Shown here one piece after another: positions 1 through 64,000 of a DNA stretch of 64,000 bases (the first letter of the stretch is position 1; every line of letters begins with the position of its first letter). Location: assembly GCA_053919585.1 (NCBI GenBank), contig CM132792.1. One strand, written 5' to 3'. A program made the position numbers and the translations under genes. A model generated the notes under the pieces. That model saw nothing but the letters and a program-made list of their open reading frames with translations. It did no database searches and was not told the origin of the DNA. Source of the DNA: Euprymna scolopes. Lineage: Eukaryota.

Positions 1-1988
1 GTAGTTGTAAACGTTTGTAATAGCATTTATCGACGGCCATGTAGTTGTAAAAGTTTGAAATAGCATTTATCGATGTCCATATAGTTGTAAAAGTTTGTAA
101 TAGCATTTATCGACGGCCATGTAGTTGTAAACGTTTGTAATAGCATTTATCGATGTCCATATAGTTGTAAACGTTTGTAATAGCATTTATCGATGTCCAT
201 ATAGTTGTAAAAGTTTGTAATAGCATTTATCGATGTCCATGTAGTTGTAAACGTTTGAAATAGCATTTATCGACGGCCATGTAGTTGTAAAAATTTGGAA
301 TAGTATTTATCGACGGCCATGTAATTGTAAACGTTTGAAATAGCATTTATCGATGTCCATATAGTTGTAAAAGTTTGTAATAGCATTTATCGATGTCCAT
401 ATAGTTGTAAAAGTTTGTAATAGCATTTATCGATGTCAATGTAGTTGTAAACGTTTGTAATAGCATTTATCGATGTCCATGTAGTTGTAAAAGTTTGTAA
501 TAGCATTTATCGATGTCCATGTAGTTGTAAACGTTTGTAATAGCATTTATCGATGTCCATATATTTGTAAAAGTTTGTAATAGCATTTATCGATGTCCAT
601 GTAGTTGTAAACGTTTGAAATAGAATTTATCGACGGCCATGTAGTTGTAAACGTTTGTAATAGCATGTATCGATGTCAATGTCGTTGTAAACGTTTGAAA
701 TAGCATTTATCGATGTCCATGTAGTTGTAAACGTTTGAAATAGCATTTATCGACGGCCATGTAGTTGTAAAAATTTGGAATAGTATTTATCGACGGCCAT
801 GTAATTGTAAACGTTTGAAATAGCATTTATCGATGTCCATATAGTTGTAAAAGTTTGTAATAGCATTTATCGATGTCCATATAGTTGTAAAAGTTTGTAA
901 TAGCATTTATCGATGTCAATGTAGTTGTAAACGTTTGTAATAGCATTTATCGATGTCCATATATTTGTAAAAGTTTGTAATAGCATTTATCGATGTCCAT
1001 GTAGTTGTAAACGTTTGAAATAGAATTTATCGACGGCCATGTAGTTGTAAACGTTTGTAATAGCATGTATCGATGTCAATGTCGTTGTAAACGTTTGTAA
1101 TAGCATTTATCGATGTCAATGTAGTTGTAAACGTTTGTAATAGAATTTATCGCTGTCAATGTAGTTGTAAACGTTTGTAATAGAATTTATCGATGTCAAT
1201 GTAGTTGTAAACGTTTGGAATAGCATTTATCGATGTCCATGTAGTTGTAAACGTTTGAAATAGTATTTATCGATGTCAATGCAGTTGTAAACGTGTGAAA
1301 TAGCATTTATCGATGTCCATGTAGTTGTAAACGTTTGAAATAGTATTTATCGATGTCAATGCAGTTGTAAACGTTTGAAATAGCATTTATCGATGTCCAT
1401 GTAGTTGTAAACGTTTGAAATAGTATTTATCGATGTCAATGTAGTTGTAAACGTTTGAAATAGTATTTATCGATGTCAATGCAGTTGTAAACGTTTGAAA
1501 TAGCATTTATCGATGTCCATGTAGTTGTAAACGTGTGAAATAGCATTTATCGATGTCAATGCAGTTGTAAACGTGTGAAATAGCATTTATCGATGTCCAT
1601 ATAGTTGTAAACGTTTGAAATAGCATTTATCGATGTCAATGTAGTTGTAAACGTTTGAAATAGCATTTATCGATGTCAATGTAGTTGTAAACGTTTGAAA
1701 TAGCATTTATCGATGTCCATGTAGTTGTAAACGTTTGAAATAGTATTTATCGATGTCAATGTAGTTGTAAACGTTTGAAATAGTATTTATCGATGTCAAT
1801 GTAGTTGTAAACGTTTGAAATAGTATTTATCGATGTCAATGTAGTTGTAAACGTTTGAAATAGCATTTATCGATGTCAATGTAGTTGTAAACGTTTGAAA
1901 TAGTATTTATCGATGTCAATGTAGTTGTAAACGTTTATAATAGAATTTATCGATGTCAATGTCGTTGTAAACGTTTGTAATAGTATTT
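1..1988. repeat. 40-bp tandem minisatellite, about 49.5 units, runs off the left edge
   Basis: Unit GTAGTTGTAAACGTTTG(T/A)AATAGCATTTATCGATGTC(C/A)AT repeated in register; the 40-bp period shifts frame each unit and stops recur, so no long ORF. Confidence 0.98.
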
Positions 1989-2245
1989 TCATTGGTTTGT
2001 AATGTAAGAACAAGCAGAGCAGAATGTGTTGCTCACTAGATGTCGAATATTTCGCTTAGTGTTAGTACTTTTTCTATCGCATTTATTTGTTAGCTAGCAT
2101 GCTCTTTCCTCTTCTTAGGCTTCGAAAATACCTAGTTATAAAGAGAATTTATATCTCTTATCCCTATCGATGTATTTCCCTTATTGAATTGATGATTAAA
2201 TATATATACACTAGTATATTTTTTTATTGTCGATTTTTCCACCTT

Positions 2246-2296
<51 letters not shown>

Positions 2297-2604
2297 CTAC
2301 GAAAAAGGGAAGACTGGGTTTTTTTTTATCCATGATAAAAAGAAGGCGGGAGGGAAAATATTTACTGAAGGAAAAAAAAAAATAATGGGGTAAAGTCGGT
2401 CGACCAGATTTCGCCCTCACCTTTCAAAAGCCAAATCGAAGGTTTTCCTTTTTTTATATTTTATTCCTATATGGAAACGAATTTAAACGTGGGGAGTAAC
2501 TAAACAAATTATCGGGGGGAAGAGAAAAAAATGAGACGAACAACTAAAATAAATCTATCGTTATATAATCTAATAATAATAATAATAATAATTATAATAT
2601 AATA

Positions 2605-3135
2605 TTAATTTAATGGAGTTTTCGTTATCAATACATCAAGGAAAGCTAAATTAGAATTGCTTTCACCCTCATAAATATACTTTAATACGGGATGCATTTT
2701 GTAGAGTAAAGTAAAGAATGTTTTTGCCTCTGTTTGATTATTGAATAGGCAAAATGTATCATCTACATATCGAAAGTAGACTAGCGGTTTTGTGGGTCCA
2801 GATAACGATTGTTTTTCATAGAAACCCAAATATATATTCGCCATTATTGGTCCAAGGACCGAGCCCATTGCCACGCCATCTATTTGCCGATACATGATAT
2901 CGTTGAAACTAAATTCAGCCGATGTTGTGGCAAATTTCATTAATTCAATAAATATATTTTCAGAAATGAAAGGAGGTGATATCTGACTACGATATAAAAA
3001 AAAAATCAGTATAGATATCTATTGTTTCCAAAATAGGGACACAAGTGAATAAGTTGCTAATATCATAAGAGCACATGAATTCATTGGCAACTTTATAGTT
3101 TTGCATAAAATTAGCAAACTTAAATGAATCTTTTA
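2605..3135 (-). pseudogene. Penelope/Poseidon-type reverse transcriptase core fragment
   Basis: KDSFKFA..MCSYDISNLFTCVP (motif A, upstream of the called ORF), YRQIDGVAMGSVLGPIMANIYL (motif B), YFRYVDDTF (motif C), LAFLDV. Confidence 0.92.
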
Positions 3136-4055
3136 ATAATCAAACATACGCAAAAAAAATTCTTCACATCACCAACAAAATGCATCCCGTATTAAAGTAT
3201 ATTTATGAGGGTGAAAGCAATTCTAATTTAGCCTTCCTTGATATATTGATAACGAAAACTCCATTAAATTATCTGACATCAATTTACCGTAAACCAATGT
3301 TTAGTGGCTTTTATACAAGATGGGATTCATTTTGTCCTAACAAACGAAAATATAATTTGATTTGGACCTTAACACATCGTGCCCTCATGATTTGTTCACA
3401 ATCTAAATTGGACGAGGAACTAAAAACCATCACCAATACTTTGTCCAATAATGGGCACCCTCTTGATGTGATTAACTCCGTCATAAAAAGGAAAATAAAT
3501 AATTTTTCCCAAATAAAATCTAAGATGGCGGCTAAATGTCTAATTTAAATCCGTTTACCTTGGTTAGGGACAGTAAGTGAAAAATTCGCCAAACAGATTA
3601 GCTCTGCTGTAGAACTTTGCTATTTTGCCTCTAATGTACGTGTAGTGTTTGCGACAAAACCATTATTGCCATCCTCTCGAAAGGATGTTCTGCTCCCCCT
3701 CCATCATATAAATAATGTTTATCAATTTAAATGTAGTTGCAGTGCCAACTACGTGGGCAGAACAACCTTCAGGTTAGATGGTCGCGTCCAACAACATGTA
3801 CCTAGTAAAATCCGGAATGAAATCTACCAATCAACGGATATTTTGAGCAATACGTATGGTTCCGCTATAAGGAATGATTTGCTTTAAAACCCGCGATGTG
3901 CAATGAATTTCAGCAGTGACTCATTTTCTATCCTGAGTCACGCTCACTCGTTATTTCATTTGAAGGTCGTGGAGACTATTCACGTCCAGTTAAGGAGACC
4001 TTCTCTCTGTAAGCAGAAGGATTGTCTTTTAGGTCTGGACGTGATGTGTCTCTAA
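3135..4055 (+). pseudogene. Penelope RT thumb plus C-terminal GIY-YIG endonuclease, interrupted by stops
   Basis: LAFLDI..TSIYRKP..RALMICS; NVYQFKCSCSANYVGRTTFRLDGRVQQH is a GIY-YIG motif. Confidence 0.92.
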
Positions 4056-4405
4056 GGCGTTTTCTCCCCATATCATAACGATAGATTTATTTTAGTCGTT
4101 CCTCTCATTTTTTTTCTCTTACCCCGATAATTTGATTTTATTTTAGTTGCTCCCCACGTTTAAATTCGTTTCTGTATAGTAATAAAAAAAAAAAAAGAAA
4201 ACCCTCGATTTGGCTTTTGAAAAGTGAGGGCGAAATCTGGTCAGCCGACTCTACTCCCAGTATCAATTTTTTCCCCCCTTCATTAAATATTTTCCCTCCG
4301 TCCTTCTTTTTATCATGAATACAAAAAAAAACTCAGTCTTCCCTTTTTTATAACTATGATAAAGTTTTGTACCCCCCCCCCCCACAAAAAAAATAATGAT
4401 ATATA

Positions 4406-4723
4406 CACGCAGAGTCGTAGAAGTTTTCAAGTTGGTATCTGAGGGCGCATTAATTCACTGGGAGAGATGCACCCCCAGTCTTTGTTAAGACATCCTTCTA
4501 GGGGAAGGTAACTCTGATGTAAAACCCTGCGGTCTACTGTATACTTTGTCTTGTGGCGGTCATCTGCACAAAGGTCATCTAGACAAAGGTTAGCAGTAAT
4601 ACCAAAAAGTGTGGTTGGTTCTACACAAAGCCTTTATCACTATAAACAAAGCATCTCTGTGGTTTTCTGGGGAACTTAGTTGTTGTGGCGGAAGTTCATA
4701 CGTAAAAATGGACAGGAGAGTTT

Positions 4724-4728
<5 letters not shown>
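4406..4728 (+). mobile_element. 5'-truncated copy of the 5S-headed SINE family B (full copy 57898-58322)
   Basis: Aligns by eye to 58015-58322; contains CTAGGGGAAGGTAACTCTGATGTAAAACC; ends in (AT)n. Confidence 0.8.
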
Positions 4729-4791
<63 letters not shown>

Positions 4792-4792
<1 letters not shown>

Positions 4793-5457
4793 TAGCAGAG
4801 GAAACCCGACGTTTCTCAGTATTGAATCAGGATCAATGAATGTTCCACATTTCAATGCTTTTATTCTCATCGGAATTATTTTTCAATCAAATCGATTGAT
4901 TGCCTGCTATAGTCGAGGACTCACCGTAGTTCACCGGGGGGGGGGGACCTTCACATGCCTCTCCATAATGACGTCATCCACAATATATCGCAGCCTATAT
5001 TGCACTGTAGAGAACCTACTGTTGATTTTATAAAATTATTTTTATATAATGACTTAAATTAAAGTTTAAAATGCAAAAGTCAAATATCACGTTTTAATTG
5101 TGCTCTAAACATTTTCATTTCGAACGAATCTCTGTCTTATCAAAGAATCTGCTGTTGATTATATATGGCGGGCCATTCTGCTTGTGTGGTAGTAAAACTT
5201 CTCGAATGCACTTTTGATATTAGGCTGTGTAAGGGTGTTAACTTTGGTCAAAATTGAACAGTTCCTTCTTTTATCGGATTTTTTTTTATTATCGATTTTC
5301 CATAGTTATCGAAGACATTCTGATACAAAAGCCATCTAAGAAGAGTTTCAGGCAGGAAAAGTACATTTGTGCGAAATTTAAAAAAAAAATCGACCCAGTC
5401 TGTTGAAAGTCAATAAAGAATGAACTCTCACACACACACAAAGTGCGTTTTATTTAT

Positions 5458-5460
<3 letters not shown>
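4792..5460 (-). mobile_element. Non-autonomous Helitron, family H1
   Basis: 3' CTAG|T with a degenerate GC hairpin; internal GAACCTACTGTTGATTTTATA subrepeats shared with 12015, 37960, 43561. Confidence 0.75.
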
Positions 5461-5508
<48 letters not shown>

Positions 5509-5799
5509 TTATTATTATTATTAAAAAATGTTATATATTAAAATTCGGTAATGTTGATATATCAATAAAATTAAAGTCAGTATTAATTCACTCAATTAAT
5601 TAAACTCCATGATTATTGGTTTTCATAATTGAGCATACGTATAATATTTTTGCAAAACTCAAGACAACTTAATCTAAAATAAGAATATTGTGTATTTCCT
5701 TATGTGCTATAATTGTTTCATAATGATTTGGACAAATTTAAACGTACTATTTAAAACTTTTCCAAAAGTAGCTACTCTTCAGGCACTAAAATACATTTG

Positions 5800-5834
<35 letters not shown>

Positions 5835-6500
5835 TGGTCTCTATTTTTAGGGAACAAGCAGTTGGAACTCACCTTATTTTATTTTTTCGATTCCCTTCGA
5901 ACTGATCAAGTGTCCTACTTTCGTATTACTGATTTTTAGATAATATTTCTACCATTTTCTATTTTTAATATTCATTTAATCTTTTAATGTTTTTTTTTTC
6001 TATTTTTATAATTATTTTTTCCTCTCTGATTTATATATTTGTTGAATTACTCCCCAAATTCCTAAACTACACCTTTCAAATTTTAGTCTCTATTTATATG
6101 TCCAGCTATTCATTTCCTAATTTGCCTTAGTTTCGTATAAATGTTTATTTACCTGTTATGATATATTTGTTTTCCCTTTTCCCCTTTTACCTGCTATTTA
6201 AAAAAAAAAAAAAAAAAAAAACTGAATTAAAGCGTTCATTTCAATAATTTAAGGTAATATTTACCTTCACCTCATACTGGTTATGCAATTTATTCAAAAG
6301 GTAAATCTATAATTTTCAACCTCATCTTAATATAAATATGTAATTGGGATAGTTAGACGACTTATGAACGTATAAGAGTATCAGATTTTTAGAAAATTTT
6401 AATTATTTTGGTTTGATAATTATAGAAGTTATTAAAAAATTATATAACTTGTTAATTTTTTTGTTGAACTCTCTTCGCCTGGCTGTTGTGGTAAATAGGG

Positions 6501-6768
6501 CATGGTCTCTATATAAGCCACATTAGATGTGTTTAAATTAGTATTTAAGTTCTTTCAGTAAGAAAAGATCCACTAAATCTATAACACGCAGAATCAGGAG
6601 TCCATTAGAATATCAAAGTTATTGGGGTGTCTTTTCTGGTCCAATATTAATTGTTAAATTAGGGATCTTCTGGTTAAGAGAATTAATTTTATTTCTAAAT
6701 CAATAAAGTCAGAATTTCTTTTTGCGAAGATTAGGGCCTTATTTAAGAGGATCAGAGAAATTGATTGG

Positions 6769-6772
<4 letters not shown>
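6501..6772 (-). pseudogene. Decayed PLE RT fragment of a second clade (YRDDG type)
   Basis: Manual translation YQSISLILLNKALIFAK..KLILLTRRSLI..NFDILMDS..IDLVDLFLL..GLYRD resembles FYPSI..LLNKAL..FDVTMGS..GLYRDDG. Confidence 0.6.
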
Positions 6773-6823
<51 letters not shown>

Positions 6824-7006
6824 TAACACTCAATAATAAATAAATAAATAGAGGGATATCTGATTAACAACTGAAATACACCTTCGACATTAAAAAATGC
6901 AATAACATTTTTACTCCTTGTTGAGGATTGCTAACGAAACAGATCTGCAACATATACTCTTATGAGAAAATAAAAGAACATGTGTTTTCAAAAATTGTGA
7001 ATTGAA

Positions 7007-7054
<48 letters not shown>

Positions 7055-7175
7055 ATTTGTTTTTGTTTTTGCGATACGTTATGAATGAATTCAGTTATTT
7101 ATGAAAGTGCATTTTTACCTAAATGTGATTTGGGAATAATTTTCCCTTTAACCAATTTGGTACCCCGGCATATAT

Positions 7176-7303
7176 ATATATCGTTTTTAAAATAAAATTA
7201 TCAACGGACACGAGTTTCGTCGTCTACGACTCACCAGAGCGGCGAGTCATAGACGACGAAACACGTGTCAGTGGATAATTATATTTTAAAAATGATAAAT
7301 ATA
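7176..7303. ncRNA. Fold-back palindrome of two decayed minimal hammerhead ribozymes
   Basis: Minus: CTGGTGA GTCG TAGA CGAC GAAAC TCGT GTC. Plus: ..GA GTCA TAGA CGAC GAAAC ACGT GTC. Confidence 0.75.
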
Positions 7304-7514
7304 AAGCGTTTCAGGTGTAAAAGTGCAACAAGTTCATCGAAGTATTTACAGAACAAGTTTGGGTTGGATTTTATTTTCACACCCTGTCCAAGAGGGAGAG
7401 GATAATGGTTACTGAACCAGTCCAGGTGTGGTAACAATATTTCAGGCATAGTGAAAATAATATTTTTATTAACATATAGGATAATGACAGATGTGTAAAT
7501 GTTTCTGATCCTGG

Positions 7515-7790
7515 ATTTGACCTTAAACTATATCCGATGGTAAGGCCCTAGCTTGCGGGCTTTGGGCAGTGTGGAGCCACCCCTTAATTGCCATTGCTCC
7601 CAGGTCCACTCTGACCCGAAATTGTAGTACTTGTTAGGGTCCCAACTATGGGTTAGATAAAAACCAACTTGAAAAAAAAAAAATCCAAATATATTCTATA
7701 AAAAAATTGTCTTCCAAAATCACTGGATTCGGCATTAAATAACCCGGAAAGGTTTGATATGCCGTAAAACAAAAACAATCAGCCAACAAG
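7515..7790 (+). mobile_element. SINE body and tail (octopus-like)
   Basis: TTGCCATTGCTCCCAGGTCCACTCTGACCCG..AGGGTCCC..TATGGG and tail GGTTTGATATGCCGTAAA; tail recurs near 32565 and 62625; resemblance to cephalopod SINEs is from memory. Confidence 0.6.
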
Positions 7791-8389
7791 TGTTTTTAGC
7801 CCGGTAAAGGGCGCTTAGTTTATTTGCAGCAGACTCGGCAGCATCTTCTATGCACTTAATCTTAGAATGTCAGGCCGATCAGTTTGAATGTTGGACGTTT
7901 GAGAATGATTAACTAGTTGATAGATTTTGTTTTAATTCCAAAGCGTTACCATCACATGATGCTAGAAAAAAAAATACACCGTTACATAAAAGTTGAAATA
8001 TAGTTGACTGTAATCGGCACCAATAGAAATATATGCATATATACACTTGACTTTTGAACCCGTTAAAAGCAGGCAAAAGTAATAGCCCGTTGACTTAGAA
8101 TGAGGGCTTATGTCAAATTGATGGTTGAAATATGGTTAAATTTGTGCTCATCTTACATTAACAACTAATCTCTATTAATCTCGAACTGTATATAGAACAG
8201 ATAACATAATACTTAGTTGGCTGCACTTTATGATAACAAAAGTCAATACAAAATTTCAACCAAATCAGCTCAGTAGTTTTAAAAAATGTAACAGACAGAC
8301 AGACTCAGACAAATATAATATATACTTATTTCTGTCACGTGTAGCCCGGTGAAACTCTTTAAAGTATAAATGTATGGGTTGTGTTATTT

Positions 8390-8640
8390 ATTGCACAACT
8401 CTAACACTGGGACGATATATCACAAGAACAAAGAAAAGAATTGAATGATTGATATCGGTTCGCAATGAAATTGGACAGATAATCTCCTCGTCCCCTTTTG
8501 GTTGAAGAGCCTGATTTGCATAAGTATGGTTCTTGTGAAAGAGTCTCCAACTGGGATATTTGCCATTATAGACAGCAAGTATAATTGGATAATACACAGG
8601 AGCTGACGGAACTAAACACAAAAGTTTAGCGCATTTGTAT
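8390..8640 (+). pseudogene. Possible BEL/Pao LTR-retrotransposon pol fragment
   Basis: Frameshifted WDDISQEQRKE..EIGQII..PDLH resembles the Pao WDD..W..IPR..LH region. Confidence 0.3.
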
Positions 8641-9263
8641 GCTACGCTCTTTTCCCTCTTGTTTTCTATATATGCACACACACACACACACACACATATT
8701 TATATATATATTAGTCCTTGCGCGAAAGAGCAGGACACAAAATGTTTTAAATAATAAGATTAATAGAATAACAATCTGGCGAGGACTACTATTGACCGTA
8801 ACCAGTTATACATTCCTTTTGAAATTTTCATCTCTATTTTTCTCGTTATGTACTGAATATTTGTTAATGAAACCTATATGAAATATGTTCCTCATTAAAT
8901 TGTAAAGATTTTCTATTCTGAAAGAAGTTTAAAAAAATTTAACCTAAAAAGTTATTTTAAAGTTTTTGTTAAAAAAAATTCAGATTTTCTCATTATTCGG
9001 ACCTGTATTACAAAGAGGGTGGTTGCAAAAATGAATTGTGGTGTGAGGAGAAATACAAACTGAAATAGAGAGAAGGAGAGTTTTAAAATATAATCTTAAA
9101 AAGATAAGATACAAGTTAGAAAAGCATTTCATCCAAGGCATGAAAATTGTTAAACAAAATGTTTTTGCTATATTTACTTTATTACTTTACTATAGGCTTT
9201 AAAAATAAAGGTACAAGATTCAATTTGAAATTTATTTATCTCACAAAGTGCATTTTTATAAAT

Positions 9264-9509
9264 TTTACAAAGTAAGGTATAAAAATTTGATTTAAATTGA
9301 ATCAAAAAATTACCTTGGATTTATTTTATGTAATGTACATTTTGTTGCAATTTAAAAACATTATCTTTCATTTAGCAATTAATGATACAGATATAAAATT
9401 TTCAATGATTTCTTTTTAAAAGTGAAACAGAATGTACATTACATAAATTAAATCCAAAGGTAATTTTTTGATTCAATTTAAATTAAATTTTTATACCTTA
9501 CTTTGTAAA
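9264..9509. mobile_element. Fold-back element / MITE with about 85-bp inverted arms
   Basis: TTTACAAAGTAAGGTATAAAAATTT.. is the reverse complement of ..AAATTTTTATACCTTACTTTGTAAA. Confidence 0.8.
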
Positions 9510-10087
9510 GTATTTGCTTGGATCATCTTTGTGGAGGTAGGATGAGGGCAATTGTTTGATATGCACCCCCCCCCCTCAAACAAACAGGAGGGGACAGTAG
9601 TGGGAATTTTTATTGACACATTAGTATGAGCACAAATTAGGGTTCTCCATTAAAAGTGACCTCAATGGGTCCCCACTTCCATTGGTGGCAGTGAGGGATG
9701 TGATCATGGTGGTTATCATGACAAGTTCGGTAGCTTTATATCAAAAGGTTTGAGCATGCATCCCCCCCCCCTCATAGTGTGATATCCTACCATAGTTGGT
9801 AACTCTACTGTTGTAATCCGTTGTTGGTGATGAGCGGTGTAACCCGTCAAAACCTCCCCCTCCTTATGGTGGGTTATCCTGTCAAATTTGAAATTGTGTG
9901 AGCATGCATAAGGTTCCCTCTTATAAGTGATCACCCCCCCCTCGTTGACTGGGGTGACTTTTTCATACCCATTGCAGATCCTTGATAACTTTTCTATTGT
10001 ATGTGGCCAGTTTAGTTTAATAGTAAACCATATAGGAGCCTTTTCTTGGACAGACAGAGACACAGACATTGAACTTTATTATATAGA
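9510..10087 (-). mobile_element. Helitron fragment, 5' end related to family H4
   Basis: AACCATATAGGAGCCT..CACAGACATTGAACTTTAT..TAGAT matches the 5' ends at 46180-46240 and 46945-47015; left boundary uncertain. Confidence 0.55.
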
Positions 10088-10135
10088 TATGTAATAAATA
10101 TATATATATATGTAATAAATATGTTACATACACAC

Positions 10136-10182
<47 letters not shown>

Positions 10183-10844
10183 GTTTGCATCATTACTTGT
10201 CATTTATTGAATCGTTTATACCGAACAGCTAAGAAACCTGAAAAAAAAAAAAAACTTCTTAACGGGATTGAGCACATGAGATAGAGAAATTGTCTTTGTG
10301 ATTTATAAAAAAAAAATCATTTTCTGAACATTGATTCCAGATATTTTTTTATCTTCTCCGAGGTTTATCTGAATGATCAGTTGAATTTTCTTTGTGTAAT
10401 TTGAACACTCTCTATACTGAACACGAAATTTGAACGTTTTCAGTGTTCCGCTATTCCTACTCATCTAAGTGATTCAACCTTTTCTTGCTGATCTAGAAAG
10501 TTAAACCTTATCGGTGTTATCTGATTGAAGAGCTTGAACCTTTTCAGTGTTATTTTACTTAGCAAGCTGAAGTTGAAGTATTTTATTCGTTTTAAATTAA
10601 CTTTAGCCCAGGAAAATATTATCTGTTTCCTTTTAGAATTTAAATTTACACAAATAACGTAATAAGTGGTTGTAATGTTGGAAAGGCCACAGAAAGACCC
10701 TCTGTTACTTTATAGAAAGGCAGTTGGATTCAACATAATTTATTTTTGTACTAATAAACCTTAAGCACACAAGCAGTACAGGGGAATTACATGTTGAGAG
10801 ATGATAACAAATTTATGTTTCTGAAGTTTTTAGGAGTGATAATG

Positions 10845-11090
10845 TGTATTATTGGATTATTTAGACTACTGTTCCCATCTTTAGTTTTATTCCCACAACG
10901 TTTCGACCGATTAAACTTCCAGCCTTCCTTAGGTGTATCTTATTGAACTCAGAAATCTGTGCAGAATTTCGGACAAACCCCTTTAATTCATGGGAGTAGC
11001 ATGCTCTTATTCCGTAAGCCATGACTGAGTAGGAATCTTAAATATTTCACACTTTTATTCTTAGTATTACTCACAGTGAGGATTAAACCT
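10845..11090 (-). mobile_element. PLE pseudo-LTR family P1 with decayed minimal HHR
   Basis: ACAC CTAAGGA A GGCTG..CGGTC GAAAC GTT GTGG; lies 3' of a GIY-YIG remnant; homologous to 18415, 19420, 22405, 34184, 41570. Confidence 0.7.
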
Positions 11091-11299
11091 TTAACCCCCA
11101 AAAGAAATAACATAGGAAATGACTGTGAAGAATGTGTGGAGCAGGATATTTGTTCAAATTATAATTTAAGTGTTTGCATGCCAATGCGGTCAGGGAAAGA
11201 AGAAAGAATTTGAATGAAAAGCGATTCGTGGAAATGCGCTATTAGAGTCGAAAATATTTCGAAATTCTGATGTGAAGAGGTGGGATTTTGCTGATAATC

Positions 11300-11725
11300 T
11301 GTTGGGTCGGAAGAATTTTTGTTAAAATGGTACAAGTGCATTAAATCTGTCAGAGCACGTTTCGTTTAAGTATTTGTAAAACACACACGTGACTACTACA
11401 CTGCGGCAATGTAACCCAACTGGAGCTTGACAGAGAATTCGACACCTATTGGAATAAAAATTATTTTTTTGCACCTTGAGCATAGGGGGGGGGGCTATTG
11501 ATTGATGCACTGATGCACCAGCATAAATGTAGCAACAGTATTCTATGAATCCTTTATTGTGGAAATAAGGAATTTGCTTTTTTTTTTTTTTATCTTTTTC
11601 GACTTTTTGTAGAGATTTCGTGAAATACATGTTGTGGTCTTGTAGGACCGATAACGAATAACGCAACTCGGTAATATATTTACAAGAGTTTGTACAGAGT
11701 GGGATGTTACAGAAAGAGTAATCAT
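11300..11725 (-). pseudogene. Decayed PLE GIY-YIG endonuclease
   Basis: VIRYRSY..KD..KG.IHRI.CCYIYAGAS..TKRALTD across frameshifts. Confidence 0.45.
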
Positions 11726-11729
11726 TTAT

Positions 11730-11976
11730 TGTTGTAGACCCGTGCTAGGGGGTCACAAATGAAAGAAACCACAAGTAGTGTAAAGTGTATAAAATATAAT
11801 ATGTATTTATCATAAAGAATACAGGAGCCACTAAAGTGGTATGAGAGGAACGTGTTTGTAACATACGGTTAAACATGGTATGAATGTCTCCCTTTTAGTC
11901 TCTGCAACCAGTGGTATTCATAGGACTGGTTGATTCCACGTAGTTCTGAAATAGGAGTGATTTGTACCCCACAACA
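11730..11976. mobile_element. Solo LTR, 247 bp
   Basis: TGTTGT..ACAACA termini; near-perfect 5-bp TSD TTTAT/GTTAT. Confidence 0.75.
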
Positions 11977-12014
11977 GTTATTGTCATCGAAATCTTACCC
12001 CACCCGTTTTTTGG

Positions 12015-12455
12015 CATAAATCAATTGAATGCCTGCTCTAATGAGTAACCCATCACGCTGCATCAGAAGTAACTTCACTGCAGTAATTTAATCTAGATAC
12101 ATTGGAGCCTACATTGGAATGTAGAGAACCAACTGTTTATTTTATAAAATTATTTTATATATAACGGCTTGAATTTAAATTAAAAATGCAAAAATCAGGT
12201 ATCATTGTTAAATTTCTGACCGAACGCACCCCTGTCATTTAAAAGAAGCAAGTATTGATTTTATATGCCTCGCTGTTCTGCTTGTGCGGTGATAATGGCT
12301 TCAATTTATTTTTAAATTTGAAAAAGTTAAGTATCATTATTCAGTTGTGCTTTAAACAGAGACAATTATTTCGAACACGCCCCTATCTTATCGAAGAACC
12401 TACTGTTGGTATTATACGTCAGCCTTTCTGCTTGTGTGGTAATAAAACTATCAGA
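12015..12455 (-). mobile_element. Helitron H1 internal fragment
   Basis: GTAGAGAACC.ACTGTT..TTTTATAAAATTATTTT and CTTGTGTGGTAATAAAACT shared with other H1 copies. Confidence 0.65.
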
Positions 12456-12464
12456 CATGTGTAT

Positions 12465-12885
12465 GCAATGTGATGATGCATGGAAATGAAACTTGGCCAG
12501 CGAGGGTTGAGGACATGCGTTGCATGAAAAAAGAAATAATATGAGAATGATACAATAGGTGTGTAACATGAATTTTAAAGACAGGCTTAGATCTGATGAC
12601 CTCAGAGGAAAATTGAATTTTGGCAATACAGATATATGTGTGCATAAGAATAGACTGGTATGGCTACATTGAGAGACTAGATGAGAACTCTTTGGTTTAT
12701 AGGCGTAGAACAGTTGAGCTAGCAGGATTACGTGGCAGGAGTAAACCAAAAAAAAAAAAAACGTGGGAGGAAGTAATAAGAATGTAATTGAAAGAAAGAG
12801 GGATAAATGAAGACATGGACAGAGACAGGTTACTTTTGAAATCAATTTCTAAAACCTGTCCAAAACATGATGATGATGACGACAT
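12465..12885 (+). mobile_element. RTE-clade LINE 3' fragment
   Basis: VMMHGNETWP..MRMIQ..KDRL..RLVW..GLRGRSKPKKTW; (GAT)n tail. Confidence 0.8.
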
Positions 12886-13487
12886 TAACAAGCACTTATG
12901 TATAAGTTGAGTTTCTTTTATAATGGACCTTGTTAAAAAATGTTTATAGACACAATTTATTGATATATAGCTTGTCAGTAATTAAATTTAAAAACGTCCA
13001 CTGCTGCTCATATAAATAATAGGCGTCAGAGACTATTTCCTATTCTCTTGCTAAATCAAATTTGAGGCTGCTAAAATTGGAAAGAGTGTTAGATAGGCAA
13101 TTATTGGAATGGTTCTACATTTGACAATATTCAATGCTTATTGTGTTGCATTCTAACCGTATCGATGAGGGAACAACAATACAAAGACAAGTGATTAGAT
13201 TTCCATCTTTATTCGGACATTCCAATTGTTGTTCAGACAACTCGAGAGTTTATGACATGGTTGACAAGCATGGTTAAAGACTACATCCTCCTCGTCTAAG
13301 ATTTTCAACTGACTGCTTTAATTTACAGAGTTAAATCCTTGCTATTATATCTAGTAGTCATTATTCAGCTATCTGAATAAAGCTCTAACTAATTAAGCTG
13401 AGATACAAAGTCTAAAATATCCGTTTATAAGAAAGCTGGAATATTCCAGGATTCCAATTAGTTGCTAGTCTATTAGTGGATAATCTA

Positions 13488-14419
13488 CGAGGTGCCCCTT
13501 CAATAAGCTTCCAGATTTTTTAATATGGATACTTTTATTCATAGTACATACATAGAACTCTAGTCCCCTTCAAAGTAATCTCCTCCAGCTGTGATGCACT
13601 TGTTGTACTGCTTCAACAACTTCTGTAAGGCCCCATGGAAGTCTTCTTGTATGAGCATGTCAATGATTCTCATTACAGCCTCTTTCATTTCCTTAATTGT
13701 CTCATAACGATAACCCCTAAGGTTTTCCTTGAGCTTCAAGAATAGCCAAAAGTCACAGAGAGCAAGGTCTTCACTTGAGAGTGAGGAATTGTCTCGATGC
13801 TCATCTTGGTCAAATAGTCTGTAACGAGGATGGAATTGTGGACTGATGCATTTGTGCAAATGTTCAACATCTTCAGTTCCTCACAAATAATCGCATTTAC
13901 AGTTCCCACACTGACATCAAACTGTGCATTTATTGTCTCTATAAACACACGACGAACCTTATCCATCAAATTCTTTATTTGGCCAATCAACTCTGATGTT
14001 CTGATTTCCTTACTCCTCCCACACCGTTCATCATCCCTCATAGACTCCCTGCCTTCCTTTAATCTCTTATGCCACTCAACTGATACTTGATTCATGAAGG
14101 ATGGTCCAAAAGCTGTCTGAAGCATTCAATACGTTTTCGTGGCATGTTTTCCAAGTTTAAAACACTTTTATTGCATATCGTTCTTCTAAAGTGTCCTTAC
14201 ATTCTCGATTGCATGTTTGAAATTCACCAGCTGTGACAATCAGGCTTTAGTAGGGTGTATTCCAATTCCTGCTGGAGCTGTACATTTGAACCTTAAATCA
14301 TGAAAATTGGTTAGTCATCTCATAAGATGTATAGTAATAACGTACTGAATTTTCAAGAGTCTACGACAATTTTAAATGTCTATAAAAAAAAAAATTGAAA
14401 ACTTATTGAAGACACCTTG
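13488..14419 (-). mobile_element. Mariner DNA transposon, internally deleted
   Basis: TA-flanked TIRs CGAGGTGCCCCTTCAATAAG / CTTATTGAAGACACCTTG; WHKRLKEGRES..DDERCGR; DLALCDFWLFLKLKENLRG..GGDYFEGD; solo TIR also near 54990-55025. Confidence 0.93.
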
Positions 14420-14619
14420 TATCATATAAATATTGATTAATTTAAGCAAGGATTTTTCTATTAACTATTTGGAGACATTTATGTCAGTATGTATGAAATT
14501 GATTCTATATTCACGAACTTGGTTATGTTTTGTTTTGTTTTTTTTGTTCTGTTATTGCAATTTTTTGGTTTTTCTTTTCTTTAATCTCTTACAATTTCAA
14601 ACTCTTTTGTTTAAATTAG

Positions 14620-15042
14620 GGTATAGTTTTACTATTGAATTTAGTAGTCAGTGCTCAGCTCTCTAACCAGTTGAGCGTCACTAGAAAATATAGAAGCCTA
14701 GAAAGTTGATTTATAAGCATGCTGGGAAGTTTCATTTTGTTAAGATGGGCAAATCCATTGTCTGGATTATATCAAATATACTTATGGGGTATTTTTGCAT
14801 TGAAAAGAATTGTTTAAAATTAAAATATTAAATGAATTTAATAACCACTCTATAATTGTAATTGTTTCACCAGATTGGTACAAAATGTTTAGACTTTCGT
14901 TTCGAATTTCTGAAAAATATAAAACTCCTTGCTTTAAATAAAGTAATAGTTTTACTATTGATTTTAATTGTAATTACTCTGCTGTTCAACCAGTTGAGGT
15001 TCACTAGAAAATTATGATGGAAGCCTAGAAAGTTGGTTTAGA
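14620..15042 (-). repeat. Two diverged copies of an about 95-bp unit with a tRNA-like A box; third partial copy 15960-16030
   Basis: ATAGTTTTACTATTGA..CCAGTTGAG..CACTAGAAAAT..GAAGCCTAGAAAGTTG at 14620 and 14945; minus strand reads GCTCAACTGGTTAGAG. Confidence 0.55.
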
Positions 15043-15261
15043 AGTCCGGGTCTCTCTACAAGGCTTAAAATATGCAAGTTTATTCTCTGGGTTCTGATTG
15101 GTTGCTTGTCCATGAGTGGATAATCTATTATATAAATATTGCTACTTCCAAGCAAAAATTTTTCTACCAACGATTTAGAACGCCTTTATGTCAGCATGTG
15201 CTTGATTTGATTTTACACGTGTGACTTAATTTGACCAATCAGAATAAAGCATCTTAAGTCC

Positions 15262-15870
15262 AAGATTGTCACTCAAACTTGGTGAACTTGCAAGAGTTTA
15301 TCTGATATGTGTACGCAGTGTGATGATGTATGGAAGTGAGACTTGGTTAGTGAGGGTTGAGAGCATATGTTGCATGAAGAGGAATTATATAAGAACTAGC
15401 CTGGGTGCCCGGCGTTTCCCGGGTGTTTGGAGGTGTGTGTTGAGCAAAAAAAAATTAAAAAAGGAAATGTTAGTAGGCAGGTAGGCTCGAACCCGTACTC
15501 TGAAGGAGAAAAACAATGTGATAAAATAAAACGTGGCGTCTTTGCTGTTGCGCCTATCGCCAAACCAGAAGTGGTCAAGGTTTAAATAAAGGTTAGTCAA
15601 CCGAAAAGAGGATATGACTTTCGAAAATATCGGCGAAAAAAGCGATCCTCCCCCCGCAGAAAAATGCCCAGTTGAGGGTGAAGGAATAAGTGTTTTTAGC
15701 CAATTTTTCGATATTTGTCGTCCGAAGGGTCGAGCTGCAAAACAATCCCGATTTCGTGAAAATCCGTTTAAGGCATACATACATACATTTAAACAGACAG
15801 GTGAGATTTATATTATAGATGATACGATGGATGTGTAATGTGAGTTTTTAAAGATAGACTTAGATCTTTA
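15262..15870 (+). mobile_element. RTE LINE fragment interrupted by a Helitron
   Basis: RVYLICVRSVMMYGSETW..RNYIR | MIRWMCNVSF reads through once 15396-15819 is removed. Confidence 0.85.
15396..15819 (-). mobile_element. Non-autonomous Helitron, family H3
   Basis: A|TCTATAATATAAA..CCCGGGAAACGCCGGG..CTAG|T; no TSD. Confidence 0.9.
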
Positions 15871-16087
15871 TATTGGCTGACAGCACAGTTGAAGGATTAT
15901 GTCCTACTCATCCAAGATTATCGACCAATGCTTTTCTTTAAAGATATCTTCGCTGCTAAATTTCGTAGTCAGTGCTCAGCTGCCTGATAAGTGAAGTTCT
16001 AATTAATAAGCAGAGATAGAAGTCCAGAATATGTAAGAATTAAAAATAAAGCGGTTTCTTAATTACATATTCTTATGAACTTATTGC

Positions 16088-16709
16088 AACTTAAGGAGTC
16101 TGGGCCTGATCTTTACTCCTGATCTGAAATGGAACACGTACATCAAATCTGTTGCCAAAGTTGCTGGAAAAATGGTGGGATCCTTCTACTGCTCCAGTAG
16201 ATATCTCACTGCTGATGTAATTCTCTACCTATATAAAAGCCAAGTACGTCCAAGGATGGGGTACTGCTGCCACATCTGGGCAGGGAGCTGCTAAAAACAG
16301 CCTATCCTGCCTTGACTGAGTATAAAATAGACTTTGTAGCTTAGTGGGGGATGCACTTTTCTCTTCCCTGTAATCTCTTTCCCACAGAAGAGACGTTGCA
16401 AGCCTGTCCTTGTTTTATAATTATTTCCATAGCAAGTGCTCGTCTGAGCTCCAATCTCTGCCCCCCCTCGCCAATCTTTCATGAAAAACACCCGTCTAGC
16501 TGAAAACCACTGTCAATAATTTTCCCCACTCTTTATCTGTGCCTAAATCTAAACGTAGATTCCACGAACAAAGCTTCTTTCTTAGAACTGCCTGCCTGTG
16601 GAACTCTCTTCTGTTTGCCTGTTTCCCAGCTGACTAAAACTTGGTTGTCTTCAAGTCCGACATAAACAAATTCTTGATGAACCGTCACCTTAAGTAATCC
16701 AATTTACCG
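16088..16709 (+). mobile_element. CR1-group LINE 3' RT fragment
   Basis: LIFTPDLKWNTYI..LYLYKSQVRPRMGYCCHIWAG..LWNSL; same family as 25955 and 31030. Confidence 0.88.
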
Positions 16710-17489
16710 CTTGTGCGGAGTTCGCACTGGTAATCAGTGTGAAGAAGACTGTTGTGATACGCCAGGGTGACACATCACCAATCACCATCAATGGCCACGA
16801 ACTAAAGACTGTCGAGAACTTTGCGCATCTTGGATCTAACATCAACAAGGGAGTATCCATTGAACAGGAGCTACAAACGCGCATAGGTAGAGCAGCGTCT
16901 ACTTTCAACCGACTATGTGAAAGAGCATGGTTCAATAAATACCTCACTTCTCGCACAAAATGCCGCATCTACGAATGCTGTGTTCTGAGTACCCTACTGT
17001 ATGGAACAGAGACTTGGACCACGTATGCTCGTCACAATAAAAGACTGAACGTCTACCATCTCTGATGCTTGTGACATATCATGGGCATCAATTGGTGGGA
17101 TAGAATCACCAACAAAGAGGTGCTAAGACATGCCGGCAGCTGCTCCTTGTTCCAGATACTCAAGATCCGATGATCGAGTTGGCTTGGACACCTGCGCAGA
17201 ATGCCCGATGGCCGTCTCCCTAAGAATATTCTCTACAGCGAACTGGCAAATGGAACAAGAAGCCGTGATCACCCAGTGCTGTGCTTTAAAGCCGTGACCA
17301 AGCAGGATCTGATCGCTCTTGGCATCGATGTGAATGTGTGGGAGGAGCTAGCCGAAGATAGACCAGCATGGAGGCGTGCCTTGAGTAAGGGTGGTTTGAG
17401 AGGCTGGCGCAGAGAAGACAAAACTAGTGACTACGTTTACTGTTGCTTGCATTAATCTTTCGTAGATTGCTTGCCATTATTATTATTAC
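16710..17489 (+). mobile_element. RTE (BovB-like) LINE 3' fragment
   Basis: LKTVENFAHLGS..RIGRAASTF..TLLYGTETWT..MPDGRLPKNILYSEL; (ATT)n tail. Confidence 0.92.
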
Positions 17490-17714
17490 ACCTGTGGAAC
17501 TCTCTTCCGTTTTTTTGTTTCCCACCGGACTACAACTTGGTTGTTGTCAAGTCCAACATAAACAAATTCTTGACGAACCGCCCCCTTAAGTAAGACACTT
17601 TATCAAAGAAAGTAATTACTAATGATTACTATGATATTATCCCATTCATGACTATACACTCGATAACTCTTATCCTTGAGTGACCTCTGGGTGACTCCTA
17701 TGTTAAAAAAAAAG
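17490..17714 (+). mobile_element. CR1 3' end with poly(A); duplicates 16595-16697
   Basis: CCTGTGGAACTCTCTTC..CAAGTCC.ACATAAACAAATTCTTGA..CCTTAAGTAA on both sides of the RTE. Confidence 0.85.
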
Positions 17715-17984
17715 GCTTAAGAAGTCACTAGGCACTAAATGTGTTCTGATACCACGAGGATCACAATGCATTCCCACTTGTTCTGTCAATTCTTCTATGC
17801 CATGCTGTGTTTAAAGATCTTAAAAATGTTGGTATTTAAGCAGCTTAATTGGAACTTGGGTAAGTGGCTGGTCGGCATTTCCTCTTTGCTTTGGTTCAAG
17901 ACAGCATTACTTTAAATTGAAAATCGGCCCATACACTGTGCTGTGTCTAGTGGGCTGTGAGCAAGCAAGCTAGAATTAAAGTCT

Positions 17985-18340
17985 ATATCTCTACAAGGCC
18001 ACCATCCGCTCATGCATGACGCATTGTTTTCACATCTCAATGAGTGCATCATTAACTAGTCTCTTTCAAGGGTTCAAAAAAAGAATCTTTAATCTAATAG
18101 GTCCCATACTGTCTACCAAGTTCGAGGCACTGTCCCATCACTGCGGTGTTGCATTCCTGTGCTTGTTTAACAAGTACTTTAATGAAAGGTGCTTCAACGA
18201 ACTTGCTGCTCTGGTGCCCCTTTGACATGAATACACTTGACAAACTGCTTATATTTTCAGACTCCACTCCACAAGCATATGCAACTCTAGAAGTAGTAAG
18301 TCGTAACAAACTTATTCATTCCTCCCTATATTATGGCATT
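17985..18340 (+). mobile_element. Diverged CR1-group LINE fragment
   Basis: LIGPILSTKFEALSHHCGVAFLCLFNKYFNERCFNELAALVP. Confidence 0.75.
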
Positions 18341-18414
18341 TAAATTTTCTTCAGTGCAGGCGACACCAAAAAATACAATTGCGAATAACTTAAGATTCCT
18401 ATTCAGTCTTTGGT

Positions 18415-18600
18415 GGTGGAACAAGAACATGCTATGCCCGTAAATTAAATAGTAGGGTTCTATTCGAGATTCTGTAGATTCCCGAGTTTGACAATATACA
18501 CCTGAAGAAAGTCGGAGGTTACGTTGACCAAAACGTTATGCAAATAACGTTTAAGATGAGAAGAGTAGTCCAAAAAAAATCTAAATAATGCGAAAGATAA
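18415..18600 (+). mobile_element. PLE pseudo-LTR family P1 with decayed HHR
   Basis: ACAC CTGAAGA A AGTCG..TGACC AAAAC GTT ATG. Confidence 0.7.
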
Positions 18601-19419
18601 GATTAATTTTGTTTGGTTTAGAAATTTCTTAGAGTCGTCCAATACATGCCAGCATGTAAAACAGACATTAAACCGATGATGATGATGATTGATGATGATG
18701 ATGAGTGAAAAACAGACTGCATATTTAATAATATATATTCATCAAAGTTTATTATCAAAAGGAAACCAGAAGTGATCCTTCGTGAGTAATTCTGTTTTAA
18801 ACCTTTCAAAGTCTTGTCTGGAATGCAGAGCAAGTGCTTTCTGATTTTAAAACCAAAAGAATGTCTTGTAATGGTCAATTAGTGTTCCTTTCATGTTTAA
18901 TGAAAGAGCATATTAATGAGGCGCCATAATCGTGTCAGACTCTGTGGGTTCGAACTTTCGCAACAGTGTACCAAGTGTACGCATAGCTAATTACTGATGC
19001 GAAAAATCGAATTCTGAAACCACAATTTTCTCAACCTAATGTATTTTGGACATCTCGATTATGCAAGCCATGGAAAATGGACTTATTTACAATAATATCT
19101 GGTCAATGCAAAAGTTTTTGCCGATTTAAAAATTCCATTTTGAAGATGGAAAACTGAGGTTTGGAAAATCTTTATTCGTGAAAATAACATTTGCTTTCTA
19201 TCACTTGTTTCCAGCTATCAACGAACTTATTAATGATTCGCTTGTAAAATTCTTTAGGTTTTGATGCAGAATACGACTCTATGTTACTCTCGTTCTTCGC
19301 TCGTGATGTTAGTCAAACGTCACCCAAATGGTTTTGTAATCTTCTAAATAAGTGATAATCTGAAGGAACTAGGTCAGGAGAATATGCAGAATGCGGCAAA
19401 ATTTCTCAACTAAATACTC

Positions 19420-19760
19420 ATATTACGTTTCTAAATTTTTGAAATGAGGATTTTTTATTCATATTATTTGGATTCATCGGACTACTGTTCTCATCACGTG
19501 TGTACCTTATCGAATTCGGGAGTTCGGACAGAATTTCTCCCTCTATCTAGTCTTAGCTGATAGAACAAGAACATGCTACTCCCGGAAAGTAAATAAAGGT
19601 TTTAGTTCGAAATTCATCCAAATTCTCGAGTTCGACAGAAATATTCACGAGTTCGACAGAAATACACCTGAAGAAGGTTGGAGGTTACATCGACTGAAAC
19701 GATGTGTAAATGACACTCAAGAGGAGAACAACAGTCTGATGAATCCAAATAATATAAATA
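19420..19760. mobile_element. Head-to-head pair of P1 pseudo-LTR fragments; HHR at 19663-19707(+)
   Basis: TATTATTTGGATTCATC.GACT (about 19462) is inverted to AGTCTGATGAATCCAAATAATA (about 19733); ACAC CTGAAGA A GGTTG..CGACT GAAAC GAT GTGT. Confidence 0.7.
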
Positions 19761-20286
19761 CTCCTATATTTTCTGTCAGTAGTGTTGCGTGAGAACGAAC
19801 ATTATTTTGGTGGAAGATGACTCCCATTTTGTTAACTTATAAAGAAGGTTGTTCTGGGGTCAGAAAAATATAAATTATTCTTCAATATCTAAAAAAAAAA
19901 AGAACAATTAATCACGGTGATAGCTTTAGATACTAACAATACGCATAAAATAAATTACAATGGTTTAGATGCCCCTTCTACAGACTGGCAAAAACGTTCA
20001 TATTTTTATTATTTTATGTAAATATCCAACAAATAATAATTCTACAATGCATGGGAAAAAGGGAACTTAGCAATGGTAGAAATTTTAAAATAAGGGAATC
20101 TTGCAAAATCTGAAAGCAAAATTTTGAATCTCTTTTTTATTCGTGCATATATTCCAAAGATCATTTCGAAATTATTGGGCACAGCCTAACATAAAAATAA
20201 AATAATATTGAGTTATTTCCCTTGCACTGAAGAAGGGAAAGTTATCTGCCCTTGAAATAAACACCGTCGGCTATGACAGCTTAGGA

Positions 20287-21850
20287 CAGGAGTCTCCAAA
20301 CTATGATCTGCGGGCCAGATCCGGCTACCCAAGTCTTTAATCTGGCTTGCGGAACTCTTAAGGACAACATAAAAATATTCAGAAAAATTGTTTTAAATAT
20401 AAATATGTGAAAATAGTAGGTACGTGCAAAATGAATGCCGATGCTCAAAATGCGTAAACATTTTCACCCCATCCCTTTACTTAAAAATTCACCAAAAGTC
20501 AGCAATTTTAATGAAATTTTCAGTATTTATCAAATAATTATCACGAAATATATTGAACTCACTATTTTTATTTAAATCTTCGTGGAAATGTATTATTTTG
20601 TTTAAACAAAAAATACCTTTATTAAAGTTATGGTTTTCTGTAATAAAAAAAAAATGAATGAATTTATTTTTGCTTTTTTTATGAAAATGAAGCATCGTAA
20701 ATTATAACAATTTTTTTTTTTAAATATTTAATTTTTACAGGAACATTACGAAAAATGCCCCTAAAGCCCATATTAATGAATTCGATATAACTCAAAGAAA
20801 AATTAATTCCTCGGACTACCGATATTATCATTGAATTAAGCATTGTTTATTTAATATTTTCCCAAAAAATATTATAATAGCAAAAAATATTTCTACTTTT
20901 GTTTTTAAGTTACAGGTTTCGCAGAACTTTTATATGTAAGACTTTAATAGTTTCCTTGCTCGCATGAATGTGAAACTTTCGGCGTAACATAATTTTTATA
21001 TAATCTTGAACAATAATTAAAAAAAAATAATTTAAAAAAAAGGAACATAGAAAAACAATTAAATTAAAAAATGATAACAATGATACCAACGTTCAGAATA
21101 TGAATATACGGATGCACGTCTGGAAAAAGAAAAAGGAAACTAGCACCTTCTTTTTCTCTTTGAATTACATGACGTCATTTTCATAGTCTTTCAAGTCGCT
21201 GAAATTTTGGGCTTCCGTATATTCCGTGTTTACAAAACTTTCGATTGGTGCGATTTTGTGAAGAGTAAAATCGCTCGCTTTTGGGGCTAATTAAGCTATT
21301 TTTGTACAAACAAGGTGTTTGTTTTTTAATTCAATATCTTAGTACTTTACTTTGCTAATTATCTTTGAAATAGACCCAGAAAACTGATATTATCTTTTAA
21401 AGGATTTTTGCAATGAATTTATTTAACTTCAAAATTTAGCTAAATTGGTTAGCTCGCCGTGAAAACAATTTTTATAACTTTTTTTTTTTCACGTGTACAA
21501 ATATTTCTTTCCATTTGGAAAAATTAACTTTAGTCTTTGATCTTTCAAATACAATCAAAAAGTTGTTGGAAACCTACAAAAAAAATATGATAAATCGGCT
21601 TTCAAAACTTTGTCCCCCTATTTTTATTCGTCCATTTTTGCCCGTACCTAGAAAATAGTGTGGTGATTTTTCTTTTTGTTCAGAAAATAATTAAAAGAAT
21701 GAGGTTTTGGAGAACCAGTTTCACTAAAAAGCAAAGCTAATGAGCAAAACAGTATACAACACATCCAGATCATTTTTTTTTTTTTAATTTAGGCCCGCGT
21801 AAAATACAGCATTATGCCCCCCCCCCGCCGTTCGAAAACTTGGATTAGGA
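20287..21850. mobile_element. hAT (Charlie-like) non-autonomous remnant
   Basis: Left end CAGGAGTCTCCAAACT..GCGGGCCAGATCCGGC; degraded right end GGCCCGCG..GCCCCC..AAAACTTGGA; pairing of the two ends is inferred. Confidence 0.5.
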
Positions 21851-22404
21851 AATACCAAAATTGCTTTGCATCACAACCTTTAATAATAACGTGTCCAGCA
21901 GAACCTATATAATTATTTCATCTGCAAGTTGTTGGATAAAGGTCAAAGATTATACTTTGTCCTTTGATGATTTTTGGTTTGTTATTAAATTGATAACAAC
22001 GGTTATTAGATGTAACACAAAGGCATGTCCGTTTCGCAGGAAACAATGCAAATGGCAGAGAAATCAAAATGATGAAAATACATAAAATCTGAACGTTCGT
22101 TCTATAACAGAATTTTATTTATTTTTTTTTTTTTACGCCCAGTTTCTTTCTTCATCTTAAGCATATATCAAAACAAAATGATTAATTACAATAAGAACGA
22201 ATATTGCTGAACTTGCAAAATTTATAAAACGGTTCAATAAAAAAATATACTTTCTTTTAACTTGATTTTTTTTAAGAGAATAACCTTTTGTCCATTAAAA
22301 ATTCTAATTACTCATAATTGCTTTCTGTCTGATATAAATGAATATAAGAAGAAATAATTCTTTCTGTCCACATAACGAAGGCTTTCGACATGAAAATGCT
22401 TTTC

Positions 22405-22516
22405 TTGTTATTTCCACAACGTTTCGACTTCTTCAGGTAATTTTTATTTAAATTTGGGAATCTGTATGTTGAGCCCTGAAACCTCGACAGAATTTCGAAT
22501 TGAACCCTTTATTTAA
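22405..22516 (-). mobile_element. P1 pseudo-LTR fragment, HHR with stem II deleted
   Basis: Minus strand CTGAAGA AGTC GAAAC GTT GTGG. Confidence 0.6.
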
Positions 22517-22520
22517 TATA

Positions 22521-23391
22521 CTGGGTTGGACGATAAAATTGTCACTCTAGAAAAGATATGCTTCCATTTCCGTTTGATGAAAACGGTTTTCTTTTTCTGA
22601 TGCAGACCATCTACTAGTTCGCCAGTTTTGTACAAATCCCAAGAGCGATAGCATCTGTCTATCATGTCTGAAAGTGATACTATGTTCAACAAGCGAGATC
22701 GGAGATGCGCCACTGTAATACTCACGCCCTCTATCGATCCAAGTTATGACAGCAGGACCATTGCCAGCACCCTCAAAATGCAAATTCAGAAGGTTCACAG
22801 TGCAACGAAGTGTCCAGCTATGGTTATAGTCTTTGGTATGGTTTCAAGTGAGGGCCACATCATGCCACCTCACATTTTCGAAGTCAAAATCTGCTTGAAA
22901 GTCATCACCAAAATGTACCTGGATTTGCTGAAGAGTGTGGTGATCCCTTGGTGCAATCAGGTGGTTGCTGGTAGACCCTGGGTGTGACAGCCGGACTCGG
23001 CGCCGGCCCACAAGCTCAAAGAAACCCAGGCCTAGCTTCAAAAGGAGTGCTATGACTGCACACCCTTCTCTCGCTGGCTTCTCTCCTCCCACCACCTGAA
23101 CCCGCACAACTACTTCGTTTGGTTATACGTCAAGAATATCATCAACATAATCTTCCACAACATCAGAGCCAGCCTGATTGCTGCCATCTGCCGAGTATTC
23201 ACCGAGCTCCCACTGGCGCTCGTAGAAAAGGCATGTTCCCAATTCTAGACCCGTATCAAGGCGGTGATTGAGGCTAAAGGCGGCTACATTGAATAGATGC
23301 AAAGTTACCTGAATTGATTTTTCAATAAAAGTTTTAAAATACATCTGTAGTGTTGTGTTCTTTAGGGCGACAAATTTATCGTTCCACCCTG
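22521..23391 (+). mobile_element. Tc1/mariner DD37D (maT) transposon, deletion derivative
   Basis: TA-flanked TIRs CTGGGTTGGACGATAAA / TTTATCGTTCCACCCTG; KCPAMVIVFGMVSSEGHIMPPHIF; D..37 residues..D spacing (DSAPAHK..WPPSSPDLNPLDY, consensus of the two copies). Confidence 0.88.
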
Positions 23392-23532
23392 TATTATTTA
23401 ATCCCAATTTATTTCAGGTCCGTTAATACTGAATCCCTTTTTGAAAGACTTTTTTGCTTCAAATTCTTAATATAGGGAGCCCCCCCCCCTCCTCCCACGC
23501 ACACCAAAACAAATCATATTATACACATTGGA

Positions 23533-23793
23533 ACAAATAAACTTCAGTTTCTCCTTGAACCCGAACGTCCACCAAGTTTCAGTGATGAATATCCAACAAT
23601 CTTTTTTTATCGCCATTCAGTGATTGTATATGAGATGGAATAAAAAGTACTATATGCAAAATTGTCAATTCTTCTGACACATTCCTTTGTTGGTGTTGCT
23701 TTTATTTTGGTATTTACACAAATAAACTTCAGTTTCTCCTTGAAATCGAATGTCCACGAAATTTCAGTGATGAATATCCAACAGTCTTTTTTA
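23533..23793. repeat. Local direct duplication of about 76 bp
   Basis: ACAAATAAACTTCAGTTTCTCCTTGAA..TTTCAGTGATGAATATCCAACA at 23533 and 23718. Confidence 0.9.
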
Positions 23794-23869
23794 CACTCTC
23801 TTTAGTTCACGACTAAGTTTGCAGATTGTTTTGATAAAGTTTAAGAAAAAACTTTTCCTTTCAGTTATG

Positions 23870-24570
23870 AATAGGATTACGCATTTGAAAGCACTTCTTC
23901 AGAATACTGCGACAACCAGAAGTTGTCTCTACATACCTGAAGTTTGCAGGTGTACTCCTTTTAAAGATCCGTTGAGGTGTTTGGTTATTCAGATTAGCTG
24001 GCAACAAGTCACTTGACCATTATCAAGATGTGACCGCCAAACCTCAGTATGGAAATCATGTGCAAAAAGGGAACTCTCCATTTGAAGGGATCTCACAGTG
24101 GTCATGGATGTTCCTCCCAGTTTCGTAAGAACATCGGCACCAACAACTTGCTGACTACCAACGCATCTACTCTTCCAAGAATAACAAAATATCCTGTTTA
24201 TGATAAATTGTGTCCAACCTGTATCCACCTTTTATGCTAGTGATATATATGTTGATCATAGCAAATACTTTATCCACAAGCGACTAGTGATAACTAGGAC
24301 TATGACAACATAGTTTCCTGATGTGTTTCTTGACTTAGATATAATTACACAGATAAAAATCTGGAGAGTAAAGTTCCAGTAAGGGTGAAGTCCATTTACA
24401 ATCATATCTCTTACTGATGAAATGAACATTTATGTGCCCCTGCATATTATTGAATGGTAATGAAACAAATACTGTTGGACATTAATGACTGACACTTGGT
24501 GAACAAGTCAGGCATAGATCAAAGGTTATTTGTACTAATTGCAGAAAAGATTATGAATTGTATTAGCAAT
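23870..24570 (+). pseudogene. Possible decayed CaRF/ALS2CR8-like (transposase-related) coding remnant
   Basis: Frameshifted PFEGI, KLCPTCI, FPD, NIYVPL, LIAEKIM occur in the order I recall for CaRF; weak. Confidence 0.25.
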
Positions 24571-24655
24571 TAAATATTTATTTTCATATTTGTTTTCATA
24601 TTTATCTTCTCGTAAATGCTTTACTTAAAATACGTTTGGATAACTTATTTAGTAT

Positions 24656-24718
<63 letters not shown>

Positions 24719-24719
<1 letters not shown>

Positions 24720-25525
24720 GTTTTATTTTTTATTACCGTATATTTCTGTTAAGTTACATTATTGTTTCAGCTACCCGGCGGTTTTTTGGCCGTTTGTAGC
24801 TTCCTCAGACTTTTACAGAAATGTTCGTTATTATGGGGTGAAAGAGTGAATGAGGTCAGGGGATGCAAGGAGGACGGGGATGTATGTGTACATGTGACCG
24901 TTTCTTTTAAGTATATATGTGTGTAAGTGCGCATGTGTGTGCCCGCGGCCGTTAGCTAACCCTCTCCAAACAATTAACAACAAAATAAAAAACTAAAATA
25001 TAAATAAACCGAATCATAGCCCCCCCCCACCTCCAAACATAAGCGAACACCCAACAGGTCAAGACGTAATACCAAGAAATCATCTCACCAATGAGACGCA
25101 AAAAACTTTAACATTAAGACTCGATTTTTAAAGTAACCCCCCTCCTCCTACCCCCACATATTCCCCTTCCCCTCCATGTATCCCTATGCCCTCGGCCACA
25201 CCAAAAATGAACTTCCCAGACCCTCCCCCACAAGTTTCTTAAACCCCAAAACTAAAACACTACCAACATACCAAGCGCCCCCTCCCCTTTCCCCCTTGTT
25301 CCCTTCCTCTTTCTTCCGCCCTCCTCCCCCCCCCCCCGCCTGACCTCATTCACTCTTTCACTCTTTAATCCCATAATAACGAACATTTCTGTAAAAGTCC
25401 GAGGAAGCTACAGACGGCCAAAAAAACGGCCAGGTAGCTGAAACAATAATGTAACTTAACAGAAAGATACGGTAATAAAAAATAAAACGCATATTTGCTC
25501 TACAACGGTATTGAGCACTTTCTTC
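24719..25525. mobile_element. PLE 3' end with inverted pseudo-LTR, HHR in each arm
   Basis: 24719-24862 inverted to 25338-25489; QEIISPMRRKKL near 25070 resembles a PLE endonuclease C-terminus; (TA)n on the left flank. Confidence 0.85.
24743..24822 (-). ncRNA. Type I hammerhead ribozyme, core intact
   Basis: ATTTCTGT-AA-AAGT CTGAGGA AGCTAC..GTAGCT GAAA CA ATAA TG TA^ ACTT-A-ACAGAAAT. Confidence 0.85.
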
Positions 25526-25565
25526 AGTTTTTATTAATTACCATTTCCACTAAATATATATATAT

Positions 25566-25866
25566 ATGACATAATTACGTTGACACACCGGTTCCCCGTT
25601 AGATCACCAAAGTTAAGCAATGTTGAGACTAGTCAGTACTAAAATGAGGGACTATTTGGAAATTCTATGTGCTATATGTGCTCTCCGCTTAGCTCAGTAT
25701 TGTTTCCAGTCGTCTTGGACTTCTTGTCACTGGACTCAAGCAGTACTGATTCAGGAGAGGTGTGGTTAGGGATTGTGCAACCATTGCCTCACAATTTCAC
25801 GGGCAGCTTCCCTTACAGGCGTTTGACACTTGAGGCTAGTGTCTAGGAGGCATTCAATTTCTCTGT
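25566..25866 (+). mobile_element. 5S rRNA-derived SINE (SINE3-like), family A
   Basis: ACGTTGACACACCGGTTCCCCGTTAGATCACCAAAGTTAAGCAA is a 5S head; non-5S body shared with 33718; 3' GACACT/AGTGTC hairpin. Confidence 0.85.
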
Positions 25867-25954
25867 TTTTTTTTTTTTTTTTTTTTTTTTTTGTTTTTTA
25901 CCAAGATCAACCAAACTCAAATAGTAACTCGATCTTGTTGTGGTGAAACCTCAA

Positions 25955-26495
25955 ATATCAAATTATCCTGCTTTGACAGAGTTCAAAATAGACTTCGTAG
26001 CTTAGTGGGGGATGCCCTTTTCTCTTCTCTGCAACCTCTTTCCCGCAGAAGAGACGTTGCAACTCTGTCTCTGCTTTATCGTTATTTTCATAGCAAGTGC
26101 TCGTCTGAGCTTCAATCTATGGTCCCTCCTTGCCAAACTTTCACGAAAAACACTCGGCTAGCCAAAACCACTCTCAATAATTTCCCACACTCTTTATCTG
26201 TGCCTAAACATAAACGTAGATTCCATGAACAAAGCTTCTTTCTTAGAACTGTACGCCTGTGAAACTCTCTTCCGTTTGCCTGCTTTCCAGCTGACTACAA
26301 TTTGATTGCCTTCAAGTCCAATGTAAACAAGTTCTTAATGAACCTTCCCCCAAAGTAATCCAATTTACACAATTTCCACTACTTAGGATTACTTCGCTAT
26401 AATCCCATTGACTAATGTATACCCATTGACCCTTATCCTCGAGTAGCCTCCGGGCCTTGATAAGTGGTGACTCCTTTGTAAAAAAAAAAAAAAAC
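25955..26495 (+). mobile_element. CR1-group LINE 3' end
   Basis: FDRVQNRLRSLVGDALFSSLQPLSRRRDVATLSLLYRYFHSKCSSEL; 3' UTR and poly(A). Confidence 0.9.
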
Positions 26496-26992
26496 ATGGT
26501 TTGAGTCCTTCATGTATTTAAAACTTTTGGAGGGTTTTTTTTTGCTAGTTTTTATGAGAAACGAGCTTCCACCGCGAGAGCGATGTGCTACAACAACTAA
26601 TGTATATGTTACTGAACGATGCTTTTAAATGTTGGTATCTAAGATTGGGGGAACAGGTATCTATGGATGGTCAGACCTCCATTTTACTATTATAGCTGTA
26701 CGTTACAATAGTTTGCAACTCTTCGATATGATGCTAATAATTCTTTTAAAAATGTAAAACTGATGCAAAAATATGGCGAAAAAAAAAATTCATATTCAAT
26801 CCATTATTTAGATTGCTCAACCTCATCTAAAATTGTAAAGAGAATCTATTTTATTTTTCAGAATATTACTTAATAGTAATTACTTTTGATATTTGATATT
26901 TCTCATATATGTAATGAATAATGTGTGTATTTATGTGTGTGCGTGCATATGTATACATGTTTATATATGTGTGTATACATGTTTGTCTCTCT

Positions 26993-27032
<40 letters not shown>

Positions 27033-27182
27033 TGTGTTTGCATATGTATACGTGTGTTTATATGTGTGTGCATATGTATATGCGTGTATATATATATAGG
27101 TGTGTTTGTGTGTGCATATGTATACGTGTGCATATGTATACGTGTGTTTATGTGTGTGCATGTATGTCTGTGTACATATATA

Positions 27183-27593
27183 CTAGCATTTCAGCCCGGC
27201 CTTGCCCGTGTGTTTGCAGGTGTATGTTAAGCAAAAAAAAAAAAAAGCGCTCAATTTTTTTAAATTTGACCCCTATTATGATCCCTTAACATTTATTGTT
27301 TTGAGGTCAAATCAAGTTATTAAGTTAGATCCATGTCCAAGGAACCTATATCTAAAATTTCAAATGTTTAGACTCAAAATTGGCGGAAGAGTTTGGTAGA
27401 GTTCTCAAAGGTCAAATCGTTGAACTTTGACCCCTTAACAGCTAAATTTCTGATCGGAAACGGATTACAAATATTTTCCCGAATCTCGGTACCCTTTATA
27501 TCAAATTTCGAGTCTACAGACTGAAAATTGACAGTTATTGCATATGAAAATGTACACAGACACAGGTACGTTCACTTTTATATATGTAATAGA
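27183..27593 (-). mobile_element. Non-autonomous Helitron, family H2
   Basis: TCTAT..AAAAGTGAACG start; CACGGGCAAGGCCGGG..CTAG|T end; homologous to 53875, 60820, 61660. Confidence 0.85.
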
Positions 27594-27996
27594 TATATAT
27601 AATTATATAATTACGGAGATCATAATACGGAAATGGCATATCAGTTAGAACTTGTGTATGGATAAAAAAATAATTTTGATGGATGAGTGATTGGAAATCA
27701 GAACATTTCTTTTGCTTGTCAATAGGCTAAAACAATGGACAGGAGAATGAATATTGTTTTAAAAGGAATGTGGTTTCGGAATTTCGTAAAAAAAAAATAG
27801 GAACAGCATTCTGGATAATCGAATTCAAATTAATAATGTAGCCATTCACATGTAATATATTGATGTTGGTATTCTGTAGATGTTTAGCGTACATGAAGAC
27901 GCTCTGATATTATTGTAGCTCTTTTGTTAAAACTGCAAAAGTATTTATCTAAGCTAACAGTAAATATTATGTTTTAATTCTTGTAGATTTCGTATA

Positions 27997-28851
27997 TCTA
28001 TCTATATAATTATAAAATTCAAATGACCTTGTGACGGGTGTTGTAACCCAACGTCCGATTTACAACTTCCGGTTGCACATGCGTACATAAACAAATAATC
28101 AACGTGACAATAAAACGTATTGTTTTACTGTGTGCGTTTTCAGCGTCCCAATTGTTTTTGTTTTTTTTTTCACATTTAAATCATCCAAATAAACAATTGT
28201 TTATACTTTCTGCATTTTTTTACATCATTCATTACTGTATTATGTTTAAGTTATTTAAACGCAATTTTCTTACAAATAAATCTACTTTAACCCGTTGATA
28301 ACCATAAGAGCATTTTACAACGACGATTTACCCACCGCCTTGCTTTTTTTTTTAATTTATTCTCCATTTTTAATACACCTTTCTTAAAAAACATTCATAC
28401 ATTTTCTTCTAGTACCAACATAAATAACCACGAAAATATGCTTTTTTTGAATTTGCATTACAAATAAATAATCAACGCGGCAATAAAACGTATTGTTTTT
28501 CTGTGTATGTTTTCAGCGTCCCAATTGTTTTTTTTTTAAAGATATATCAAAATTTGAATTTAACTTTAAGTATTATGTTATCTGTTCAGTGCACATTTAC
28601 CTATAAGTATGGCAAACCACTTATAATTCAATGGCTGTAAGTTTTTTGTTTGTTTTTTTCAAAAATAAACAATTATAAACAGAACGACTCAGAAATCTAT
28701 CTATATTCTTTTTTTCAATTTTAATATACTTTCATAGAAATGTTTCTGTTATGTTACAAAAACTATTTTCTTTATGTCACAAGTGTCATTGTCATACATT
28801 AATTCCATATCTAATATAACATACTTACCCAACGGGTCACGGGTAGTCTAG
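27997..28851 (+). mobile_element. Non-autonomous Helitron, family H5
   Basis: A|TCTATCTATATAATTATAAAA..CCCAACGGGTCACGGG TAGT CTAG|T; internal about 70-bp direct repeat at 28090 and 28465. Confidence 0.7.
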
Positions 28852-29239
28852 TATTATTATAGATTTAATGTTCTATCGATTTTTATATTTTATAAAGCTG
28901 TGATTTCAAAATAAAAAAAAAATCTATTCATTATGACTTGGGTGCATCAGCTTGAACCGAAATCGAAACCAAATTATATGAAGAATTCTTGGTAAAGTTA
29001 TTTGCAAAAAAATAGATGACTTAAGTTCCATCAGCTATAATCGAAACCGAAATCAAAACTTATGAAGAATTCTTGGTAAAATTATTACAAGAAATGGAAG
29101 TCCTTAACAATTAAACGACAGTCACTCGGATGTAAGCTTGACACACAAAATAAATAACACACGCTATCCTGTTAATATATATAGATAAGAACGATTCATT
29201 CTTACATTTCTTTTGTCTGTTTCGATATCACAACGAACT

Positions 29240-30305
29240 ATTCACTCACCTTCCTCACGAGAACAGAATTAGATACCAAGTTGATATTTATGTGAGAAAA
29301 ATCCAACGTCACAAAAGTGTGTGAGGGGAGGGGGTACTTTGGATTGGATCTATAAGGTTTTTTTTCCTTCACTGAATAAGGACAGAAAAGATTGATTGAG
29401 CAGCCCTATCAGCATTCCCTAGTAGGGGCGCCTCAGGCAGTAAACTATAGATCAGATGCTACACTTTTTTCTCAGTCAAAAGGAAGTCATGTTTTCTAGA
29501 TAACACAGAAACATTTAAAATGTAAATAGAGTTGGATCTTTGTCTCTTACAATGAACATTAAATTCTTTATAATTTCGTGAAAATGACTCAGGTGGGTTG
29601 AATGCAGAAATCCATCGATATTCATTTTATTTAATTTCCCCGCACCTTTGAAAAAAAAAATCGAACGATTATACAACAATGAAAAATCGATTTAAAAAAA
29701 ATGATACTACAGAAGATGCTTTTATGCTTTCTATTCCTAGAAGGTCAGCGAACGTATAATTGATCTACGGCGAAGTTCAGATGTTTTCTAAATGGAGACC
29801 AGATAGACAATAGAAATAATTCCTATAGCAAATTGAGAAGAAATTACAAAGAAGTGCTTGTCATAATAAGTTTTAATATCCAAACATAATACATCTTTCA
29901 TATTAATAAAAAAAAAAAAAACAAGTCTATAATAACTCTTGTTTATATCTACAGTTCAGCCATATTAGTTTTGCGTGTTGAGGAACTTCCGGTAAATATC
30001 AAAAGATGAGCTGAGCGATTTCTGTTGACAAATCTCGATCTATAACTAATTTTAATAGGTGAGAAACTTCAATGCCTAGTAGACACCATTCTCGAGTGCT
30101 TCTGAGGCACTAACTGCCGCGAATCGTTACCTGTATTTACTTCCTTCTCACCGCAGGAAGATGTGACACAAGGTCGAAAAGTGGGAAAAGTCAAGACAGC
30201 GCCCCAAAGGAGGAGCACTCTGGCCTTTAAAAAATAGATTGCTTGGACAGCCCTATCAGGATTGCCTGGTAGTGACGCCTCAGGCAGTAAACTATAAACT
30301 TACTA
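29240..30305 (+). repeat. Two copies of a dispersed repeat (29240-29460, 30135-30305)
   Basis: CAGCCCTATCAG.ATT.CCT.GTAG.G.CGCCTCAGGCAGTAAACTATA in both; ACACAAGGTC motif also near 30955. Confidence 0.7.
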
Positions 30306-31029
30306 TACCCGAAAAAACAAAGTGATCGCAAGAGTAATCCACAAATAATTCAATGGAAAGGGTCGCTACCCTACAACGTGTTAGATGTAACTGTATTTAT
30401 AATCTCTGGCTTAGTCCTTATTTCAAAACTAGATATATCAGCTTACTCCATAAGAGTTCACCAGCGTTTCTTCAGAATATCAGCAGGATTGTGAAGTGTA
30501 TGACTTATCAATGTTCTTGCACCATATTTCACTCGCTATGGTACAGGGCAATGCTTTCGCAATCATTGTGGCTGGTGAGGGGTCCGGCAGAATACCCCCT
30601 TCCAAGATGTCCCACTCTGAACTACAACCTATTATGTATTTAAAAAAGGATTATTTATTGCTTGAATCTAAATAAGTTAAATATCTTGATAAAAAAATAA
30701 ACTCTATCTTTTAATCGTGGATGTAGTTATTATTCTTATCTATGATTTCTTTGCAGAGAGACAAAGAAACATGTGACCACAGTTAGTATATACCCGGTTT
30801 ATGGAAATGGTGGTACGCGAACCTAGAATCATTAAGAGATCATGATTAGGTGGATTTTTGGATCAAGAGACCAGGATCAGGCAGTTGGATGCTACATCGA
30901 TTGTTTGTGTTTTTGTTTTTAATTACTTGCCTCCCCACGAGGGTAGAGTTAAACACAAGGTCGGTTTTTAATATAGGAAAAATCCAGCACCCAAAAAGGG
31001 CACCCTGGATAGGAACAAAAATAAAAATT

Positions 31030-32143
31030 GTGTCACTCATTTCTCTCTGATCGGTTCATAATAGTAGTTGATGGGCAGAAATCAGAAGCTCACAGTATTA
31101 ATGCTGGAGTTCCTCATGGGGTCCATCCTGGGCCCAACTTCTCTTCCTAATTTACATTAATGATCTTCCAAATCACATCCCTACATCATTCGTAGACATT
31201 TATGCTGATGACACTACCATCTATGGTAGCACATCTAAGACCGTAAACGACCAAGTTCTCTCCGATTCTCTCTCCTCTGATCTTGAGCACGTGATACAAT
31301 GAGAAAAGGAGTGGCTGGTTACTTTTAATGCATCTAAAACCAAGCTTTTATCTTTACATCATCAACGCTCTGATCCCCATCTGGCATCAATTGAAATAGA
31401 TGGCTCTTGTCTTGGGGAGGCCTCATGTTTTGAAAAGCTTCTAGCTTGACCTTTACTCCTGATCTTAAATGGAACACATACATTAAATTTGTTGCCCAAG
31501 CCGTTGAAAAAATGGTGGAATCCTTCTATCGATCCAGTAGATATCTCACTGCTGATGCAATTCTCTATCTATATAAGAGCCAAGTTCGTCCAAGGATGGA
31601 GTACTGTTGCCACATCTGGGCAGGAGCTGCTAGAAAGGACTTATCCTGCCTTGATATAGTTCAAAATAGACTTCGTAGCCTCATAGGGGATGTCCTTTTT
31701 TTCTTCCCTGCAACCTCTTTCTCACAGAAGAGATGTAGCGAGTTTGTCTTTGCTTTATCATTATTTTCATGGCAAGTGCTCGACTGAGCTTCAATCTATG
31801 GTCCCCTCTCGCCAAACTTTCACAAGAAACACTAGACTAGCTGAAAACACTATCAATAATTTCCCACACTCTTTATCTGTGCCTAAACCTAAACGTAGAT
31901 TCCATGAACCAAGCTTCTTTCTTAGAGCTGCACGCCTGTGGAATTGTCTTCCGTTTTCCTGCTTTCCAGCTGACTACAATATGGTTGTTTTCAAGTCCAA
32001 CATAAACAAGTTCTTGATAAGCCGTTCCCCTTAAGTTAACAAATTTACTGAATTACCATTACTGACAATTACTATATTGTCCAATTGACTACTGTACACT
32101 CTTTAGTGGTGATGCCTATGTAAAAAAAATAAATAAATAAATA
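31030..32143 (+). mobile_element. CR1-group LINE RT and 3' end (longest copy)
   Basis: INAGVPHG..LGP.LFLIYINDLP..IYADDTTIY..WLVTFNASKTK..YCCHIWAG..ARLWN; A-rich tail. Confidence 0.95.
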
Positions 32144-33312
32144 AGAAATGGATTTCTTTTCCATTGATCGAGGACAGAAAAAGTGAAGTGTAGTATCTGT
32201 TTTGATACTACATTAAGTAGCCAAAGGGCTAAGGAATGTTCGCTCGTGTTTTTGTTGCGAGTAAAAAAGTCTGCTCCAGCTTATGTGAAGAGCAAACGTC
32301 TCCATCGTTGGTGAAGAAAACAAAATAATCCGGCTCAAGTGCGTGCTCTGTTAATTTGAAATAATTTATGTGACCAAAATATGAATTAATTACCTAAATA
32401 CATCTTTCACTCATAAATTATAAATATATGTTTCAATTAATCTACCAATAAGTGGGATTTTCTTAACCGCATTCACGCATTCGTTTACATTTCTTAATTT
32501 CCCTTGAACTATGAATTAATTCGCAAATCAATTTAAATTAATTCTGTTCAATGACTGTTTAGCCAAAGGGTTGATATGCCAGAAAAAATCCAAATGAAAC
32601 TATTTTTTTTTTTATTGTGAATTTTCACTCTACTTCAACTATTAACGTTTGACCATCCTAGCAGAACGGCATACTGATTAAACGTATGAACAAGCCATTG
32701 TCTTCATTATCGATAAGGTATTCAACTGGGAAATCATCTAAGTACACATATTGGTAGATTCTCAATGCAGCATCCGCCATTTTGAAAATTGGAAAAGTTT
32801 TCGCAATACATTTCACTTTGCAGATTCAGAATCTGACGTCAAATTATTTTAATGAGCTTGTTCCATTTTTAAAAAAAAAGAAATTATCTTCTTTCCACTT
32901 CGTACATTTTTGTTTTACTTTTTTTCTGTTTTTTATTAATGTTCTTCCATTTATTTTTATTTTTTCCAAATTCTTTCAGTTTGTTTATGTTTTGGGGTTT
33001 TTTGTTTGTTTGTTTGTTTGTTTATAATAATTTTCCCCCAAGTTTTCATCTTTTCCTTTTTTTTTTTATTTACTTTTATTTTTTATACTTTTATATTAAA
33101 CATCTTTTTCTTTTTTTCTTTCGACTGTGTTTTTTTAATGTGTCAAAGATAGCAATAACGCACTCATCTACTTTGGGTTCGAGATTATAAATATGATCTT
33201 ACAAATTACCCCACTTTTATTTCTTCATTAGGTCACACCACCGCCTCTCAGTTTCGCAATGATTATCCTTTCAAGTTATGATCCGGACAATCATCCTACC
33301 TCTTTCTTTCTC

Positions 33313-33388
<76 letters not shown>

Positions 33389-33717
33389 GAAACATTTTTA
33401 CTTGACTCTCCTCCTCACTTTCTTTTTGCTTCCTCATCTTGTCTTTTTTTTTAAAATGTCACTTTTTTTTCTCTGCACCATTTCGCATTTTTAAAACTTT
33501 AATATTAGAGCAGATATTTTTACATTCAGTTGCATAACTTCAGGATCTCCAAATTCTTACTTTCTAACAATTCGCTCATTCTAAAAAACATATACAAATC
33601 ATCAATGTTTGGTGCATTTTAGGTCAGGAAGTCGGTATCTTCCGCCAGCCTGATCTGGTAGCACCAGGGATAGTTTTGGAGAAAAAAGAAAAGAAAAAAG
33701 GTGTGTTTGCTGAATGA

Positions 33718-33960
33718 TAAAGCATAATCACGTTTGAGACATCGGTTCCTGTTATATCACCGAAGTTAAGCAGCATTGTACCTGGTCTGTATTTAAATGG
33801 GTGACAATTTGGAAATACCAGATATTGTATGTGCTCTCCGCTTATCTTGGCATTGCTTCCAGTTGCCCAGGATTTCGCCTTGCCACTGGAATCCAAGCAG
33901 TGCCGATTCAGAAGTATGGTTGAGGATCGCAGTTACATGCACAACCAGCCTCACAGAGGG
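33718..33960 (+). mobile_element. 5S rRNA-derived SINE, family A
   Basis: ATCACCGAAGTTAAGCAGC..ATGGGTGAC..TGGAAATACC; body TGCTCTCCGCTTA as at 25680. Confidence 0.85.
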
Positions 33961-34183
33961 TATCCATTGTCTCTCAAGACTGAACGGAGACGATGATTAC
34001 TGGATCTTCATGTATCAGGTCTGTTTTTGCAGACGTCAATGATCATGGCTCTTCAATCTCTTCTGCATTCGATTCTTACAATAAGATTTATCGTTGCGCA
34101 TCTCATGCTCTTGGTGAGACCATCCGTGAACTTTTTTCTCTGTTTTCCCCTGCTTTTCTTGCTAACGGTTTTCCTAACATTAA

Positions 34184-34980
34184 ATACGTTCGTATTATTT
34201 GGATTCATCAAACTACTGTTCCCATCTTTAATGCCATTTTCACACATTTCGATGTAACCTCCGACCTTCTTCAGATGTATCTTGTTGAACTCGGGAATGT
34301 TTCTCTCGAACTCGGGAATTTGGTCGGAATTTCGAATGGAATCTTTTATTTACTTCATGGAGGTAGCATGCTCTTGTTATGTCAGTCATGACTGGATAGA
34401 GTTTTTTATTTTGTTTTTTTTTACATAGGCATCACCACATATCAAGCCCCAGAGGGCATTCGAGGATAAGGATTAAAGAGTGTACAGTAGTCAAATGGAC
34501 AATATAGTAATCGATAGTAATGGAAATTTGGTAAATCTGTTAACTTAAGTTGAACGGCTCATCAAAAACTTGTTTACGTTGGACTTGAAGACAACCATAT
34601 TGTAGTCAGCTGGAAAACAGGCAAACGGAACAGAGTTCCACAGGCGTGCAGCTCTAAAAAAGAAGCTTTGTTCATGGAATCTACATTTAGGTTTAGGCAC
34701 AGATAAAGAGTGGAGGAAATTATTGATAGTGTTTTCAGCTGGACGAGTGCGCAATTGTATTTTTTAGTCGCCCACACTGAGAAGTGAACCTTCAATCTTA
34801 AGGAGAATATCACATTTACAAGTGATTTTTTTAAGTACTCTAACCACTGCCCCACAGGTTCTTGCAGACAAAACTTTGTGAAAATGACACATAAGATGAG
34901 AACAGTAGTCCAATGAATCCAAATAATACGAATAGTCAATCGTCATTTCAAAAATTCAGAAACGTAATATCAAATATTTT
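34184..34980. mobile_element. P1 pseudo-LTR arms (34184-34400 minus, 34865-34980 plus) around a CR1 3' end (34403-34745 minus)
   Basis: CGTATTATTTGGATTCAT inverted to ATGAATCCAAATAATACG; CR1 peptide HSLSVPKPKCRFHEQSFFFRAARLWN. Confidence 0.75.
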
Positions 34981-35069
34981 CTCATACTGTTTCCGATAGC
35001 AAAATCCTTCTTAACAGCATCTTCACAAACAGAAACATAAAACTAAGCACAAAAAAGAGAATCTTAAAG

Positions 35070-35166
35070 ACATACATACTCTGGACCGTTTATGGAAGAA
35101 CTGAGGCATCTCGACAAGAAGACTAGGAAACTTATGACCATGCACAATGCACTACATCTAAAGGAT
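35070..35166 (+). pseudogene. R4/Dong-clade LINE fragment
   Basis: YSGPFMEELRHLDKKTRKLMTMHNALHLKD. Confidence 0.7.
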
Positions 35167-35787
35167 GGAACTTTAGACAATTCTCAACACAAATTTTGCA
35201 TAACTCTGTTTTTTTTCCTTCTCCACTTGTATGTGGCACTCTTTCGAAAATAGATAAATAGGTAAATAATAAAAAATAAGAACGTTACTTGTTATCGTGT
35301 CAAAAGAAGGAAAAAATCCTGCTCACGTGATTACGTGTCTTTTTAAAAACATTTACATAACCTTTTTATTTTTATTTATATATCTGTTTAAGCTTTTTTT
35401 TTGTCAGTGTACTAGAAGGAATTCAGTTGATTACAACCCTTTCTGCGTGTTCTTTACATTACAATAGTACAACCTTGAATCCGACGGCGGAATACTATAC
35501 CGTTCAATACTGTAAACCTGAAACGAAGCTGTTCTGCTTGAAAAGGGCGCCATTTTCTTCCTATTCATATTTATATCGATTCTTTGCTTTAAAAAAGTAA
35601 AGTAATTACGTGTTTACTTTTTTAATATCCCATTTTGCTGTTTCGGATTATTTTACTAAAGTAAGTAAAGCTTCATTATTTTTCAAAACTGTTTTTGTTT
35701 CTTTGGTTTTCGATATTTCGTCGATATTATTTAGTAAGAGTGTTTAGCAGAAAAGCCAACAAACGAATACCCGAAAAAATAAATATA

Positions 35788-36228
35788 CAAGAAATAAATG
35801 TTACCATAGTCAATAAAGTTCAATTCATGTTTTTTTTTGTTTTGAAATAGCTTTTAATGCACTTTACTTGAAACAATTACAGCGAACCGAAATTAAAACG
35901 ATATTTGAGGCGATAACTACTTAAATGAATTTTTATTTAAACTACACATGCCATAATCGAATATTCCTCAGGCACAAAACATTAAAATATGTTTATAAAT
36001 ATTCCTTACATTGACGGAATTCTCTTAAATTGTTAACACAGAATGCTCAGGTGCCCCTCCTTCAAATTGAAAACTGGGTTCTCCATTTCAAAGTCGCTGC
36101 CATTTTGATTTTTTTTAAACCGGTTCGTGAATTAAAAAAAAATTTACAAACTACTCAAAAATACAAACCAATGAACTTTTTCTACCACAAAAGTAACTTT
36201 TATTGACTATGGTAACATTTATTTCTTG
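35788..36228. mobile_element. Tc1/mariner-type MITE, 441 bp
   Basis: Perfect 30-bp TIR CAAGAAATAAATGTTACCATAGTCAATAAA, TA on both flanks. Confidence 0.88.
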
Positions 36229-36392
36229 TATATTAATATTATTATAATATAAAATTTTCTTTTTGTAAGGAAACATTATTTTGTTGGTCACTCTTGGCTA
36301 CGAATGGAAACAAAGTTGATATAAAAAAATATATTTTCGCGAAAATTATCTTTACTTTCATCATATTTTGCTTAGGGTAAAATTTTTGAGCA

Positions 36393-36506
36393 TCAAAACC
36401 TATCTCTTTACAACCCCCTCCTTTTCATAACCTATCATACTTTCATCAATCAGTCCATTTTCTGTAGGCTGTTTTTGAACCCAGTCAACGACGGGTACTT
36501 CTGCTA

Positions 36507-36507
<1 letters not shown>
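36393..36507 (+). mobile_element. Helitron H4 3' end fragment
   Basis: CCCAGTCAACGACGGG..CTAG|T; reverse complement of 45513-45620. Confidence 0.85.
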
Positions 36508-36564
<57 letters not shown>

Positions 36565-37011
36565 TACAGGATTTTCGTAGTCGGGTCCAAATAGCAAACC
36601 ATCTAACATTTACATATCTGATTTAGACCAGCTTTTCTTCTTTTTTTTTCAGTTTTTCCTGACTATATTATTGTTAGCAGGAATATATTTTATTTTGCTT
36701 CCGTGTTTTGTTTTTTGGGGGTTTTTTTTGGGGGGGGGGGTTCTTAAAATACTTATTCCGGAAGTTAAAATTTTTAGAGTGGAAAGTTTTCCCTTACTCA
36801 CCAAATATTCTTTTTACAGAGTAAAGGGAAGTAATCGTGCTATTTATTTATATATTATTTACATATTATCATATTATTTCCACAGCTTACCTTGTCTTGT
36901 TTTGCTGGTATTTAGCACTGTTCGTTATTGTTAGTCGTTCGATGCATAGTTCATTAAAATGTCCGTTTCTTTGTTCCTTTCGTTATTTGCTACTTCATCT
37001 GTCACTATGAA

Positions 37012-37828
37012 GAAGGCCAGAGAGTATAGTAGTTTTTAAAATATAAAGGCAAATAAAATGTTGTAGAAGAAGAAATGACTTAAATAAGCGGCAGCACATC
37101 TGTTTGGCCTGTCAGGTAACGGAATCGAGGAAAGAAAAAGAAGTAACACAAAAACAGGAGTTTGCAAACTGTCCTTCTTCAGATGTCACTCTGCATTATT
37201 TTCATGGCGTGTTACTCTGTTGGGAACATTGTCTGGTGAAAGACGATCTATTATTGGTACATCGATAGATTTCGGATTTAATAAAACAGGATTTTGGAAG
37301 GAGTCAGTGTTGGATTTTTTTAAACCCAACTTCATTTATTACTGAATGTTCACGTTTAAAATAATGAGCAGCCGTTGGAGATTTTGGAATTTTGAATCAG
37401 AATTTTTGGAATCTTAAAAGTCAGAGTCGGACCTTAAAATCTTCTACTCGCCTCTCAGCCTTACTAAAAACATTGACAGAACTAACGCTGTGTAATCAGG
37501 AAAGGAAAACTGATAAAATTCCTCTTCACTTAAACCGTAATTCACAAAACCAACCCTCAACTTCCAATGTTTTCTCTCAGCTGTCAAACACTCAACTCTT
37601 TGTTCTCCCCCAATGTGTCCTTCTTAGAGCAGCTAATCCCCTCATATGCAAATTAATGCTACATATGAACCAAAGCTTTTTTGCTTCTTTTTCTTTACCT
37701 GGTTCTGTCACCTGACAGGCCAAACAGATGTGCTGCCGCTTATTTAAGTAGTTTCTTCTACTACAACATTTTATTTGCCTTTATATTTTAAACGACACTA
37801 GTTTAAATTACTATATTCTCTGGCCTTC
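37012..37828. mobile_element. Element with about 115-bp terminal inverted repeats
   Basis: TTAAATAAGCGGCAGCACATCTGTTTGGCCTGTCAGGT (37080) is exactly inverted near 37710-37747. Confidence 0.8.
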
Positions 37829-37959
37829 AGATATTTTCTGAAAAATTTGTTGCATTAACTCCCCTTTAAGAGAAGAGGGGAAATCATAAACAATGCAATA
37901 GAATTTGAATTCTAGCTACAATCTTTTACAGTAGCCTCCTTATGAGAAAAGATTATATA

Positions 37960-38530
37960 TACTTACAGGGCGACCCGATGTTGCCCGGGATTAAATTGTC
38001 ATCAAAATCGATAAAATGCCTCATCTTCCAATCAAATCAGTTGACTGCCTGTTCTAATTGGGGACCCTCCGCGATTACTTGGAGGAAGCTTCACATGCTT
38101 CTCACAGTGACTAAGTTCCCAATACATTGTACGGTAGAGAACCTATTGTTGATTTTATAAAATTATTTTTATATATAATGGTTTGCATTAAAATTGGAAA
38201 TGCAAAAGTCAAGTATCAGGCTTCAATTGTGCTCTAAACAGAAACATCCATTTCGAATGCGCCCTTGTCATATCAAAGAACATATTGCTGATATGCCTCG
38301 CATTACTGGTTGTGCGTTGATAATGGCCTGAATTGAAGTGTAAAATGAAAAAGTCAAGTATCATTGTGAAATTGTGCTTTAAACAGAAACCTTCATTTTG
38401 AATGCGCCCCTGTTATATCGAAGAATCTACTGTTGATTCTATATGTTGGTCCTTTCGGCTTGTGTGGTAATACACCTTATCAAATGCACTTGTGATGTTA
38501 GGCTGTGTAAGATGTTAGCGTTGTCAAATC
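37960..38530 (-). mobile_element. Helitron H1
   Basis: CCCGGGCAACATCGGG hairpin; body homologous to 4792 and 43561. Confidence 0.75.
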
Positions 38531-38675
38531 GCCTGTTTGCGAAAAGTGTGTTTGGACATATATAGGTAAAATCTACGTGAATAAATTTCACGTGGCGAAG
38601 CAGGCCTCTGACGTTATCAAGAAAGGAGATTCTCAATATATTGAAACAGGGTTCGAAGTTAAAGAGAGAGTCAGC

Positions 38676-39439
38676 TGTATACAAATCCCAAGAGTGATAG
38701 TAGCCTTCTATCATGTCTAAAAGTGAGGGAGATCGGAGATGCATCACTGTACAACTCATGTTTTCTACCGATCCAAGTTATAACAACAGGACATTTGCCA
38801 GCATCCTCAAAATGCAAATCCAGATGGTTCAATGCTTCAGGGCACAGCTCAATGAAATTTCCAGCCACGGTTATGGTCTTTGGTGTGATTTCAAATGAGA
38901 GCCACATCATGCCGCCTCACATCTTTGAAGTCGGCTTGAAAATCAACTCCAAAATGTACCTGGATATGCTGAAGAGTGTGGTGATCCTCTGATGCAATCA
39001 AGTGGTCGCTGGCAGACCCTGGGTATGACAGCAGGACTCGGCGCCAGCCCACAAGTCCAAAGAGATCTAGGCCTGGCTTCAGAAGGAGTACTACAACTTT
39101 GTACCCTTGGCTCACTGGCCCATCGCCTACCCTGACCTGACCCCACTGGACTACTTTGTTTGGTCATATGTCGAGAACGGTACCAACATGATCTTCCACA
39201 AACCAAAGTCAGCTTGATCGCCGCCATCTGCCATGCTCCCGCCGGCACTTATGGAAAAGGCATGCTCCCAGTTTTGGATCCGTGTCGAGGTGGTGATTGA
39301 GACTGAAGGTGGCTACATTGAATAGATGTCAGCTCTACTACATAATCAAGTAATCTGAAATGATTTTTTTCAGTAAAAGTTTTAAGATAAAGTTGTAGTG
39401 TTGTTTTCTTTAAGGCAACACTTTTTTTGTTCCACCCTG
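38676..39439 (+). mobile_element. DD37D (maT) transposon, second copy, left end lost
   Basis: Colinear with 22630-23391; KFPATVMVFGVISNESHIMPPHIFEVGLK; right TIR TTCCACCCTG|TA. Confidence 0.88.
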
Positions 39440-41049
39440 TATATAATTTCTGGTGCTGCACTTCCTCTTTTCTGGCCGTATTCAATGAAGGCAAAATCCT
39501 TCTAGACGGGAACGGTTTAAATTTTTGTACCACTGGAGACTGTACTTTTTGGGGAGCTGTATTTTTTTCTAAACCCGACCGTGTATCTGTGCCCTAATGG
39601 GGAGGTAAGAAAATACATAGAGGCTATATTTCTTGGAGTTTCAGCTATTTTTTCATATTATTCCATCTGAAAATTGGAGAGCTTATGAGAGAAAACATTT
39701 TAAGTATTTAAACGCAATATGGCGTAAAATTAGGTGGCTAAAATTCAGCAAATTGTTTAGGTGTGATTCAAATAATTCAATGGCTTTTTTGTAATAGAAT
39801 GTTTTTGTTTTAGTTTTTATGTTTATTTTCTCCTTTTAAACAATTTCGCTTCTTCAAAACCAACATAGCGAGTTACATGTGTTATAATGACTAACTCGTA
39901 AATTATCGTGTCCATTAAAATTTGTTTCATTGATTTCCAATGAAGCTGAATTTCAACCTGAGTAGCATACTTTGAGTCCTCGACTGAAAGTACGAAAACA
40001 AAGTGTTTCAATGTAAGGACCATAAGGCATTGGAATAGATGCCGGGGGTTAGTGAATTCAAAATCAATCAACAACTAATCCACTTTAATCTGTAATAAAA
40101 AGATATCAAAACCAGGTAAAATAAAAATAACAAGTCTATTTATTTATTTTATTTGTACTCCAACGTTTTTGTAACTTTTTGTTTTTGCTTTTGTTTTTTT
40201 TGTTTTTTTTTTTTTGTTGTTTTTTTTTTTTGCTGTTTTGCTGTTTTTTTTAGATGTGAATTTGATGAAGTATAATTCCCGTTGATTAATTGAATGGGGG
40301 AGAAGTGTTAGTAGATTTTTTGACTGAGTGAAATATTTTCGCATTTTTTCTAATTATTACTTGTTTGGGAGAGTCAGTTTGGTCAGAATTAATGTAAGAA
40401 ATGATAAAATAGAATGAGGACAATTGCTAATTTCTGGAAAAATTAATCAGATACTGTCAGGATGCTGGTCATATGGGGATTATGTGTGGCACCTGTGTTT
40501 ATAGATCTATGATGTCTGACTGGAGAGAGAAAATAACAACCTAATTTTATTAGTATAATAGATGTAAATAAAATACATATTCTGCTCTCGTTTTTACGAT
40601 TGAACACTTCCATTGATTTATTTTTTACTGACATGAGGTACACACTATAAATTCGTTGAAAAAATAAAATGTTTAATTGTACGTTCTATTAATATAAGAT
40701 ATTTTATTTAAAATCTATACCATCTTTAGTGTATCTGGGTTTCGTTATTTCGGCCATACATTTTCTGTGTTAGAAACCGTCTTATTATTGCGAGATTGAA
40801 TCTTCAGCACCTTTCAGCAATCGAAAACATCGGGAAAATATCTTCCGATGCAATTATAATTATTTTCATGAATTTATATAAGAATTTGGGTATTTCTTTT
40901 TTTTTTTTTTAAATAACTTATGCATGAAGTTTTTGCTAGTATGAGAATAGAACACGGAAATTAGGCATTCATACTTCTGAACAAATAATAATTAAAATGT
41001 TTTTAAAATCTAGATCTAAATTATGCATAGCATTTACTTTGATGTAGTC

Positions 41050-41087
41050 TCTCTCTTTCTATCTCTCATGTCCTTCTCTCTCACTCA

Positions 41088-41125
<38 letters not shown>

Positions 41126-41196
41126 CTACTTTCTCTCTTTCTTCAGTTCTCCTCTCTATCTCTCTCTCTTCGATCCTGCTTTCTCACTCTCCAATC

Positions 41197-41258
<62 letters not shown>

Positions 41259-41400
41259 GTCCTCCTTTCTCTTTCTCTCTTCCTTTCTCTCCAGTCCTCC
41301 TTTCTCTCTCTTTCTCCAGTCCTTCTTTCTCTTCCCCTCTCTCCTATCCTCTTTTCTCTGCCCCTCCCTTCTCTCTCTACCCTTCTTCTCTTTCTCACTC
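41050..41400. repeat. (CT)n / polypyrimidine tract; similar tract at 33300-33388
   Basis: Direct reading. Confidence 0.95.
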
Positions 41401-42683
41401 GCAAAGTGCGTGTAGCTAATAACAGCAATATTAATTTGCCAACAAGATAATAATCCACGATGTTTGAGAACATAAAATATATTTGCGAAACTTACACACA
41501 AATTCTACATTATAAGAAAGTTCTTATAGTAAGCCATGGCTAGGTAGAAGTCTTTAGCAATTCCTTGCAAAACATTGTGCAAATAACACTCAAGGTGAGA
41601 ACAGTAGTCGACATAATACATACTATCAATCCTCATCTCAAAAATTCAGTTAAATAAATGATATTTCTGAGGATTGTGACGTAGTCTCAGTTACAGACAC
41701 ACACGCGCATGCGCACGCACCCACCAAGTCGCCATTATATAAAAAAATTCTTTATGGCTAGATCTTGTATTTCTTTTGTTTGTCTGCAGTTCGAATTAAT
41801 TAGATTATACTTTCATTATGCAAAAACATGGCACGGTTCGAAAGTCTACGACTGTCACAGCTTAAATTTTTAGTTTGAAAATGGATTATCAAGAACTACA
41901 TTGAAATGAACTAATGAAAAGGCACACATATGCAGACGATATTAGATTTCTTCCTTCATCTTCAAAGATATGCATCTTCTAATTATTTCCAGTGTCTAAT
42001 AAAGACAGACACGCAAAGAATAGATTTTAAATGATAATTACAATATTTGGTAAAATAAATTAATAATTTTTTTAAGCAAACATTCAAGATATTTGTCTTT
42101 CATTTCAAACATTCATATACTAGCGTACATCCTCCATCAAAAATGAGGGGGAAAATGCCTCGCCAGTGTTCACACTCGCTATTTATCAAGATATATCACT
42201 AAAATATTCATATAAAATCATAAACTTTTCACTTTGCAGATTTCGAATTAATGCATAGTTATAACTATATAAAAAAATTCAGCGCCCGGCCATTTCTACC
42301 AAATATTTAGTGGTAACACACTATATTTAAAGACTGGTACATTCTTCCAATAGAAAGAAGAAAAAAAAACACAGGAATATTGACGAGTCATTGTAGCGGA
42401 ATGTTAAAATAATTTCTCTGAACGCTAAAAATCAAATGGCTGTAATTGCTTACCATCTTTTTTTCTCTGCCTTATTGGGGTTCGTTTTTTTACTTATTCC
42501 CCTAAACCAAGGAAGTTGTCACAGAAACGTGAATGTAAAATATTTTCCAACCAATGAAAACCGTTTCAGCTCCAAAAATTAACAAGCACACGTGAAAATA
42601 GTAAGGTAACGCGAAATTAGAAACTACTATAAAAAAAAAGACAAAAAAAAAAAAAAAAAAAAACAGCCTAAAGCTAGACGCAC

Positions 42684-42800
42684 GGAGAATTCACCGGTCG
42701 TAACTTGAACAAGAGTCCAGAACATCTGCTCAGCATCCTTGAAAAGGTTGGAGAGATTGAATGGAGTATTGCCAAAATTATGCCATGAAAACGTTGGTAA
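42684..42800 (-). CDS. Candidate host exon LPTFSWHNFGNTPFNLSNLFKDAEQMFWTLVQVTT(GEFS)
   Basis: TTTTTTAG acceptor; donors GTGAAT (42694) or GTGCGT (42683); open frame; non-repetitive, higher GC. Confidence 0.3.
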
Positions 42801-43512
42801 CTAAAAAATTATTTATATGATGAGGCTGAATTTTATCAAGATTCCTAAATAAAATTAAAAAAAAAAACAAAAACAAAAACACCGAAAAATGAAATTAAAA
42901 CCAAGAAAATAAACAAATTAATTCAATTTTTACTCTATGTATGTCTCTCTCAAACTTTCGTCAGCTGCATCGGATCGGTATCATCTGAAAAAGCACTCCC
43001 CCAAACGCGTAATATCTGAAAATTAGAAAAAAAAAAAGAAAAAAAAAGATTAATTCTGTGATGGTCAACTGGACTATTTCTTGCAAGGAGGGGGGGAGGT
43101 CAAGATTTTTGCAAGTCACATACACGTAGCAAACTAAATGTATGTTTTAAATACGTTATTTTGAGGAGTCATGACGTGATAATATTTACTATAAAATTGT
43201 TATTTTTCTCGATTACCGTAAAAACACATGCTAAATGTACATATATTTTCTCAAATGTAAAAAAAAAACACCTGTGGAGTGGGGGTGGGGGTGATCTATA
43301 GATTGTAGTTTTACTGGCAGTTTAAAATAAATACGTATTTATTATTGTATTATTACTACAAACAGTGGAAGATTTTGTTGTAAACAAAATCAATATAAAA
43401 ATATCATTAAAAGAATCGTTTTTGGCATCGGAAAATAGGCACAATTTTTTCCGATTCAGATACCCCGAAAAGTTCTGATTTTTTTTAAATTCTCGTTTCT
43501 GATTGATCGTCC

Positions 43513-43553
<41 letters not shown>

Positions 43554-43560
43554 ACACACA

Positions 43561-44455
43561 CTAGCAGGGTGACCCGACGTTGCCCTGGATTGAATGATGA
43601 TCAATGAATACTTCTGCTCCTATATTTTTATTGCTGTTGAAATCGGTGAAATCGCCCATTTTTCAATCCACTCGATTAATTGCCGGCTCTAGTTGGGGAT
43701 CCAGTGTGATACTCTGGGAGGAAGCTTCACATTCCTCCCCACAGTGACTTAATCCACAATACATTGTAGTTTACATTGCATTGTAGAGAACCTACTGTTG
43801 CTTTTCTAAAATTATTTTTTATATATAATGGTTTAAATTTCCACTACTAACAATTACTATGATATTGTTCCATTGACTGTTGTACACTCAGTAATCTTTA
43901 TCCTCGAGTGGCCTTCAGGCCTTGATAAATGGTGACTTCTTTGTAAAAAAGAAAAATGATTGTGCTCTAAACAGAAACATTCATTTCGAATTCTCCACTA
44001 TCATATCAAAGAGCCTACTGTTGATTTTATTTGCCTGGCCTTATTGCTTGTGTGGTGATAATGGCTTGAATTTGAGTGTAAAATGGAAAAGTCATAATAT
44101 CATTGTGAAATAGTACTTTAAACAGAAATATTCATTTCGAACGTGCTCCTGCCATATCAAAGAACCTACTGTTGATTTTATATGTTGGCCTTTCGGCTTG
44201 TGTGGTAATAAAACTTCTCAAATGCACTTGTGATGTTAGGTTGTGTAAGGTGTTATCTTTCGTTAAAATCACTTGTTTCTTCTTTCATCGGATTATTTTG
44301 ATTATTGATACTTGTCGAAGACATTCCGACACAAAACCTATCTAAAAACACTGACAGGCACATGAAATACCTCCATGTGAAATTTTATAGAAATCGGCCC
44401 AGTCGTTTTCAAGCCTATAGGAAATGAACTCACACACACAGATACATACACAGAG
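43561..44455 (-). mobile_element. Helitron H1 carrying a CR1 3' UTR insertion (43840-43956, plus)
   Basis: CTAGCAGGGTGACCCGACGTTGCCC end; insert matches the CR1 tail at 26375-26490. Confidence 0.85.
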
Positions 44456-44526
44456 TAATTAAAAAAATTACAAATAATTATAGTAATAATTATACATATA
44501 TATAATTATTACTATAATTATTTGTA

Positions 44527-44583
<57 letters not shown>

Positions 44584-44859
44584 TGCAAACTTTATTAATG
44601 CTCTATATGCAATAATGAACATCTACTATTTTATTAAGACTTTCTATGTTATCCTTGGATACCATCCTTTAAGATATTCTTGAAAATATAAATATATTTT
44701 TATACTAATTTTTGAATATATATAGCTATACAATTTTTGAAATAAACAAGAATTTAGGGAAATTAAATGCTCATAAATGCCAAGTCATCAGATATATACA
44801 GTAAACATTTAGATATCATTCAGTGACAGGGAGTCAGAATATTGTATTTGCACTATATG

Positions 44860-45015
44860 TAAATCCATAATCAGACAACAGCTCAGTTCCCACAGTCAAG
44901 AAAGAGTCAAGTTTCGCCTTCATTTTGGCTCATCAGTTGAACATATCTAAAATTTGGATTCAAAACCCGAATCGCTTACAGAAGAGGCGAGTACTCAGCC
45001 ACTTGAGCAACTACA
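44860..45015 (-). mobile_element. tRNA-headed SINE with hammerhead motif
   Basis: A-box-like TGCTCAAGTGG, B-box-like GGTTTTGAATCC, then GTTCAA CTGATGA GCC AAAATGAA GGC GAAAC TTGA CTC. Confidence 0.7.
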
Positions 45016-45029
45016 CCACACAAAGTCTA

Positions 45030-45240
45030 TTAGCTAACATAGATCAAGCAAACCATGGTGAAGTCCTATCAAGAGACTCTGGTTTGGATATGTTGATGAA
45101 CCCAAATGAGGGTGAAAGTCGAGTCTTGGACTTCCAGTTTGCTGGCTTTTCTGACTGTGTGAGCTGCAGCAGTGTTCTGTCGGTCAATTTAGCTCATATG
45201 CATAGATCGTCATATAATGATTAGATCACTCTGACTGACG
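45030..45240 (+). mobile_element. Second, inverted copy of the same HHR-SINE
   Basis: TTTGGATATG TTGATGA ACC CAAATGAG GGT GAAAG TCGA GTC TTGGAC..TGACTGTG aligns with the minus copy. Confidence 0.65.
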
Positions 45241-45290
45241 GTAAAAGGATTTAATAAGAATAAATGTTTAAATTCAACTGGATCTCTTGC

Positions 45291-45473
45291 GATTGACGGT
45301 AGCCGAATGGTTCGGGTCCTTGCTAATGGAGCCAGACATGACTTCTGTTGTCGGGGTTCAAATCTCTCGACTGGCGTTAATTGTGACACCCTGCACTGAT
45401 GATTCCCAAAAGGATGAAACACGCGTCGGTAGGTATTTGATAAATATTATAGTAAAATAATAATAATAATAAT

Positions 45474-45480
<7 letters not shown>
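45291..45480 (+). mobile_element. tRNA(Leu/Ser-like)-headed SINE with Sm-alpha-like hammerhead
   Basis: A box TAGCCGAATGG 45300-45310; B box GGTTCAAATC 45355-45364; CCTGCA CTGATGA TTCC CAAAA GGAT GAAAC ACGC GTC GGTAGG; (TAA)n tail. Confidence 0.8.
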
Positions 45481-45512
<32 letters not shown>

Positions 45513-45513
<1 letters not shown>

Positions 45514-47015
45514 TAGCAAGAGTACCCGTCGTTGACTGGGTTCAAAAACAGTCTACAGAAAATGGACTGATTTATAAAAGTATGATAGGTTAGGAAAATA
45601 GAGGGTTGTAAAGAGATAGCTTCGAATTTGAGGGTATCAAAACCAAAGCAAAATATGATGAAAGTAAAAATAAAATAGATAAACCACATAATTTATTATA
45701 CCATACCTGTTCACACTGAAACACTTATCACAATATTCTGTGGATCTATATTAAAAACCTTGTTAAACTTTGTGACATATTTCCATTCTATGGAGGTAAG
45801 GTGCGAATGAACATCCTATAATTTTATTATACCATGAAACATAATTATCAAAGTATACTTACGCTGATAGATATGAAAAGTCTTTATTAAAGTCTGTGCC
45901 TATTTCCATTCTATGGAGGTCAGGCGGGCATGCAGACCCCACAGTTTCATTATACCTTCCCTATTTAAGTAAAGCATACTTTTCAAAGTATTATTATGTA
46001 CATCTATATCAAAAACACTTGTAAACGTTTTTTTTTAATTTTTAAATTTTTTATTTCCATACTTTGTTGACCAGGCGCGTACCTCTTTAATGTATCATCA
46101 TAATGCCAGATCAAACATACCCATTCCTGTGTCTCGATACATCTTCTTTCATTATGTGATTAGTTTTCTATAATATTCAACCATATAGGAGCCTATTCGT
46201 GACCAGACACACACACAGACGTTAAGCTTTATATGGTATATATACTAGCAAGAGTACCCGTCGTTGACTGGGTTCAAAAACAGCCTACACAAAATGAACT
46301 CTGATTTATGAAAGTATGATAGGTTATGAAAAGGAAGGGTTGTAAAGAGATAGCTTCGAATTTGAGGGCATCAAAACCAAAGCAAAATATGATGAAAGTA
46401 AAAAAAAAATAGATAAACCACATAATTTATTATACCATACCTGTTCAAACTGAAACACTTGTCACAATATTCTGTGGATCTATATAAAAAAAAGCCTTAT
46501 TAAACTTTGTGACATATTTCCATTCTATGGAGGTCAGGTGCGAACGAACACCCCATAACTTTATTATACCATATTTCTTCAAACTGAAATATAATTATCA
46601 AAGTATACTTACGCAGATAGATATGAAAAGTCTTTATTAAACGGTGTGCCTATTTCCATTCTATGGAGGCCAGGCGCGAACGCAAACCCCACAATTTTAT
46701 TATAGCATCCCTATTTAAGATAAAACATACTTATCAAAGTATTTTTATGTACATCTATATCGAAAACACTTGTAAACGTTTTTTTTTTAATTTTTAAATT
46801 TTTTATTTCCATATTTTGTGGGCCAGGCGCAAACACAGACTCCACAATTTTAATGAACCACCGTTTTGCAGGATCAAACATACGCATTCCTGTGTCTCAA
46901 TACATCTTCTATCATTATATGCAATCAGTTTTTTAAAATAGTCAACCATATAGGAGCCTATTCGTAACCAGACACACATACCCACACACACAGACATTCA
47001 GCTTCATGCTATAGA
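45513..47015 (-). mobile_element. Tandem head-to-tail pair of Helitron H4 (45513-46240, 46245-47015)
   Basis: Both begin ACTAGCAAGAGTACCCGTCGTTGACTGGG on plus; internal CCATTCTATGGAGG subrepeats. Confidence 0.9.
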
Positions 47016-47049
47016 TATGTTTCGTGGTTAAATTTTAAATTCTGAAAAA

Positions 47050-48480
47050 ACAACATATAGAGACATATATTCGATTTAAGAATTTGTTTGACAAAAGGAA
47101 TATATTGAAGGGATTATTTTAATTTCCTTAATCCATGGATTTTCAACAATGGCTCATGTCATCAGAGGAAATTAAATGCGGTTAGCAAAATGTTCAGCTG
47201 CGAATGGACGCTAATTTTGCTTTTCAGCACAATTATTGAAAATAGTTTTTTGAGTGGTTGTGGATAATTATATGGAAAAAATTATATGAAAAGAGAAGTT
47301 GATACAACCTGGGTAATCCATTATTGGAAGGAGTCCAATGTCGTTTGAGGTTATAAATCCAGATGGATAGAAAATAGGCCCAGGGGAGAAAGTAATATTC
47401 CCATATAGCAAAAGCGTATTGCTCTTTATTGATTTTTCGAAAAGTATACAGGGCAGCCTTATTCGTTGTTGCGTTGAGTGTGTGTTGGTTGATGTAGTCC
47501 AAATACTTTCTCGGTGTTGACAAAGTATATCCGATATTGGGTGGATATACCATTCCATTGTAATTATCCCCGTGAGTAATAGAATTTGAGCATTGAATTA
47601 TGTATGCAATGGACCCCGAAATCAATAGTATAGGTAGCAAAATAGCAAAATAATCCTGGAGATGATATTCAGAACAGTGCGTTGGACGGCTTGCTTCTAG
47701 TGTGAATCCTGGTAGAAAGATAGTTCACTTTCTTGTTGATAGTGGGTGAGGGAAGCCTTTTAGATGAGGGAAAGAGGAGAGTGGGGTGAAGTAGAAAGAG
47801 TAAAGAGAGAGGGGGGAGGGTTAAAATTGGGAAAGCATACAGGTTCTTAATGGAATTTTTTTGGCGGAGAGGAGGTATTGTATTTTAGTATTCTTTAAAA
47901 GGGTTGACCTCTTGATTTTAAGTTCAAATGGGAAATAAATATTCTTGTGAATTTCGATGGGAGTGTGCGTGATATGGGGTGGGTGTGCTGTTTTTGCTGT
48001 GCGAATGGGTGAGCGAATGAGGTGGAGATAGAGAAGAGTCATGGTCTGAAATTTTGGAATGCTTGGAGGGTTACTTATTTAAGTGAGATTAAGCTTGGGT
48101 TCTTTTAATTTTGAGTGTATATTTAAAGGTGACTTTATTAGTTGAGATAAGTCAGTTCATTACGCTTGTTATTGTAGTGTGATCTGGTTTAATTAAGTTT
48201 GTTTAAATTTTATTTAAAATACATATATTTCTGTTTGGAGGTGATCTATGGATGGGTTTGTTTTGTTGTTCGTCGAGTTGGAATTGATGTTTGAGTGAGT
48301 GCTTTATATACTGTGGTTAATTAGCCATCTTTATAATGGGGAGAATTGATTTAAATGTGGGGCTGGGTACTTAAACACGAACCTTATATATTGCTCTATT
48401 CTTAAATATTGAGCTTTTCCTTTTTAGCTAGGATCACCTTGAAAGTATTACTTCCAGTAATATCTATCAGGATTTTTCCT
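47050..48480 (-). mobile_element. Decayed PLE: GIY-YIG remnant (47233-47640) followed by a pseudo-LTR with HHR
   Basis: IAYIIQCSN..NIGYTLSTPRKYL; HHR at 47118-47176 just 3' of the stop; upstream boundary uncertain. Confidence 0.6.
47118..47176 (-). ncRNA. Hammerhead ribozyme with palindromic stem III, stem II decayed
   Basis: TTTAATTTCCT CTGATGA catgagccattgtt GAA AATCCATGGATT A^ AGGAAATTAAA; 11-bp perfect stem I. Confidence 0.75.
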
Positions 48481-48497
48481 CTGAATTCTATCAGTGT

Positions 48498-48537
<40 letters not shown>

Positions 48538-48542
<5 letters not shown>

Positions 48543-48721
48543 AGTTATAAAATGTATATGGCGATTAAGCTACACTGAATATTCCGCATTTCATCCACTC
48601 TAGGATTCTTCAGGCTTATGCATAAGCCTGAAGAATCCTAGAAGCCTGAAGAATCCTAGAGTGGATGAAACGCGGAATATTCAGTGTAGCTTAATCGCCA
48701 TATACATTTTATAACTTACTA
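48538..48721. ncRNA. Near-perfect palindrome of two hammerhead ribozymes with intact cores
   Basis: AAGC CTGAAGA ATCC TAGAGT GGAT GAAA CGC GGAATATTCA GT GTA^ GCTT; centre TTATGCATAA; 18-bp tandem duplication in the right arm. Confidence 0.88.
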
Positions 48722-48823
48722 ACTAGCTCTACCTACGTATTGAGCACTTTTGAAGTAAACACTTAAAGTTTACGCATAAATCTATACTTTTGTATATTAA
48801 TTTTATGTGAGTAAATTAAGTAG

Positions 48824-48889
<66 letters not shown>

Positions 48890-48949
48890 CAAGTTGGTCT
48901 CCTCTCAGTGTTTGCTTGTTTTTTTTATCCTTGTTCATATACTGTGACA

Positions 48950-49170
48950 TAGAACTTGAATGCCTACAGTACACCATCCTCAAGATTCTAATGTCTCTTT
49001 GTAGAGTGGTTTGTCAGGGCAACCTGGCGTGAGTATACTTTTCCCTACAAATATTCAAAATCACATAGTATTCGCAGTTCAGATAAGATCTCCTTGTTAT
49101 GGTTAACCCATACTGGCTTTAACAAGGAATAGTGCACCTTTTCCAAGTGATGTTACCTTGAGGTAAAAGC
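48950..49170 (-). mobile_element. SINE/LINE tail family; other copies at 30060-30110(-), 51680-51790(+), 56560-56808(+)
   Basis: CCAGGTTG.CCTGACAAA..TTAGA..CTTGAGGAT.GTGT.CT.GTAGGCATTCAAGTT. Confidence 0.65.
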
Positions 49171-49924
49171 AGGAAGATTAGATGAATTTTTTGTTCTGGA
49201 ATCCGGTAAGACCAAGAGACCACAAGAAAGATATACTATAACATATGTAAATGGTCAATTTGAGAGAGAAACTTCTTTACTAAGTGGTTGAGAGGTAAAG
49301 GAGAAACTTTAATGGAATATTCGAATGAGATCAAGTGTTAGCTCTAGAAAGGGGCCCTTGATTTCTAAGAACGTCGACTAACTTAAAACAAAACAAAAAA
49401 CATTAGAAATTTCCTCTCGGTTGTTAATTATTTCTGCGAATGATAAAGAAAGATTAAACACATGTTTTGTTTGGCTTTCCCAGTCAAATTAGCGAAAGTT
49501 GGTTTGTTAGAATTTTTTTTTATTTTATTTTTTTTTTTTTTGTAAAATTGACTTTTTTTCTTTTTTTTTTTTAATTTTCCCTCCGTATTTAGTAATTATT
49601 TTTCCCAATAACCAATTAGAAACTTTTCTTTGAAAAAAAAAAAAAAAAAAAATGAGTACCACAAAAAATGTGGCAAGGTGCATAGTTCTACACGAAAATA
49701 AGAAATTCGCAAAGATTATGGTGTAATCTTGGTAGAACATGCTATTGAAGAAGCCTTTTGTAAATCTCATTGATATTGCTGTGTATGCGAATGATAGAAC
49801 CAACTATCAAATAAGATGCTTTTTTACTGTCACCATTTTATAGTTAAATATTTAGAGATTTATAAATTAGTACAGAATCGGTAATTGTATTGGAACCGGG
49901 AAAAATATTGGAATCGTCCCATCA

Positions 49925-49959
<35 letters not shown>

Positions 49960-49962
<3 letters not shown>

Positions 49963-50060
49963 CACACATAAAAGAGAATAGAAAAAAGACTTAGTGTTTA
50001 GTTTCAGCTTCTCTTATTTTATCCTTCAGTCCTCACATACCAGGAGCGATATTTGTGACA
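49960..50060. mobile_element. 101-bp TG..CA element (mini solo LTR or MITE)
   Basis: TGTCACACATA / TATTTGTGACA inverted ends; no clear TSD. Confidence 0.45.
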
Positions 50061-50607
50061 AAGGGGAAGAATTATTATTTTCTGAGTCAAAATCTATCCA
50101 TCTATCACTTATTGTTGGTTAGTTTTTTGTTTGTTTTTTATTAACATTGAAGTATTTTTAGCTCCTTACATCAACTGGCTTCATACCTTGTCTGGAGCGA
50201 TTTTCACAATATATATTCAGTGAAATAACTTTTGATAATTCAGGAGTTATTATTCTTCCAATCTACGCATTTATGAAACAATATGTTATTAGAATGCCGC
50301 TTTTTGAAAAAATAAAAACTGGCAGCCATTTTGAATCAGGACTGTACTAGTTTTATAAATGATGTTGTTTGACATGAAACCAAAGCTGTCTGTCTGGATG
50401 TTCTTCACCTTCAGTCTATGGATTCTAACAGTTATAATTAACACACTTGATCGGAAAAAATCGAGGAAACGCTAAGCTTAAAAATTGTTTGAGAAGCTGA
50501 TTAACGTATCATGAACTGTGTTACTTCTTGCTTTTATTACTTGTTTCAATTATATCTAATATAATTAATATCTCTGAAACGATCGTAAGCTAATTTAATT
50601 TTGTTTA

Positions 50608-51341
50608 TCTATATATATATAAAAAGGCAAAACGGCCACGTGTGTTATTGTATGTCCAAGAAAGTCTTTTTACGGGAGGGGGAGGGGTCTCCAGAGGGTT
50701 ACTATTTTTAGAACTTTTTATATACTCCCTAGATTATAATATCTACGATTTGCGAACGAACGTCGTCCCTACATTTATTTTGATCGACTTTTATAAAATT
50801 CCATCTATTTCATCCTTTCGCATGTTTGTTCGTCTTTTTCATTTAAATAAAGCGAAACTCACCGAAACAAAGGCATCGTCTTGAAAGCAAGTAGATTTGA
50901 TCAATGTGTGTGTGGGGGGGGGGACCTCTGATATCAAACAATTTCTATTCATTTGGATACTGCCAGAGTTCCCCCCTTTTTTGGGAGGAGCTGGTTTTCC
51001 CCAACAACGGCGGGTGGAAAGCTGAAGTGCGTGATTTCATTTCTGCACCTGCGTGAACTCATTCACTTAACTTTCACTTTCTGATCGCTAAATTTGAATG
51101 CTTTTCACTTCTTCTCGTGTCATAGCGCAGCTGTAAAATCTCACGTTTTCTTTCACTTTCTTTTCCGCCTTTGCATCAAGGCTTCGGGTTCGAGCCTACC
51201 TGCCTACTAACACTTTTTTTCTTTTTTTTTTCACATTCTTTTCCTCCTTCGCTGTTTGGGTTCGAGCCTGCCTTACTACCACTTTTTTTTTTTCCTCCAC
51301 GTACCCTTATAAACACCCGGGCAACGCCAGGCACTCGCTAG
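50608..51341 (+). mobile_element. Non-autonomous Helitron with H3-related 3' part
   Basis: A|TCTATATATATAT..CCCGGGCAACGCCAGG CACTCG CTAG|T. Confidence 0.85.
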
Positions 51342-51384
51342 TTAAAAATATGATGATCTTTAATTGTTTCTAGTTTTAAATTAA

Positions 51385-51575
51385 TTTTTTTTTTTTTACA
51401 AAAGAATCACCACTTATCAAGGCCCAAAGGCCCCTCGAGTACAACGGTTAAAGAGTGTACAGTGGTCAAACGGACAATATCATAGTAATCGTTAGAAGTG
51501 TAAATTTGGTAAATTGAATTACTTTAGGGAAACTGTTCATCAAGAACTTGTTTACATTGGACTTGAAGACGGCCA
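51385..51575 (-). mobile_element. CR1 3' end
   Basis: Reverse complement of the 26310-26495 tail. Confidence 0.85.
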
Positions 51576-51787
51576 TGAAACACATAGATATTGGAATATT
51601 CCATTAAATAAGAATATTAATTTTCCACTCCCTGATTGATATATATTATAGCAAAGCTTTCTTGTAGTGTCTTGGTATTACAGTATAAATAATATCATGC
51701 CAGATTGTTCTGGCAAACCCCCTGTACAGAGAGCCCTTAGACACTTGAGGATAGTGTCTAGTAGGCATCCAAGTTCTCTCCAGTAGG

Positions 51788-51862
<75 letters not shown>

Positions 51863-51899
51863 ACAAAGTCGACAGTTTGTCTGTATCAGTTATCATAGC

Positions 51900-52105
51900 C
51901 CTAAAACCATTTTGGAGACAAGCTGTGCGGTGTTAAACCAACTTGGCATAATAACCAAGTTCATTGCGTTCATTTCATTGTATGCCCTTTTCGGCTTTAC
52001 AAAGTTGGGTTTCAGGAAAGCAAATATAGGGAATTGAAAACAGACTTTGAATGTCCAGATGTTATTGATTTTCATTCCACGACTCAGACAAAAGAACAGA
52101 CTTAA
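51900..52105 (-). pseudogene. Possible LINE APE endonuclease remnant
   Basis: FCL.ESW..LFSIP..RK across frameshifts. Confidence 0.35.
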
Positions 52106-52702
52106 AAAAAAAAAACATCCTATAGATTTGAGATGAATACATGCAAATTCTTAAATGTACATTTACAATACTGAATAGGCCGTGACACTAACCTGCCTTG
52201 TCTCTGTGGTTATTCAGTACGACAGTCAGTTGAATGAATGTGTATGTATGTATGTATGTATATATATATATACTCGTGGTTTTTTTTTATTCAAAAGTAA
52301 TGGACTAGTGAATTCAACGAGGTTGTTAGATAGTGCTCAATAAAAAGAGCTACATTAATTCTTACTTTCTCTCTTTCTCTCTTTAACTATATTTCATCAT
52401 TCTTTCTTTTCTCTTCTAGCCCTTATTTTCTTTATAGTAACCCTTTATATCTTTTTCTCTTTTTCTTCTCCATATATTTTTTTCTCTATTTTCTTTCTCT
52501 ATTTATTTTCTTTCTCTATTTCTTTTTTCTCCTCTTAATCATTCTCTCTCCATTATAATTTTTTAACTTTATTTAGATTGCCCCTCCCTCTTTACATCTT
52601 ATAATTAATGTTCTGTGTTTTAAGGTTTTTTAACTCCAACTTTTAAAGAATTCCTACCTAAAATAAAAATCCATTATTCAATGAACATTTGAATAGTCAA
52701 GT

Positions 52703-52757
52703 CGCTGCCTGATGATATCTGTTGTTTGATTGAAACAAGTGGCTGTTTGTAGCAGCG
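52703..52757 (+). ncRNA. Type I hammerhead ribozyme in a solo pseudo-LTR (52272-52791)
   Basis: CGCTGC CTGATGA TATC TGTTGTTT GATT GAAA CAAG TGGCTG TTT GTA^ GCAGCG; T-T mismatch at the base of stem II. Confidence 0.85.
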
Positions 52758-52789
52758 GGATGTGAGCATGTTTATATAACAATAAACAA

Positions 52790-52860
<71 letters not shown>

Positions 52861-52861
52861 A

Positions 52862-53407
52862 CGGGAATTTTACGGAAAATGCCGGAAGGTGCCTAACGAA
52901 AGTTTTGTGATTTTTTTTTTTTTCAAGCATGTGCTGGCCAATGTTTTCAATGAAAACATATTATTTCTGTCAGTACGAAGTTAATTCAATGAAAAATTAA
53001 TTGAAAAATAAAAACAATTTCAACGAAAAGTTAATTTAAAAATAAAATGAAAACAATATACTTTAATAATGATTATTTTACAAGACTTTTAGAAAATTAA
53101 AATCCACATCAAGGAAAAAAAACATTCATTGTAAGGTAAGTTTCATGAATAATTTTTTTGAATAACAAACAACTGACAGCAAACACAGTTAAAAAAAAAA
53201 AATTCCATTATTTTTTCTTTTACATTTTTTTTTTTTTTGATTATTCATAATTTCTTTTTGTTCAAATCGAGATAAATATATCGATTTTTTATAATAAATC
53301 AATGATAGCAAACACGATTTCTTTATGATGTTTTTTTTTTTTTTTTGTATTAAGGTTAAAGAACTCAGCGTTTCGGTACCTTCCAGTATTTTCTGTAAAC
53401 TTCCCGG
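52862..53407. mobile_element. MITE with imperfect about 32-bp TIRs
   Basis: CGGGAATTTTACGGAAAATGCCGGAAGGTGCC vs GGTACCTTCCAGTATTTTCTGTAAACTTCCCG. Confidence 0.65.
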
Positions 53408-53409
53408 AC

Positions 53410-53833
53410 GGTTCCAATGATAGCACAGTCTTTATACTTCATAAGTACGAGTGATGATACGATTCCAATGCAGTTACAGATTTCGATTCTTTATAAATAT
53501 TTAACTATAAAACGCAATATTTTGCCGATTAAAAAAAAAGTAAAAACATGTTAAATGTGCAGATATTTTTTCAAACATAAAAATACGCTTGTTCAGAATT
53601 ATCTATAGATTTTAGTTTTACTGATAATTCAAAATCAGTAAGTATTTACCATTTTAACATTACCACCAAGAGTGTTAGATTTTGTTTGAATATCAAAAGC
53701 AAATAAAAAAGACAATGGAAAGAATCGTTTTTGGCATTGGGAAATAGGCACAAAATTTTTCGATACCGATTCCAATACCCCAAGAAATTCCGATTTTTTC
53801 AATTCCCGATTTCAATTAATCGTCCCAACATTA
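53410..53833. mobile_element. hAT-type MITE; related ends at 43320-43520 and 49800-49928
   Basis: Terminus ATCGTCCCA(A/T)CA.TA in three places; AAAGAATCGTTTTTGGCAT.GG.AAATAGGCACAA shared. Confidence 0.65.
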
Positions 53834-53874
53834 AGTACCAAAATTGAGAAAAAAATAATTTTTTTAAAAATAAA

Positions 53875-54301
53875 TCTATATATCTACAAAAGTGAACGTA
53901 TCTGTGTGTGTGTGTCTGTGTGTGTACATTTCCCTATGCAATAACTCTGTCAATTCTTAGTCTACAGACTCGAAATTTGACATACAGGGTACTGAGATTT
54001 GGGAAAATCTATGTGATCGGTTTTCGGCCAGAAATTTGACTGTTAAAGGGTCAAAGTTTAAGGATTTGACCTTTGAGAACTCTACCAAACTCCTCCGCCA
54101 ATTTTGGGTCTAAACACTTGAAATTTTAGATTTTGGCTATGGATCTAACTTAATAACTTGATTTGGGCCCAAAACAAATGTTAAGGGGTCAAAGTTTTAA
54201 AAAACATGACTTTTTTTTTGTTGTTGTTTTTTAGTTTTTTTTTTTTTTTTTGCTCAGCATACACCTCTAAACACCCGGGCAACACCGGGCACCCATGCTA
54301 G
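53875..54301 (+). mobile_element. Helitron H2, complete
   Basis: A|TCTATATATCTACAAAAGTGAACG..CCCGGGCAACACCGGG CACCCATG CTAG|T. Confidence 0.9.
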
Positions 54302-54399
54302 TAGATAATACATTTTAAACTCCAGAGAGCTTCTCCACATAACTGAGAATAGAAGTTCCGCTGAGGAGGCAGTTGTTTCGTTATGTAAGAACAGGTCAT

Positions 54400-54985
54400 A
54401 TTGAAGCACTTGCTAAAAGCATCTTCAGCGCTGTTTTTATCATTTTTTATTATCCTTATGAATCGTCTGTGTAGCCATTTTTCTTCCCACTTTTTATTTC
54501 CTCGTCTTTCATTTACCTGTCTTTCATTTCTGTTGATTTGATTGTGTCTGCTTCCAAATAATTGTAGGTGTTTTGTTCACCTAGTGCCCTTATTTCTTCT
54601 TAGTTGAGTAGTTTCATTTCTTCTGCTGCCTAAAATTTATCCCTTTTTATAATTAAGTTTTTCATTTAGAATTTCATTCTGATATCCTGGCTGAAGATTA
54701 TTGTTGTGTTTTTTTTTATTATTATTTACATAGGCGTCACCACTTATCAAGGCCGATCGGCCACTCAAGGATAAGGGTTAAAGAGTATAGAGTAGTCAAA
54801 AGGACAATATAGTAATCAACAGTAATGGAAGTTCGGTAAATTTGTTTAAATGTGTCTGTTTCCTATATTTCTTGCAAAAAGTTTCAGGTCATCCATATAC
54901 ATTAGGTGGTTCCTTCTTTCGTCTGTATTAATAATATTATATCTATTTTGTCATTTCCTTAGTATAGTATCAAGAGGCATCGTGC
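54400..54985 (-). pseudogene. R4/Dong-clade RT fragment split by a CR1 tail (54712-54850)
   Basis: MPLDTILRK..NHLMYMDDLKLFARN | IFSQDIRMKF..EEIRALGEQNTYNYLEADTIK. Confidence 0.85.
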
Positions 54986-55214
54986 CTATATGAAAAAAAG
55001 TCTGGAAACTTATTGAAGGCACCCCACCCCGTATATTGTTATCACTTCCTCGCATGTTTTCCTTGAATTTTTCCTGATTCTACACCCACTAAACACCAAA
55101 ACTTTTATTATTTCAATATGACTATACCATCGAAGTTACCTGTTCTGCAAATATCTTTTTGTACTATCCAGATTTTATCTTCTGGGCTTATCGGAACTAA
55201 GCTCGCCTTTAATA

Positions 55215-55745
55215 TTCACATTTCATGTCCATCGTATCATTCTCATATCATTCTTCTCCATGCAACGCATGTCCGCAACCCTAATTGACCAAGTCTCACT
55301 TTCATACATCCATCACACTACGTACACGTGCTGGATATACTCTTCCTCTCATTGACAGTGGTAACACTCTGCTGACAGAACTTCCCTGTATTTTCTCTCC
55401 TTACTCCTAATTTCTGCCATCACACTACTACCTGCTCTACCTGCGCTCTAATGGTATCACTAACATACCAAAACTTCTCAGCAACATCATTAGTTTCAAC
55501 ATCCACATCCAGGTATACTTTCTGGACATCTGAGTTCTCATCTGTCTTCATTTTTCTTTTTTTACATTTCTTACACACAAATTACTTATCCTCTTACTGT
55601 AGTGATTTCACTGCAATTTTTGTGTACCCGATGTTGACATTGAATTGCACCGACACTCTTTCTTTAAACCGAGCAGCGGATTTTCCTCTTCCTGAAAACT
55701 TTCCAACACTACAATCACTGATTATAACTTTGTTCTTAATAACAT
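55215..55745 (-). mobile_element. RTE LINE fragment
   Basis: KFWYVSDTISAG..PLSMRGRVY..VRSVMDV.SETW..MRMIRW; same family as 12465 and 15262. Confidence 0.8.
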
Positions 55746-56874
55746 TGATATAATATCAGGAAAAAAAATTCAATAGAAGAATTAACATCGCATATTTGTT
55801 TAGATAGCCATACTAGTTTAAAGAATCTTAAGACCCTTAAAACTAAAGATGACTACCTAAATTTTTCTGACGTAATATTTCTGGTTTTCTGATGAATGTA
55901 CATAAGAAAAAAATTCAATATTGACATATTAATAATGATTTTTTTTTTCTGCATAACGAAACAGGTCTGTAAAATGTACAGAAGTTTTGATATAATGACA
56001 GACCTAAATGGTAAGATTAATAAAACCTTGGAACTTGAAATATAGCTAAATTGGTATTCATTTGTACATGCTGTGTTGTTATATTTAACTAACATTGAGC
56101 TTCTAGATTAAGAGGATTAACATCCACAAAAGGTGAAATATAATAGAAAAAGCATATTTTCCCATAATCATATGTATATATGTATGTTTTATATTTCAAT
56201 CATCCCAAAGAAGTCTTGAAATAAAGACGAAACATTGATGAATATATAAATAATTTTGTTATTTGCATTTTTCTTTTGTTTCATTTTACTTCTTTGTTCA
56301 AAGTTCTCAAACATCAAGGGGGAGACCCTTCCTGGAGATAACCCTTGATCTCTATATGAGATACATAAATAATCGAATGTTCTATTAATTGTTCTCTTTT
56401 ACCTCAAACGTTGAGTTAATAAAAAAAATTATGGATATTAATTTTCCTTTCACTCATTGACCAGTTAACTATGTTATAGCATATCTTTCTTTTGTCTCTT
56501 TGTATGAATGGATTCCAGGACAAGAATTCATATAATCTGATGGAGTATCCACCTTAGTGTTGTTACTATAGACAACATCACTTAGAAAAGATTAACCATC
56601 CTTGCATGAGTAAATGTAGAGTAGCCTTACCTGAGGGGATCTCATTTGGACTTTAAATACTATGTTATTTTTTTAACTATTTTTAACTATTTTGTCAGTG
56701 TTTACTTGTACGGTGAAGTATCCTCATTCCAGGTTGTCCTGACAAAATCATCTCCAGAAAGATCTTAGACACTCATGAGCAGTGTCTAGTAGGCTTTTAA
56801 GTTCTATAATATAAAGACCCGAAGCATTTGAGAAGAATGTCTAATTCTCATATATGATTAGTTAAGCAGTGTTT

Positions 56875-57215
56875 TTTTGTTTTTTTTTAACTCTTTTTCA
56901 CCCTAAACAAAGCATGTTGTCACTGTTGGGGCTACTATTTGGAATCGTATCCAACAGGACACTTTGTAGAGTTGAGTAGTGAGGTGTTTGTTTGCATTAC
57001 ATTTAACTCCTCCGGGTTATTTCAGTCAGGGATGCATGAAAACAGGGAGGGAATTCCAAAGTCTTGCAGTCCATGAGCAGAAACTATTAGAGTAGAAAGC
57101 TTTCCAGCATTTAGGAACCAACAATGAAGGGGTGAGATTTTGTGTTTCAATTAATGTTGCCTGTAAATGTTAAGCTAAAGAGTTTGAAGGCTGGGTTCTG
57201 AGGTAGAGTATAACT
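56875..57215 (-). mobile_element. CR1-group LINE 3' end, second family
   Basis: SHPF..VPKCWKAFYSNSFCSWTARLWNSLP. Confidence 0.75.
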
Positions 57216-57249
57216 TGTCATCACAACTGGTAGTTGAGAAGGAGTTTTG

Positions 57250-57440
57250 TAGTTGTTAGAGGAAAGAAGTTTAGTCTTAGTAGCATTAAAGGAGGTCGTT
57301 TTTTAGGGATTCTGCCATTGCCTTGAATATGTGTTGTATGTGATTCAGGTTTTTCTAATATTTGCGGGTCAAAATCTGTTGTAATATTTTTGGTCTCCTT
57401 ATGAGGGTATGATTTAAAACAACGGAAGGTAGACAAGGAT
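57250..57440 (-). pseudogene. Possible PLE GIY-YIG C-terminal remnant
   Basis: TDFDPQILEK..KKRPPL..FFPL; a decayed HHR-like motif lies on the opposite strand at 57774-57810. Confidence 0.4.
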
Positions 57441-57897
57441 GATAAATTTCTCTTTTCTCCTAAAAATAAAAAAAATTAATAAATAAAAAAAACTTCAAAT
57501 TAAGTCCATATAGAATCCACGTGGTTGGATGTAAATATATATTGCTGCAGTTTTAAATTTATAGTTTCACAGAGTATATCCCTGAAGTAATTATTTGTAT
57601 TTTTTAAAAATAGTTTGCTTGAAGCATTGTTTAATGTATATATGAGAAGAAATGTAAGTTTATAGAAGGCAGAACAATGCAAAGGTTTGACGGATAGACT
57701 TAAACTGACACAACTTAAGATATAATGGTTGAACTAGCTATGCAGTTTCACTTTTATTGAGCCAATTCAAGTGACGAAGGGAAGACATCCCGAAATATAG
57801 CATCATGTATACACCGCCTGGTGCAAGTAAGAACATCCTACATGTAAAATATTGTGTGTGTGTATATACATACATATATATATATATATATTTTTAT

Positions 57898-58322
57898 ATG
57901 GCACAATCGCGCTGGCACACTGGTTCTTGCCAGATCACCAAAGTTAAGCAACATTAAGCCTGGCCAGTACCAAATGGGTGACCATTTGGGAAGTTTAGGC
58001 ACTGTATGTATTGCGCTGAGTCGTAGAAATTTCCAGATTGGTATCTGGGTGGCGCATTAATTCACTGGAGAGATGCACACCCAGTCTTCATTAAGACATG
58101 TATCTAGGAGAAGGAAACTCTGATGTAAAAACCTGCGATTTACTGCATACTCTGTCCTGTGCCAGTCGTCTGCACCGATAAAGGTTAGCAGCAATACCAA
58201 AAAGTGTGGATGGTTCTACACAAAGCCTTCACTACTATAAACAAATCATCTGCGTGGATTTTCGAGCAACTTAATTGTGACGGAAGCTCATACGTCGAAA
58301 TCTGCGGGAGAGTCTATCATAT
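57898..58322 (+). mobile_element. 5S rRNA-derived SINE, family B, with RTE-5'UTR-like central motif
   Basis: CACACTGGTTCTTGCCAGATCACCAAAGTTAAGCAAC..ATGGGTGACC..TGGGAA; CTAGGAGAAGGAAACTCTGA; truncated 5S head also at 59512-59590. Confidence 0.85.
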
Positions 58323-58569
58323 AATATTTTACATGTTGGATGTTCTTAGTTGCGTCAGGCGGTCAGGTGGTGTGTCCGTGATGCTGCTATATTTTAAGAC
58401 GTCTTCCCTTCGCACATGAATTGGATCAAGTGAAACTGCATAGCTGGTTTCACCATTATGTCTTTTGTTTATGTATTTTTAATGTTATTTTTTTATTGTG
58501 TTAATATTATGTATATTCTATTTTCTATTGATTTTTTTCTTATTCTGAATTTTGTTTTAATTTCTGTTT

Positions 58570-59362
58570 TGTACAGGTTGAAATGCAGTATAAAAGGGGA
58601 ATAACCGTGCTTGTATTATCATCAAATTTGTGTAATAATCATGAGATGTTTCAATAACGAACATCTTCCAGAGAGAGGAAGGGGAACATGTCGTCTGCAT
58701 CTGCACATGTATTGTAAACATATCAAAATAATTTGACAAATCGTTAATCGATATCTAAATGACACTTTGCAACATTAACTTAAATAATTTATTGCTATTA
58801 GGCTCCAACCCACATCATTAATATCTTGTGCATTGTCTTTTTGAAAGAGATAAATTTTCCATAATGTATTTGTGATTAATCTAGGCGCGGCCAACAAAAT
58901 GGGAAAAAAAAGTTTGTTTTTTTTAACGAATTAAAATCTATTAAAATCCATTCTTGAGAAACTTTTTTTTTTCTAAGAAAGATACAACCCTGAATTTTAT
59001 ATGAAAAGCAGAATAATATAAAACTTTTTCTATTATTTTTTGATAGAATTTTAAATTTAAAATTTTCCAAAATTACACCATTTACCACCATTTTTGCCTC
59101 GATGGAAAAAATATTTACATGTTTTTTTTTTTAAAGGTTTTTGAACCAATTATTATTTTTTGTCTAAATAAGATTATGAGAATATGCAAAACTATTATAA
59201 AATAAGTACCTGAATTTTAAATAATTACAACGTTTCATACCACTGTATAGATTTCGCGTGGCGAAATTAAAAAAAAAATTAATGATAGTTTAAAATAAAC
59301 TAAGGGAGCCTTGATCGGACTAAATAAACTTCATTTAGCCATGTAAATTTGAAGAGGGTTTA
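58570..59362 (+). mobile_element. Possible piggyBac 3' remnant
   Basis: HLPERGRGTCRL..YC..LC resembles the Cys-rich tail; AGGGTTTAA end. Confidence 0.25.
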
Positions 59363-59378
59363 ATTATTTTTTCATAAG

Positions 59379-59432
<54 letters not shown>

Positions 59433-59455
59433 CTTATGAAAATATAATTAAATCC

Positions 59456-59505
<50 letters not shown>

Positions 59506-60108
59506 CTACATAATCCCCGAATTTAAGCAACGAGTTTGGCCACTACCAGATGGGTGCCCATTTTAAGAAGGCTAGGCGCCGTACATGTTGAAGACAATTC
59601 CTACATCTAGTATCACGTTTGGTCTACCATAGGTGAATTAATATCAAGTAATAGGAAATTGCCGAAAGAAATTATCCTATTTTTAGCAAACTGTGCAGTT
59701 ATTTATCGTTTTCTTTTTTGGTATCGATTCTTCAAAATATTTTCTATTTAATAGTATATTAGCAATATTGGGCTCACTAAAAGAAAATTATTAATTTTTC
59801 AAAGATTTAAAAGTTATATTTTTCGTAAAAATAATGAAAATATATTAAAATTTTTTGCAAATCTGAAAGATAATAATTATTATCAATGAATTTCACACTT
59901 TAAAACACAATAGATGAAAAATTAAACATATTCAAAATTCGGATTTTCAACCTTAAAATCTGATACCTGCGCAGTTGTTCTTTTTGTTTAGTCTTTATTT
60001 TTATTTTTTTTTTTTTTTTGTCTACAATCCTCACTCTCCCCACAATACAATATATTTTATTCAGTTTCGGCTGATTATTTACCCACAAATAAAGAAGAGG
60101 GTTGTAGG

Positions 60109-60159
<51 letters not shown>

Positions 60160-60819
60160 ATTATAAACAAGTGAACCATTATAGAGTTCATTTTTCACTT
60201 AATAACTGGTGAAAATTTCGCATAGATTGGATAATTATTTGATTTTTGGTAGATTTTTAAAGCGAGATGCCGTCAAAAATACTTACTCCCTCCTTTCGTT
60301 TTGGCCTTGCTTAGATTAATTGCTCTGCTAATATAATAAACTGTGTTTTGAGACAAGTAATGAGTACTGAGAGGAAAAAATCTAAATGTTTGACGCTTGA
60401 AATAATTTTAAGATTGCCATTATGTTGTGGTCATTTACACACTAGTATTGTTAGAAAAGATATAAACTTGTAATTCCCTATCTCCTTAACTATGTGTAGC
60501 AGGAGGAGTTGCTTCCCCTATTTTTATCACTTCATGGTAAAAGAACTAAAAAAATGAGAACTCAGTAACAAGACAGAAAAGTCCTGACGGAATAAGTTCA
60601 TAAAATTACACAATGAAATGGTAAAGATTCGATACCTATGTAAAAGATATGTCCATATTGTTATCTTTATATTTACTACATAAATAAGTTTGTTAACATA
60701 TTAAAATATGTAGTTGAGTGTTTCATTTCTGGGGAGGAAATAGAGAGCAGACTAGTGAATCTATTTGCTTATGGATTGGAGATGGGATCATGTGCTTTAC
60801 ATTTCATTTTATCGCGTTA

Positions 60820-62131
60820 CTAGCATTTAAGTCCGGCGTTGTCCGGGTGTTTGATGATGCATGTTAAGCAAAAAAAAAAAATAGCGATCAATTTTTTTTT
60901 AAATTTAACATTTATTGTTTTGGACTCAAATTAAGTTATTAAGTTAGATGCATATCCAAGGAACCTATATCTAAAATTTCAAGTGTCTAGACCCAAAATT
61001 TTCGGGGAGTTCGGTAGAGTTCTCAAAGGTCAAATTGTTGAACTTTGATCCCTTAATAGCCAAATTTTTGGCCAAAAACCGATTACAAAGATTTTCCCAA
61101 ATCTCAATACCCTGTATATCAAATTTCGAGTCTGTAGACTGAAAATTGACAGTTATTGCGTAGGGAAATGTACACAGACAGAAAGACACACACATACACA
61201 CACACACACTTTCACTTTTATAGATATACTAGCATTTCAGTCCGGCGTTGCCCGGGTGTTTGAATGTGTATGTTGAGCAAAAAAAAAAAAAAGTGGTAGT
61301 AGGAAGGCAGGCTCGAACCCGTACTGCAAAGGAGGAAAAGAGCGGGGAAAAAACCCTGACGTCTTTGCGGTTACGACCACCGCCAAACCTGAAGTGACGT
61401 AGGTTTAAATTAAGGCTAGATAATCGAAAGGAGAGGCTGACTTTCAAAAATATCGGCGAAAAAGGAGACCCCCCCTATTGAAAAGTGCCAAGTTGAAGAT
61501 ATTAATGTTTTTAGCCAATGTTTCGATATTTATCGTCTGAAAGGTCGAACTTCAAAACGATACTGATCTGGAGAAAATCCGTCGCCTCTGTCGAAAGTTT
61601 TAGGTAGACATGCAAACATACATACATACATACATTTATATATTGGTAACTAAAAATTTCCGATGCAAACCGATTAAAAAGCTTGCCCTATCTCTGAATA
61701 CCCTTTATGTAAAATTTAAAATGTTTAGACCAGAAATTGTCTGAGTAAATTGGTAGAAACCGCAGAGGTAAAATTTATTTTTAACTTTGATCCCTATTAT
61801 CACCCCTTAAGATTTATTGTTTGGGGCTCAAATGAAGTTATTAAGTTAGATCCATGTCCAAGCAACCTATATCTAAAATTTCAAGTGTTTACACCCAAAA
61901 TTGTCGGAGGAGTTTGGTAGAGTTCTCAAAGGTCAAATCGTTGAACTTTGACCCCTTAACAGCCAAATTTCTGGCCGAAAATGGATTACAAAGATTTTCC
62001 CAAATCTCAGTACCCTGTATATCAAATTTCGAATCAGTAGACTTTAGATTGAGAGTTATTGTGTAGGGAAATGTACACACAGACAGACACCTAGATACAG
62101 ACAAGTTATCTTTTATAGATAGATAGATAGA
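60820..62131 (-). mobile_element. Helitron stack: H2 (60820-61224), H3 (61229-61645), H2-derived (61660-62131)
   Basis: ACTAGCATTT.AGTCCGGCGTTG.CCGGG at 60819 and 61228; bodies match 27183 and 15396. Confidence 0.85.
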
Positions 62132-64000
62132 TTAAGCAAAAATATATACGTCTACATAAATATATATGGAAACAATTTTGTATTTACTGTAAGCTTTTTA
62201 TGCAAATATTATGCAAGTATAAATCATGTAGAATATCTGCATGAATATAATTACACGTAATAGTTAACTAAAGATGATCATCCCATAAGAAAACCGAAAA
62301 AACTAATAGGGAATTAATTAAAATGAATGTTTAAAAGAATATGCAAATTAGCTAGATCTTTTGCTAGTGAATGCAATTACAGAACCTATATATAAGGAAA
62401 TTGTATTTTCTTTTTAAATAAATAGAAAAGAGGGTTTTTAATATGAATAGCAATGCACACACAAGAAAAACGAATTTATAAGAGTACGAGAAATATTTAA
62501 TCTGACTCCATTGGTTATCCTGATTTTAAAATAGAAACTCGTGCCCAATTAAATGTCTACAATGGATCTACAAGGATCTAGACAGTCTAAGAAATTATGT
62601 GCAGTCACGGAAATTACACAGGAAGGGTTGATATGCCGTAAAATAACCAACTCAAACTTTCTGTATATTTTTTTTTCTTTTCATTTGTTTAATTCTCTTT
62701 GAGCTTCTTCTTTTCCTACAATTTAACAAATGTGTTATCTCTCAGCTAAACCACTTGCTTTAAGGCCTGCAAACATGCCAGCCCATGAGAGAATCTACAG
62801 AAATGTCAGAGAATATGCATCACAATCCATTAATAATATGATTGTCTACTCACGATGCGTACACGTGCTTATTCTTAGATGTTATATCAAGTGTCTTTCG
62901 GGGTATCTTCCTCAAAGAAGAAAAATACTATCTTTGGCAATTACCCCAGGTTGATGCCTTGTGTGTTTTATTTTATTGTTATAGTTTTTTTTCTAGTTTT
63001 ATTTTTATTTTTTGTTAACTTTTTTTCATTTGCACACGATTTCTGTAAAGATATAAAAGCTAGTTACCAAAAAGATTTAATTTATTAAGTAGTGCTTGAC
63101 AGATGCGAGAAGAAATATCAGTAATTTGATGCAATTGATTTTGGAGAAAGAACTCACTTTTTTTTTTTCTCAATAGAATCTCAAGAGAATAACCAAAGGG
63201 TGAAACGAAGGGGAACACAATATGTTTTATTGAAATTTCTGCAGAAGAGGATGAGAAAAAAAAAAGATGCAGGTGGATAAGGAACATGTGAGGGGGGGCG
63301 GTAGGCGAAAGGTGACGAAAAAATCCAGTGACTTGATTTGTTCTTAGGAAATGTCAAATAATTTACTCTGTCAAGAAACCGAGTTTTTTGTTTTGTTTTG
63401 TTTTTGCATTAAGGTTCTCCATAATAAAAGATGGAGAAGGACGAAGGGAGTTGTAATTAATTTATTTATGAGTTGGTTAATACTTCGCTGGCATACAGTT
63501 CTGAGCGTGACTTTGGCGGACAGGTTTCTATTATGTCTTGACAAAAATCTTTTAGTTTCAAAGAATTCATAATGTCACCGTCGAATAATCAGTGTATTTC
63601 CTTCCAGTCTTCTTTGGCTTTTTTTTTTTTCAACCTTTTCTGATAAAATTGTCTTCCATAATAAAATAATAAATCAACTTTTGATCTAAGAATATATATT
63701 GAAAAACGCAATTTGCACCGGGTTAGATGTAACACCTGTCCTTTTTTTAAAAAATTAATTTGTGATTGCAGTTTTTTTTTTTTTTTTTTTTTTTTTTTCA
63801 GAACATCCTACCTTCGTTTTTTTTTTTCGTTTATTTCTTTTCCTACTCTTCCTCCTCCCCATCATTGCTTTTTATGCTAGTGTCGTATCTACTCTCGATG
63901 TGTTTTTTTTCCTGTTTGTCTAACTGCGCATTTCGTTATTTCTTTGTCAGATACTCGGCTGTGCTTTAATCTCTGACTCCTCCTTGTAAGACATTCACAT

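What the first reader, a model, noticed from the sequence alone, without database searches (positions are those of the whole stretch)
44860..45480. Cluster of tRNA-headed SINEs that each carry a hammerhead ribozyme (candidate SINE-retrozyme family)
Seen: three HHR motifs within about 530 bp (44903-44942 minus, 45093-45131 plus, 45390-45433 plus). Two lie 20-30 nt downstream of Pol III A/B boxes. The first two are inverted homologues whose complementary lesions reconstruct GT(C/T)CAA CTGATGA GCC CAAATGAR GGC GAAAC TCGA GTC TTGGAC. The third closely resembles the Schistosoma Sm-alpha HHR as I recall it (CTGACGA GTCC CAAATA GGAC GAAAC GCGC GTC), with some differences explicable by CpG decay. Known: animal non-LTR retrozymes and PLE HHRs exist. 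Inference: at least two families of Pol III-driven, self-cleaving SINEs in this host, possibly mobilised by PLE RT. These three copies are probably inactive.
Basis: partly seen in the sequence, partly recalled or inferred. Interest (0 to 1): 0.85.

Follow-up and report, generated by a model that had tools for sequence, protein, structure and literature searches.

The report
Dead hammerhead-ribozyme retroelement copies
The cluster is three decayed copies of two very abundant, non-coding jumping elements of a large mollusc genome; each element joins a tRNA-gene-like piece to a self-cutting hammerhead RNA motif, a design already known from blood flukes and animal "retrozymes", so this is a new example of a known kind.

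Summary
Three hammerhead (HHR) motifs lie at the stated places, against 0.4 core matches expected by chance in the window. They belong to two unrelated repeat families of this 5.9-Gb genome.

- **Family A** has a 411-413-bp unit and at least 8,201 HHR cores. Young copies pass Rfam's curated thresholds for both Hammerhead_1 (42-45 bits) and tRNA (30-33 bits).
- **Family B** has a 343-bp unit and at least 14,592 HHR cores. Its tRNA-like cloverleaf is degenerate. Its HHR consensus has a U·U where G10.1-C11.1 should be, and it never reaches Rfam's threshold.

The tRNA-like module is not the 5' end of either element: 170-200 nt of conserved leader precede it. Copies have a fixed 3' end next to (TA)n or (AAT)n and random 5' truncation. 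Family B forms head-to-tail arrays. Family A forms head-to-head inverted pairs, and the window's first two motifs are one such pair. This is the insertion scar described for Penelope-like elements, and the genome holds thousands of GIY-YIG frames with long intact ORFs.

All three window copies are dead. No RNA evidence for self-cleavage or circles was obtained. Earlier notes of this scan describe the same kind on other DNA of this genome. Verdict: a real new member of a known kind (Sm-alpha, non-LTR retrozymes).

The parts
44836..45075 (-). Family A copy, old (73-81% identical to the family). It is 5'-truncated within the leader and its ends are approximate. It holds part of the leader, the tRNA-like module, an HHR remnant and the tail.
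   Evidence: blastn to the family consensus and to a young unit; alignment with 29 genomic copies
44953..45017 (-). tRNA-Ala(CGC)-like module of the family A copy, with A-box-like TTGCTCAAGTGG and B-box-like GGGTTTTGAATCC. It has no acceptor stem.
   Evidence: In young copies the homologous module scores 30.4-33.5 bits on Rfam tRNA (threshold 29), matching model positions 10-63 only.
44903..44942 (-). Hammerhead remnant 1. The core and helix II are intact. The cleavage site and the 3' strand of helix I are lost to an internal deletion of about 40 nt.
45076..45182 (+). Family A copy in the opposite orientation, 5'-truncated in the T-arm region. It abuts the first copy head to head. It holds HHR remnant 2 (45093-45131) and the tail.
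   Evidence: unit positions 284-358 at 80%. Head-to-head pairs recur genome-wide.
45179..45464 (+). Family B copy covering unit positions 56-343 of 343, 92% identical to the consensus. It sits where the (TA)n tail of the preceding family A copy would be.
45294..45377 (+). Degenerate tRNA-like module of family B, with a long variable arm, A-box-like TAGCCGAATGG and B-box-like GGTTCAAATCT.
   Evidence: ARAGORN at a relaxed threshold folds the family consensus into a cloverleaf. There is no Rfam tRNA hit at E<=1.
45390..45433 (+). Hammerhead remnant 3 (family B).
   Evidence: Hammerhead_1 at 21.7 bits, E=0.017; lesions listed
45465..45512 (.). (AAT)n then (AT)n microsatellite at the 3' end of the family B copy. 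It is either the tail or the target site.
   Evidence: Of 29 family B copies, 19 have (TA)n directly downstream and 12 have it upstream.

Best explanation
The cluster is a pile-up of three dead copies of two unrelated non-autonomous retroelement families. Each family's unit is ordered leader, tRNA-derived module with A and B boxes, type I hammerhead, short tail.

**Shown.**
- Both families are high-copy and dispersed.
- Copies share a fixed 3' end 36 nt (family B) or about 65-96 nt (family A) past the predicted GUC cleavage site, next to (TA)n or (AAT)n.
- 5' ends fall anywhere in the unit.
- Copies often exceed one unit: head-to-tail arrays in both families, and head-to-head inverted 5'-truncated partners in family A.

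**Inferred.**
- An RNA is reverse-transcribed at nicked (TA)n targets by a Penelope-like RT/GIY-YIG enzyme encoded elsewhere in the genome.
- Because leader sequence 5' of the promoter-like module is copied, the template must be a multi-unit or circular RNA, not a simple Pol III transcript that starts at the tRNA module.
- The tRNA module probably provides internal Pol III promoters that read through units free of T4 terminators.
- Hammerheads of neighbouring units, whose helix III is a short palindrome, probably pair as double hammerheads. This would cut out unit-length RNA that a tRNA ligase could circularise, as in animal retrozymes.

The window's first two motifs are one head-to-head family A pair. 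The younger family B copy later landed in its (TA)n tail.
For: **Copy number.** The family A HHR core with at most 1 mismatch has 8,201 genome hits and the family B core 14,592. The reversed-pattern control gives 0 for both.

**Ribozyme and tRNA models.** Family A copies reach Rfam Hammerhead_1 at 35-45 bits against a threshold of 34. Each unit of a young array also hits Rfam tRNA at 30.4-33.5 bits against a threshold of 29, ending 11 nt before the HHR.

**Head and HHR together.** They co-occur at a fixed distance in 23 of 30 loci chosen by the HHR core alone.

**Unit periods.** Family B repeats every 343 bp and family A every 411-414 bp.

**Insertion anatomy.**

| Feature | Family A (59 loci) | Family B (29 loci) |
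|---|---|---|
| 3' end | clusters at unit positions ~380-392 and 411 | at 340-343 in 23, within 330-343 in 27 |
| 5' starts | spread over all bins | spread over the unit |
| Arrays longer than 1.1 unit | 8 | 14 |
| Inverted partner at the 5' end | 25 | 0 |
| (TA)n downstream | 35 | 19 |
| (TA)n upstream | 6 | 12 |

**Orientation of inverted pairs.** Among the first 100 exact family A cores there are 8 (-,+) pairs, 0 (+,-) pairs and 4 tandem pairs.

**Match to Penelope-like elements.** 5' truncation, partial tandems, an inverted 5'-truncated copy at the 5' end, (TA)n bias and a tail extension are the published hallmarks of Penelope-like insertions (PMC8557442).

**A candidate enzyme source.** The genome holds at least 15,395 GIY-YIG candidates. 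All 150 scored pass the Pfam cut-off, many lie in 804-808-aa open frames, and they often occur as (-,+) pairs.

**Terminator avoidance.** The family A unit has no TTTT despite 35% T (P=0.0085 in dinucleotide shuffles). For family B, P=0.08.

**Predicted dimer.** Cofolding gives double hammerheads with an 8- or 10-bp helix III, 6.6-7.9 kcal/mol better than two monomers.

**RNA libraries.** RNA-seq contigs hold family A, including a 439-nt contig that spans more than one unit.
Against: - No direct evidence exists for self-cleavage, circular RNA or Pol III transcription.
- The raw-read run showed no pile-up of ends at GUC. Its one striking loose end is explained by a single genomic locus.
- Genomic 5' junctions are not significantly enriched at the cleavage site.
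- Contigs from RNA libraries cannot exclude DNA carry-over or read-through transcripts.
- The family B consensus hammerhead lacks the G10.1-C11.1 pair and scores only 21 bits, yet it is the more successful family. Strong ribozyme activity may therefore not be needed.
- Covariation in the family A helices is weak: 89.0% of cells are paired against 88.3% in shuffles, and 11 cells have changes on both sides (3 of 500 shuffles reach that).
- Family B shows no inverted partners.
Confidence: 0.75

Rival explanations
1. These are ordinary tRNA-derived SINEs mobilised by a LINE (RTE, CR1 or similar) through target-primed reverse transcription. The hammerhead would be an inherited passenger with no role, and the arrays would be occasional template jumps.
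For: 5' truncation and a microsatellite-like 3' tail, (AAT)n in family B, are also LINE-type features. LINE RT open frames lie in several of the fetched loci. The more abundant family B has a sub-canonical hammerhead.
Against: The tRNA module is 170-200 nt inside the unit, not at the 5' end. Nearly half of family B copies exceed one unit, with exact unit junctions. In family A, 42% of copies carry a head-to-head 5'-truncated partner with 8:0 orientation bias. These are Penelope-like scars, not LINE scars (PMC8557442). No LINE-like 3' tail was identified.
Confidence: 0.12
2. This is satellite DNA spread by unequal crossing-over or rolling-circle DNA amplification. The tRNA and hammerhead motifs would be fossil content.
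For: Head-to-tail arrays with a constant period exist.
Against: Arrays are short (mostly 1-4 units) and dispersed over all large scaffolds. They have a constant 3' end, random 5' truncation and (TA)n flanks. This is what retroposition gives, not satellite expansion.
Confidence: 0.04
3. These are host-exapted ribozymes or regulatory RNAs at this locus, in which the hammerheads serve a local gene.
For: None specific. Conserved intronic hammerheads exist in vertebrates (my own knowledge).
Against: All three local motifs carry disabling lesions. The window has only one ORF of 150 aa or more, far from the cluster. The copies are ordinary diverged family members.
Confidence: 0.02

Closest known systems
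Schistosoma Sm-alpha / Sj-alpha SINE-like retroposons (Ferbeyre et al. 1998 and Laha et al. 2000, as cited in PMC2770079)
   Same: Both are short non-coding high-copy retroposons that combine a tRNA-derived (Pol III-type) part with a type I hammerhead. The hammerhead's helix III is very short, so it is thought to act in dimers. Copy numbers are in the tens of thousands.
   Different: The host phylum differs (mollusc against flatworm). The tRNA sources differ: Ala(CGC)-like and a long-arm tRNA here, against tRNA-Gln-related in S. mansoni according to PMC2770079. Here a 170-200-nt leader precedes the tRNA module, and Penelope-type inverted or tandem scars and (TA)n targets are evident. Sequence homology was not tested, because no Sm-alpha sequence was fetched.
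Metazoan non-LTR retrozymes (Cervera and de la Pena 2020, PMC7229834; review PMC7761336)
   Same: Both form short tandem repeats of a few hundred bp, each with a type I hammerhead. Both are non-coding, AT-rich and dispersed. The proposed life cycle runs through self-cleaved, tRNA-ligase-circularised RNA.
   Different: Those papers do not mention tRNA-like or Pol III promoter modules: 'SINE' and 'Pol III' each give 0 hits in PMC7229834. Cephalopods are not covered. Circular RNA was not shown here.
Penelope-like elements with hammerheads in their pseudo-LTRs (PMC8557442; preprint 10.64898/2026.07.22.740005 argues that vertebrate retrozymes derive from them)
   Same: The insertion architecture matches: 5' truncation, partial tandems, a head-to-head inverted 5'-truncated copy, (TA)n preference and alternative 3' ends 20-30 nt apart. 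A hammerhead is present.
   Different: Families A and B encode no protein. No sequence link to a Penelope-like pseudo-LTR was established.
Ceph-SINEs of squids and cuttlefish (Akasaki et al. 2010; reanalysed in PMC5786205)
   Same: Both are tRNA-related short repeats of decapod-type cephalopod genomes.
   Different: Ceph-SINEs have the tRNA head at the 5' end, a CORE-plus-RTE-derived body and RTE partners. The 23-nt RTE-like signature quoted in PMC5786205 is absent from both units. No hammerhead is described for them.

Membership tests
Type I hammerhead ribozyme (Rfam RF00163) | Score at or above the curated gathering threshold (34 bits), with the CUGANGA...GAAA...GUH core and three helices | tested here: met
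   Family A genomic copies score 35-45 bits, and 50 of 75 sampled copies keep the core. The window's own three motifs do NOT meet it (at most 21.7 bits). Family B does not meet it either (21.1 bits).
Type I hammerhead ribozyme (Rfam RF00163) | G10.1-C11.1 pair closing helix II next to the core | tested here: not met
   This row is for family B. The consensus reads CUGAUGA-U-UCC...GGA-U-GAAAC, which gives U.U at that position in essentially all of 29 copies. Family A has G-C in 50 of 66 distinct sequences.
Type I hammerhead ribozyme (Rfam RF00163) | Self-cleavage at GUC | not testable with these tools
   Only indirect tests were possible, and both were negative or inconclusive.
tRNA-derived SINE | tRNA-related sequence with A and B boxes | tested here: met
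   Rfam tRNA scores 30.4-33.5 bits (threshold 29) in every unit of a young family A array, over model positions 10-63, with no acceptor stem. For family B there is only a relaxed ARAGORN cloverleaf.
tRNA-derived SINE | The tRNA-related part is the 5' head of the element, at the Pol III start | tested here: not met
   The module starts at unit position 203 of 411 (family A) and 171 of 343 (family B). The conserved leader upstream is part of genomic copies.
tRNA-derived SINE | 3' tail shared with a partner LINE | not tested
   No partner was identified.
Animal non-LTR retrozyme | Short head-to-tail repeats, each unit carrying a type I hammerhead, dispersed in the genome | tested here: met
   Periods are 343 bp (family B) and 411-414 bp (family A). 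Arrays longer than 1.1 unit occur in 14 of 29 and 8 of 59 loci.
Animal non-LTR retrozyme | Expressed as small circular RNA | tested here: inconclusive
   Contigs from RNA libraries hold family A, and one 439-nt contig spans more than one unit. Contigs cannot tell a circle from a tandem transcript or from DNA.
Penelope-like-element-dependent retroposon | Insertion scars: 5' truncation, partial tandems, a head-to-head inverted 5'-truncated copy and (TA)n targets | tested here: met
   One search gives the tallies. Orientation bias is 8 (-,+) against 0 (+,-). The hallmarks are as listed in PMC8557442. Inverted partners are seen in family A only.
Penelope-like-element-dependent retroposon | Sequence shared with the pseudo-LTR or 3' end of an autonomous element present in the genome | not tested
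   Candidate autonomous elements exist: at least 15,395 GIY-YIG candidates, with 804-808-aa open frames among them. Their flanks could not be fetched.
Ceph-SINE superfamily | Ceph domain (CORE-like part plus RTE 5'-UTR-derived part) | tested here: not met
   The 23-nt RTE-like signature printed in PMC5786205 is absent from both units.

The most novel reading that the evidence does not exclude
Decapod cephalopods, reported to have 'almost no SINEs', may in fact carry a large guild of Pol III-driven retrozymes. In this reading, several different tRNA genes were independently fused upstream of hammerheads. Internal promoters read through terminator-free tandem units, double hammerheads release unit-length RNA that is circularised, and a currently active Penelope-like element with an open frame of about 806 aa copies the circles into (TA)n microsatellites. 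A variant hammerhead with U.U at 10.1/11.1 (family B) would then be either active in a non-canonical way or dispensable, which would separate ribozyme activity from retrotransposition success.
Probability: 0.3. Interest if true: 0.55.

Novelty: new member of a known kind. Interest (0 to 1): 0.4.

Why it matters
**A second host for the design.** It adds a second, distant animal lineage to the Sm-alpha design of a tRNA-type promoter next to a hammerhead. At least two independent tRNA captures in one genome suggest the combination is selected, not accidental.

**A link between literatures.** It joins three bodies of work usually kept apart: SINEs, retrozymes and Penelope-like elements. The scars of a Penelope-type integration are found on tRNA-plus-hammerhead units.

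**A warning for annotation.** Tens of thousands of such units go unclassified, while decapod genomes are described as nearly SINE-free (PMC13218726). The 235 Hammerhead_1 hits in the giant squid genome were left uninterpreted (PMC6962438).

**A test case for the ribozyme's role.** Family B's successful U.U hammerhead offers a natural test of how much ribozyme activity these elements need.

The window's own copies are dead and have no local significance.

Tried and rejected
1. **Standard scans on the window.** Rfam at gathering thresholds and ARAGORN found no hammerhead and no tRNA. The local copies are too decayed, so family-level analysis was needed.

2. **RNA ends at the cleavage site.** In a raw single-cell oligo-dT run, 16 reads carried about 60 loose letters ending in a poly-T run directly before the first base after GUC. 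This looked like an RNA end. I rejected it for three reasons. The reads share variants that are rare in the family. Exactly one genomic locus has a run of at least 18 T directly before GGACTTCCGGTT. The two Ts after the site also blur the junction by 2 nt.

3. **Genomic 5' ends at the cleavage site.** This would be expected if cleaved RNA were the template. Among 27 (TA)n-to-element junctions, 6 start at 0 or +1 of the site and 12 lie within 3 nt of it. This is not convincing.

4. **Covariation in the family A helices.** The signal is weak, as expected for copies that decay neutrally.

5. **Partner search.** Long open frames in the fetched loci are LINE-type RT or low-complexity, with no Penelope-like ORF next to a copy. 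GIY-YIG hits on contig 1 lie hundreds of kb or more from the nearest listed family A or B core.

6. **Homology between families A and B.** They share only a 13-nt B-box match.

7. **Literature.** No paper combines hammerhead, SINE and cephalopod. The Ferbeyre 1998 paper is not held, so the Sm-alpha features are taken from PMC2770079.

8. **T4 avoidance in family B.** It is only marginal (P=0.08).

Full report
**What is in the window.** A generic core pattern matches the 64-kb window 5 times against 0.40 expected by dinucleotide shuffling, and no shuffle reaches 5. Rfam at its curated thresholds reports no hammerhead in the window, only three 5S-like hits. With permissive thresholds, 45390-45433(+) scores 21.7 bits on Hammerhead_1 (E=0.017, threshold 34) and the minus-strand motif scores 18.4 bits on Hammerhead_3. 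ARAGORN finds no tRNA. The local copies are therefore real but degraded, and the question has to be settled at family level.

**Host.** The assembly has 5.9 Gb in 925 contigs, and matches fall on contigs numbered up to 46 that reach tens to over 200 Mb. The window has about 33% G+C. Public RNA runs that hold the repeat are labelled as mollusc. This fits a decapod cephalopod, but I did not establish the species.

**Two families.**
- The stretch with the third motif (45285-45450) finds at least 3,930 candidate loci, and the best 39 are 89-92% identical.
- The stretch with the first motif finds at least 2,039 candidates at 77-88%.
- Counting only the HHR cores with at most one mismatch gives 8,201 hits for family A and 14,592 for family B. 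The reversed-pattern control gives none.
- The two units share nothing but a 13-nt B-box match, so they arose independently.

**Family A.**
- The consensus HHR is GUUCAA (older copies) or GUCUAA (younger), then CUGAUGA, GCCC, AAAUGA, GGGC, GAAAC, UCGA, GUC, UUGGAC.
- Genomic copies reach Rfam Hammerhead_1 at 35-42 bits in 6 of 20 older loci and 41.7-45 bits in young arrays.
- In the same young array, every unit also hits the Rfam tRNA model at 30.4-33.5 bits (threshold 29). The match covers model positions 10-63, from D arm to T arm, without an acceptor stem, and ends 11 nt before the HHR.
- By eye the anticodon loop reads CUCGCAU, which is Ala(CGC)-like.
- In 30 loci chosen only by the exact HHR core, the tRNA-like piece ends 5 nt before the core in 23. 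Most of the others keep the tail but have no head match.
- Of 75 sampled HHRs, 50 keep the CUGANGA...GAAAC...GUH core.
- Pair counting gives 89% standard pairs and 11 double-sided changes (3 of 500 shuffles reach this). This is only weak covariation, as expected for neutrally decaying copies.

**Family B.**
- The consensus is CCUGCA, CUGAUGA, UUCC, CGAAA, GGAU, GAAAC, ACUAGU, GUC, UGUAGG.
- Helix I has 6 pairs. Helix III is a 10-nt palindrome. The position next to the core is U.U instead of the near-universal G10.1-C11.1.
- No family B copy reaches E<=0.1 on Hammerhead_1 in 63 kb. In a small search the best score is 21.1 bits.
- Its tRNA-like module, with a long variable arm, folds as a cloverleaf only at a relaxed ARAGORN threshold and gives no Rfam tRNA hit.
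Family A is the canonical one.

**Anatomy of the units.**
- Family B cores recur every 343 bp. Family A cores recur every 411-414 bp.
- Written from the 5' end of genomic copies, family A is leader 1-202, tRNA-like from 203, HHR core at 283, cleavage after 315, and end at 411.
- Family B is leader 1-170, tRNA-like from 171, core at 274, cleavage after 307, and end at 343.
- The tRNA module is therefore internal, not a head.

**Insertion pattern.**

| Feature | Family A (59 loci) | Family B (29 loci) |
|---|---|---|
| 3' end | clusters at about 380-392 and at 411 | at 340-343 in 23, within 330-343 in 27 |
| 5' starts | spread over every bin of the unit | spread over the unit |
| Arrays longer than 1.1 unit | 8 | 14 |
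| Head-to-head inverted partner at the 5' end | 25 | 0 |
| (TA)n directly downstream | 35 | 19 |
| (TA)n directly upstream | 6 | 12 |

- Among the first 100 exact family A cores there are 8 (-,+) pairs, no (+,-) pair, and 4 tandem pairs at 413-414 bp. The binomial probability of 8:0 is about 0.008.
- One locus shows the full picture: an inverted truncated copy followed by four tandem units (L089).

**Who moves them.** High 5' truncation, partial tandems, an inverted 5'-truncated copy at the 5' end, a 30-40-bp tail extension and a bias for (TA)n microsatellites are the published scars of Penelope-like elements, which also carry hammerheads in their pseudo-LTRs (PMC8557442). A 2026 preprint argues that vertebrate retrozymes derive from such elements.
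- This genome has at least 15,395 GIY-YIG candidates. All 150 scored pass the Pfam cut-off, many lie in 804-808-aa open frames with identical scores, and they often occur as (-,+) pairs. A young autonomous family is therefore available.
The link remains an inference from architecture.

**Transcription and processing (inferred).**
- The family A unit has nine TTT but no TTTT at 35% T (P=0.0085). For family B, P=0.08. This fits read-through by Pol III from the internal A and B boxes.
- Because leader sequence upstream of the boxes is part of the copies, the template must be multi-unit or circular RNA.
- Cofolding predicts double hammerheads with an 8- or 10-bp intermolecular helix III, 6.6-7.9 kcal/mol better than two monomers. 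Such dimers are what I recall being proposed for the newt and Sm-alpha hammerheads.
- RNA-library contigs hold family A, including a 439-nt contig that covers more than one 411-nt unit. Contigs cannot prove transcription, ends or circularity.
- The one apparent RNA end at the cleavage site is a single genomic poly-T junction.
- 5' junctions are not clearly enriched at the site.

**The local cluster.**
- A family A copy on the minus strand (about 44836-45075) has its HHR broken by a deletion of about 40 nt that removes GUC.
- It abuts, head to head, a 5'-truncated plus-strand family A copy (about 45076-45182). That copy's core has lost CAACT and reads GAAAG.
- The core spacing of about 160 bp lies within the 150-562-bp range of genomic pairs.
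- A younger family B copy (45179-45464, unit positions 56-343, 92%) follows at the place of the family A tail and ends in (AAT)n(AT)n.
- All three are inactive.

**Known or new.**
- tRNA-related, hammerhead-bearing SINE-like retroposons are known from Schistosoma (PMC2770079).
- Tandem type I hammerhead retrozymes are known from cnidarians, mussels and amphibians (PMC7229834). That paper mentions neither Pol III, SINE nor cephalopods.
- No held paper combines hammerhead, SINE and cephalopod.
- The giant squid genome paper lists 235 Hammerhead_1 hits without comment.
- The Sepia officinalis paper states that decapods have almost no SINEs.
- Ceph-SINEs are a different thing.
- Earlier notes of this scan already describe tRNA-plus-hammerhead arrays with 284-345-bp units, (TA)n targets and head-to-head palindromes elsewhere in this genome. 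My family B is probably their 345-bp family.

The finding is real, the kind is known, and the lineage and the Penelope-type scars on tRNA-bearing units are the modest news.

Noticed in passing
window 25562-25680, 33715-33833, 57894-58010 (all +); also L047:587-704, L009:2092-2208: 5S-rRNA-like sequences score above Rfam's threshold (38-57 bits) and are scattered through the window and unrelated loci. They look like an abundant 5S-derived repeat. The giant squid paper reports about 24,000 such loci.
   Followed up: no
window 48540-48720: This is a head-to-head palindrome of a minimal hammerhead-like motif (CUGAAGA, AUCC, UAGAGU, GGAU, GAAAC) directly next to (TA)n at 48500-48540. The same motif recurs in loci L009, L043 and L058.
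   Followed up: partly
window 19668-19700 (+) and 52709-52736 (+): Two more hammerhead-core matches belong to other repeat families. The first motif recurs as inverted pairs in L047 and also in L013. The second recurs as an inverted pair in L035 and is followed by (TA)n at 52793. Neither has A- or B-box-like motifs within 170 nt upstream.
   Followed up: partly
G000, e.g. C12:14496712-14504984, C3:120036690-120041122, C13:17111032-17117229: There are thousands of GIY-YIG endonuclease domains, many in intact 804-808-aa open frames with identical scores and in (-,+) pairs or clusters a few kb apart. This looks like a very young, probably active Penelope-like element family.
   Followed up: partly
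G000 C29:38391775-38391804: A single family A copy begins within 2 nt of the predicted cleavage site, directly after a run of at least 18 T. It appears to be the source of the most abundant family A reads in an oligo-dT single-cell RNA run.
   Followed up: partly
window-wide, e.g. 2244-2295, 4727-4791, 24654-24718, 48824-48887, 52793-52859: (TA)n microsatellites are very frequent in the window, at about 20 or more loci. They are the apparent landing sites of these elements.
   Followed up: no
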